A stretch of DNA of 64,000 bases from Octopus sinensis (lineage: Eukaryota). A program made the position numbers and the translations under genes. Each line of letters starts with the position of its first letter. Position 1 is the stretch's first letter. Location: NCBI RefSeq assembly GCF_006345805.1, contig NC_043008.1, positions 63,116,001-63,180,000 of the forward strand, given 5' to 3'. The notes under the pieces were generated by a model. It did not search any database. It saw only the letters and a list, made by a program, of their open reading frames with translations, and was not told where the DNA came from. Positions 1 to 64,000 of the stretch are shown here, in pieces.

Positions 1-519
1 TGGCAATGTTTCTACAGCTGGATGCCCTTCCTAACGCCAGGATATTATTAATTAATATCTTAGAAACAGCTGTAAGACCTTATATCTATAAATGCTCTAA
101 TATCTACACAGCCTTGGTTTTTTTATCTTATTATTCAAAAAATTCTTATATATATATAGACATATGCACACATATATCTATGCATATATATATACACGCA
201 TACATAAATGAGTGTGTGTGTATACATATATATATATGTGTGTGTATGTGTATATATACACATACATATTTGTGTGTGTGTACATACACTCACACACATA
301 CGCATATGTATATATACTTTATACCACAAGGTTTTTAGTTTCCATCCCACTTTGGTACCCTATGATCATTGTTCTACTATATAACCCTATGTTGAGTAAA
401 GCCTACTGAGTGAATTTGGTTGATAGAAACTACAAAAAAATCTTCTAGATGTGTGTGTATTTCTGTGTCCGTATGAGTGTGTATGCATTTGTTTGCATGC
501 TGACTGTAAGCAATGTCAC

Positions 520-940
520 CATTCATTAAAAGACAGTGCCAAATTTTGCAATCTTTTGTTGAAACATGTCCAGTCATTGATCGATTTATATTGAAAGAAC
601 TTGAGCATATATTACATTTCTTGAAAAGCACCCGGCTATAGAAGACTGTGTTAGTATGCTCTGACTAGCCAATGGAAGCACTGAAAGGTAGATATTAATA
701 AGATGATAATATATCATTGGTTTGGTCTGTAGTAATTTGTTTCCAAGCCCTCTGAGACCTCTGAGATCATGATATAGTTCCCATTCCACATAAACATTCT
801 CAAATCTATGGCTGCAAGAAAAAGGTGTGGAGATTAATGTGAAGGAGAACTGGGTGCAGTGGTTAGTATGAAACCTGGATGAGTGGATACTATATAAATA
901 ATGTGAAGAGCACGAAGTATTTAGATAACTGGTGTACATA
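520..940 (-). pseudogene. Degenerate hAT-family transposase C-terminal (dimerisation domain) fragment
   Basis: Frameshifted minus-strand peptides 'INIYLSVLPLAS', 'GCFSR' and 'RLQNLALSFNE' resemble the hATC consensus (L.LPVS.A..ERSFS...RL..LA.L.IE). Confidence 0.4.
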
Positions 941-999
941 TAAAATTAATCCAATTTGATACTGTGTACCAAAAATTCTATGTAACAAGGTTATGCTTT

Positions 1000-1395
1000 G
1001 CACAGTGTTTGAGGAGACCTATTGAGTCAATTACATCAGCATCAAAATAAAAATTAATATGGAAATTGTAGTTGTGATACCCATGCTGGTGGCACGTAAA
1101 AAGCACCATCCAAACGTAGCCAATGCCAGTGCACCTTGACTAGCTTCCATGGCGGTGGCACGTAAAAGTCACCAACCGATCATGGCCATTGCCAGCCTTG
1201 CCTGGCACCTGTGCCAGTGGCACGTAAAAAGCACCCACTACACTCACGGAGTGGTTGGCATTACGAAGGGCATCCAGCAGTAGAAACACTGCCAGATCAG
1301 GCTGGAGCCTGATGCAGCCTCCTGGCTTCCCAGACCCTGGTCGAACCGTCCAACCCATGCTAGCATGGAAAAACGGACGTTAAACGATGATGATG
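1000..1395 (+). mobile_element. RTE LINE 3'-end fragment ending in (GAT)n
   Basis: Reverse complement of the 3' terminus of the RTE at 2189-7425; ends GGACGTTAAACGATGATGATG. Confidence 0.85.
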
Positions 1396-2131
1396 AAGAT
1401 GAATGCAAAAACAATCATATAACAGTCACATCATTGATTTCAATGTATGAGTGTTTGAAGGAAAGGGAAATTTTTTAAATCTTTAAAAATAAAAGAGGCT
1501 GCATCAATTTGTGATGGATGCATGAACGCAATATGAGTCCAGGTATGGATCTTGATATGAAATCATTGTGAGAACGCTGATACTTTTGGTTTTGCTTGGG
1601 ATTGGTCAAATGTGTCTGTTGATTGCAGGATGCAATTCTTTTATTGTTCTGTTTATAAGGAGGGGCTAATTCCCATTATCAGTGCACAGACATGTTTGCA
1701 TGATCAAGAAGCTGGTTTCCCAACAACATAGCTTTGGTTTCAGTTGTATTGTGCATCTAGTTTGGGAAATATCATCTAGTAAAATTTTGTTGGTGGATCT
1801 TGTAGATGGGAACTGAAAGAAGCTCATCATGTATATCTGTGTATATATCTATATGTGTGTGTTTTTATGTATATAAATTATATACATGTTTTTAAGTTAT
1901 AAAATAGTCGTGATACTAGAATTTTCTTACTGTCAAATAAAATTTCATGTCATTTGTTTCTGTCATTTATGACTTTATACTCCTTACCGTTTTTTCTTCT
2001 GTCATACTATACATTCTATATGCTTTGTAGAATGGCACATGAAGAGCTTTTTCTATGAGTACTACTGGATTACTGGATTCCACATATAGTGATCTAATGT
2101 ATATTTATATATATATGTATATGTATATATG

Positions 2132-2190
<59 letters not shown>

Positions 2191-2339
2191 TCATCATCAT
2201 CATCATCATTTAACGTCCGCTTTCCATGCTAGCATGGGTTGGACGGTTCAACTGGGGTCTGGGGAGCCCGAAGGCTACACCAGTCCAGTCAGATCTGGCA
2301 GTGTTTCTACAGCTGGATGCCCTTCCTAACGCCAACCAC

Positions 2340-5300
2340 TCCGAGAGTGTAGTGGGTGATTTTATGTGCCACCGACACAGGTGCCAGACGAGGCTGGCAA
2401 ACGGCCACGCTCGGATGGTGTTTTTATGTGCCACCGACACAGGTACCAGACGAGGCTGGCAGACGGCCACGCTCGGATGGTGTTTTTATGTGCCACCGAC
2501 ACAGGTGCCAGATGAGGCTGGCAAACGGCCACGATCAGATGGTGTTTGTTACGTGCCCACAGCACGGAGGCCAGTCGATGCGGTACTGGCTACGGCCACG
2601 TTCGGATGGTTTTCTTGTGTGCCACGTGCCACCGGCACTGGTACCACAAAGATACAAATTCCATTGATGTTCATCTATTTTGATTTGTTTTGATTTTCAC
2701 TTGCCTCAACAGGTCTTCACAAGTGTCACAAGAAGGAAGGTATGCACAGGTGGACTGACAACGTCCCAGGTAGGGGCCACAGGTTATGGCCTGACTAGTC
2801 TTGCCGGGTCTTCGGATGGTGTTTTTATGTGCCACCGACACAGGTGCTAGATGAGGCTGGCGAACGGCCACGATCGGATGGTGTTTGTTACGTGCCCACA
2901 GCACGGAGGCCAGTCGGTGCGGTACTGGCTACGGCCACGTTCGGATGGTTTTCTTGTGTGCCACCGGCACTGGGACCACAAAGATACAATTCCATTAATG
3001 TTCATCTATTTTGATTTGTTTTGATTTGATTTGATTTGATTTGTTTTGATTTCATTTTGATTTTGATTTTCACTTGCCTCAACAGGCCTTCACAAGTATC
3101 ACAAGGAAGAAGGTATGCACAGGTGGACTGACTACGTCCCAGGTAGGGACCATGGGATATGGCCTGACTAGTCTTGCCGGGTCTTCGGATGGTGTTTTTA
3201 TGTGCCACCGATACAGGTGCTAGATGAGGCTGGCGAACGGCCACGATCGGATGGTGTTTGTTATGTGCCCACAGCACGATGGCCAGTCGATGCGGTACTG
3301 ACTACGGCCACGTTCGGATGGATTTCTTGTGTGCCACAGGCACTGGTACCACAAAGATACAAATTCCATTGATGTTCATCTATTTTGATTTGATTTGATT
3401 TTCACTTGCCTCAGCAGGTCTTCACAAGTGTCACAAGAAGGAAGGTATGCACAGGTGGACTGACTAGTCTTGCCGGGTCTTCGGAAGGTGTTTTTATGTG
3501 CCACCGATACAGGTGCCAGATGAGGCTGGTGAACGGCCATGATCGGATGGTGTTTGTTACGTGCCCACAGCACGGAGGCCGGTCGATGCGGAACTGGCTA
3601 CGGCCACGTTCGGATGGTTCTCTTGTGTGCCACCGGCACTGGTACCACAAAGTGTGTGCCACCGGCACTGGTACCACAAAGATACAGATTCCATTGATGT
3701 TCATCTATTTTGATTTGTTTTGATTTTCACTTGCCTCAACAGGTCTTCACAAGTGTCACAAGAAGGAAGGTATGTACAGGTGGACTGACTACGTCCCAGG
3801 TAGGGGCTATGGGTTATAGCCTGACTAGTCTTGCGGGTCTTCGGATGGTGTTTTTATGTGCCACCGACACAGGTGCTAGATGAGGAGCTGGTGAACGGCC
3901 ACGATCGGATGGTGTTTGTTTGTGCCCACAGCACGATGGCCAGTGATGCGGTACTGACTACGGCCACGTTCGGATGGATTTCTTGTGTGCCACAGGCACT
4001 GGTACCACAAAGATACAAATTCAATTGATGTTCATCTATTTTGATTTGTTTTGATTTTCACTTGCCTCAACAGGTCTTCACAAGTGTCACAAGAAGGAAG
4101 GTATGTACAGGTGGACTGACTAGTCTTGCAGGTCTTGGGAAGGTGTTTATGTGCCACCGATACAGTGCCAGATGAGGCTCGGTGAACGGCCATGATCGGA
4201 TGGTGTTTGTTACGTTGCCCACAGCACGGAGGCCGGTCGATGCGGAACTGGCTACGGCCACGTTCGGATGGTTCTTTGTGGCACCGGCAATGGTACCACA
4301 AAGTGTGCCACCGGCACTGGTACCACAAAGATACAGATTCCATGATGTTCATCTATTTTGATTTGTTTTGATTTTCACTTGCCTCAACAGGTCTTCACAA
4401 GTGTCACAAGAAGGAAGGTATGTACAGGTGGACGACTACGTCCCAGGTAGGGGCTACGGGTTATAGCCTGACTAGTCTTGCCGGGCTCGGATGTGTTTTT
4501 ATGTGCCACCGCACAGGTGCTAGATGAGGCGGGCGCACGGCCACGATCGGATGGTGTTTGTTATGTCCCACACAGCACGATGGCCAGTGATGCGGTACGC
4601 GACTACGGCCACGTTCGGATGGATTCTTGTGCCACGGCACTGGGTACACCAAAAGATACAACTTCCATTGATGTTCATCTATTTTGATTTGTTTTGATTT
4701 TCACTTGCCTCACAAAGGTCTTCACAAGTGCACAAGAAGGAAGGTATGTAGGTGGACTGACTACGTCAAGGTAGGGGCTATGGGTTATAGCTGACTAGTC
4801 TTGCCGGGTCTCGGATGGTGTTTTTATGTGCCACCGACACAGGTGCTAGATGAGGCTGGCGAACGGCCACGATCGGATGGTGTTTGTTATGTGCCCACAG
4901 CACGATGGCCAGTGATGCGGGGGGTACTGACTACGACCACGTACGATGGATTCTTGGTGCCACGGCACTGGTACCACAAAGATACAAATTCCATTGATGT
5001 TCATCTATTTTGATTTGTTTTGATTTTCACTTGCCTCAACAGGTCTCACAAGTGTCACAAGAAGGAAGGTATGTACAGGTGGACTGACTACGTCCCAGGT
5101 AGGGGCCACGGGTTATGACCTGACTAGTCTTGCCGGGTCTTCGGATGGTGTTTTTACGTGCCACCATGTTCCCACAGCACGGAGGCCAGTCGATGCGGTA
5201 CTGGCTACGGCCACGTTCGGATGGTTCTCTTGTGTGCCACCGGCACTGGTACCACAAAGATACAGATTCCATTGATGTTCATCTATTTTGATTTGTTTTG

Positions 5301-6020
5301 ATTTTCACTTGCCTCAACAGGTCTTCACAAGTGTCACAAGAAGGAAGGTATGCACAGGTGGACTGACTACGTCCCAGGTAGGGGCTATGGGTTATAGCCT
5401 GACTAGTCTTGCCGGGTCTTCGGATGGTGTTTTTATGTGCCACCGACACAGGTGCTAGATGAGGCTGGCGAACGGCCACGATCGGATGGTGTTTGTTATG
5501 TGCCCACAGCACGATGGCCAGTGATGCGGTACTGACTACGGCCACATTCGGATGGATTCTTGTTTGCCACCGGCACTGGTACCACAAAGATACAAATTCC
5601 ATTGATGTTCATCTATTTTGATTTGTTTTGATTTTCACTTGCCTCAACAGGTCTTCACAAGTGTCACAAGAAGGAAGGTATGTACAGGTGTACTGACTAC
5701 GTCCCAGGTAGGGGCCACGGGTTATGACCTGACTAGTCTTGCCGGGTCTTCGGATGGTGTTTTTATGTGCCACCATGTTCCCACAGCACGGAGGCCAGTC
5801 GATGCGGTACTGGCTACGGCCACGTTCGGATGGTTTTCTTGTGTGCCACAGGCACTGGTACCACAAAGATACAAATTCCATTGATGTTCATCTATTTTGA
5901 TTGATTTTCACTTGCCTCAGCAGGTCTTCACAAGTGTCACAAGAAGGAAGGTATGCACAGGTGGATCGACTACGTCCCAGGTAGGGGCCACGGGATATGG
6001 CCTGACTAGTCCTGCCGGGT
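2340..6020. repeat. Tandem array of ~270-370-bp units from the RTE ORF end and 3' UTR (~11 copies)
   Basis: Anchor TTGCCTCA(A/G)CAGGTCTTCACAAG, with minor variants, recurs at about 2701, 3075, 3406, 3732, 4062, 4379, 4706, 5031, 5309, 5639 and 5912. Confidence 0.95.
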
Positions 6021-7424
6021 CCTCTCATGCACAGCACACTTCCATAGGACTCGGTCTTCAGTCATTTCCTTGGTGAGACCTAAAGTTCGAAGGTCGTGCT
6101 TCACCACCTCGTCCCATGTTTTCCTGGGTCTACCTCTTCCACAAGTTCCCTCAACTGCTAGGGTGTAGCACTTTTGCACACAACTATCTTCAGCCATTCT
6201 CGTCACATGACCATACCAGCGCAGTCGTCTCTCTTGCACACCACAACTGACACTTCTTAGGTTCAACTTTTCTCTCAAAGTACTTACACTCTGACGATTA
6301 TGAACACTGACATTACACATCCATCGGAGCATACTGGCTTCATTTCTTGCGAGCTTACGCATATCCTCAGCAGTCACGGCCCATGTTTCACTACCATGTA
6401 GCATGGCTGTACATACACACGCATCATATAGTCTGCCTTTTACTCTTAGCGAGAGGCCTTTTGTCACCAGCAGGGGTAAGAGCTCTCTAAACTTTGCCCA
6501 GGCTATTCTTACTCTAGCAGTTACACTTTCAGCACACCCACCCCGCTACTGACTTGGTCTCCTAGGTAGCGGAAGCTATCAACTACTTCTAGTTTGTCTC
6601 CCTGGAACGTGGTAGAAGTTGGTCTCTGCACATTTCCAGTGTTTATTGCTCCTGAGCATCTGCCACAGACAAAAACTATTTTCTTAGTTAGCCTTCCTTT
6701 GACATTGCTGCACCTCTTATGTGTCCATAGCTTACACTTGGTGCACCTTAGAGTTTCTACCTACACCTTTTTTACAGATCGAGCAGGGCCATCTACCTGA
6801 AGTCGTTTGTGATTGGTCCACCTTCCTACTTATTAGGACTTTGGTTTTGGCTAGGTTGATTCTAAGGCCCTTCGATTCTAATCCTTGTTTCCACACCTGA
6901 AACTTCTCCTCCAGTTCTGATATTGACTCAGCAATTAGAGCAAGGTCATCAGCATAGAGGAGCTCCCAGGGGCATCCTGTCTTGAATTCCTCCGTTATTG
7001 CCTGGAGGACTATGATAAATAGGAGGGGACTGAGGACTGAACCTTGGTGGACCCCAACCTCTACCCGGAATTCTTCACTGTACTCGTTGCCAACCCTCAC
7101 CTTACTAGCAGCGTCTCTGTACATGGCTCGCACAGCTCTCACTAACCATTCATCTATCCCTAGTTTCCTCATTGACCACCAGATAAGGGATCGGGGGACC
7201 CTGTCAAAGGCTTTCTCCAAGTCAACAAAAGCCAGATACAAGGGCTTATCTTTGGCTAGGTATTTCTCCTGCAGCTGTCTTACCAGGAATATAGCATCAG
7301 TAGTACTTTTCCTGGCACGAACCCAAACTGCATATCATCTAAGCTAACTCTCTCTCTAATTAATTGGGCTATAACCCTCTCCGTAACCTTCATTACCTGA
7401 TCCAGCAGCTTGATGCCCCTGTAG

Positions 7425-7425
<1 letters not shown>
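6006..7425 (-). pseudogene. RTE reverse transcriptase, frameshifted and N-terminally truncated
   Basis: ORFs 7280..7522, 6732..7241 and 6006..6467 carry successive RT segments in separate ORFs. Confidence 0.93.
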
Positions 7426-7484
<59 letters not shown>

Positions 7485-8042
7485 GCATATACACACACAC
7501 ATATATATTTAACAATGTGCATAAGAGTCCGACGGTCCCTATCTGAAAGATTTGATTTTCTTCTGGGGTTTTGTTTCTATGAGGACGTCTTTCCGTCTTT
7601 CTCAAAGGCTGTCATTACTTTCAAGACAGTACTTCTTGATTCACCAAACATTTCGACTGTTTTTGTTACATTAGCGCCTGCCATATGAGCTCCAACAATT
7701 TGTCCCCTTTGAAAGTCTGATAGATATCATTTCAATGAATTTTAATTACCTTATTACAATAATATCTGAAAAGAAATAGCAATTTTTCAAAACATTTTAA
7801 GCAACACTAAAAATAAATAAAAAAGTATAAAAATAAACAAGCTTTTGATGGTTTTATAGTTATTTCAAAATTATGATACTATGATGCTAGCTGTTTCCAT
7901 TATTTTGTTCAACCCCTGTATGTAACCCTGAGCTTTTCGGAGGTAGCCATTATGGAATGAAATATGGTGAGTGATAAATAGATATAAAATATGAGTGTGG
8001 TTATGGCTGTTTGTGTCTCTTTTTCATTACATCGCTCGATTA

Positions 8043-8440
8043 ACTTTATATATAAAAGTCAATTTGTGTGTCTGTCTCCTACGATTTAGATTCCTAACTG
8101 CTCCCACATTCTGCAGTGCAGTGTAACCAAAAGCGGGTATCTTATAGTCGTGATTCATATCGAGCCCTTCTGGGTATTAGCACACGTCTACGATGAGTCT
8201 ACGATTTTAAAAATAATTTACCATCATTTTTTCCATTTTAATGCATTTTTTCGCTATTACATAAGGGAAGTAACTCTCTAAAAATGTCTACGATGAGTCA
8301 ACGATTTTTTAAAAAAATTACCATAATTTTTTTTCCATTTTTAATGCATTTTTTTTGCTATTTTGGGGCTATAACTCTCTAAAAATGCTTATATAGTTAT
8401 TTCCCTTACATACCCGAGCAACGCTGGGCGATACTGCTAG
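8043..8440 (+). mobile_element. Non-autonomous Helitron
   Basis: 5' end (A)CTTTATATATAAAAG, subterminal hairpin CCCGAGCAACGCTGGG, 3' end CTAG followed by T. A second copy is at 22054-22451. Confidence 0.85.
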
Positions 8441-8694
8441 TTATAAATACATGCCACTATCACAAATAGTGTCATTCATTTCCAATCTTCAAGGGAAGTA
8501 TGTTCCTCCTCATACCTTGTTAGGAAGCAAGCGAGTGTTGGTGACAATATAGACATCCATCTGTACAAGAGCTCCCCAAACAAAATCCATCAAACTGATG
8601 CAAGTATGGAAAGTGGATGTTAACAAGGAAAAAGAAGGACGAGGAAAAAGAAGAGAATGACTATTATGATATATGCTTTATTTGTCATCAGGAC

Positions 8695-9245
8695 GTAACA
8701 AACACCATCCGATTGTGGCCGTGCCAGCCTCACCTGGCCTCCGTGCTGGTGGTACGTAAAAAACACCATCTGAGCATGGCCGTTCGTCAGCCTCGTCTGG
8801 CACCTGTGTCGGTGGCACAAAAAAACAACACCATCCGATTGTGGCCGTGCCAGCCTCGCCTGGCCTCTGTGCTGGTGGCACGTAAAAAAACACCATCCGA
8901 GCGTGGCCGTTCACCAGCCTTGTCTGGCACCTGTGTCGGTGGCACATAAAAAACACCATCCAAGCGTGGCCGTTCGCCAACCTCGTCTGGCACCTGTGTC
9001 GGTGGCACATAAAAAACACCATCCGAGCGTGGCCATTCGCCAGTCTTGTCTGGCACCTGTGTCGGTGGCACATAAAAAGCACCCACTACACTCACGGAGT
9101 GGTTGGCGTTAGGAAGGGCATCCAGCAGTAGAAACACTGCCAGATCTGACTGGAGCCTGGTGCAGCCTTCGGGCTTCCCAGACACCAGTTGAACCATCCA
9201 ACCCATGCTAGCATGGAGAACGGACGTTAAACAATGATGATGATG
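8695..9245 (+). mobile_element. 5'-truncated RTE 3' UTR insertion flanked by ~240-bp direct repeats
   Basis: Matches the RTE 3' UTR with ~60-bp subrepeats and a GAT tail. Flanks 8452-8694 and 9246-9487 are near-identical. Confidence 0.9.
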
Positions 9246-10464
9246 TGTCACTATCACAAATAGTGTTGTTCATTTCCAATCTTCCAAGGAAGTATGTTCC
9301 TCCTCATACCTTGTTAGGAAGCAAGCGAGTGTTGGTGACAGTATAGACATCCATCTGTACAAGAGCTCCCCAAACAAAATCCATCAAACTGATGCAAGCA
9401 TGGAAAGTGGAGGTTAAAAATAAAAAGGAGGACTAGGAAGAAGAAGAGAACGACTATTATGATATATGCTTTATTTGTCATCAGGACACGAGATTGTCTT
9501 ATAGTAATGCTACGTTAAAATCCAATTAATTGCTGGCTATATTCAAATATATTGCTGAAACCTCAGCTGCTTTTTACTTGTCTTCTAATCTCATTTCTCC
9601 AGATTCTATAGGACATACAAACATGTCTGCACTTGTTAGATTTAAATATTTGTATTAATGACTTTCTTGTTTGTGGTTTCTGCCATGAAGACAATACCAG
9701 TTTGTCTTTAAGAAACCTACAAAAATTTCTGTTGTTTTAAAATCACAGTTCTTCATTGATACAAGAAACCAGGATATCAAAGTCTGCCATGACGTATGCA
9801 CTATAGTTTTAATTGATATTGATGAAAATGTTCATTAAATTATGTTTTGCATTTATACATTGTCTATAACTTAAATAAAATTCACATCCGCACACACACA
9901 TATATAGGTATGTATGGATGAATGGTTGAGTATGCAAGCATGTATGTATGTGTGTGTGTGTATGTATGCATGTATGTGTATGTATGCATGCATATGTGTG
10001 TGTGTCTGTGTGTGCATATGTCTGTGTTACTGTGGAAAGACAGACAAATAAGAACAGGTGTAACAAAAGAATTTATCTTATATATTAAATAGACCTCTGA
10101 GTGTGTGTGTGTGTTCACTTTTTTACATGAAAACACAAATTGGTTCCATACTTGGGGTGCATGAAAAATTTGACCTGAGACACAATATCAAAAATAAATA
10201 ATATTGTTTCATATACATAAGATTCACTACTTTGCTAAATGTACTTTCACCCCTCCTCCTCCTCCTTATTCACTCTCTCTCTTTCTCTTTCTCTCTCTCA
10301 ATCTGCTTCCTTATTCAATTTCTCTCTCTCTCACTCCCCTCCCTTCTTATATCAATGACTCAAATCATTTCGATTTTACAAGTATCTACAATTAATATTT
10401 GGAAGGCAAGTTTTCTGTCTAACTTCTCATATTTCCTTTGTTTCTATCTCTTGCTCTATCATTC

Positions 10465-10650
10465 TGTTATGTCGCATGTTCGGATGCTTCTACTACTCAA
10501 CTCTACCTCTGCTCTACTACTACTCTGACTAGTCAACTGTTCTCCACAACTCAACCATTCTCAGCTGTGCTCCTGATGTCTAGGCTTCTCCCTCTATATT
10601 TATTCGTATTGGGCTAGCCTACTTCATCACCTGGGGGCGTCCACACAACA
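10465..10650 (-). mobile_element. Solo LTR (186 bp) with 5-bp TSD CATTC
   Basis: TGTTATGT...ACACAACA termini, CATTC at 10460-10464 and 10651-10655, homologous in inverted orientation to 13032-13185. Confidence 0.85.
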
Positions 10651-10786
10651 CATTCTCACTTCATTTTGTCAGCTATTCTGTCTTGTGTTTACTGTTGCAA
10701 TGATTTCTAGTACCAAAAAATTATTACAGCTACTTTCGTTGTTTACAATCTTTAGAACCAGTGTATTAGTGTATCAGTAAATAGTC

Positions 10787-12035
10787 ATGCCTAGAAGGTA
10801 GGTGTCAAATTTGTCTCCAGTGTCAAGGCCAGCCAAAAGAATGTCTTTGTCGAGGGAAAGGGAGACAACTGAAAGAAGGGAATCATGCCAAGAAAGAAAC
10901 AGACTGTGTACAACAGCAGCTAGAGCATCTGAGAATGATGAGACAAGAGTTGTGCATCAAAAAAAGCCAGTTGCAAAGTGGTGCTGCCAAATCATCTCAA
11001 AATGCTGAACAGAGGCATGCACGCCTGATAATGAATAGGATTTCCACTGCAGAAGGAAGAGCAGTTAAAAAAGCTCAGAGAAGCAACTTCTATGAAGCAG
11101 TTTTCAACTATGATCCAGCAGTTAATTAGATGACACTAAAATTTCCATTGGTGTATTGACAACTGAGTGCAAACTCTGTAAAGCAAGGAGAAATGGCCTG
11201 GAGAGACACCTGGGCTGTGCTGTTGCAGGGGAAAAGTTAAACTCCTTGCAATGCCCCAACTTCTAGAGTCATTGAAGAAACTGTTGTCATCAACTGACCA
11301 ATATTCTGAGCACTTCCAAAACAAGTTTCGACAATACAACACTACACAACAGATGGCATTATTTGGAACCACAATAGAAATAGCTGAGCCAGGATTCATG
11401 CAAACTTTCAAGAACCGAAGTCAGATTTATCATCAAATTGACTCTCTACTACCTCTGTCAAATGAGTCACCAAAATTCCTACAAATATACTTTAAGAGTG
11501 ATTCTCAACAAGAAGGGCAAGAGAGGGGCAAGAACATTTCTGGCATCAGGATGAACATTGTAGTGTCTCTGCAAAAGATGCTGCATAACATCAACAACCT
11601 GCACTTAAAATGATTCCACCTGATTCCAGGATTTAATAATTACAGCAACAATAATTACAGTCAGTATGATGTGTGATAATGTCTTCGTTCCAAAGATCCT
11701 TCTCATCTCAAATGAACTCCCATTTCAGTTCAAAAGACTGCAGTTTCCTGTCAAACTGAGCATTGCAATGTCTATCAACAAAGCACAAGGTCAATCTCTA
11801 AAGGTGGTGGGACTTTATCCACTTCAACCATGCTTTTCACATGGTCAGCTGTATGTTGGATGTTCCAGAGTTGGAGATGAAAAGAACCTCTACATTCTCA
11901 GTGATAAGCATGGCAAGACAGAAAACAGAGTATATGAATGATGAAGCACTTACATGAATAATGTGTGCATGCAATGTACAGAAGTGAAAACCGTTGAGTG
12001 TTAAAAGTAAGCATTACTTCCTGAGAATACACTAG
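10787..12035 (+). mobile_element. Internally deleted Helitron (Rep N-terminal region joined to PIF1 helicase C-terminus), pseudogenised
   Basis: CC..GKV, 'EHFQNKFRQYN', 'YHQIDSLLP..NESPKFLQIYF', then helicase motifs 'RLQFPVKLSIAMSINKAQGQSL' and 'FSHGQLYVGCSRV'. CTAG|T at 12032-12036. Confidence 0.9.
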
Positions 12036-12102
12036 TCTTACGATACAAGCAAAGAGTACTGTGTTAAGGCTATGAGTTTATAACCCAAATTAAACCATGT
12101 CC

Positions 12103-12178
<76 letters not shown>

Positions 12179-12212
12179 CGTATATATATTATATTATATA
12201 TATATATATATA

Positions 12213-12353
12213 GTGTATCTTTCTGTTGAAGAGCGTAGGCTCGAAACGTTAAAGACTTGTTTTATTTATATTTCCTGAGCGCCATACTAATACAAATGTT
12301 TGTTTGTTTTCCACCTGCCTTCGCCTTTTGTCTATTTTCATAAAGCTTCCCAT
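12213..12353 (+). mobile_element. Penelope-like pLTR fragment in (TA)n
   Basis: Same family as 22770-23093 and 61290-61380; the last follows a GIY-YIG ORF end. Carries a hammerhead motif. Confidence 0.75.
12218..12255 (+). ncRNA. Minimal type-I hammerhead ribozyme (CUGUUGA core variant)
   Basis: TCTTT-CTGTTGA-A-GAGC(GTAG)GCTC-GAA-ACGT-T-AAAGA: stem I TCTTT/AAAGA, stem II 4 bp, palindromic stem III ACGT. Confidence 0.75.
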
Positions 12354-12384
<31 letters not shown>

Positions 12385-13031
12385 GTTTATATATAAAGTT
12401 GCCTATAAAATTAAATGAGCTAACCAACTCTTTTCTTTACAGCTGTTTTGGATAATTGATGATTAGCAGATATAGCCATGTATACTATGTAAGGAGGTCC
12501 ACTACTGATTTTATATTGCAGGTATACTTAAAAGCAGAGGGAAAATAATCAGGACCATGAATTTTGATAACTCCATGCAGCAAAGTCACTATATCCTCAT
12601 TAGAAGAACCAGGCAAATGGCTAAGAAGAGATAATATATATTGCTAAATATGAAATCTATTAATCAGAAAGATAGAGAGGGTAAAAGGTGGGGAGGAGAA
12701 GAGTGATGGTGACGTAAAGTGTGAGTCAGTTATTAAAAGATGTCAGTTATTGGCACTTGTATAATCACTGGCAATAAAATAAAAACTGGTGGCAAGGCAA
12801 ACCAGTTCAAAGGACACTTAGTGGCTATAGAAATAAAAGTGAGAGAAGGCAGGTTCTAAAAGGAACTCATTAATAATAGTGGAGTACAGATGTGGATGAA
12901 ATGAAGAGAGATACTATCAGTGTATAAAGATAAGAACTGTAAAGTGTATCAGTTGTGTCGAGTATAAATCAGTTATATGGGAGGGAAAAGTTGAGTAGAT
13001 AGATGATGGCAGTCTGGTTGTAGAGGGAAGG

Positions 13032-13241
13032 TGTTGTGTTGACGCCCCTAGATGATGAAGTAGGCTAGCCCAATACATAGATACAGAGGGAGAAGCCTAG
13101 ACTTCAAGAACACAGCAGAGTAGTAGAGAAAAGAGTGGTAGCAGTCAGAGTTGAGTTGAGTAGAAGTAGAATGTGCGACATAACAGTGGCGACCAGGATT
13201 TCATAGCTAACACAGCCATTGTGTAGTATTGCGATATAACA
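13032..13241 (+). mobile_element. Collapsed LTR retrotransposon: 5' LTR, PBS and terminal piece of 3' LTR, TSD GAAGG
   Basis: LTR 13032-13185 (TGTTGTGT...ACATAACA), PBS-like TGGCGACCAGG at 13187, second LTR end GCGATATAACA at 13231-13241, GAAGG at 13027-13031 and 13242-13246. Confidence 0.8.
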
Positions 13242-13559
13242 GAAGGGAAAGGGGAAGAATCAGTGGCTGTGTACAAAAGATGGGAATTCCCCCAACTATA
13301 CTGGAAGATAGAAGTTTGACAGAGGAAGTATAATAAAATTGATGTGAAAAAGAGGTAATACAAGGAAGTAGAACATGTATGGTTAGTATTTCAGAAAGAG
13401 TTAAAATGTGCAAGTAATCAGCTCTTAAAATTGATTGCTGGTCCAACATGGATTTTAGTGGAGTGGACATTGATGTAGTAACTACATTTACACACAAAGT
13501 TATAATGTTTAGTGTTAAGCTAGTGGCATAGATAGGTTTATATATAGTAGTATTACTAT

Positions 13560-13960
13560 GTGTGATGAATATATCTAACTTGTTTTTCACCCTAATATTT
13601 GGAATGCAGGTGATTTTCTCCAAGAATCTACAATCAGGTAGCATCTACATGTGGTAGTAGGGGTGTGGTTATGAATTTTCAAAATGTCCTCATTAGCAAA
13701 AAGGTTGAAGAAGCGATAGAAATACATTTGATGGCACTATTTAAAGCAGACCTAGATGATTGGATTCAACATTAATATATTTTAGAGATTCGTTAAGTTT
13801 ATGGATGTGTAGAATAAACCATACTTTGAATCATGAGTAACATCTAAGAAGTTGGTTAATTTAGTGCTATTTTCCAAAGAAATAGAAAAGTTAAAATTTT
13901 TAAAGAATTTGTGGAGAGTTTTCCAGGTATACTCTAGACCCAATGTGGAACACACAGTAC
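13560..13960 (-). pseudogene. Penelope-like RT fragment, degraded
   Basis: 'FSISLENSTKLTNFLDVT' followed by 'KYINVESNH', typical of PLE RT thumb regions. Confidence 0.7.
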
Positions 13961-13971
13961 ACATGGAAATT

Positions 13972-14015
13972 TATTATTATTATTATTATTATAATTATAA
14001 TTATCATCATCATCA

Positions 14016-14063
<48 letters not shown>

Positions 14064-14138
14064 ATTAACATTCTTCTTCTTCTTCTTCTTCTTATTATTA
14101 TTATTATCATTATTATTATTATTATTATCATTATATTA

Positions 14139-14218
<80 letters not shown>
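13972..14218. repeat. (TTA)n/(TCA)n microsatellite
   Basis: Seen directly. Confidence 0.95.
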
Positions 14219-14219
<1 letters not shown>

Positions 14220-14301
14220 TTTAAAATAGATTGATGTAACTCTTCACAAAGGTAAACAGTTGACGAAGAGCATGATTCAATTGTAAGAGATTTTATTAGT
14301 T

Positions 14302-14340
14302 GAACGATATTTCAACAGTACATCTGTCTTTGTCAAGTTC
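14302..14340 (-). ncRNA. Minimal type-I hammerhead ribozyme with U3-A8 covariant core
   Basis: Minus strand: GAAC-TTGACAA-A-GACAG(ATGTA)CTGTT-GAA-ATAT-C-GTTC. Confidence 0.75.
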
Positions 14341-15607
14341 CAAATAAGAAGTGATAAAAATTGAAAATTACAGAAATTTAAGCGTAAAGTATGGACGAGA
14401 ACAACCAGCATCCACACGATGATGGAATGACATCATCAGTTTTTAAGTGTGTGTGTCTGTATTTGTCTCCATCACAGTTTGACAGCTGGTGCTGGTGTGT
14501 TTACGTCCTTGTAACCTAGCAATTCAGCAAAGATGACTGATAGAGTATCTGGCTGAACAAACAAAATTAAGTATTACTGTTGATTCATTCAGCTAAAAAT
14601 GTTTCAAGGTGATGCCCCAGCATGGCCACAGTCTCATGACTGACACAAGAAAGATAAAGAGTTATTTACTTTTGTAACAAATATTATCGTTCAAGTGATG
14701 GCGAAGTAAAGTGTGAGTCAGTTATTGGCACTTGTATGGTTAGAACATGTATGACAGTCTCTCATATTCTCTTGCATCATTCATAATTAATTCTAGGCAT
14801 TTGAATTCAACTTTTAAATTAGGCCTTCTTTTTCTTCTTATTTCCTATTTTTATGTCTTTTCTTGTAGGTTCATGAAGATAAATTTTACAATATTGAAGT
14901 GACATCTATGTGAGAAATTCTAAAGCTTTATCAAGAAAACCAGGATGAGAGCATTGGAGACAAATTGGTGCAGATAGCAATATTTAATACTCAAACTTCT
15001 TATCCAACAAATAAGTTTTGATTTTAATATTTTATAAGTAAATTTTATTGACTTGTCTCTAACAAAGAATATGCAAATTCCATTTAAGAATTTTCTTTTG
15101 ATTGGTTATCTTTCTTCATCTTTCAGACAGAATCTTAACAGGGAAAGACAATATTTTTCATTACTTGATTCATATTTCACACTTAAATGTCTTTTCCTTT
15201 CTTTTTTTCTCTTTCTATTTCATATTTCATTTTCAATTTAATTGAACTAAAAATATGGTTGGTGATGTCGATGGAGATTATAATCATACCTGAAAGATAA
15301 GCAAACCTAGAAAATATTGAATAAATCTATTAAGATCAAACAGTAAATATAGAGTTTTTCTTTTACAGCAACTAATTTAATTAATGTGTTGGATTTCTTA
15401 AAATTCAAACTTTTAAGAAATTTGGAATTTTATAATTCCAATGAAACCTACCAATTATAAAGAGGATTATTCTGGATTAAGTGAGAAACCAATAAGTAGA
15501 TTTTGCTGTCAGTCTTTGCTGTGTACTTTTAACACATTTATTGCCATATTTCTGTTGAAATATGCAGCCTTTGTTTCAATTGATTTTGGAAATCAACTTT
15601 TATCTTT

Positions 15608-15780
15608 TATGAGGGGTTGCTGAAAAGTTCCTGGCTTTATGGATATCATGGAAGACCTGGTTGGAGGTTCAACCTCCCGATTTCTTTTACAAAGCTTAGA
15701 AAAATTGAAACACCAGTGTAATATATGTATAGATCTGAAACAGGAATATTTTGAATAATATCATAACTAACTGATCCTAT
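15608..15780 (+). mobile_element. Mariner-type MITE, left part
   Basis: TIR-like GAGGGGTTGCTGAAAAGTTCCTGGCTTT. Same family as 17727-17929 and 18197-18420. Confidence 0.6.
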
Positions 15781-15965
15781 ATATATTTATATATATATAT
15801 ATATATATATATACATTTTTTTATATATAGAGGGCATTATACATACATGCCAGAAGGCATTATACATACATGCCAAACGCTAAGAGGGACAATCAGTCAT
15901 TTCTACCAAAAATATTACTAATCCCACCGAATGCAATTTTTCAAAGTAAGACATTTAAAAATATA

Positions 15966-16011
15966 GACCTGTATCACAGTGATTTCATACTTATGTAATC
16001 ATCAGCAGGCC
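15966..16011 (-). ncRNA. Type-I hammerhead ribozyme (unit 1)
   Basis: GGCCTG-CTGATGA-T-TAC(ATAA)GTA-T-GAA-ATCAC(T)GTGAT-A-CAGGTC. Confidence 0.85.
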
Positions 16012-16443
16012 TGAATGTATTATAAATAAACAACGACCCTGCCCCGCTTAAGCCGATCAGCTAACTGATCAACATCAACGAAGCACATGGGTGAGTTTAC
16101 ATATACTACATCCGGATAAATGGCAAACTTTTACGAATTGCATTTCGGGAGAGGAAAAGTTTTTTCGGAATAAAAATTTAGCAAATAAGGACAACTACTT
16201 AATAAGGAAAACTTAACAAGAAATTGTCAGGTAGATAGCGTAAAAACCTCATAAGAGAAAAAATTTCGAAAATAATTATTTCTTATTGAACATATTAATT
16301 TATATATAGAGGGCATTATACATACATGCCAGAAGGCATTATACATACATGCCAAACGCTAAGAGGGACAATCAGTCATTTCTACCAAAAATATTACTAA
16401 TCCCACCGAATGCAATTTTTCAAAGTAAGACATTAAAAATATA

Positions 16444-16489
16444 GACCTGTATCACAGTGATTTCATACTTACGTAATCATCAGCAGGCC
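16444..16489 (-). ncRNA. Type-I hammerhead ribozyme (unit 2)
   Basis: Same as unit 1, with a GUAA (GNRA) loop in stem II. Confidence 0.87.
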
Positions 16490-16996
16490 TGAATGTATTA
16501 TAAATAAACAACGACCCTGCCCCGCTTAAGCCGATCAGCTAACTGATCAACATCAACGAAGCACATGGGTGAGTTTACATATACTACATCCGGATAAATG
16601 GCAAACTTTTACGAATTGCATTTCGGGAGAGGAAAAGTTTTTTCGGAATAAAAATTTAGCAATTAAGGACAACTACTTAATAAGGAAAACTTAACAAGAA
16701 ATTGTCAGGTAGATAGCGTAAAAACCTCATAAGAGAAAAAATTTCGAAAATAATTATTTCTTATTGAACATATTAATTTATATATAGAGGGCATTATACA
16801 TACATGTCAGAAGGCATTATACATACATGCCAAACGCTAAGAGGGACAATCAGTCATTTCTATATATATATACATATATTAAAATCAAATTACAATGAAC
16901 GTAAACAAACAAACCAAGTTTGCTTTAGAAGCATTGAGATGTCTTAGAAAGTTAAAGAAGTGATATTAAATTCTCAAACGCAGGATAATGCTAATA

Positions 16997-17089
16997 ATAT
17001 AGCCTGGACAGGATAAGCTATCCCTATTTTGCCAGCCACCAACACATTTGTCTGCAAAATAGGGGTAGCTTATCCTGTTCAGGCAATAT
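16997..17089. repeat. Short inverted repeat (~36-bp arms)
   Basis: GCCTGGACAGGATAAGCTATCCCTATTTTGC pairs with GCAAAATAGGGGTAGCTTATCCTGTTCAGGC. Confidence 0.85.
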
Positions 17090-17108
17090 ATATATATATA
17101 TATATATG

Positions 17109-17395
17109 TATATAAAAAGGAAATGAAGAAAATGCTGACAAAATAATTTAAGTAATTTAAGTAATTTAATTAGGTGAAAGTTCTTTTTACCGGTTGCGCA
17201 TTTGTTATGCTTATCAAAAGTTTTTTCCTCTTATCTGACCAGATAAGAGGAAAAAACTTATCCGTCAGATAAGAGGAAAAAACTTTTGATAAGCATAACA
17301 AATGCGCAACCGGTAAAAAGAACTTTCACCTAGTTAAATTACTTAAATTACTTAGATTATTTTGTCAGCATTTTCTTCATTTCCTTTTTTATATA
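17109..17395. repeat. Near-perfect foldback (~130-bp arms) in (TA)n
   Basis: 17109-17239 is the reverse complement of 17264-17395; the spacer is itself a partial arm copy. Confidence 0.95.
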
Positions 17396-17450
17396 TCACA
17401 ACTCGTGTTCCACATCTCCTTTTTTAAATATATATATATATATATATATA

Positions 17451-17653
17451 TCATTATCATCATCATCATCATCATTTAGCATCTGCTTCCATGCTAGCAT
17501 GGGTTGGACGGTTCAACTGGGGTCTGTGAAGCCAGAAGGCTGCATCAGGCCCAGTTTGATCTGGCAGTGTTTCTACGGCTGGATGCCCTTCCTAACGCCA
17601 ACCACTCCGTGAGTGTAGTGGGTGCTTTTTTACATGCCACCCGCACAGGAGCC

Positions 17654-17655
<2 letters not shown>
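17451..17655 (-). mobile_element. RTE 3'-end fragment
   Basis: Matches 2189-2385. Confidence 0.85.
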
Positions 17656-17699
<44 letters not shown>

Positions 17700-17726
17700 G
17701 TATGTATATATGTATATATATACACA

Positions 17727-17929
17727 TATGAAAGGGGTGCAGAAATGTTCCAGGTTTTACGGGTATTGCACATGCTTAGTTGGAGTTCTTTTACAGGGCT
17801 TAGAAAAATTGAATGACTGCTGCAATAAGTATCTGAATGTGAGATGGGAATATGTTAAAAATAATAATTAACTGATCTGCCTGTATTTTCTTTTACCCAA
17901 AGCCAGGAACTTTTCAGCACCCTCCTGTA
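17727..17929. mobile_element. Mariner-type MITE
   Basis: Imperfect TIRs GGGGTGCAGAAATGTTCCAGG and CCAGGAACTTTTCAGCACCC, TA-flanked. Confidence 0.65.
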
Positions 17930-18607
17930 GTTGTTTCAATCACTGGAAAGTGGCCATGTAGGGGTACTGCTTTGAAGGGTTTTCAGTGAACAAATCAACC
18001 CCAGTACATATTTTTTTAAATCTCGTATTTATATTATTATCTGTTTGTCTAAGCTGCTATGTTACATGAACGTAAACAAACCAACATTGGTTGTCGAACA
18101 GTGGGGTGGGAGAGACAAACACAAACACAAAGACACACAAACACACACAAACAACCATACAATCACATAGACACACACACACACACATACACTTAGATAC
18201 AAGAGAACATCTGAGAAGTCCCTGGCTTTGAGTAAAAGAAAAAACAAGAGGATCAGTTAATTATGATTTTATTCAACATAATCTCCTCTCCAATTCATAA
18301 ACATATTGCAGCGGTCTTTCAGTTTTCCTATGCCCTGTAAAAGAACTTGGAAGTTTGGGCCCTCAACAAGGCATTTCACAATACTCTTAAGGTCAGGAAC
18401 TTTTCAGCAGTCACTCATACATTGAGCAGGTATCTACACAGTGTTTCATCAACAAAATTCACTCACAAAACATTGAGCAGGCCTGGAAAACATTTACCCA
18501 AGGTGCTGCATAGAAGGACTGTATTCAAAACCATATTGTAAAGTGAGCTTCTTAACCACACAGTTATGCCTGCACCCTATGGAGAATTTAATTAAATAAC
18601 TTTGTCA

Positions 18608-18825
18608 TTGGCAAACTGACAGAATCGTTGACACACTGAGCAAAATTCTTGGCAACATTTCATCCATCTTTATGTTCTAAGTTCAAATTCCACTGAGGTC
18701 GACTTTGCTTTTCATCCTTTCTGGGTTGATAAATAAAGTACCAGTTGAGTATTGGGGTCGATGTAATTCACTATCACCCTCCCCATGAAATTTCAGACCT
18801 TATGACTGTAGGAGAAAGTATTATT
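18608..18825 (+). mobile_element. SINE family B, diverged
   Basis: Homologous to 31483-31700 (GTTCAAATTCC box, AAGTACCAGTT, GGGGTCGAT). Confidence 0.75.
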
Positions 18826-19061
18826 AAGCTACTGTTTAGAACATGAATTAACATGAAATTTTAGTGGCAGGTTATAATCTGGATCACTTTAAAACAGAAA
18901 TTTTGTATCATAGAAGTAGTTGTGGTATGAAACATGCTGGAATTTAACCCTTCAGCACTTAAACCAGCCATTATCCAGCCCAAATATTCTATCTGATTTG
19001 TGTTCAAACCAGCTAGATCAGGCCTCACTCAAATATTTTAAAACTATACAATCATGTGTGA

Positions 19062-19392
19062 AGGCAAATGGCTCAGTGGTTAGAGCGAAGGGCTTATGAG
19101 TGTGAGGTTGTGAGTTCGAATCCCAGACTGGGCTGCGTTTTGTGTTCTTGAGCAAGATACTTTATTTCACGTTGCTCAAGTTCACTCAGCTGTAGAAATG
19201 AGTTGTGACGTCACAGGTGCCAGGCTGTATCTGCTGTTGCCTTTCCCTTGGATAACACTGGTGGCATAGAGAGGGGAGGCCGGTAAGCATGGGTGACTGC
19301 TGGTCTTCCATAAACAACTTTGCCCGGACTTGTGCCTCGGAGGGTAACTTTCTAGGTGCAATCCCACGGTCAGTCTTGACCGAAGGGGGTCT
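19062..19392 (+). mobile_element. tRNA-derived SINE family D
   Basis: A box TGGCTCAGTGG, B box GTTCGAATCCC, central TTCTTGAGCAAG...CACTCAGCTG domain. Confidence 0.8.
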
Positions 19393-20891
19393 TAATACAA
19401 TCCCGTCGTTGAAATCTCAAAGCTTTAAGATAATGCATGATCAATCCCAAACCATGTGAATAAATAAGCATTACATTTGACAGGGTAATCTGAATGGCAT
19501 TCATTTAATGGGAATATCTTCTCACTGAATGAGAATTTAAATAGATGGATCTTTCCATAGATCTTTGCTCCCTTAAAGTAAACTGTGTCTAAGATGGATT
19601 CACAGGTCAATCCAAGAAAATAGACAGTCCAAGAACAGCTGTAGTTTATTTGATGGAATTCTACACAATTTCTATCTAACCAGTGTCACTCACATGACCT
19701 GGGTATATTTGAGACAGTTGTAGATATCACTTGCCCTGCAGTGAGATTGAATTTAAAGCCCCACAGTTGAGTAACAGAGTTTTTTAACCATTGGGCTACT
19801 TGGTCGTAGTGTGTACATACAATGTATATTGATTTCAAATTTTGGCATGAGGTTTCTAATTTCAAGGGAGGAGTAAATTGATTAGACCAACCCCAGTAAT
19901 CAACTTGGTACTTATTTCATTGACCTCGAAAGGAGGAATGGCAAAATAGACTTTGGTGGAATTTGAACTCAGAACATAAAGATGGATAAAATGCTGCTAA
20001 ACATTTTGCCTGATCCAGTAATGATTCTGACCATGTGATGCCTTACATACAATATATATATTGATTTCACAAATTGGATGAGTTAAATCCTGTTAGAATC
20101 AATCAGCAATGAATGATAATAATATAAATACCAGTAATGATATCAGGACAATTCAACTCACATTTTGGAACAAATATGTAGCTTCATGTTAACGATGTCA
20201 GAATTTAGAAGTATTATCTTCTCTCATTTGAAGATAAGGCAATAATCTTTTTTGATTGATCGAAAACAGTTGCAAGAGTTGAATATTATAAAATCTGTCG
20301 GTCTTTATTAACACAAATGTTATAATTAGATAAAAGCAGTGAGTGACAGAAATGGCAGCTTGCCAAACAACAAGTGCCATGGGTTATTCCATTATATCCA
20401 TTTCCTTTCTGAGTTCAAATTTTGCTAAGATTTTTCCATAATTGATAAAATAAACACCAGACAAGATTTGATATTGCTAGTTCCAACTATACTCCTTCTA
20501 TAGAAGTAGTTGTGGTTTGAAACATGCTGGCTTTTAACCCTTCAGCACTTAAACCAGCCAACTGTGAGGCTTTAAATTCAATCTCAGTGCAGGGCAAGTG
20601 ATATCTACAACTGTCTCAAATGTACCCAGGTCATGTGAGTGACACTGGTTTGATAGAAATTGTGTAGAATTCCATCTAATAAACTACACCTGTTCCTGGA
20701 CTGTCTATTTTCTTAGATTAATCTGTGAATCCATCTTAGACACAGTTTACTTTAAAGGAGCAAAAATCTATGGAAAGATCCATCTATTTACATTCTCTTG
20801 AAACTATACTCCTTTCTTACAAATTTTACTGATTTGTGCTAATTTGATAAATAAGCATTATAATTATTTAAAATGAGTTAGAAGAATTTCT

Positions 20892-21109
20892 TTAACCCTT
20901 TGGCATTTAAACCAGCCATATCTAACCAAGCTGTTCCATCCACTTTATGTTCAAATCTAGCCTCTCAAACCAACCTTACAATATCATTCTAAAGATTAAC
21001 TGTTACTTCATCAAAATCCTGAAGCTACAAGATAATGCAGATTAATTCAAATCAATGTGGATAATTAAGCATTACTTTTGACAGAATAATGTGAATGGTA
21101 AAAGGTTAA
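20892..21109. mobile_element. piggyBac-like MITE
   Basis: TTAACCCTTTGGCATT at the left end and AATGGTAAAAGGTTAA at the right, both with TTAA. Confidence 0.6.
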
Positions 21110-21215
21110 CGATACATCTCATGATCATAAAAATATAAAGTAGCAGAAAAGCTAATTTGTACTTTATGAAATAAGAAATTAAAAAATCAATTTTTAAAGA
21201 TGTACTTTAGTTGCA

Positions 21216-21249
<34 letters not shown>

Positions 21250-21509
21250 GTTGTCATCATCATCATCATCATCATCGTTGTCATCATCCTCATCATCGTT
21301 GTCATCATCATCATCATCATCGTCATCATCATCATCATCATCATCATCATCGTTGTCATCATCATCATCATCATCATCATCGTTGTCCATCATCATCATC
21401 ATCATCATCATCGTCATCATCATCATCATCATCATCGTTGTCATCATCATCATCATCGTTGTCATCATCATCATCATCATCATTGTCATCATCATCATCA
21501 TCATCGTTG

Positions 21510-21541
<32 letters not shown>

Positions 21542-21558
21542 GTTGTCATCATCATCAT
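21216..21558. repeat. Long (ATC)n microsatellite with periodic CGTTGT interruptions, tail of an RTE-like 3' end
   Basis: Followed by 'GTCTACTTTTCCATGCTTGCATGGGT', similar to the RTE terminus. Confidence 0.9.
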
Positions 21559-22053
21559 CTTGGTGTCTACTTTTCCATGCTTGCATGGGTCAAATGGAAT
21601 TTGTTGAGGCAGATATTCTGTGGCCAGATGTCCCACCTTGTTGCTAAACCTCTCTTGTTTCCCAGTAACCTAATATTTCCTATGATAGACATGTTTTCTC
21701 AAAGGACTGGAAACAAAGGACACCATTGTAACACTATAACAACTGCTTACGACTATTATGCAATATCAAGGGAAGGAGGCACATTCACACAGTTTTGGGG
21801 TGTAGATTATGTCCAAAACAGAAATCTCTTTTCTTTATAATTTGACCTGCTAAACTCTAACAAACATTGACTTTTAAAAACTGTATATCTACTATGATCC
21901 AGAGGTACATCAGAAGAGCATTGATAAAAAAAACTGCCTACAATACCTGAAAGAGTGAGACCAAGATGACCAACTAAGTTTTCATTATCAGTGGAGTTTG
22001 CCTGGTTATGACTGGTTATAGCTCAATTACGTGTGTTTGCGTTTATATATATA

Positions 22054-22451
22054 CTAGCAGTATCACCCGGCGTTGCTTGGGTTTGTAAAGGAAATAACTA
22101 TATAAACATTTTTAGAGAGTTATAGCCAAAAAATAGCAAAAAATGCATTAAAAATGGAAAACAAATGATGGTAAATTTTCTTTTAAATCATTGACTCATC
22201 GTAGACATTTTTAGAGAGTTACTTCCCTTATATAATAGCATAAAAAATGCATTAAAATGGAAAAAAATGATGGTAAATTTTTTTTTAAATCGTAGACTCA
22301 TCGTAGACGCGCGCTAATACCCAGAAGGGCTCGATATGAATGACGACTATAAGATACCCGGTTTTGGTTAAACTGCACCGCAAAATGTGGGAGTAGTTAG
22401 GAATCTAAATCGTAGGAGACAGGCACACAACTTCTCTTTTATATATAAAGA
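22054..22451 (-). mobile_element. Non-autonomous Helitron (copy of 8043-8440)
   Basis: On the minus strand: TC start, hairpin, CTAG end, inserted between A and T. Confidence 0.9.
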
Positions 22452-22719
22452 TATATATATATATATATATATATATGACGGATTCTCTTGTGATGAACGA
22501 CAAATGAGAGTTCAGTAAATTAAAGTGTTAATCATGTTCTATGGACATAAATGTACCTCTTGAGGCCTGCTGGTGACTTGCAAGCCTTTTGACAAATAGA
22601 ACAAATTGAGGACTTGGCTTACTTCAGTGTTTGTGGATCACTTACTGGATGTTTTCTTGAGTGGATGGCTACGCCTGCTTTGCTTCATGCCACAAAAACA
22701 CAATGACAAGAAAGATTTC

Positions 22720-22768
<49 letters not shown>

Positions 22769-22769
22769 G

Positions 22770-23211
<442 letters not shown>

Positions 23212-23214
23212 ATA

Positions 23215-23254
<40 letters not shown>

Positions 23255-24374
23255 TATATATACATATGTGGATGTCCTAAACTGCATAATATTTTATTTT
23301 GTGCTTTTGAATGTATTAATTCTTTCTGTTTCCTCGCCTACTGTTTTTCTGTTATTTTGGTGTTCTGTGGTGGTTTAATTAAACTTTAGCTCTTATTTCT
23401 AGCAGGTGTATGCTTTTAAGTATCTTTATGCTTCGTGCAAATTTGTAATTCTTAGCTATATATATATATATATATATTTATCTTCTATCTTTTACTTGCT
23501 TCAGTTATTAGACTGTGGCCATGCTAGGGTACCCCTTTGAAGAATTTTTTTGTTGAATTAAGGCTGGTACTTATTCTAAATGACCTGGTGTTGATTCATT
23601 GAATTAAAACTTTTGAAGGTAATAGTGTCCCAGCATGGCAGTAGTCTAACATCTGAAACAAGTAAAAAAATCAAAAATTATCAAGGGACCATGAAGACGT
23701 CATTCCTTTTAATAAAAAGATATTATCTTAGGCATTTAATTCGATAAAAAAAACATCTCATTGATTCAAGATTAGCTGATAATATTTCTTATTATATTTT
23801 CTGTCATTTGAGCCATTTTACTAGCTTGCAAGTTTTTATTAGGGTTTGATCTATGCTAACACTGTAAAGTTACACAATATTCAGTTAATTTTCACAGTTT
23901 CCCTGTTGTTATTTCCTGCAGAGTGATCTACTTTCTCATAACATTTACTTATATCAAGATAGACTGATCATACAAGAATTATTTTAGAAGTATTAACCAA
24001 GAACACCATACAGCATTGATTTGGCTATATGAACCAGTCACTCTTCATCTCATGCCATGCGATCAACTCAACATGCTACAATTCTAACTGCTGACATGTT
24101 ATTGAAAATTAGTTTTGAAACTGGAATTGGAAGTAGATCAAAATTAGTTTGAAGGCCAGGATCTCATTATCCACAGTTCTCCATTTTTGGCACCGAAATT
24201 TTCTTAATAGATTTATTTATACAAAGTTAATGACTGGGTATTACTTCTTGACATCTTGATTGGAAGTTGCAAAATATTGACACATCTATCATATATATGC
24301 ATGTGTGTCCGTGTGTATGTATAACTGTGTGTCTGTGCATATGTATGTATATGTATATTTGTGTATGTGTGGGT

Positions 24375-24438
<64 letters not shown>

Positions 24439-24489
24439 GTATGTATGTATGTATGTATGTATGTATATATAGATAGATAGATAAAAAAG

Positions 24490-24770
24490 AAGCTCTCCAT
24501 CAGTTACGACAATAGGATCAACAGAACAGCTTAGCCGTGAAATTAACATGCAAGTGGCTGAGCACTCCACAGACACGTGTACCCTTAATGTAGTTCTCAG
24601 AGTGTGACAAGGCTGGCCCTTTGAAAAACAGGCACCACTCATTTTTGCCAGCTGAGTGGACTGGAGCAACGGGAAAATGAAGTAGCTTACTCCAGGACAC
24701 TACACATCACCAGGAACTGAACTCATGACCTTATGATCATGAACTGAATGCCCTAACCACTAAGCCATGC
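24490..24770 (-). mobile_element. tRNA-derived SINE
   Basis: Minus-strand TGGCTTAGTGGTTAGGG head and GAGTTCAGTTCC B box, central domain shared with 19062-19392. Confidence 0.75.
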
Positions 24771-26144
24771 TTACACACACACACACACATATATACACAT
24801 ATACATATACACGGTGTGTGTGTGTGCATACATATATTAAAAGAAGTGAGGTAGTCAGAATTTTCGATAATTTAGCACTATCATCTCCTTTTAGATACTC
24901 ATCACAAATGATTTATTTACAGAAAATTCACACCTTTTATATAAAATGTGAGCTAGTTGAAAACATCCGATGTTGAATTGGGGGGAGTATGTTCTTTGTC
25001 ATTTTGTATCTATATGTATGCGCATATGTGTGTGTGTGTATGTGCGTGTGTGTGTGTGTGTGCATGTGTGCATTTGAAAAATTTTTGGAGGGTTGATTAG
25101 AGAGAGGAAAATGGAAAAAGAAAAAAGTAAGAAAGATAGAGAAAAAGTAGTCTTTTTCTGAGATCGTTGAAATTTCCTTGAATTTTAGGCTCAGTTGTCA
25201 TGCTACCCAGCTACAGAAAGGGTCCTAATTACATTCGAAGAGGTCAATTTTTTTATAGACATTGTATTTTTTGTCAGTTGTTATGTTATCCTACTGCAGA
25301 AAATAAACTCAATGAAATAGTTTTGGAAGGTTTTTACGCATGTGTGTGTGTGTGTGTGTTTGGGCACATGTGTGTGTGTGTGTGTTTGGGCACATGTGTG
25401 TGACAGAGTGTGAGTGTTGTGTGTTGGTTGCTTAAGTGAATTTTTTCAGTTTTTTAAGTAACAATAATGAGAACAATGCAGTAAGGATTTCTCACGTTTT
25501 TATAAATATATATGTATTTTCTATTTATATATGTTTAGTTGAGGTAAGTTTTTGATGAAATATAGTTCAATTGCCTTCCAGTACTTTGGGGTCATCCTTT
25601 GGGTATTTCTTTTCTTTCTTCCTGCCTTCCTTTCTTTTATCTTTTTTTTCTCTCTAATCAAGCTTCCAAAACTACAACACACACATACATACTTACAAAC
25701 ACACACACACACACACATTCAAAATGACCCAGAACATTATTTTACCAACTACAGATTTTTTCCAGTTAATGAATTTTCTGCAAATAAATCATTCATGATG
25801 ATTCTCTCAAAAGGAGATGAAAACACTAAATAAATAATTATCCAAAATTCTGAACACCTCCTTTTACTTAATACATAAAATTTGTATATCACTTCAAACA
25901 ATCTACATCTGTGTGTGTGTGTTTGAGTGGCTCATTTTCAGAAAGTAGAAAGGAGTTAATTCATTGAAAAGTTAGATAAGTTAGCAATCTTTTACTAGTG
26001 AGGCTACTGCAGGCTACTGCAGAGACAACTTCAGTTTCTTGCAGATGCACCTCATATTTTCTGAGGAAGAATTAAATCTATGGCTGCATTAGCAAATCAT
26101 TAGATTGAGAAAAAATATGGCTAGTGGGAATTTTTTTCTCATCA

Positions 26145-26407
26145 GGGTTGGTTTCCTGGTTTCCTTGACATATAGGTTCCTCACCTGGACGCCGGTCCAT
26201 TGCAGATGAGCTGCAAGATGCAGGAGGAAAGAGTGAGAGAATGTTGTGGCGAAAGAGTCTGCAGAAGTTCGCCATTACCTTCTGCTGGAGCCACGTGGAG
26301 CTCAGGTGTTTTGCTCATAGACACACACATCACCCGGTCTGAGATTCGAACCCGTGATCTCTCGACTGCAAGTCCACTGCTCTAACCACTAGGCCATGTG
26401 CCTCCAC
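26145..26407 (-). mobile_element. tRNA-derived SINE family C
   Basis: Reverse complement of 29272-29572. Confidence 0.9.
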
Positions 26408-26421
26408 TGAGAATATGACTT

Positions 26422-26778
26422 TCTTTTACTGGCTTCATGTGACTGTGGCCATGCTGGAGCACCACCTTTACTCGAGCAAATCAACCCCAGGACTTATTGT
26501 TTTGGAAGCCTAGTACTTATTCTATCGGTCTCTTTTGCTAAACACACCACCATCGGTTGTCAAGCGATGTTGGGGGGAAAAACACAGACACACATACATA
26601 TATATACATATCTACGACTGGCTTCTTTCAGTTTCAGTCTACAAAATCCACTCACAAGGCTTTAGTCAACCCGTGGCTGTAGTAGGAGACACGTGCCCAA
26701 GGTGCCATGCAGTGAGAATCAACCCGGAACCATGTGATTGGTAAGCAAGCTACTTAGCACACTGGCACTCCTGTGCCT
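26422..26778 (-). mobile_element. tRNA-derived SINE family A
   Basis: Homologous to 27612-28005 and 30066-30485, with an internal (CA/TA)n tract. Confidence 0.9.
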
Positions 26779-27611
26779 CGAAATAATGTATGAGATGATT
26801 AATTTTAAGGAAACCTGCATTTATCAGTTAAAATTTTTTTTAATTTTAATGTGTAAGACAAAATAAATCAAGTATTTTAAAAGTGAGATGAAGTCCTTTA
26901 GATATTTGTATGAGAAAAAAACACAAATATTAAAAACAAAAATTAATAAAATATGAATACATACACTCACACTGACACACATAGATACAAACATGCATTA
27001 TCATATACAAAAACTTGTGAGGTTAATTTTTACAAAGGTAACCCCCGTGATGTGAAATTGTGGAAGGACACGAAAGGCCTGTTTAGAAATTGTAATATTT
27101 TCTACAGAGTTTTAATAGAGTTATAAGGATGCATGCATCTTCTAAATAATTAGTTTCATATGTTTTGTAAATTCCCAGGTTATTTTAATCAAAGTAAAAT
27201 ATTTTGAATTTTGTTTTCCAAAGCCTGAATGGTTTTATCCATTGATGTATGGCCTCTGTCTTTCTAAAGCTCTGATCTGTTCTTGTGATGTTTTCATTTC
27301 TCTTAGATTCTAAATATAGCTAGCTAACATTGGTTCTGAAGGGTGTGCTGAGGTTATAAGATGTTTGTTTGAAGTGAGCATCCATCATCCTACTTGAATA
27401 GCAAAGATTGTCGTGTTTATGGTGCTTCATGTTGGAACTGTACATGTAATTGAGTTTCATGGTATAACTCTTGTGAAATTTCCCTGTCCTAACATTTATT
27501 GGAAAAGGCTTAACCAAACAATGCCAGAAATTCCTTATCTACATTGTCTAACTACTTAAGAGAAATGGCTTGAGGATGGGTTACATATCAGATGTTTTGC
27601 TAGGCTTATTT

Positions 27612-28005
27612 TGCTCTTTACTTGTTTCAGTCATTTGACTGTGGCCATGCTGGAGCATCGCCTTTAGTCGAGCAAATTGACCCCAGGACTTATTCTTTGT
27701 AAGCCTAGTACTTATTCTATTGGTTCTGTTGCCGAACTGCTAAGTTACGGGGACGCAAACACACCAGCATCGGTTGTCAAGAGATGTTGGTGGGGACAAA
27801 TGCAGACACACACACACACACATTTATATACATATACATATATATGACAGGCTTCTTTCAGTTTCCATCTACCAAATCCACTCACATGTCTTTGGTCGGC
27901 CCAAGGCTATAGTAGAAAACACTTGCCCAAGGTGCCACGCAGTGGGACTGAACCCGGAACCATGTGGTTGGTAAGCAAGCTACTCACCACACAGCCACTA
28001 CTGCA
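27612..28005 (-). mobile_element. tRNA-derived SINE family A
   Basis: Minus-strand TGGCTGTGTGG A box and GGTTCAGTCCC B box, GTAAAAGA-type tail. Confidence 0.9.
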
Positions 28006-28149
28006 CTTATTTCTGGATTATAAAAATATAAAACCTTTGGATTATAAGTAAATAAAATGTTTACCATGAAGCTGCTATCTGCTAGAGACCTGTTGTTATT
28101 AAATAAGGTGAGGTAAGAGATTATCCTGCCATTATTAAAGATAAGATTA

Positions 28150-28370
28150 AGGTGACAGTGAGCTAACAGAACTGTTAGCTTGCTGGGCAAAATGCTTAGT
28201 GGCATTTAGTCTCTCTACATTCTGAGTTCAAATTCTACCAAAGTCAACTTAACCTTTCGTCCATTCGGGGTTGATAAAATAAGTACCAGTTGAGCACTGG
28301 TGGTCGATGTAATCGACTTCGCCCCTCCCCAATATTTCATGCCTTGTGCCTAAAACAGAAAAGAGTATTA
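28150..28370 (+). mobile_element. SINE family B
   Basis: Homologous to 31483-31700. Confidence 0.8.
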
Positions 28371-29271
28371 GAGAGAAGGTAAGGCAGTGAGCAAGCAGAA
28401 TCATTAGCACACAAAGCAAAATGCCTCATTCTTTTCTGTTTTTTCTTTTTTTTTTCCATCGTCTGAATTCAGAAAAAAAATGCTTTTCAAAACAGAGGTA
28501 CTAATTGTAATTTCGCTTCCAGATCAGAGCTTTAGAAAGACAGAGGCCATACATCAATGGATAAAACCATTCAGGCTTTGGAAAACATAATTTCGCTTCT
28601 ATTTTGCTATAATAGGTTCATATTTCTGCAACTGTCTCAAGAACCTATTCATTAATTCTTCGAAAATTTTGATAAACTTACCATTCTTTCACCTTTTTAA
28701 TTTCAGCCAAACAAGAAGAATTGTAATTACCAGCTGCCTTTTCAAATATTCATTCGCAGACATTTCATATTTACTTTGTTCAATTTGTAAGATTGACAGA
28801 ATTTGTCTTCTACCCACTTAATGCTTTACCAAGTAGATCATATTGTTTGACATAGCTTGTTTACTCATATACTGCACATTGTTCACATTTGTTTACTGTT
28901 TAAACAGTTTGTAATAATAGATCTGTCTGGTCGGTTGATTAAACTTTTCAAAGTTGACCAAGATCATCTGAAATTCGGTCAGCTTAAGTCTTATTAATTT
29001 TTTCATACCTGAGTGTGTTAATTTTTATCATACTTGTACAGCAATCTCATAAATCAGCATCTCAAATTAAATCAAACAATCTTTATTTTCCCTTAATTGC
29101 ATTTATTACTTTTAAATAAGGTAATTAAAGGAAGAAATGTAAGGACCACGGCTTTATCTTGATCTACAGACTAGTGAGATTAAAGTAACTTATATTATGT
29201 TCCATGTAAATATCTGTAGGCTGATGTCCACTGGAAAATGTGAACAGAGAAGACCTAAGATATTAAAGAGT

Positions 29272-29572
29272 GGAGGCATATGGCCTAGTGGTTAGAGCAG
29301 CGGACTCGCATTCGAGGGATCGTGGGTTTGAATCTCAGACTGGGCGATGTGTGTGTTTATGAGCGAAACACCTAAGCTCCACGTGGCTCCGGCAGAAGGT
29401 AATGGCAAACTTCTGCTGACTCTTTCGTCACAACTTTCTCTCACTCTTTCCTCCTGCATCTTGCAGCTCACCTGCGATGGACTAGCATCCCATCCAGGTG
29501 GGGAACCTATACACCAAGGAGACTGGGAAACCGGCCCTTATGAGCCAGGCATGGCTCGAGAAGGAACAAACA
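29272..29572 (+). mobile_element. tRNA-derived SINE family C
   Basis: TGGCCTAGTGG A box, GGTTTGAATCTC B box, AAC-rich tail. Other copies at 26145, 35190, 51760 and 56220. Confidence 0.9.
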
Positions 29573-29769
29573 AAAGATATTAAAACTGAAAAATATTGGT
29601 TTAAATCTGTGAGAAGAGATACAATGAAAATAACAGTAAGAAGAGAGAGACCGATATGTTGATCAGGCATTAGTGAAATACGTACAAAGATAGCTAGATC
29701 AAAGAATCAGAGACCATATTATCAATTATCAAAAGATACAAAAAAGTGACATCAGGGAAAGCACATCAG

Positions 29770-30050
29770 TGAGCTCACGTTTGTTGTGTATTGGCAATCA
29801 GTTGCCAAATACTGATTTTTATGTAGTCCAGGTTTTTGTTTTGGATTGCAGCACTATCCCAAATATAGGAGCAGTACTCCAGTGGAGATAGTAATTGAGC
29901 TCTTTTAGGGGTTAGCTACTTACTGGGGCTTATGTATTTTTCTGAATATGAAGAAGAATTCTAAAATTTAAAATGAAATTTTGGCTGTATTTTATCTATT
30001 TGTTTGCCCCAAGTAATCAATGGTTGTTGTAATGCATTTGTAGAGAGTTT
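29770..30050 (-). pseudogene. Highly degraded CR1/L2-type LINE RT C-terminal fragment
   Basis: Minus-strand 'AQLLSPLEYCSYIWD' resembles the Y...IRP.LEYCS.IW motif. Confidence 0.45.
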
Positions 30051-30065
30051 GATGGTTTTAAATAT

Positions 30066-30485
30066 TTACTCTTTACTCTTTTACTCTTTTACTTGTTTCA
30101 GTCATTTGACTGTGGCTATGCTGGAGCACTGCCTTTTTAGTTAAGCAAATCGACCCCAGGACTTATTCTTTGTAAGCCTAGTACTTATTCTATCAGTCTT
30201 TTTACTGAACCGCTAAGTTAAAGGAATGTAAACACACCACCATCGGTTGTCAAGCGATGTTGAAGGCACAAACACACACACACAAACATATACACACACA
30301 TACGCATATACATATATATACATATATACGACGGGCTTCTTTCAATTTCCGTCTACCAAATCCACTCACAAGGCTTTGGTTGGCCCGAGGCTATAGTAGA
30401 AGACACTTGCTCAAAGTGCCATGCAGTGGGACTGAACCCGGAACCATGTGGTTCATAAGCAAGCTACTTACCACACAGCCACTCT
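30066..30485 (-). mobile_element. tRNA-derived SINE family A
   Basis: (TTTTACTC)n tail at 30066-30092 and a full body. Confidence 0.9.
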
Positions 30486-31482
30486 TACACATTGTTGATT
30501 CTATGTTGAAAAACTGAGCTACAATTCTGTTCCTTGTATATGACTAGCAACTTTGTTGTCTTTTTGCCATTCCAAGACACTAGTTTGCTACGTTTTCATA
30601 TTTTCTAATTACCTATGTCTGGAAGGAAAAGCTGGCCAACATTTTTAGTTCAACCCTTATTTAACCCAAACTTGCTTAATTTAAATCATTCATGTAATTA
30701 TTTTCTTTTGTAGATATTTTCCAGTGTTTAATCATAAATCTTAAGTTTTGTAAGTCTATCACTATACTGCACACCATAGCATATTTCACTTTCACTGGCA
30801 TCTCCAACACTAACAGCTTAACTGACAGCACTCAAAAATTATTATATCCACTATCAGTTGTGTATTCTCTACAGTTCAAATTTATAACACACAGACAGTA
30901 ATATTTACATTGAAAGGAATGTTATTAAATATTTATAATAATGTCAACTGATTATTAGATCGTGGTAATGGCTATGCGCAAAGCATCAAGGAATTTCTAG
31001 TGTTTAATTAATTTTCAAGTAAAATATTCAGCTCTAAAATACAAGGACATAATAACAATAACAACAACAGCAACAACTATAATAATAATAATAATATTGA
31101 TTCAGCAGAATTTATAATGTGAATTTAATAAAATGTATTGTTATTTAATTAAAACACACCATCATTTATTGTTTTTATTTTTATTTCATATTCAGCTTTC
31201 ATTCATTACATGTGAGGTGCATGCATATGTGTGTATTATCTTTTCCAATATTACTTTAGTTTGTCACTGTTTTATAAAGCAGTGGTAGATTTGGTGGTTT
31301 CAGATTTATTACAATAACTTTATTGGAATCTTCTAGGAATTCTTCAATGGCAAAATTACTGCCGGTGCCAACCTTCATCAGTTTCCTCAAATTTTGCATA
31401 TTATTGTACATGAGAGGTATTGCAAATCATCTTTTCTGGATCCATATTTAGTATACAATCCAGAGAGGAATCCACAATACAT

Positions 31483-31700
31483 ATTTCTTTACTACCCACA
31501 AGGGGCTAAACACAGAGGGGACAAACAAGGACAGACAAACGGATTAAGTCGATTATATCGACCCCAGTGTGTAACTGGTACTTATTTAATCGACCCCCAA
31601 AGTTGACCTTGGCAGAATTTGAACTCAGAATGTAGCCACAGACGAAATACCGCTAGGCATTCTGCCCGGCGTGCTAACGTTTCTGCCAGCTCGCCGCCCT
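31483..31700 (-). mobile_element. SINE family B with TSD
   Basis: Flanked by the direct repeat GAGGAATCCACAATACAT at ~31466 and ~31707. Confidence 0.9.
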
Positions 31701-32028
31701 CTGACTGAGGAATCCACAATACATTTGAAGCCATTGTTATTGCTTTGTACTCTCTCTCACTCTCTCTCTTTCTCTCAGTGTTTCCTTCTCTCTTTTCTCC
31801 TATCTCTATCATATATCATATACATTCACTTATAAATGAGCTGCAAAAACGTTCTGTAATTTATCTGAACTCTCTACAGAATTTTATGTGACATTTGGTA
31901 GAATTATTCCAATAATTCATCAGATATCCAAGTGAAAGAAAATAGACGAAAATAATGTTCTATTCAAGTATACATGTGTGCGTGTAAATGTTTATGCATA
32001 CAAACACACATATCTATATAGGTATGTA

Positions 32029-32406
32029 TTAATAATTAAGGGTACTAACAAACAGTACCAGCATGCTAGATATAGCAGCCAACATGACAAAACTGCAGGC
32101 AAAGGTGAAAGTGGGCCAATGAAAAAAATTCCAAAGACCCCGTAACAATGACGAAAATAATTGAAGATTGAAAAAGATTGAAAAGTTGAAGATGAACGAA
32201 GTATTTTCTCAAAGCTCGAAATCACGGGGATATGGGTGTGTCTGGCTTTTCAATCTTCAATTATTTTCCTCATTGATATGAGGTTTCAGGATTTTTATTC
32301 ATTTGCCCACTTTCACCTTTGTGTTTAAGTGAATATTTGTGGTATGGTCATGTTGGTTGCTATATTTAGCATGCCGGTATCACTTGTTAGTACCCTTAAT
32401 TATTAA
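32029..32406. repeat. Diverged inverted repeat (~150-bp arms)
   Basis: 32029-32175 pairs with 32246-32406. Confidence 0.85.
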
Positions 32407-33713
32407 TTGCTAATTTTTTACTGTTATGGGGTTTTATGTATTCTAAGCCACTGATATTATTATAAACAATAATATTCTCATATTTATATATATATATATA
32501 TATCATCATTTAACGTCCACTTTCCATGCTAGCATGGGTTGGACGTATGACTGAGGGCTGGCAAACCAGATGGCTGCACCAGGCTTCAATCTTGATCTGG
32601 CAGAGTTTCTACAGCTGGATACCCTTCCTATGTATAGATATGTATATATGTATATACATATGCATGTGCATGTGTGTGTGTGTGTGTGTGTGTATACACA
32701 GTAGAAATTAACTTAAATTAAATCTTTATACTTTTCAGATATTTATTCACAGTGACTATTAAGAATGGCAGTAAGATATGGTAAGTTTGCTGAGGACTAA
32801 ACATTGCCCTGACAGAGAGGAACCGCTCTATATTATGATTATGATACCAACAAGAATATCCCACTCAAACTGGTCTTTCTTGCTAGTCTATTGAACCTGT
32901 TTGACATTTTATACGTAAAATACAGAAATGTGCATATGTAGGCTATATATAGAGGTATAAGATTATAGTTGGAATATATTTCAGTGACTCTTTATAAAAT
33001 GTTAACAGAAATCTGAAAATAACAAGACCAATATATCTTTGTGTAAGCAGAAGGTGTATGCTTAGTTTAAAATACATTTAAGTAATATAAATGAAATTGA
33101 TATACATTAGTTAACTTGATATATAATTCAGATGTAAGAGGGAAAATGTAGAAGCAACTATATCTCTTATCAATTTGGTTTATTTGAGTAAATTTCTTAT
33201 CATTTGGTTCATATTAACTCCTTATCATTTCACGTATTTGTGTAGAGTCCTTATCATTTGCTACGCTTCCACACGTGGTTTCAATCATTGTTAGTAACAC
33301 AGCCCTCAATACCATTCTTTATCATACAATTTATGCCATTTAGTTCGTTCCTTTCTGTCCAATAATCAATAATATAATACACAAATGAAAAGGATAACCA
33401 AAATAAGCGTTTCACTCATAAAAACCAAAACCTATCATCATCGTATTGTTATCTTCACGAGAACAGAACTGTTTATCTGTCCCCTTTGTGCATGACCCTT
33501 TGAAATATAACTCACAACATAATGAAGCACATATATTTGCCATGATACAATGTTAATACTATCATTAGTATAGCATTTGATCATGTGCTTTGCTAATCAT
33601 CATATCATCACCCAACCCAATTTATCTCCTTTCATTATGATTACCTTCAGTGCTGTATGAACTCAGAAAGTTCAGTGAAATAACCAAGAAGTTTTATATA
33701 TTTATTTATTCAT

Positions 33714-33748
<35 letters not shown>

Positions 33749-35189
33749 CATATTCACTTTAGGGAGTCTAAATAAGCAGCTGCTTCTGAATTGCATTTTG
33801 GATTGATTTAGGGTTTAGTCTTAGCTTTGAAAAAAAAAATCTACTTTAAGCTTTTAATTTCTTAATAGATTTACAAATCCCTGTCCAAATCTGAACTATA
33901 TTTTGATCTACATATAAGTATCCATTATGTAAGCAATTTTATGTGCATATGCAAAGAAGAATAGTGAGAATGCACATATATGCAAATACATATGCAGGTA
34001 GTATATGAATATGTAAACATTTATTATCGTTCAACTGTTGAACTTACCATCGTTTCCCACGTCTTCTTAGTGATTTCAACTCACTCCTTTGCTCTTTTAC
34101 TTTCTACTCTTTCTCCTTCTCTCCCACTTTTTGAATCTCTCTCCCCTCTCTCCTCTCTCTCACACGTTTTATATCTTTCTCTTCTTTCTTTCTCTCCCCC
34201 TCACTTTGTCTATCTCTCTTCCAGCTGTTGATGATAAAAATGAAGAAAGCTAAGATTAGAGAAAACAGATTTGGAAATAAATATATCATTGAAACTTTTC
34301 TACTAAGTTTTGTTATTTTTGAAGCACTAATAATTCTTTATACCCCTTCTACAGCTGATTGTAAGTATAGTTGTTACTTAAGTGTAATTTCATTTAAATA
34401 TTTAGGTAACTGAAAACCTAAATATAGAGATGATAATAACAGTGTGTTGCTAGTAATTTGCAGTAATGCATTAGTTTTAGCAAGGAAATTGTTTTTATAG
34501 TTATATGGTACTGAATTGAGAAATGACTATGTCTACTAAGGGTAATTATCTGCTGAAGTTTTTCTTTATGGACAAAATTAGCACATGTTCTTTATTTCGA
34601 TATCTGTTTGCTTGGAGGAGTGATGATAATGTAGGTGTAGCGTTATATGTCTTATCACACTGACCACTTCGAAAAATTTTCTCACAAATCTGGAGCCCGC
34701 TGATGAAGCCACAATCACGGAAATACAGCATAATAATAATAATAACTAATACTTTTTGATAAGTAGTTTTCCAACAATCTGGCAAATGTTTGATCTCTGT
34801 AATCTGAGCAATTACTTTGGTCCTGGTGTGATATAATCATAACTTCCAGGAAAACTGTATGCAATTACAGACATCAAAATGGATATTTTGTTTAAGTGAT
34901 TCATGATCATTTTAAATTATTCATTTCTATTTTTTTTTAAAGTATAGACTATAGTTGTTGGGTTGTTGACCACAGGATCACTGGTTCAACCCTCCTTACA
35001 ACAATTATCATATGCTCCTTTGCTTTCCTTTAATATTTTATAACTGCTGACTTAAATGATAATGGATTCTCCATGAACTTAATAGGAATACTCTATGTAC
35101 TATACAAAATATCAATCAGTATAGCCACGTACATACCTATACCGATAGATAGGCATATATATGTATATAAACACGTAAAACGATAAACG

Positions 35190-35485
35190 TCACCCTGTTC
35201 AAGCCTAGCCAGGCCCAGTTTCCCGGTTTCTGTGGCATATGTGTTCCATCCAGCTGGACGGGACACGAGTCCATCGCAGCGTTACTCAAGAAACAGGAAT
35301 AGAGAGAGTGAGAGAAAGTCGTGGCAAAAGAGTATAACAGGGGTCACCAGCACCCCTGTCGGAGCCTTGTGGAGCTTTTAGGTGTTTTCACTTAATAAAC
35401 ACACACAACACCCGGTCTGGGAATCGAAACTGCGATCTTCCAACCACGAGTCCACTGCCCTAATCACTGAGCCATTGCACCTCCA
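35190..35485 (-). mobile_element. tRNA-derived SINE family C variant
   Basis: Minus-strand GGAGGTGCAATGGCTCAGTG head. Confidence 0.8.
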
Positions 35486-35916
35486 TATATATGTATATAG
35501 ATATATATATAAATATATGTGTGTGTGGTTATATATTTGAGCTTGCATATATTTATATTTACATATTTAAACAATGATGATGATGATGATGATGATATAA
35601 CTTTATGTGCCTACATGTTCAACTAGCATATCTTCACATTTACACCAAGTACTTCTTTATTATGTTCCATTTTTCAAATTACATGGCAACCTCGCTAATG
35701 CTGGTGTGACACAAAATGTATCCAACACACTCAGGAAAGTGGTTGGTGGCACTGGAATGGGCATCCAACCAAAGAAAACATACTAAAACTAAGACATTTG
35801 ATTGAAGAAGCATTTCCTTCTTCCTGTTGGATCCTGTTGAACCATCCAATCCATACAGCATAGGAAGTGTGCATAACAATGATGATAATGGTGATGGTGA
35901 TGATGATGATGATGAT

Positions 35917-35965
<49 letters not shown>

Positions 35966-36796
35966 CGATGATGATGATGATGATATATAGAACAACAATT
36001 TCCAAAATTATTTGTCCATAAGATATTAAATAAAGTGCTAAATGTATTACAGCAAACTATCAGCTTCTTCAAAAAATATTTTCTTTTAAATGAGAGTTAG
36101 AATTATTCTTTAAAATGGATATTTCCATTTCCTTTGCATTTTACAGCAAAAAAATGTATGCACACCACTGCCATGTATTATTGGTTTCAAATATTTTGCT
36201 GCTATTTCTAGCAAGTCAAACAACCATTAAAAAGCATCTCCATTGACTCAGCATCAAAGTGTTGAATACATTGACGAGAGGGAAATGGAAACGACGATTT
36301 TAAAATCTAAAATTACATGTCATGGTACAGATAATTGAATTATGAAAATAATTTCTATCAATACCTTGGCTTATTGACTTTAAAATTGGGGTTAGAAGTA
36401 ATATAAATGAGAAATGGTTACAAGTCTTAAAATATAACACAGTTTATGTAGGTGAACTCATTTCACATACTTTTGTAGTCTATGCAAAACAACAGACAGT
36501 AGCTTGAATCTCTCTCAATATCAGCAGATTTATTCCACTCTCAAGAATACTAACAATATTGCTAACCAAAGTAGCTGTAGTGTGAATTCTACCTCAGGAT
36601 TATTATTTTGGCTTTTTATGAAAGCTTATTGTCATCATCATCAGCTTCTCACCCCACTTCAATGCCATGTTCTTTGCCATGTTCTTTGCCATGACCCTGA
36701 TTTCGTGTCTTTCTATTATAATCACATTTGGTTCATTTCATATCTAGACTTCTGGAAGTATATACTCTTGCATTACCATCATTATCATTACCCTAA

Positions 36797-37300
36797 TGGT
36801 GGTGGTGGAGGTAGTGGTGACAGTAGTGGTATTGGTGGTGGTGGTGGTGGTGGTGGTGGTGGTGGTGGCAGCAGTGTTGGTGGTGGCAGTAGTGGTGGTG
36901 GTGGCAGCAGTGGTGGTGGTGGCAGCAGTGGTGGTGGTGGCAGCAGTGGTGGTGGTGGGGCAGCAGTGGTGGTGGTGGTGGCAGCAGTGGTGGTGGTGGC
37001 AGATTTGGTGGTGGTGGCTGCAGTGGTGGTGGTGGTAGCAGTGGTGATGGTGGCAGCAGTGTTGGTGGTGGCAGCTGTGGTGGTGGTGGCAGCAGTGGTG
37101 GTGGTGGTGGTGGTGGCAGCAGTGGTGGGGCTGGCAGTGGTGGTAGTAGCAGCACTGGTGGCAGCAGTGGCACCGGTGGAGGTAGCAGTAGTGACAGCAA
37201 AGGTAGCAGCAACAGAGAAGCCAACTGAGGTGGCAACAGAAGTGGATGCAGCAGCAGCGGCAGGGGCAATGGTGGATGCAGCAGCAGCAGGGGTAGTGTG
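36797..37300. repeat. (GGT)n/(GCA)n compound trinucleotide repeat
   Basis: Seen directly; explains the poly-Gly/Val/Pro ORFs. Confidence 0.9.
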
Positions 37301-37813
37301 ATTTTATTTTGTTATTTTGTGAACTGAGAGGTTGGTTTAGTAGAGACCCCTCCGAATTATCTATTTATTAATTTATTTATTAATTTTTTTTTTTAACTAC
37401 GAGGTGGTAGTGAGGTTATCGAGCCTTGCTTCGGTGGAGAATAAATATTATCAATTTTGTCCTGGTGGTGGTTGTATAAGCTATGTTAGTATTGATGATA
37501 CTACCAATGTCATTTTCCCCGCCTCTTATATTCTCCTCAGCCTCTTATCCCACAATTTCAGTTGTAGCAACTCACTTCTTAAATACTGCCTTTCATCTTT
37601 ATTCAAATATTTTTTGTGTCATTTTTACTCCATATGTCTGACTCCAGATGCATGAAGGTAAACCTGGGTTAGATATTAGCTTTGCAATACCTATCACCCT
37701 CAGTAAATGCCTTGCGTTCATAAATACCTTATGCATGGAATTTGGCTAATGGGCATTAAGAAAAGGCCTGTTTTGTGTGTATTTGTGTGTGTATATACAT
37801 ATGTATATATGTG

Positions 37814-37848
<35 letters not shown>

Positions 37849-38139
37849 ATAAGTATGGATGCATGTATTACCATCTATATATCCATACTAGATGGATATA
37901 CACATTTGAAAGGCATGATATTGCAGGTTTGTCTGAAAGGAAACCTCTTTATAGATGTGTCACAAGCAGAATGTATATGAGCAGAGTAAATAGAATGTGG
38001 TCATAGCAGTAACCTCTTTTACATATGCCATGCAGCTGGGCACCAAGACTTATTATAGCTACTCTAGTGTATACCAAGCATATTAACTTCTGACAGCTGG
38101 CCAATATACCAAAGATCATATATAGCAGCACATTTCTAT

Positions 38140-38440
38140 GTATTCAATTCTTTCAACAATTTCCCAGAAATTGAATTTCTATCGTTTTTTTTGGATTTCG
38201 TTTACAAGATTCTTTATGAGTTCGTGTGTTGAAGCATATTCTGTTGTGTCTGGGGAGAGTCATTTTCTTTTTGTGCCTTATAATGTAACACACTCACTGG
38301 TAAAATTTCCACTTATTCCTTATTTTTATTTTCCTAAAATTTTCATTGCGTCTTGCAACCTTTTCAATAGTCATTTACCGGTGAGCATGTTACATTATAA
38401 GGCACAAAAAGAAAATGACTCTCCCCAGACACAACTGAAT
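38140..38440. mobile_element. Probable Penelope pLTR relic with partial inverted copy
   Basis: 38245-38305 pairs with 38373-38432, with a hammerhead-like motif next to the inversion point. Confidence 0.6.
38334..38370 (-). ncRNA. Hammerhead-like motif with U3-A8 core
   Basis: CTA-TTGAAAA-G-GTTGC(AAGAC)GCAAT-GAA-AATT-T-TAG; stem I is only 3 bp. Confidence 0.5.
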
Positions 38441-39049
38441 TTCTTTCTTTTGTCTTTATAAAGAGGAAATAAAATTTCTTTCTGAATATTCCTGAAATTT
38501 AGTGAATTCTGTCCAAAATTTTTAGCAAAATCATATCCAGGTTTGCAATGCAGTCATTTACTTTGCCAGAAGCAGAGCCCATGCTGGGTTGTCACCATTA
38601 AACACATGTGAATCATCAGAAATTCTTTGTTAGAAATCTTCCCTAGGGTTAGTTAGTTTACACAAAAGAATTTTCTTTTTTTTTTTTTTGATTTCTTTGT
38701 TAAGAACTTCTGTGTGATAAACCATGATTATAATTGCAAATAGAAGACTTATTACAAAACCACCACCATCACCACCACCACCACCACCACCACCACACAC
38801 ATCTCATTGTGCACTAATTACTACACTGAATTCATTGCTGATTCCAACCTCAGTTTTAGTATTGCCTAATAACAAAGTACAGCAGGTCTCATAAGCAATT
38901 TGTCCAATATAATATTTCATAATATTCCTTATATTATGTTCAATCATCTCCTCTCATCATTACTTTTTAGCCTATTTCTTATTTCGGTCTTTGGACTGTG
39001 GCTGGGGTACCTTCTTGAAAGAACATAGTCAAAGAAATCGACCCCATGC

Positions 39050-40140
39050 TTCATCACTGTTTAACGTCCTTTTTCCAAGCTGGTATTGGTTTGACTGAGG
39101 TCTGGAGAGCCAGTGGCTGCACCAGGCCACAATCTGATCTGACAATGTTTCTACAGTTGGATGCCCTTCCTAACATCAACCACTCTGAGAGTGTAGTGGA
39201 TGCTTTTTATGTGCCACTGGCACAGGAGTCAGTCAGGCAGGTCTGGCATCGATCATGATCAGATAGTGCTTTTTACATACCACCAGTATGGGGGCCAGAC
39301 AAGGTTTACTGGCATCAGCCACGTTTGGATGGTGCTTTTTATGTGCCACCAGCACGAGAGCCAGTCAGGCAGACCTGGCATCAACCACATTTGGATGATG
39401 CTTTTTACATGCCACCTGCACAGTAGCCAGTCATGGGGCACTGACTACAGCTACAATATTGGTTTTACTTGGCTCAACAGGTCTTTTCAAGCATATCACA
39501 TCACTCAATGCAGGGGTACTCTTAACTGGGCCGGACATGCATGGCTGTGATCTCACTTTAGTTGCAAGGTCTTCTCAATCACAGCATATCTCCAAAGGTC
39601 TTTGTCTTCTGTCATTGTTTCTGTGAGGCCCAATGTATGAAGGTCATGCTTCACCACCCGTTCCAAGGTCTTCCTGGGTGTATCTCTTCCATGGGTTCCT
39701 TCTACAGTTAGTAAGTGGCACTTCCTCACATCTGCCCTCATCCATACATAACACATGACCATACCAGCACAGTCATCTCTCTTGCACACTACATTTGATG
39801 CTTCTTATGCCCAGCTTTTGTTTCAGGGTGCTTACACTCTGTCAATGTCTTCAGCAGTCATGGCCCATGTTTCACTGCCACGTAGCTTGGCAGTTCACAC
39901 ACATGCATCATACAGTCTACCTTTCATCCTGAGCGAGAGGTCCTTAGTTGCTAGCAGAGGTAGGAGCTCCCTGAACATTGTCCAGGCTATTCTTATTCCA
40001 GCCACTACACTCTCAGAGCAACCATCCCCTCAACACACTTGGTCACCTAGGTAGCAGAAGCTATTATCTACTTCTAGTTTCTCTCTCTGACTTGTGATGG
40101 AATCTGTTTCCTATACATCTTCAGTGTTTATTGCCCCCTA
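39050..40140 (-). mobile_element. Older degraded RTE LINE 3' part
   Basis: ORF 39553..39789 'LTVEGTHGRDTPRKTLERVVKHDLHTLGLTE' is homologous to 6006..6467, followed by the 3' UTR. Confidence 0.9.
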
Positions 40141-40964
40141 GTACCTAATCTATCAGATCTTTTCCCCAAACTGCAATGGTTAAATTACTGGAATGTAAAC
40201 AAACCAACACCGATTGTCAAGTGGAGGTGGTGAGGAGACAAGTCTCACATACACATCAACACACACACACACACACACACACTTCTTACCACACAGCTAT
40301 ACCTGTGTCATCACCATCGTCATTGTTATTAGTCGTCATCTCATTGTTGTCATCAACATCTTCCTCATCATCATCATCCTCACAACCACCACCATTGCCA
40401 TTATCATCACCATGATCATTACCACCACCACCACCACCATCACCCTCTTCTTCCACCTCAGTATCCTCACCATCATTCTTCCTTTTCCTCATTGTCATCG
40501 CTGTCATCATCGCCATTGTCATCAATGTTTTAACGTCAACTTTTCTATGCTTGCATAGATCAGATGAGAATATGTTGGCACAGACATTCCTATGGTGAAG
40601 TGACCTTTCTGATGTTGACCCTGACTTGTTTCCAAGCAAACAAAAATAATTCCTCTGCTAATTGAACAAGATACATCCCAGACTAGGTTACATGGAAATA
40701 AAACAGCCTTTTGTTTACAATTAGCAAATACGCATGAAAATATGTGAAAACACAAACTCACACACACACACACACACTCACGCCCATAAACACACACACA
40801 CTCAGACACACAAAAGCAAACACATGCAAAGATATATGGATGTATTCAACAAGTTTCTTCAGCTTCAGTTTACCAAATTTTCAAATAAAGTATTGGTCAC
40901 CTCCTGGCTATAGTACTGTATGCTAGCTGACAGCACCCATGCCTGAGGATTGAACCTACTAACC

Positions 40965-41565
40965 TATTTCTTTACTACCCACAAGGGTCTAAACACAGAG
41001 AGGACAAACAAGGACAGATAAACGGATTAAGTCGATTATATCGACCCCAGTGCGTAACTAGTACTTATTTAATCGACCCCGAAAGGATGAAAGGCAAAGT
41101 TGACCTCGGCGAAATTTGAACTCAGAACGTAGTGGCAGACAAAATACCTGTTTCTTTACTACACACAAGGGGCTAAACACAGAGGAGACAAACAAGGACA
41201 GACAAACGGATTAAGTTGATTATATCGACCCCAGTGTGTAACTGGTACTTAATTTATCGACCCGGAAAGGATGAAAGGCAAAGTCGACCTCCGCGGAATT
41301 TGAACTCAGAACGTAGCTGCAGACGAAATACCAATTTCTTTACTACCCACAAGGGGCTAAACACAGAGGAGACAAACAAGGACAGACAGACGGATTAAGT
41401 CGATTATATCGGGTCCAGTGGGTAACTGGTACTTATTTAATTGACCCAGAAAGGATGAAAGGCAAAATCGACCTCGGCGGAATTTGAACTCAGAACATAA
41501 CGGCAGACGAAGTACGGCTATGCATTTCACCCGGTGTGCTAACATTTCTGCCAGCTCGCTGCCTT
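40965..41565 (-). mobile_element. SINE family B with 3' part triplicated (~185-bp units)
   Basis: TTTCTTTACTAC(C/A)CACAAGGG recurs at about 40967, 41151 and 41335; a single head lies at ~41520-41563. Confidence 0.9.
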
Positions 41566-43179
41566 AGTCGAACCAACTAATTATATGGTTCTAAAGGTAA
41601 GCTTGTTAATGACGCAACCGTGCTTGTACAATTTACAACATTGTTTGCAGTGGGCTATTATAAATTACATGTCTCTCTATTGCAATTTTTATGTATCACT
41701 GAAAGCAAAAAATTGAAATTATTCATCGTTTGTAGATTGGTTTGTAGAAGTCCATTGCCTTGCAATGTCCATACCAGCACATTTATTTCTCTAACTTACT
41801 ATCATTTAGTGCATTCACACACACACACACACACAATACAGTTACACATCTGAAATGCATGGAAGCCATAAACAATATTATAAATGATCAGTTTTTGACA
41901 TTTATTCCATTCTAATAGAAAACAGCTTAATTTGGATGCATTCTTTCTTTGCAATTTAAATTACATTATTCTGTTAAAATTACATCTCATTGTTAAATGT
42001 TGCTACACTTTAGAATGAATGACATTTGGAATTAATTGTCAGACAATTAATTGCATGTGGTAATTGTTTATTTGCCCAATTAAAAGCAGCCTATTGAAAT
42101 ATGATATCATTTGACCAATCAATAATGAAAACATATTCACAACTCTTTTTTCAAAATAAACAAATTAAAATATATCTCTTGTATTGTCGGTATATATAAT
42201 ACCTTCTTAATTCACCTTGCCATATCTCTAATAGACATAATCACAGTCCAAAGTTTTCAATATAATGTTTTTAATCTCTGAAATGAAAGATCAATGAAGA
42301 GTATCATATTTTTAGAAGGAACCATTTGTATTTTATTTCTGAAATTTCCAAATGCTATCGTATTCCCATATTGATTTTTTAAATGGCATTATTTATTAGA
42401 TAAGAATGAGTCTCCCTGGCCACTGTGAGAACATATTCACAAATTTAAGATTTCTTATTCTAGAAAATGTCAAGAAAGATTAGTTTAACTATTCCTGCTG
42501 GTGTATAGACAATAGTTCCTGTATCTATTGAGGAAGCAATAACTGACATCATTATCAACCCAGGGCAAAGATGTTAGGCCATTGTCACTTCTCATTCTGT
42601 TGCAAGCATTCAGACCTAGACGCAGGTTTGAAGAGACTCTGTTTTTAACACACAACCTCTCCATCTACATTTTTTTTTTTCAGTAGAATTATACTTTGTC
42701 AGAAAGTACCACAGAAAATATCTTCAAGGCAAAGATCTGCTAAGAAATCATGCAATGATATCTAACAATAATTCTTAATGAAGATCTAACCATTATCAGT
42801 ATTTTGGTATTTCTCTAGTTTGTGACTGGTACCTTTTCAATAAAGTGCCTGGTTAGAGAGATTTCATCAGGAATAAGCAAATACTGAGAATGGCATGTTA
42901 ACATAGAGTTAACACGAAGCTATAGAGTATTATTCAGGCACACAACTATGAGTCTACTGCATCTAATGGCAGGAAAAGCTGTAAGATAATGAAGTTCATA
43001 ACATAACTAATTTTTCCTTTCTTATCCATTTTTGCATATATATATATATATATACATATAACATATACACATACATGCATACATACATACATACATACCT
43101 ATATATACATATATATATATATATTAATAAATGAAATAAAACATGCATATATATAAACATATATGTACGTACCTACCTC

Positions 43180-43545
43180 TACATGTACATATACATGCAT
43201 ATATGAGTACAAGACACCAAAGGGACGTCGAACACAATGAGAAACGAAAACATAGACACAAACCAAAGGAACTGGACATTTTTTTAAAACAACAAAAAAA
43301 TAGAGTACAGGACAATTAACACAAAGAAAAAACCCCTTCTTCAGTCGCTACGGTTTCATCTACTCTGCGTTTCGAAGGATAAAAGCGAGACGTATCTTCG
43401 ACAAGAAACTTTCCTTCCTGCGAAAAGCAAATCAATTAAAATTCTGAGATCTTTTCGCAGAGGGGTAAAAAATGGTAAAAAAACAGGACAGTAATGACAG
43501 TACAAAATATAAACAGTAAAAGACAGGACAGGGAAAAACAAGATA
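43180..43545 (-). mobile_element. Unclassified repeat next to (TA)n, possibly Penelope-derived
   Basis: CpG-rich island in AT-rich context with permuted hammerhead core words (GAAAC...CTGAAGA). Confidence 0.4.
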
Positions 43546-44474
43546 AGAAGGGCTGTTATATATATTGGTCAAGCACCAAATGTGCTTGACTCAACAAAAT
43601 TTTGGCTCAAGCTCAAACGAACCTTGATTATAGTTCAGTAACCTCAACATGCATTAGAAATACCGACTTTTTTCAATTGTTTCATTTCCATTAACTTTCT
43701 TAAACTCAGTTAAAATTGCATATACTTTATGTTAAAATATTCAATGTATTATAACTTTTATATTCATATAAGATATATAGCAAAATAATTAATGATTATA
43801 GAAATAAAATCTTTTTAACATTATTTACTCATGAATCTCTTCATATTCACATTTCACTCAGCATTCTATTTTACTATAACTTATCCTCTTCCACTCTTCT
43901 TCTTTCTATGTTTGTTTACTCTTTTCCCCATTTATTCTCCTCCCCTTTCTATCAATCATCTTCTCTTTATATATCTATCTTTCTGTCTGTCTGCCAGTCA
44001 TTCTGTCTCTCTGTCTCCATCCCTGCCTTTCTCTTTCTGTCTTTGCCTTTGAGTTACCCCCTTACACTCTTCCTCCTCCTACTGCTGCAACTTCCTCTCT
44101 TTCTCTCTTATACTGCCTCCTCTATCTCCCAAATCATATTCACATTTCACTCAGCCCTCTCTTCTACTCTTACTTATCCTCTCCCAATCTTCCTTCTATG
44201 TTTGTTTACTCTCTCTCTCCTACTTATTCTCCTCCATTTTCTATCAGTCATTCCCTCTTTATACATCTATCTCTCTATTTGTTTGTCTGTCTGTCTGTCT
44301 GTCTATCTGCCTGTCTCTTTCTCTCTCTCTCTTTTCCCCATTAAAAACCAATAATCACGTCACTGTAGTATGGAGTTGAACCAGAAATTGGACTAACAAT
44401 GGCAATGGTACTTGAATGTTACTCTAAATAATAAATGATACAATATAATCTTAAAAAACATGAAATTTAAAAGG

Positions 44475-45312
44475 AAAAATTTCCTGTTTTACAGAAAAAA
44501 GTGTTCAACAAAATGTTCAAACTTCAAATTTTTCTGAAATAAAACTGTTTCCCAAAAAACGTTTAATAAATTTTTGAGCCTTCAAAAGTTAGAAACTAGA
44601 ATTGAAAAAGTAAAAAAGAATGTTAATTGGCATTTTGTGTCACTTTTTTGAAATGCTCATCTCATTAGCAAACAAATATTATTTTTAAAATGGTGGGGAA
44701 TACCACCACTTCAATCCCCTTTTATTAACGAATCAAGATTAACTATATCATTTTTTTTAGAAGCACAAGTAGGAGCATTTAATGGGGATTAAGGACGGAA
44801 ATAGACAAATAATGGAATGGAGGAGAGAAGAAAAAAAGGAGGGGGAGGAAGAGAAGAAAAACACGAAACAAAGGTAAGTTCAGGAAGAAGGATAATGAGC
44901 TATTTGAAGAGGAAAGACGGAAGGAGTTGAATGATAGAATGAAGAAGCGAAAAGGAAAAGAAAGAGAAAAGGAAAAGAAGAAGAAAAGAGAGAAGAATGA
45001 AAGAGAGATAAGTCTAGGAAAGATGATGACCCAGATGAAGAGAAAGGATTGAAAAGTGGAAAGAAGAAGAGGAAAGGAAAAGAAAGAGGAGGAAGAGAAG
45101 AGAAAAGAGTTTATTATTAAAACTATTATTTTTTTTTCAAAAAGTGCAACAAAATGCCAATTAAAATTCCTTTCATTTTTTCAATTCTTGTTTCTTACTT
45201 TTGAAAGGCTCAACATTTTATTAAACCTTTTCCTGTAAAACAAAATTTTTTTTTGAAAAATTCAAATTTCGAAAATTTGCTGAACTCTTTTCCTTTAAAC
45301 AGAAATTTTTCG
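44475..45312. repeat. Diverged inverted repeat (~180-bp arms)
   Basis: 44475-44655 pairs with 45135-45312. Confidence 0.7.
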
Positions 45313-45661
45313 ATTTAGTATAAGTGTGTGTGTGTGTGTACATACATACATGGATATATATATACACAAATATATGTGTGTGTGTGTTTCAGTTCCCAGT
45401 TGTTAAATCTACAATCGCTCACAAGACAATGGCCATTGTGGAAATATAGTAGAAACATTTGTCCAACATGCCATGCAGTAACATTGAACTGAAAAACGTA
45501 ACTGGGTTGTAGAGATCCTACTACAAAGGTATGGCTGTGACTATAAATAATCATTTTTGCAGGTTGTTTTCATTGCCCCATTGAACAAATGCTGTATACT
45601 TGGGCTATGAGCAGTATCATAGATTTGCATTTAGTGAATGGACAATACCATATATATACAC

Positions 45662-45913
45662 ATTGGGTTGGTGCATAATAATTGTGGTGTTTTCCAACAA
45701 ATTTTATTCAACAAAAACAATAACAACATGTAACAAAAACATCTTTAAATGATTATCCTGGAGCATATTCACCATCTACTTCAATTACTGCTTCCCATTT
45801 GCTTGGCAGATGGTGAGACCGTCATTTAAGGACGTTTTTATTAAATATTGTTATTGCTTGTGTTGAATAAAATTTGTTGAAAGAAAGCTGCAATATTTAT
45901 GCACCAACCGAAT
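45662..45913. mobile_element. Mariner-derived MITE
   Basis: TIRs ATTGGGTTGGTGCATAA and TTATGCACCAACCGAAT. Confidence 0.75.
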
Positions 45914-46074
45914 ATGCATGAAGTATCTGTTAATTGTTATTTTCTGTATGTTATGCATATTTGTATGTCTTATGATTTTGTGATATGCATTTGTCTACTA
46001 GTATGCAAAGAATCCATTTGTAAGAAAGAATCAGAAATTAGAAGAGAGAGAAGAAAAGAAGATGTTTGTTGCAA

Positions 46075-46815
46075 TTCTTTAGCTCTGGGGCAATTTCGAT
46101 CAAGAAGACTGAAGATTGAAAAGGTTCATGCCATGAGAATTCTATATTGTTTTTCACATATAGTGAGGGTAAGATTTCATTCCTCACGATAACTATTTTA
46201 CATGGTTTCCATTATACGCTCCAGAAATAAAATATACATTTAAAAACTGTAATTTGTAGCCTCAATTATACTTATTAAATTAACTGTAGCAGGTACTTTA
46301 TTAAATATACCTTCTAATTATGACAGGAACCATTGTTGTATAATCGTATGCATATATGTATGCATTTATGCATGTGTATGTATATATATATTTACATATA
46401 TATGTGTATGTATATATGTATTTACGTATATATATATATATGTGTGTGTGTGTGCATGTATGTATGTGTATATATACATATACATACACACACATACACA
46501 AACATCTTGACAGATAGATATACATATTGATATTCAATGCTACACAAAAACTTTTTCTGTTTATTTTAATTAGAATGTTTATTTAATTAAGTCCCTGCAA
46601 CTGCTAATTAAATAAGTATAATGGAAGTTTTAAAATTACAAAAATTATATCTTTTTTAAATATATAATTTATTTCTATAATGTATATAATAATTAGGAAA
46701 TTTTGCATCATACAATTTTACCCTCACTCTGTTTGAAAGAAGATACAGAATGGTCACCTAGAACCAGTTTAATCTTAAATCTTCTGGATCTAAGTAAACC
46801 AGGAACTTGAGAATT
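46075..46815. repeat. Diverged inverted repeat (~245-bp arms) around a TA/TG microsatellite
   Basis: 46075-46321 pairs with 46568-46815, for example AGTGAGGGTAAGATT and AATTTTACCCTCACT. Confidence 0.7.
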
Positions 46816-47420
46816 TTTTAAGCAGCCATTTTTCTTTTGTCTTTTTATTTTATATATTTTATTACATTTTTGCGTTTCAGTATTGGTACATTTTTATTTT
46901 TACTGGATAACAGAGACATTAGAAACAAGTACAACTCTACTGAATATATTCCTCGAATGTAAATACAGGAATTACAGACCATTCCATCATAGATAATACG
47001 TTTGAAATTTAGAGGAAAGCAAAAATCTATATTTTGACAATTTCTCTTTCTCTTTGTATATTTTTTTCCTGTTTCCTGTTTTTTTCCTTTCCTTTTATTT
47101 CCCCCTGTCTTTCTTCCTCTTTGACTTCCTTTCTTTTCTTTGTCCTTTGAAGATTGGAGATGTCACAGATAATATTTTTTGTGCTTTTCTATTACATACA
47201 ACATATCTTAGAGTTGAATATTTGTGGAAAATGTATGAATATATATATATGTATGTATATATTTTGGCAAAAGTGACCGACAAAATAAGTACTAAGCTTA
47301 CAAAGAATAAGTCCTGGGGTCAATTTGTTTGACTAAAGGTGGTGCTTTAGCATGGCCACGGTCAAATGACTGAAACAAGTAAAAGAGTATGTGTGTGTGT
47401 GTGTCTAGATATATATATAT

Positions 47421-47871
<451 letters not shown>

Positions 47872-48590
47872 TGTTTCTTTATTAGCCATACAGGGCTGCA
47901 CACAGATAGAACAAATTACAAGGTAGAGCTTTTCTTTTGGGGGTAAAAAAAAAAAAAAGGGGAGTGGTGGTTTTCGATCAAAAGGGATCGTAAAAGGAAA
48001 GAAAAAGGACAAAAAAAAAGGGGAGTGGTTAAAAAAAGGGGGGGAGAGAACAAAAAATGAATAATAGGGATCGTTATCACAGAAATGTCAATATGAAGTG
48101 TAAAGGGGAGGACAGGTGAGGTTTACCTGTGGAAAGAAAAGCCTACGGAAAAGACCACGGTAACCTCGGTCAATGAAGTCACATGTTATATTTCTTTTTT
48201 TTTTTGCAAATAAGCAACTCTCTGTATTAATTTTTATGGTTCATAGAATCATAGTCAAGGTGGCTTCGTCATTCATACGTGCCATCCTTGCTACATTCAC
48301 CCATCCTTTTTTAAAACATTCACTAGACAAAACTTGCCTCTCTACTCTCACTTTCCTCTTCAAGTGATACTTGAAGAAGTTGATGAGAGATTGACCAGAG
48401 AGGAAAGTGTTTGTCTCTAATCCTTTCAGGCGCGTCCACCAGATACATTCTTTCGCCATAGCCACAAGTATGATAAAAATAGCTCTTCCTTCCCGTTTGA
48501 AAGAAGGAGGCGTGACGATATTAACGATAGACTCGGCTGATAAACCGACACGTCCCACACGTGACAGCAGTCGTTCGACATAAGCTTTAC
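47872..48590 (-). mobile_element. 5'-truncated Tx1/L1-clade LINE 3' end
   Basis: ORF 48241..48681 'ILVAMAKECIWWTR...FFKYHLKRKVRVER...FKKGW' resembles the Tx1 ORF2 C-terminus; AATAAA lies just before the (TATC)n tract. Confidence 0.7.
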
Positions 48591-49544
48591 TTTGGAGGTC
48601 CATAAAATACAGTACAATTGAAATACTGTAGTAGATGTAAACATAGAACTCCCTACCACACTGTGCCTCAATTAAAAACACTAATTAGGATTTAAAGATT
48701 TCTGTCCATGGTCCTTCCGAACATCTACTCCCTTATGAAACGAGATTTTATGACTCCTTATAGCTTTTTTGAAGGAGCATACAACCTTCTCAACCGAAGT
48801 TTTAGAAATGTATTTCAAGATGTTTGATTAGAACCCTTTTGTATGTTTTTAGGGGGAATTCTTGTAGATGAATAGAACTTATTGCTGGATCCAGAATGAA
48901 TGAAACCATTTTCTTTCATATCAGTTTAAACGATGGCAACCACAGTTCTCAATGCACAATAGCAGTATTGAAGAATTCTTGCCCCACTCTATTTGCATGT
49001 GTACCAGCAGGGTTGTAAAATCATTATTGAATTGTTCATTCATCCTTTTCTTTAGTTGTATACATGTCAGTGAATATCCAGAAGTCTTTCACCTTAGTCA
49101 CTGACAAGCATTCAAAGAAAAATATACAACATTCCATGCAACAAAGGAATGACTTGTTCGCAATATTGGCAAGTATATCGGCAGTCTGATTGGAAGGCCA
49201 TGCTTGGTTTCGTGCCAAGGCTAATCAGTCTAAGTTAAGTAAAAAAATCATGATACTCTGATATTTAGGTCCTCATGTCCTCTCTACCAGTTGTAATTTG
49301 ATATTTACTTTTCTCAGAGAAAGTTTGGAAGGACAGTCTTGTATAAAAGAATTTTATACACTCTGTGGTGTATTATATAAGTTCCTTTCCCTATGGTATA
49401 TACACCCATACATACATACATATCTATATATATATGACCCTATGGTCATAACTCCAACCGTGTTTTTTCTGCTGTGATTTTTGCTACCCAGGTATCGGTT
49501 AAACTTTTGAATAATCCGTAACAAGATAATTCATTTATCCATTT

Positions 49545-49585
<41 letters not shown>

Positions 49586-49599
49586 TGGCATGCGTCATT

Positions 49600-50130
49600 T
49601 TGATGGTAGATTATGGAGTATGTTAGATAGGGAGAATGCTTTCAATATAGCAATGGGGTCATCTGACTCTGCATAGGTCACAGACCTATTCAGAATATAT
49701 ATCCTTTCATTAATCCAGTCTTCTTTCCGGAAGTAACAGGACGTCTATATAGGGATGAAGCCTTCTTTTTTCTGGACAAAAGTAGCAAAGTAAAATAAAA
49801 AAGGCATAGGAAAAATTTCTTTAGATTTAAAAAAAAATTTAGGACTAAATATTACTATGGGAATGTATTATTGTAGAGTAAATTTTCTTGATGCTACCAT
49901 GTCTTGATACTGCATTATTTTAACCATTTCATAAGCCAAATGATCATATTAAGTAGATAAATGTAGCATCCAACCATCCACCCTCAACAATATTGGGATT
50001 AGCTAAGAATATTTCTACAAGAATTTCTAGATTATTGGCTAATAATAAAATTTTCGAATCACCTGCAACTTATTATGATGATACTTTAGCTAGGATTGGG
50101 TACTGTGAAAAAATTCAATATATACAAGAA
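49600..50130 (+). pseudogene. Penelope-like RT fragment
   Basis: 'FNIAMGSSDSA', 'YRDE', 'VNFLDAT', 'PFHKPND', 'NVASNHPPS' and 'ISTRISRL' appear in PLE RT order, broken by stops and frameshifts. Confidence 0.8.
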
Positions 50131-50269
50131 GGCATACTCAATAGTGATAATTCCTCCAATAGTAATACACATTGTACACCATCACAATGTCATGGTATGA
50201 GAACTCACTCAGAGAATACAGGCCAGGAAGAATTGCTCAAGACCAGGAAGTGCCAACGAAAACTAATAA

Positions 50270-50343
50270 ACACTTCTACTGTATCCTCAGGCCGACCAAA
50301 GCCTTGTGAGTGGATTTGGTAGATGGAAACTTAAAAAGCCTGT

Positions 50344-50393
<50 letters not shown>

Positions 50394-50620
50394 ATATATA
50401 TGTATGTATGTATGTATGTATTTGCCTGTGTGTGTTTGTCCTGCCAACATCACTTGACAACCGATGCTGATGTGTTACGACTTAGTGGTTCGGCAAAAGA
50501 GACCAATAAAATAAGTACTAGGCTTACAATGAATAAGTCCTGGGGCCGATTTGCTCGATTAAAGGTGGCGTTCCAGCATGGCCACAGTCAAATGACTGAA
50601 ACAAGTAAAAGAGTAAAAGA
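50270..50620 (+). mobile_element. SINE family A, partial
   Basis: Reverse complement of the 27612-28005 body. Confidence 0.85.
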
Positions 50621-51759
50621 GCATTACAAAAAGAGAAACAAACACGTAATCCAGCGAGGGAAATATTGAAAATAACTGTGAATGTGTATGTGCATGTGTG
50701 TGTGTGTGTGTGTTTACACATATGCATATATACATACCAGCATACAGTTACACACTACACACGCACATTTGATGACTGTCATGCATGAGAACTTCAGCCC
50801 TTGATTTACTTTGAAAGTTTCGCTGATTAAAACATTCATGGGAGTGTATGCTTGTATATGATCTTTCAACTTGGACTTAATGCAGTCAGACATACAAGGA
50901 AACACACACAAATGAACAAAAGAAAAAACGTGATGCTTGATAATGAACTTTCCATATAGTATAGCTAACTATTGTGTTTTGTATTTGTTAATTAATTGAG
51001 TCATATATTTGATTTAAATTAATTTATAGAAACTATTGTAGAATCCCTAGGGAATGGAAAGTATAAATAATGGCTCTTTGCTAATTTTTCCAATATCATT
51101 ATTTGATGATAACCTAGGAAGATTTTCAAATGAACTCTTCTTCTCAGAAGCGTTATATTCTTGTATTAGAAAGAAAATAAGAAAATGTACGATAGATATT
51201 ATTACATTAGTAACTATAGCTGATGTTAACAGGAAATGAAAGGGTTTCATGTAATCTATCACATATCATCTTACTTCGGTATTACATTGGATGATATGCA
51301 AACTGCACACACACATGTTACCAAAACACATGGCACACTGCTGTCTATGATAACTTTGTGTATATGTGTGTACATAGACACATATGCACATACTCACCTT
51401 AGTCATACAGAACACAAACACACACAACTCATACAAAATGATGGAGCATTTACATAATTAGATTTTGCAAATGAAAAGCAGTGTTTATCTTATAAAGTCA
51501 CTGACAACATGTATTGAGTAATGCATCTTTGGAATTTAGGATTATAAAGCATATTAAATTTAAATGTGAGAGTGGTAGTGATGGTGGTGGTTGTTGTCAT
51601 CGTTGTTGTCACCATCACCACCACTGTAGCAATGGCTGATATTATCCTCGTTGATTTTCATATTTTTAAGATGTTTTTTACACCTGGACAAACTTCTTTA
51701 TAGTTTCCTATCACAAACTTTTTTATAGCATGGACTGAATTCATTTCATTATACCATTG

Positions 51760-52057
51760 ATGGCACATGGCCTAGTGGTTAGAGCAGCGGACTCATGGTT
51801 GAGGAATCGTGGGTTCGAATTTCAGCCCGGTCGATGTGTGTGTTTATGAGTGAAACACCTAAGCTCCACATGGCTCCGGCAGAAGGTAATGGCAAACTTC
51901 TGCTGACTCTTTTGCCACAACTTTCTCTCACTCTTTCCTCCTGAATCTTGCAGCTCACCTGCAATGGACCAGCGTCCATTCAGGTGGGGAACCTATACAC
52001 CAAGGAAACTTGGAAACTGGCCCTTATGAGCCAGGCATGGCTCGAGAAGGAACAAAC
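51760..52057 (+). mobile_element. tRNA-derived SINE family C with TSD
   Basis: A and B boxes present; ATACCA flanks both sides. Confidence 0.9.
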
Positions 52058-52989
52058 ATCATACCAACACTAATCAGACTTTGTCTGATAGGATATTTCT
52101 GTTATATCAGATTTTATTCAGTACAGCAACCAATGATGCTTGAAGACGTTGTCATCCTTGATGAGTTCCAAAGTGGCTCCATGGGTCTAGGGGCCCATTG
52201 CAAACCTATATATGCTGTGGTTAGCTGTCAGGAAATAAATACTAAATTTCAAAGAACATTGATTCTCAAGGGCCTATAATGCTGTTAAGGCCGAGCTGGT
52301 CACCGTTCTTCAAGGTGGTTTTCAATTTTGAGTGGCTTGCAGAATTATCATTTCCTCCATGGTGTGGTGATAGTAAATTATAAATTTAAAGTTTGCTTAA
52401 CAGTGTAATAAATCAAAATTTATTTAGAATGTTGAAGTCTGTAAAGTGCATTACTGTCTATTCTGAAATTCAATGATTCTTCTTAGGATTAATTTTTCAC
52501 ATAGCAATATTAAAATGAGCTTAAAAGCAACAGCAATATTACTAGTAGGATGTGTTTGAATACTAAGCATTAGTTTGCTCTTGGCATAAGTTGAAAACTG
52601 TTTGTTAATAGATATGTTTCTATGAATATAAAGCTGCTGTATATGATGTTATAAAAGTACAATTCAAAATTTATAGAAATCTTTTCTATATATCAAAGTA
52701 TTGAGTAAACTACCCAAGATGATTGTTAGCTATCAAAGCAATGCATCCTTCAAAACTTTCTCTCTAAAATTCACCAACATGATTCATGATTTGATGTGCT
52801 TCCTTTACATTTTTCTTATCATGGTTTCATTTTACTATTCATTTCTCTGGTGGGGTTTTATGTGTGTTTTTCAAGTGTTTAATGTGTATGCACTTTTCCT
52901 ACTAACATTGCTGTTTTTCTTTATTTGACATATTATCACAGGTTTTGTTGGAACTCTTGGAGTCTTGCATACATAGTGGGCTTGCTACC

Positions 52990-54200
52990 TGCAACCTATG
53001 TTACCATGCTACCCATTCTTTTCAGCTATCTAATACTTTCCTGATTATTCTGACCGTGCCAAGAAGTCAAAACTTTTGTAACAGTTCTACTGGGCACTCT
53101 ATTCTAATTTCCTTTATGTTCCTTTTGATGCTGTCTGATACTGTTCCTAAAGATCCAACAATAATTGGCACTATCTTCACCTTCTTCATTTTCCATAGCT
53201 GGGCTATTTCGTACTTAAGAGGGTTGTATTTATCTATTTTTTCGCCTTACTTCTTGACTATTTGTGTGTCGAAAGGGCATGCAATAACAACTATATAGCA
53301 TGTGTGTTGCACCTTGTCCCCCTCCACTAGGCCCAGTCTGTTATGCTCTAGAATCTGATCTGTTTAGATTGGGAAATCCCAGAGGATTTTGCTATCCTCT
53401 GACTCCACCACTCTCTGTGGTTTGTGCTCATACTAAATTTTGCCTCTCCCTAGCCCCTGCTTTTCACACAGCAGTTGTTTCCAATGTACCATTTTGCTTT
53501 CTGATCATGTTGTCACAACTTGTAGTGGTTTTGGGCATGTCTAGGGCATTCGTTTGTGATATGGACAATGGTTTTATCCACTCTGTAACCCTAACCCTAA
53601 CTCTATAGACGAGGCACAGCAGAGACACTTGCTCATTCCAAAGGTTGACCCTCCAGTTTGTGGCCAAAGCTTGGTCTTGCACTGCCAGTGTAGTGCTACC
53701 AATCTCTTTTTATAGTGTTCCTTTCTTCAGCCAATCCCACAGAATTTTTCCAGCAACATCTGTTGTGGCTACAGGGAATTGATTGTGTAATCCCTTGTTG
53801 TGTAATTCTTCTTCATATCCTTTTTGTACTTTTTCCTTCATTTATTCGTCTTTTTTCTCTTACATCAATACTCCCTCGTTCCTTACTGACACTAGCAAAG
53901 TTTTCTTACTTTGGGCTAAGTATCTTATTAAATTCTCGAGTTCTATACGTACACAGTCTTTCACATTTATCAGTCCTCTTCCTTCAGTTGCTTTCTTCAT
54001 GTATATGCAATCAGTGTATGCTCACGGATGATGGACTCCATGCATCATTGGGAGCTTTTGCTGACAAGCTAATCTGTGGTATTGAGCAGAATATTTGCTG
54101 TAGCCTATCTTTTATATCAAGACAAAACAATGTACATGATAACACTTCCAATCAGTTAAGATGAGAAGCCACGAGAGCCACTGCCTGGAACTGAATCAGG
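52990..54200 (-). mobile_element. R4/Dong-like non-LTR retrotransposon 3' fragment (zinc knuckle plus restriction-like endonuclease)
   Basis: Minus strand 'QDQALAT', 'LWDFPI.TDQILEHNR', 'ACPFD...EKIDKY..LKYEIAQLWK...VPIIVGSLG', 'LLGTVRIIRKVL'. Confidence 0.8.
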
Positions 54201-54329
54201 CATTTACTATTATTATTATTGTTGTTTTTGTTGTTGTTGTTGTTGTTGCTGTTGTTTTTTGTTTTTATTATCATTATCATTATTTACTTTTAATCTGCAT
54301 GTTTGTTATAGCCACTTGCCAGGACACTC

Positions 54330-54720
54330 CCAGTGTTCTGGGCTGAGTGAATAGGAGATGTTACAGGATGACAGAAAGCTTGGGGTGGGGGGAAGCAGTG
54401 ATTTAAAATGGACAGGGTTTTTCTAAAGGTGTTGGCAATACTTGTTAGTCCAATTTGTTGGATTTCTCTGAATCATGGTTCTCCTGGGATATTATCCAGA
54501 TGGTTCTGACATCCCTTTTTTAACACACCTAGGGCACCTACAATAACAGGAACAGTTCTCATTTTAAGATCTACATCTTTTGTATTTCAATTTCCAGGTC
54601 CTTATATTTACTTAGTTTGTCAAATTCTTTGACAGAAATATTTTTATCAGTGGAAGAATTTACAGTCTACAAGTATTTACATCTCTGTCTTTAATAATAA
54701 TGTGTGGTTGATTAGCCTGA
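54330..54720 (-). mobile_element. Second R4/Dong-like RLE-domain 3' fragment between (TAA)n tracts
   Basis: 'DKNISVKEFDKLSKYKDLEIEIQKM...TVPVIVGALG'. Confidence 0.75.
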
Positions 54721-56219
54721 ATTGTTATTGTTGTTATTATTATTATTATTATTATTATCGTTATTATTATTATTATTATTATTAAGATGGCAAACTAGTT
54801 GAATCATGAGCATGCTGGGCCAAATGCTTAGTGGCATTTCAACTGTCTTTTTGATCTGAGCTCAAATTCTGCCAAATTTGACTTTAGCTTACATCTATTT
54901 GAGGTCAATGAAATAAGTACCAGTTGAGCACTTTGGTCGATATGATTCACAAGCACACACCTCCAAAATTCCTGGCCTATAGTAGAAAGGGTCATCATCC
55001 TCATCGTCCTTCATCATCATCACTGCCACCACAGTCGCTGCCTCTAAGGTCATCATCATCATTATCAACATAATCTGATAAACAAAATTTATAAACTTAC
55101 TATAAATGTAATATTGTTTTGGTTTAACTAGGATCATCAGTTTAGTATATCGCTGGCACAAATATCATAGAATCATAGAATCCAGAGTAATTTCAATACA
55201 GATTATAGAGGAATAAGGAGCTATCATTTATGCCAATATTCCAACACCAGAATTGGTAATACATGAATTTGAAGGAGAAAAGAGTAATTTAAATAACACA
55301 TAGATTTATTGATTACACTTGTTAGGAAAACAATACATACGGCCTCATGTAGATTTGTAATTTGAAAATCTTTCTTTGTTCAAATAGATAATTTAATATG
55401 TTTTTGTTGTTTTTAGTTGGGGTTACTATAGCAACGAAGACGTCAAGGATGAAATTGCTAAATGCTTTGTCTGTTAGTTAGATTTTTTTTTTATAATACA
55501 TTTTGTATTTCATTTCTCTGTACATAACTGTTTGATTTCTTGTTTTTATCGTTATGCAGTAAATGTGCTGAATTATTTCAAGAACAGCATTTAATTCTTC
55601 ATTATATTTTAAACAAATTTCCAGTTTATTGCATAACATTTCGTGTCTATTGGATTTTGGGGAGGTAGAGAGTAGGTGAAGTGGGGGGAGGAAGAGAGTG
55701 AAATCTTAATGCATATGTGAATATATATATATATGGATAGCTGACTACTAGAGCATTTTAAGAGACTTCAACTTTCAAATCTAGTTCACATTGTTATTGT
55801 GTTCTAACTTGCACATGGGGACATGTACTCTTTCCAATAAAATTTATGTTAATTTTCTATAACCCAAGGATTTATACAGACAAAAATGAAAAATTTTTCG
55901 AGGCAAATTCAGATCCCTAATATTTTTTGCAATTTTAGCTGATTATAAGGATAGAGAATCATTTGGGATTTGAATTCTTATTGGAAACTTTGAGGATTTT
56001 TATCTGCAAGAAACCATTGGTTCCAGAAAGTCAACAATTTTGCTGTTAAAGGAAATTTTTATTCACCTCTCCATTGTTGAGTACTCATTATCATCATCGT
56101 TATCGTCATCCTCACCACCACCACCACCATCACCATCATCATCATTTAACGTCCATTTTCCATTCTGGCATACTTTCATTAATAATCTGCACACACACAT
56201 GCATGCATGCACACACATA

Positions 56220-56408
56220 TATGGTTTCTATGGCATATGTGTTCCCCAGCTGGACGGGACGCCAGTCCATCGCAGTGTAATTCAAGAAACAGGAAGAAAG
56301 AGTGAGAGAAAGTTGGGGTGAAACACACACAATGCCCAGTCTGGGAATTGAAACTGTGATCCTCCAACCATGAGTCTGCTTCCCTAACTACTAGGCCATT
56401 GCGCCTCC
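56220..56408 (-). mobile_element. SINE family C, internally deleted
   Basis: GGAGGCGCAATGGCCTAGTAG head on the minus strand. Confidence 0.8.
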
Positions 56409-56440
56409 ATATATATAAATATATATATATATACATACAT

Positions 56441-56477
<37 letters not shown>

Positions 56478-56504
56478 CATATTTATATATATATGTGTGT
56501 GTGT

Positions 56505-56904
56505 TAAAATCTATAATACAAGATGAACACACGTGAAGAAATGTGCTGAATTAAAGATGTAGCCCGCACCTAAATAATACTCACCCTGCCCTAATTACTC
56601 AACGAAACTAGCCAATCTACCACAAGCAAACCTCTACCCAACGAATTTACCAGTGCAAGAACAAAATTTCAATGTAAGAATTACCAATTTGTTTACATTA
56701 CCATCACATATGTATCAATCATTCTCGCATCCTAATCGATGCATCTATCTATACTCGCATTCTGAAGAGATTTACTTACTCCAGTAAATCAAAACAATCG
56801 TAAATGCCACCCTCATCTCTGCTTCTTACTTCTTTGTTACTTATTTAATTAAAGACATGCCAGCGTAAACCATGAGTTTCTCATTGTTATTATATCCATT
56901 TTCT

Positions 56905-56910
<6 letters not shown>
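56505..56910 (+). mobile_element. Probable Penelope 3'-end/pLTR fragment between (TA)n tracts
   Basis: Frameshifted 'REEM..IK' and 'SPHLN' resemble a GIY-YIG C-terminus, followed by a hammerhead. Confidence 0.6.
56757..56807 (+). ncRNA. Type-I hammerhead with two CpG-type mutations
   Basis: GCATT-CTGAAGA-GATTTACT(TACTCC)AGTAAATC-AAA-ACAATCGT-A-AATGC. G12 reads A, and stem III is one change from the palindrome ACGATCGT. Confidence 0.75.
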
Positions 56911-56997
<87 letters not shown>

Positions 56998-57281
56998 TAT
57001 ATATAATTAAAATTGAGGGAGATAAATTAATATTAATTTTAATATCAATTTAAAACCAGTAGTCCAGCATTCAAAAAATCTGAGGATCAGAGAAAATTCA
57101 AATATATGTGTATATTGGCAGGGCTGGCCTGCTAGGTAGCCGGCCAGAATGCTAGAAGAAGATCTCAACGATCAAACAACAACGATCAAACTACAAGGGA
57201 ATTCTCTAGAGGAAGAATTCAGCGAACACCAGAACCAACTTTGGCGGCAGGACATATGAGAAATTAATAAATAACAGACTA

Positions 57282-57356
57282 AATGCATACCTCGGTTTCG
57301 GTCTTAACAAAAGAATTACTTGCATAATTCAGTGTCCGTGACTTCTTCAGTACATT
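57282..57356 (-). ncRNA. Hammerhead with extended stem II (copy 1)
   Basis: Reverse complement of the 58752-58827 motif with a 1-nt indel. Confidence 0.7.
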
Positions 57357-57824
57357 CGGTCCTCGAGATGCAAACTGCAAGACTAACCCCAGCCTCTGTG
57401 TCAAGACAGACACGTCTTTAGTCTTACTGATTACATCGGAATAAAATTTCAAATGTCTTGGTTCTGCGCGCTGAGAGACTCCTGAAGCGAAGGGCTGCAG
57501 TGAATAATTCACTGCAGATAGTGCTTACAACTATGGAACGTATTTATATTTAAATATTTAAAAATTGAGGGAGATAAATTAATATTAATTTTAATATCAA
57601 TTTAAAACCAGTAGTCCAGCATTCAAAAAATCTGAGGAGTCAGAGAAAATTCAAATATATGTGTATATTGGCAGGGCTGGCCTGCTAGGTAGCCGGCCAG
57701 AATGCTAGAAGAAGATCATCAACGATCAACTACAAGGGAAATTCTCTAGAGGAAGAAATCAGCGAACACCAGAACCAACTTTGGCGGGCAGGACATATGA
57801 GAAATTAAATAAATAACAGACTTA

Positions 57825-57902
57825 AATGCATACCTCGGTTTCGGTCTTAACAAAAGAATTACTTGCATAATTCAAGTGTGTCCGTGACTTCTTCAGTACA
57901 TT
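57825..57902 (-). ncRNA. Hammerhead with extended stem II (copy 2)
   Basis: Reverse complement of the 58752-58827 motif with a 2-nt insertion. Confidence 0.7.
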
Positions 57903-58210
57903 CGGTCCTCGAGATGCAAACTGAAAGACTAACCCCAGCTCTCTGTGTCCAGACAGACACGTGCTTAGTCTTACTGATTACATCGGGAATAAAATTTCAA
58001 ATGTCTTGGTTCTGGCGCGCTGAGAGACTCCTGAAGCGAAGGGCTGCAGTGAATAATTCACTGCGGATAGTGCTTACAACTAGGGAACGTATTTATTTAA
58101 ATATTTAAAGATTTGAAATTTTATTCCCGATGTAATCAGTAAGACTAAGCACGTGTCTGTCTTGACACAGAGAGCTGGGGTTAGTCTTGCGGTTTGCATC
58201 TCGAGGACCG

Positions 58211-58285
58211 AATGTACTGAAAAGTCACGGACACTTGAATTATGCAAGTAATTCTTTTGTTAAGACTGAAACCGAGGTATGCATT
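58211..58285 (+). ncRNA. Hammerhead with extended stem II (copy 3, core G missing)
   Basis: AATGTA-CTGAAAAGTC...GACT-GAA-ACCGAGGT-A-TGCATT. Confidence 0.55.
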
Positions 58286-58751
58286 TAAGTCTGTTATTTA
58301 TTTAATTTCTCATATGTCCTGCCCGCCAAAGTTGGTTCTGGTGTTCGCTGAATTCTTCCTCTAGAGAATTTCCTTGTATTTGATCGTTGATGATCTTCTT
58401 CTAGCATTCTGGCCGGCTACCTAGCAGGCCAGCCCTGCCAATATACACATATATTTGAATTTACTCTGACTCCTCAGATTTTTTGAATGCTGGACTACTG
58501 GTTAAATTGATATTAAAATTAATATTAATTTATCTCCCTCAATTTTTAAATATTTAAATAAATACGTTCCCTAGTTGTAAGCACTATCCGCAGTGAATTA
58601 TTCACTGCAGCCCTTCGCTTCAGGAGTCTCTCAGCGCGCCAGAACCAAGACATTTGAAATTTTATTCCCGATGTAATCAGTAAGACTAAGCACGTGTCTG
58701 TCTTGACACAGAGAGCTGGGGTTAGTCTTTCAGTTTGCATCTCGAGGACCG

Positions 58752-58827
58752 AATGTACTGAAGAAGTCACGGACACTTGAATTATGCAAGTAATTCTTTT
58801 GTTAAGACCGAAACCGAGGTATGCATT
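58752..58827 (+). ncRNA. Hammerhead with extended stem II (copy 4)
   Basis: AATGTA-CTGAAGA-AGTC[37 nt including an ACTTG/CAAGT hairpin]GACC-GAA-ACC(GA)GGT-A-TGCATT. Confidence 0.75.
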
Positions 58828-58981
58828 TAAGTCTGTTATTTATTTAATTTCTCATATGTCCTGCCCGCCAAAGTTGGTTCTGGTGTTCGCTGAATTCTTC
58901 CTCTAGAGAATTCCCTTGTAGTTTGATCGTTTTATCTTCTTCTAGCATTCTGGCCGGCTACCTAGCAGGCCAGCCCTGCCA

Positions 58982-59043
<62 letters not shown>

Positions 59044-59115
59044 CATTTATATTTAATATGGGATAAATTTTTTGTTTTTCGAAAAAATTTTATCAAATCT
59101 TTTAAAGGTTAAATT

Positions 59116-59290
59116 TATAAACAACTTATAAATAAGGGCAAAACAAAAAAATTTCTAATGCCAAATATGCTGAAATTAGACACCCTGTCCATAACCTATA
59201 ACCATATACCGTATGGTTATGGACAGTGTGTCTAATTTTGGCATATTTGGCATTAGAAATTTTTTCGTTTCCCTTATTTATAAGTTGTTT

Positions 59291-59293
<3 letters not shown>
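59116..59293. repeat. Foldback (~80-bp arms) between (TA)n tracts
   Basis: 59116-59196 pairs with 59215-59293. Confidence 0.9.
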
Positions 59294-59357
<64 letters not shown>

Positions 59358-60015
59358 TGTAACAAACAATGAAAGAAAATGTATTCGCTGCATATCTTAA
59401 AGCATAATTACTTTAACCAATTATGCTAAATACAAGCCTTGAAATCCCTAGAAACATTCCTTGTAAGGCAGCCGATATGAAACATTGAGATACAATCAAT
59501 AAAATGCTAAATCCTAGAAAATATGACAGAATTCAATAAAACAAATGAAAGATTTATTTCAGTGACAATAACAGCTATAAAAGTGCATTTTTTTCTCGTT
59601 CTTTCTTTCTCATCATTTTCATAAAGACCAAGAATTAAATGCTGTCTTTAGAATATCAGAGTAATTTTCTTGAAAGAACTAATAGGGATAAAATGACAAG
59701 TGACATTATCTACAAAATATAGATATTTACTCAAATAAATTTCTGTTTTATGTTGCAGCTACATTTCTCTGTGCTCTTCTGCTGTGCTCCTCTGTCTAGT
59801 AGGTCTCTCTATTAGAATTGACAGTGAATTCCCACTGAAATGACATTCTGAGGTCAGAGTATATTAATATGGTACGTAATATCGTGGATGATATTAAAAA
59901 TAAATCCTGAAAAATTATAGCTTATTATGGCTGGGCTTTATTTGATCAGGGGTCAGATTGAGAAGATTATTAAGGTTAAACAACAACAGCAATAAATATT
60001 CCCTGTACGTAAGTG

Positions 60016-60088
<73 letters not shown>

Positions 60089-60289
60089 CTCTATCTCTCT
60101 CTCTATCTATCTATCTATCTATACATACATATCTATATCTACATATATATATGCACACACACACACACACATATATAAATCAAAGGAATTCCACTTTGAC
60201 TTTCATATTTTATTTTCAATTTTATAATAATATGATATAAGATAATATAATATAATTAAATGATAGGAAATTAAATGTTCATTCTGATT

Positions 60290-60332
60290 GAACTAGTACA
60301 TTCATGTTTTAAACTATGCAATCTTCAGTTTC
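60290..60332 (-). ncRNA. Degenerate hammerhead (inverted copy of 61386-61423)
   Basis: GAAA-CTGAAGA-TTGCATAG...CAT-GAA-TGTACT-A-GTTC. Confidence 0.5.
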
Positions 60333-60599
60333 ATATAGTAGTAGTGATAGTTATCTTTTATAATCTACCCCTGTAGTGAGATGACTAAAATGTGTACCTT
60401 AAATATATTTGTACAGGCTCCAGAATGTTAACTTTTGCAAACTATATTCTGACCAATCAGTGTGTGGTTTCGACTTAAATTACCTAAGTTGATAGGTGTT
60501 TGGTTTCGGCATCATGTTTTGTTGAATATGTCAAGAGACCTGTATTTTGACCTGGCCAAAGCAAAAAAAAAAAAAAGTGCTGGGGTTGATTCCTTTGAG

Positions 60600-61225
60600 G
60601 AAAACAAGAACATACCATTTATAGTCACACCATTTATAGTGACATACAAGCCATGTCCCCAGAATATCTTTAACATTGCCAAAGCAAACCTACCAATTAT
60701 TGCTCAAATGGATGAATTAAAAGATATAATCACGGCTCAAGCTATGGCTCTTAGTAAAAGACAGTCCAAAAACTTGAAAAAATTATCAACAAAGACAAAG
60801 TTTGGCCTTAGTCCCAAAGATCAATCATTCACTGTATCCTATATACAATGTTAGCGATGTGGCATGCGCTAGTACATACATATCGACCAATATATGAACA
60901 CAAAATCTGGAAATATATTTACAAATGCAAAAATGGACTGCAAAAATCAGTAATTAAATTTACTCCATCAAATGCCTGAATTGTGAAGAACTATGTGTGG
61001 GTCAGACTGGAAAGCACTATCAAAACGTTCACGTGTGCACCAACAGCAAATTAGTGAACCAAATGTCTGTCAGATACCTTTGAGTAACCATCTAGCAACA
61101 TGTGGTTGGAAAATGTTTATAATATTTCCATTCCACAAACTACACAGTCCAAATGAAATTAAGAGAAAAATCTGAGAAAAGAACTTTATTAATATATCCC
61201 AATCCAAGCTAAATAAACAATAATA
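60600..61225 (+). pseudogene. Penelope-like element linker plus GIY-YIG endonuclease, degraded
   Basis: 'IPFIVTY.P', 'SKRQSKNLKKL', 'CLNCEEL..GSDWKALSKRSRVHQQQI', 'PLSNHLATC', 'EKNFINISQSKLN'. Confidence 0.85.
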
Positions 61226-61303
61226 ATGATACTTAGAGCTGCCATGCTTGATTACTAAATCCACAAGTTTTTTTTTATTTTCCCTCTGTTTACTTTCTCT
61301 TAT

Positions 61304-61342
61304 TCTTTTCTGCTGAAGAGGATAGGCTCGAAACATAAAAGA
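61304..61342 (+). ncRNA. Minimal hammerhead (CUGCUGA core) downstream of the GIY-YIG ORF
   Basis: TCTTTT-CTGCTGA-A-GAGG(ATAG)GCTC-GAA-ACAT-A-AAAGA; same family as 12218. Confidence 0.6.
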
Positions 61343-61385
61343 TTTTCTTACTTTCCTGAGCATCAAACTAATACACTTACTATAC

Positions 61386-61423
61386 GAACCTGAAGATTGC
61401 ATAATGTGTGAAAGTACTAGTTC
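61386..61423 (+). ncRNA. Minimal type-I hammerhead
   Basis: GAAC-CTGAAGA-T-TGCA(TAA)TGTG-T-GAA-AGTACT-A-GTTC; palindromic stem III. Confidence 0.8.
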
Positions 61424-61577
61424 AATCAGAATGAACATTTGATATTTTATCATTTCGTTATATTATACTATCTTATATTATATTGTTATAAGATTGTAAA
61501 GAAAATGTGAAAATAAGACAAAGTTGGAATTCCTTTGGTTAATATAATCTTCCATTCACAATCACACACACCTATAT

Positions 61578-61639
<62 letters not shown>

Positions 61640-61644
61640 CAAGA

Positions 61645-62010
61645 TTCTTTCATAACCACATGGTTCTAGGTTCAGTCTCACTGTGAAGCACTATGGGCAA
61701 ATATCTCTTACTATAGCTTCAGGCCAACCAAGGCCTTGTGAGGGGATTTGGTTGACAAAGACTGTAAAGCGTCTATTGTATGTATGTGTGTGTGTGTTTG
61801 TGTTTCTCCACCACTACAGCTTGGCAGCCAGTGTTGGTTTGTTTATATCTGCCATAACATTAGCAGTTTGGCAAAAAGAGACTGATAGAACAAGTACAAG
61901 GCTTAAAAACATAAGTGCTGGTGTTGATTCCTTCAACTAAAAGTTTTTCAAGGTGATGCTCCAGTATTGCCACAATCAAATGACTAAAACATATGAAAAA
62001 TAAAAGATAC
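61645..62010 (+). mobile_element. SINE family A, diverged
   Basis: GGTTCAGTCTC B box and body homology to the other family A copies. Confidence 0.75.
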
Positions 62011-62649
62011 ACAAAATATCAAGAACTTAATATGGCGCATCTGTTTGCTCCTTTAATTCTGTACTTGACTGAGCCCTAAACCATGACAAAATTCCTGTAT
62101 CAAACTAAAATAAATCTCTTTACCATACTTTTCTATTAAACCACACCTTACAAGTACATACTTTATTCCAGTACTTTTTAACTTTCTCACTTCCCACACA
62201 ATTGCTTTCCTTGTCTTCTTACACTACAACTAATTATTTATCACATTGCTCCACATGTAAAATCACAGCATGCAAAAACTATATAAAACCAGAAAGAACC
62301 AAAGTCAATCAAAGCTTGTGAAAGTGAGCAAGCCAACATATTTTAGCTACTGTCAGTTCCTTCAAAAATTTTAATAAGAACTCTACTAATACATATTGAG
62401 TCATCCTTCAGTTTAATATAAGATAGTTTTATATATAACTTGACATAAAAAGAAAACTTAAATAGATATTAATATATATATGTGTGTGTGCACGTGTTTC
62501 TATATGTACACACACACATTCCAATTCTTTCTGCCCTATGCAAGTATAGAAAAATGGATGTTAAAATGAAGATGATGATGATGATGATGATATTGGTGGT
62601 GGTGGTACATACATATATGAGTGTGTGTATGTGTATTTATTCACACACC

Positions 62650-62710
62650 GACACACACATATATCCCAATCTATCTTTCTATTTATCCATCCATCCATCC
62701 ATCTATCCAT

Positions 62711-62805
<95 letters not shown>

Positions 62806-62878
62806 TTATCTATCTATCTATCTGTCTGTCTATCTATCTATGTGTATGTATACCTATATACATGAATATGTGTAAGTG

Positions 62879-62927
<49 letters not shown>

Positions 62928-63120
62928 ATGTATACCTATATACATGAATATGTGTATGTGTATATATATATATGTGTATATATATATATATATATATTAT
63001 ATATACAATATATGTAAGTATGTTATACATATATGTTATACACATATAATGTATGTTTATACATATACATACATACATACATACATACATACATACATAC
63101 GCACATGCATACGTATGCAC
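62650..63120. repeat. Compound (TATC)n/(TA)n/(TACA)n microsatellite
   Basis: Seen directly. Confidence 0.95.
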
Positions 63121-63755
63121 TTAAGTTATCACATGTCTTTACACAAACATCCATCAAACTGCTTGAATATTACACAGCAGAATATTACACATTAACACAT
63201 CTAAACATCAGATGGACACACTGATATCTGTACATTTCCATTGATGCTTTTGTAGAATTAGAATAGATTTCTCCGTATTAATACTATAAGAAATATCTAC
63301 ATCAAAGGAAACCAATAGCTCAACCTGCTCTAATCTTTTGCATGCCTTACTGAACACTCTTCACACTATATCTGGTTTCTTTCTGGAATATTCCATCTCT
63401 GCTGTAAAGATTCTCATCTTCTTTATGGTAGTTGATAAAAATAATCTCGCTAGTATCTCTTTCTGAATCCTGTCTGTCACATTGTATTTACACTGTTATT
63501 CTTTGTCTACTAAGCTCTATCAATAGAAAACCATTTATCATTATTCCTGGATGCATTAGAAAGCTGACGAGTCTCTTCAGTTTTCAAAAGCTAAGGCATT
63601 GCTCAAATGACTCTGTTATCATAGATAGTCTCTCTTTTCAACTAAAGATCTGTCAGTTTGCTATTTAAAGAAGTAAAAAAAAATTATGGCAGAAAAATAT
63701 GTATTATAAGAAAAATATAATGTGTGAGGAAGTAAGTTTCCTATGCTTCAGTATA

Positions 63756-63786
<31 letters not shown>

Positions 63787-64000
63787 TGTGTATGTTATAA
63801 ATTTAGAGAAATGTAAGTGTTTATTGAAATAAGTAATGATATACCCTTATGTCTATCATTGAAAATGTGTCAGTGTTTATGGAAATATATTGTTATATGA
63901 GCGTGTACATGTGTGTGCAATTGTGTGTATGTGTGTGTGTGAGAGATTGAGAGAGAGAGAGAGAGAGAAGATAAGGGCAAGTGAAAGGAAAATAGAAAAC

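What the first reader, a model, noticed from the sequence alone, without database searches (positions are those of the whole stretch)
57005..58988. ~2-kb tandem-plus-foldback array of ~550-bp units carrying four hammerheads with an unusually long stem-II insertion
Seen: two direct units followed by two inverted partial units form a hairpin with ~870-bp arms and a ~110-bp loop, bounded by long (TA)n tracts. Each unit has stem I AAUGUA/UGCAUU, core CUGAAGA, and stem II GUC/GAC enclosing ~37 nt with its own hairpin, then GAA, ACC(GA)GGU and a GUA cleavage site. Known: tandem and inverted pLTRs with hammerheads characterise Penelope-like elements. Inference: transcription from either strand could release a unit-length RNA and also form long dsRNA. 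The branched stem II would be missed by short-loop motif searches.
Basis: partly seen in the sequence, partly recalled or inferred. Interest (0 to 1): 0.85.

Follow-up and report, generated by a model that had tools for sequence, protein, structure and literature searches.

The report
Penelope-type retrozyme with long-armed hammerhead
This is likely a single insertion of a common, non-coding, ~550-base mobile repeat, laid out in the tandem-plus-inverted pattern already known for Penelope-like retroelements; its predicted self-cutting RNA (hammerhead) has one arm about twice the usual length, which the Rfam search missed, and the rest is ordinary.

Summary
The array is in the sequence: two ~550-bp units (hammerheads on the minus strand) joined head-to-head to an 878-bp inverted copy, with a 108-bp loop, between (TA)n tracts. 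Three of four hammerhead cores are intact; the third copy lacks G8. Stem II holds 44-47 nt and folds as one long interrupted hairpin, not a branch. Contigs of four public runs show a large repeat family with the same head-to-tail joint, other strand-switch joints, and two recurrent TA-adjoined ends that equal this array's two outer ends, i.e. a one-sided ~100-bp 'tail'. Tandem units, an inverted 5' copy, a one-sided tail, (TA)n targets and a type I hammerhead with palindromic stem III are the published Penelope-like layout (closest: Hydra clade; non-LTR retrozymes). No ORF or parent element was found; cleavage is untested; this exact fold joint was not seen in independent data. A read-through RNA is predicted to bury the ribozymes in dsRNA, so cutting and dsRNA would be alternatives. 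New: a family-wide long stem II (published animal examples read: at most 23 nt; spike-moss precedents of similar length exist) and a long tail. Verdict: new variant of a known kind, interest 0.3.

The parts
56909..57005 (.). left (TA)n target tract
   Evidence: sequence
57005..57555 (-). unit U1, complete monomer; its 3' end (hammerhead sense) abuts the left TA tract; many private single-base deletions and a 14-bp duplication
57005..57104 (-). ~100-bp one-sided 'tail': the stretch between the family's two recurrent TA-adjoined ends, present at the left end of the array and absent from the right end
   Evidence: loose ends at reference places 57554-57556 and 57655 (table 7); end sequences
57281..57357 (-). 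type I hammerhead motif 1, core intact, 44 nt between CUGANGA and GAA, predicted cut after 57288
57556..58109 (-). unit U2, complete monomer
57824..57903 (-). type I hammerhead motif 2, core intact, 47 nt in stem II, predicted cut after 57831
58003..58110 (.). 108-bp unpaired loop of the fold-back (5' part of U2 in hammerhead sense); fold joint at 58109/58111 with one extra base
58111..58551 (+). unit U3, 5'-truncated inverted copy starting at the place equivalent to 58002
58210..58286 (+). hammerhead motif 3, broken as written (G8 missing; C-to-T change at a CpG before G12)
   Evidence: not found by the descriptor
58552..58988 (+). unit U4, ends at the family's inner 3' end (equivalent to 57655), so lacks the tail
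58751..58828 (+). type I hammerhead motif 4, core intact, predicted cut after 58821
58765..58809 (+). long stem II of motif 4: unbranched hairpin, three short helices, two internal loops, 4-nt terminal loop
58982..59042 (.). right (TA)n target tract

Best explanation
This is likely one insertion of a non-autonomous Penelope-like element (a non-LTR retrozyme): a high-copy, non-coding ~550-bp unit with a type I hammerhead motif that would be copied into (TA)n tracts by the reverse transcriptase and endonuclease of an autonomous Penelope-like partner, inferred but not found. Shown: unit structure, hammerhead motif, large family, head-to-tail joints and two fixed TA-adjoined ends in independent data. 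Inferred from the literature on these elements: a tandem copy is transcribed; two hammerheads, helped by pairing of their palindromic stem III strands (or by the element's protein), cut out a ~545-nt monomer that may circularise; reverse transcription starts at one of two internal sites about 100 bp apart, primed by nicked TA-rich DNA, and runs for more than one unit; both target ends were extended on such a template, giving two arms that point outward, meet head-to-head, and differ by the tail. The long stem II is a family trait that is likely tolerated rather than catalytic. At this locus an RNA that reads through from outside is predicted to form an ~860-bp hairpin that blocks the ribozymes; only RNA started inside the array could cut.
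For: Layout matches the published one: partial tandems, an inverted 5'-truncated copy at the 5' end, a tail often at one end only, microsatellite targets (PMC8557442 passages). Family data (4 of 24 listed runs laid): 965, 876, 432 and 30 contigs laid; TA-run loose ends at 57554-57556 (X1 7 contigs, X3 5, X9 1) and at 57655 (X1 3, X8 3), which are the places where this array's left and right ends fall; head-to-tail joints in X1 and X9; strand-switch joints 57707/57937 (X1, X3) and 57926/58002 (X8). Two adjacent internal start sites of reverse transcription explain the tail in the one element tested in vitro (PMC11167929). Hammerhead anatomy fits Hydra-clade motifs: 19 of 26 rows of File S2 have an extra base on each side at the foot of stem II, stem III is a 3-4 bp palindrome, and 26 of 27 Hydra families list (TA)n targets. 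The stem III octamer cannot fold alone but pairs with itself at -6.6 kcal/mol. Of the listed family variants, the only one in the core is at the free position 7 (A to U, 28-31% of depth in X1, X3, X8; a C in one X3 loose end); the others in the motif are a wobble-compatible change, a loop change and internal-loop changes. All four copies share letters that the runs read otherwise (57801 at 100% of depth, 57779 at 64-100%), which points to one template. The 543-nt cut-to-cut RNA folds compactly as a circle (z -4.2, 40 shuffles). Two consecutive intact motifs meet the working definition of a retrozyme, and lengths of 51-972 bp are on record (bioRxiv 10.64898/2026.07.22.740005).
Against: No reverse transcriptase or GIY-YIG frame in or near the array (0 relevant Pfam hits in 51 frames), so the partner and clade are inferred. 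The catalytic fold is 6-8 kcal/mol above the minimum-energy fold in each intact copy. No two-sided compensatory change was seen; variants are unphased; with about 40 listed variants over ~560 bases, none in 11 core positions is not significant by itself; 6 variant rows and 182 loose-end rows were not shown. Only 1 of 9 such dimers cleaved in vitro in the 2026 preprint, and cleavage was not needed for insertion by the anole element. The tail here (~100 bp) is longer than the published 30-40 bp. The exact fold joint was not bridged in any run laid. Joints were called at 82% likeness, where the tool warns of joints from other repeats.
Confidence: 0.72

Rival explanations
1. The units are simply the 3' ends (pseudo-LTRs) of an autonomous Penelope-like element, heavily 5'-truncated and laid in partial tandem with an inverted copy; there is no separate non-autonomous family.
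For: Most Penelope-like insertions are 5'-truncated and form such tandems. The neighbour at 56505-56908 looks like such an end. The unit's 5' start reads weakly like an endonuclease C-terminus across a frameshift (resemblance by eye only).
Against: All three head-to-tail or head positions in the array stop at the same unit boundary, and the same joint is in X1 and X9, as expected of a closed monomer; no ORF trace.
Confidence: 0.15
2. The tandem family is real but the fold-back at this locus is an assembly or chimeric-read artefact.
For: Copies differ mostly by single-base indels (U1 against the others: 10-12 indel events and 3-5 substitutions per ~350 bp), as in poorly polished long reads; several U2 letters are contradicted by 100% of depth in all runs; no contig bridged the joint with 31 letters on both sides; such structures are known to trouble assemblies.
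Against: A mirror read would make U4 match U1 and U3 match U2; at 7 substitution sites where U1 and U2 differ U4 follows U2 at 5 and U1 at 2, and at 57924 U2 and U4 share a letter that U1, U3 and about 95% of the family lack. The right end falls exactly on an independent family end (57655). Other strand-switch joints occur in short-read contigs of three runs, one reusing 58002.
Confidence: 0.08
3. A DNA-level event (fold-back repair or inverted duplication at a fragile TA tract, or a small DNA transposon with long inverted ends) made the palindrome from a satellite whose hammerhead is a relic.
For: (TA)n tracts are breakage-prone (general knowledge); the whole array has the outline of long terminal inverted repeats.
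Against: The arms end at two different family-fixed ends; the fold lies inside the unit and is asymmetric; position 7 varies while other core positions do not; two other hammerhead-bearing families in the window also sit in TA tracts.
Confidence: 0.05

Closest known systems
Non-LTR retrozymes of animals (Cervera and de la Pena 2020, PMC7229834, passages and section 14 read; Li, Clavereau and Pollet 2026, bioRxiv 10.64898/2026.07.22.740005, parts 1-3 of 5 read)
   Same: Non-coding tandem monomers, one type I hammerhead per unit, low GC (38.5%), large family, compact predicted circle; mussel examples also lack the usual loop 1-loop 2 contacts.
   Different: Monomer ~550 bp against 170-400 nt in the 2020 paper (within the 51-972 bp of the preprint); stem II of 44-47 nt; inverted arm and tail were not mentioned in the passages searched; circular RNA and cleavage not shown here.
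Hydra clade of Penelope-like elements (Craig et al. 2021, PMC8557442; passages, File S1 Hydra sheet, File S2, and parts 24 and 52 of 59 of the supplement read)
   Same: (TA)n targets; hammerhead near the 3' end with an extra base each side of the foot of stem II and a 3-4 bp palindromic stem III; 5'-truncated inverted copy at the 5' end (noted for Penelope-13_HM); one-sided tail.
   Different: No ORF here; stem II about twice as long or more; tail ~100 bp against 30-40 bp; the listed octopus Hydra-1_Obim hammerhead has another sequence.
Hammerheads of pseudo-LTRs (Cervera and de la Pena 2014, PMC4209133; parts 1-2 of 4 of the text and parts 1-2 of 3 of the supplement read)
   Same: Type I topology, unpaired base after A9, G-C first pair, palindromic stem III suited to dimers, pairs of motifs on opposite strands 100-700 bp apart.
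   Different: In all 56 aligned examples stem II plus loop is at most 23 nt; here 44-47 nt, with an added C before G12 and a 7-bp stem I that can extend by 4 bp.
PLE-X1 hammerheads of spike mosses (File S2 of PMC8557442)
   Same: Long stem II: loop 2 of 35 and 29 nt, so a long arm II in a Penelope-like element is already in print, flagged as deviating.
   Different: Autonomous, endonuclease-less, rDNA-targeted plant elements; unrelated sequence.

Membership tests
Type I hammerhead ribozyme | Conserved core CUGANGA, GAA, A15.1-U16.1, H17 in a three-stem junction | tested here: met
   3 of 4 copies; 2 of 3000 shuffles pass; fourth copy lacks G8
Type I hammerhead ribozyme | Pairing of stems kept across family variants | tested here: inconclusive
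   Listed variants keep pairs or fall in loops, but all are one-sided and unphased
Type I hammerhead ribozyme | Self-cleavage at the GUA site | not testable with these tools
   Only contigs, no raw RNA reads, were offered
Type I hammerhead ribozyme | Match to an Rfam hammerhead model | tested here: not met
   No match at gathering score in the window nor at E up to 10 in 56400-59100; the two other hammerhead motifs of the window were missed as well, so this says more about the models
Non-LTR retrozyme | Two or more consecutive tandem units, each with a complete type I hammerhead | tested here: met
   U1 and U2; head-to-tail joint also in X1 and X9
Non-LTR retrozyme | No coding capacity | tested here: met
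   Six frames of U2 interrupted by stops; no Pfam hit
Non-LTR retrozyme | Dispersed high-copy family | tested here: met
   Hundreds of variant contigs per DNA run with differing flanks; depth is not a copy number
Non-LTR retrozyme | Expressed as monomeric circular RNA | not testable with these tools
   Contigs cannot tell a circle from a tandem joint
Penelope-like element (autonomous) | ORF with telomerase-like reverse transcriptase and GIY-YIG endonuclease | tested here: not met
   None in 51 frames from 14-19 kb and 52-64 kb; the only reverse transcriptase found is at 6732-7331, far away
Penelope-like element (autonomous) | Partial tandem with inverted 5'-truncated copy and one-sided tail | tested here: met
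   against PMC8557442; tail ~100 bp rather than 30-40 bp
Hydra clade | Reverse-transcriptase phylogeny and C-terminal endonuclease | not testable with these tools
   No ORF, no genome held
Hydra clade | (TA)n target and Hydra-type hammerhead anatomy | tested here: met
   but (TA)n targets are shared with Naiads
Naiad clade | Sequence kinship to the 3' UTR of octopus Naiads; lack of a canonical hammerhead | tested here: not met
   Four short motifs of the unit gave 0 hits in the supplement (line breaks could hide a hit); the 3' ends of Naiad_Obim, Naiad_Ovul and Naiad_Omin look unrelated by eye

The most novel reading that the evidence does not exclude
The long stem II is a selected module that defines a distinct class of animal hammerheads: it docks on the extended stem I or on the dimer partner and sets the cleavage rate. 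Because standard descriptors cap this spacer at about 17 nt, a whole layer of retrozymes, and perhaps some Penelope-like families scored as having only a 'half core' with the second half 35-50 nt away, would in fact carry working ribozymes. The ~100-bp tail would mark two widely spaced start sites of reverse transcription, and the reused fold point at 58002 a preferred 5' end.
Probability: 0.15. Interest if true: 0.6.

Novelty: new variant of a known kind. Interest (0 to 1): 0.3.

Why it matters
The layout adds nothing new in kind, but it is a compact natural record of how Penelope-like elements insert: both arms end at family-fixed sites in TA tracts and meet head-to-head. If the long-armed hammerhead cuts, motif searches with short stem II limits undercount ribozymes in animal genomes, and the statement that some Penelope-like families lack hammerheads would need a recheck. 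No description of cephalopod retrozymes turned up in two searches, but the host is my recalled guess, most subscription papers are not held, Lunse et al. (PMC5785218) could not be read, and Repbase, Dfam and the octopus repeat library were not searched.

Tried and rejected
Own genome: none held. Rfam: no hammerhead match; weak microRNA matches are due to TA/CA runs. Long-stem-II pattern in viral contigs: 0; in metagenome contigs: 2 loci, identical around the match, inside an open reading frame, without stem I and without likeness to the unit, rejected as chance. Family motif in prokaryote genomes: 0. Expression: no RNA holder listed; X9 is only guessed to be RNA and holds TA-flanked ends, so nothing is drawn from it. 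The exact fold joint: no cover in the contigs laid, which proves nothing; the one-base deletion at 58115 in three runs reads better as the tandem joint. Branched stem II: rejected. A fixed GNRA tetraloop: weakened, since GCAA and GUAA fit but a loose end in X1 and X9 implies AUAA. The C-to-T change in U3 as a compensatory pair: rejected, it is a CpG transition in the copy with the broken core. Naiad parentage: no support. Bacterial promoter scan of the loop: 0 sites and not suited to an animal. Earlier findings for this sequence or genome: none. A search for 'extended stem II' gave one engineering paper; 'long stem II' occurred in none of the 15 listed of 26 papers. PMC13282606 (passages only) has no mention of ribozymes in its main text; its supplement was listed but not read. 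Supplements of the bioRxiv preprint are closed; its sample had no mollusc.

Full report
Observation. The region 57005-58988 holds two direct units of about 550 bp (U1, U2) followed by an 878-bp inverted copy of 57102-58002 (U3 without its first ~108 bp, then U4 without its last ~100 bp), with a 108-bp loop and (TA)n tracts on both sides. A descriptor scan of both strands of the window with a free stem II length found type I hammerheads at 57350 (-), 57896 (-) and 58758 (+), with 44, 47 and 45 nt between CUGANGA and GAA. The fourth copy lacks G8. The descriptor passes 2 of 3000 shuffles of the unit. Rfam finds no hammerhead here. In hammerhead sense the two arms point outward, their 5' ends meet at the fold and their 3' ends touch the TA tracts.

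The hammerhead. Stem I has 7 bp and can extend by 4 bp beyond an internal loop. Stem II is one interrupted hairpin: 3 bp, internal loop, 4 bp, internal loop, 7 bp, 4-nt loop (z -2.67); it is not branched. An extra A follows A9, as is usual in pseudo-LTR hammerheads (PMC4209133), and an extra C precedes G12; 19 of 26 Hydra-clade rows in File S2 of PMC8557442 have an extra base on both sides at this place, and natural U-U mismatches there are reported (PMC3088659 passages). The stem III octamer does not fold alone but pairs with a second copy at -6.6 kcal/mol, which fits the dimer mode described for these motifs; a 2-bp stem with a tetraloop, as in invertebrate monomer-active motifs, is the alternative. 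The catalytic fold is not the minimum-energy fold in any intact copy. Activity is untested, and only 1 of 9 comparable dimers cut in the 2026 preprint.

The family. No genome is held. The unit is held by 20 listed public runs of 8 studies and 4 coded organisms. I laid 4 of the 24 listed runs on 57548-58145 at 82% likeness: 965, 876, 432 and 30 contigs, summed depth 10^4-10^5 in the three large runs against roughly 4-400 for the single contigs listed. The tool warns that this is no copy number; it does show a large, varied family. Loose ends that run into TA repeats cluster at 57554-57556 (X1, X3, X9) and 57655 (X1, X8); 24 of 206 loose-end rows were shown. These two places are where the array's left and right ends lie, so the array carries a ~100-bp extension at one end only. 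Head-to-tail joints stand in X1 and X9. Strand-switch joints stand at 57707/57937 (one contig each in X1 and X3) and 57926/58002 (one contig in X8; by its length and depth it is record 22, a head-to-head joint that reuses this array's break at 58002). The array's own joint was not bridged. Within the hammerhead the listed changes are A to U at position 7 (28-31% of depth in the three large runs), GAC to GGC in the first helix (pair kept), GCAA to GUAA, and internal-loop changes; loose ends show further subfamilies, one with C at position 7 and one whose three changes in the top helix would keep pairing if its 3' strand is as in the reference. All of this is one-sided and unphased, so it fits a kept structure without proving it.

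How it most likely works. Craig et al. (PMC8557442) describe Penelope-like insertions as partial tandems, often with an inverted 5'-truncated copy at the 5' end and a 30-40-bp tail at one end, with microsatellite targets. Frangieh et al. (PMC11167929, parts 1-2 of 4 read) showed for one element that both strands of AT-rich DNA are cut and extended and that reverse transcription starts at two adjacent internal sites, which explains the tail. I infer that this array arose in one event: both target ends were extended on a more-than-unit or circular RNA, one from each start site, and the two cDNA 5' ends were joined. Letters shared by all four copies but rare or absent in the runs (57801, 57779) support one template. 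The unit has no coding frame and no reverse transcriptase lies near, so it would borrow the enzymes of an autonomous partner, as proposed for non-LTR retrozymes. The leftward strand has two intact motifs and would release 543 nt, which folds compactly as a circle (z -4.2; the opposite strand also scores -2.9, so part of this is palindromic AT-rich sequence). A transcript of the whole array is predicted to form about 860 long-range pairs that take in 70-74 of 74 hammerhead bases, so read-through gives dsRNA and not cleavage; cleavage would need an internal start, which I could not test.

Artefact check. The copies differ mainly by single-base indels, most in U1, and some U2 letters are contradicted by all runs, so base quality in the array is doubtful and the loss of G8 in U3 may be an error. 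A plain mirror read is disfavoured: U4 follows U2 rather than its mirror partner U1 at 5 of 7 substitution sites, though most of these could be private errors of U1, and only 57924 is a shared non-family letter; the right end sits on an independent family end.

Comparison and novelty. It works like, and by the testable criteria is filed as, a non-LTR retrozyme of Penelope-like origin; it is not an autonomous Penelope-like element, and the Hydra clade is the best guess for the partner on anatomy alone. The long stem II exceeds all 56 animal examples in Fig. S3 of PMC4209133 (at most 23 nt) and the 7-17-nt spacer of a published descriptor, but spike-moss PLE-X1 hammerheads with loops of 35 and 29 nt are in print, and eight Naiad families are noted with a second half core 35-50 nt away. 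The octopus Naiad 3' ends look unrelated to this unit. The host is probably an octopus; this rests on my recall of the repeat at 40962-41515 and on no call. The same window has two more hammerhead-bearing families in TA tracts, so such elements are common here. Verdict: new variant of a known kind; interest 0.3.

Noticed in passing
window 15820-16862 (-): A second, unrelated tandem (478 bp, 2.2 copies, 99% alike) between TA runs, each unit with an intact short-armed type I hammerhead (cores at 16005 and 16483), U-U at the foot of stem II and a palindromic stem III (self-duplex -9.1 kcal/mol); the unit folds as a circle at z -6.8. Looks like an ordinary, younger retrozyme that Rfam also misses.
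   Followed up: partly
window 56505-56908 (+): A third family directly left of the array, sharing its TA tract tail-to-tail: a single ~400-bp end with a degenerate hammerhead at 56757-56807 (G12 replaced by A). Its first codons read KMNTREEMC-stop, which by eye resembles the endonuclease C-terminus of Hydra-clade elements.
   Followed up: partly
window 58002 / 58111: The fold point is reused in an independent head-to-head joint in run X8 (one contig, depth about 10), and the arm starts with ATT in AT-rich sequence, the motif cut by the anole element's endonuclease. May mark a preferred 5' end or nick site.
   Followed up: partly
window 57833 to about 57708 (-): A possible splice donor overlaps the predicted cleavage triplet, with pyrimidine-rich acceptors downstream; introns overlap hammerheads in other Penelope-like elements. 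No such skip was listed.
   Followed up: no
window 57102-57150, 57490-57515, 57572-57600 and their copies: The unit has several other short near-perfect palindromes or hairpins outside the hammerhead; one could be the stem-loop at which reverse transcription starts.
   Followed up: no
window 6006-7334 (-): Broken LINE-type reverse transcriptase (RVT_1, E 3.9e-25), likely of the RTE kind (recalled), unrelated to the array.
   Followed up: no
window 3056-6021 and 8693-9083: Long arrays of 270-330-bp and 62-63-bp units, probably SINE-derived tandems.
   Followed up: no
window 40962-41515: Three 184-bp copies that I recall as an octopus SINE; the only basis for my guess of the host.
   Followed up: no
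supplement of PMC8557442, 3' ends of Naiad_Obim and Naiad_Ovul: Both carry a conserved ~100-nt structured-looking block with a GAAA box before a CUGAUGA box, near the end; worth a test as a permuted or long-armed ribozyme (by eye only).
   Followed up: no
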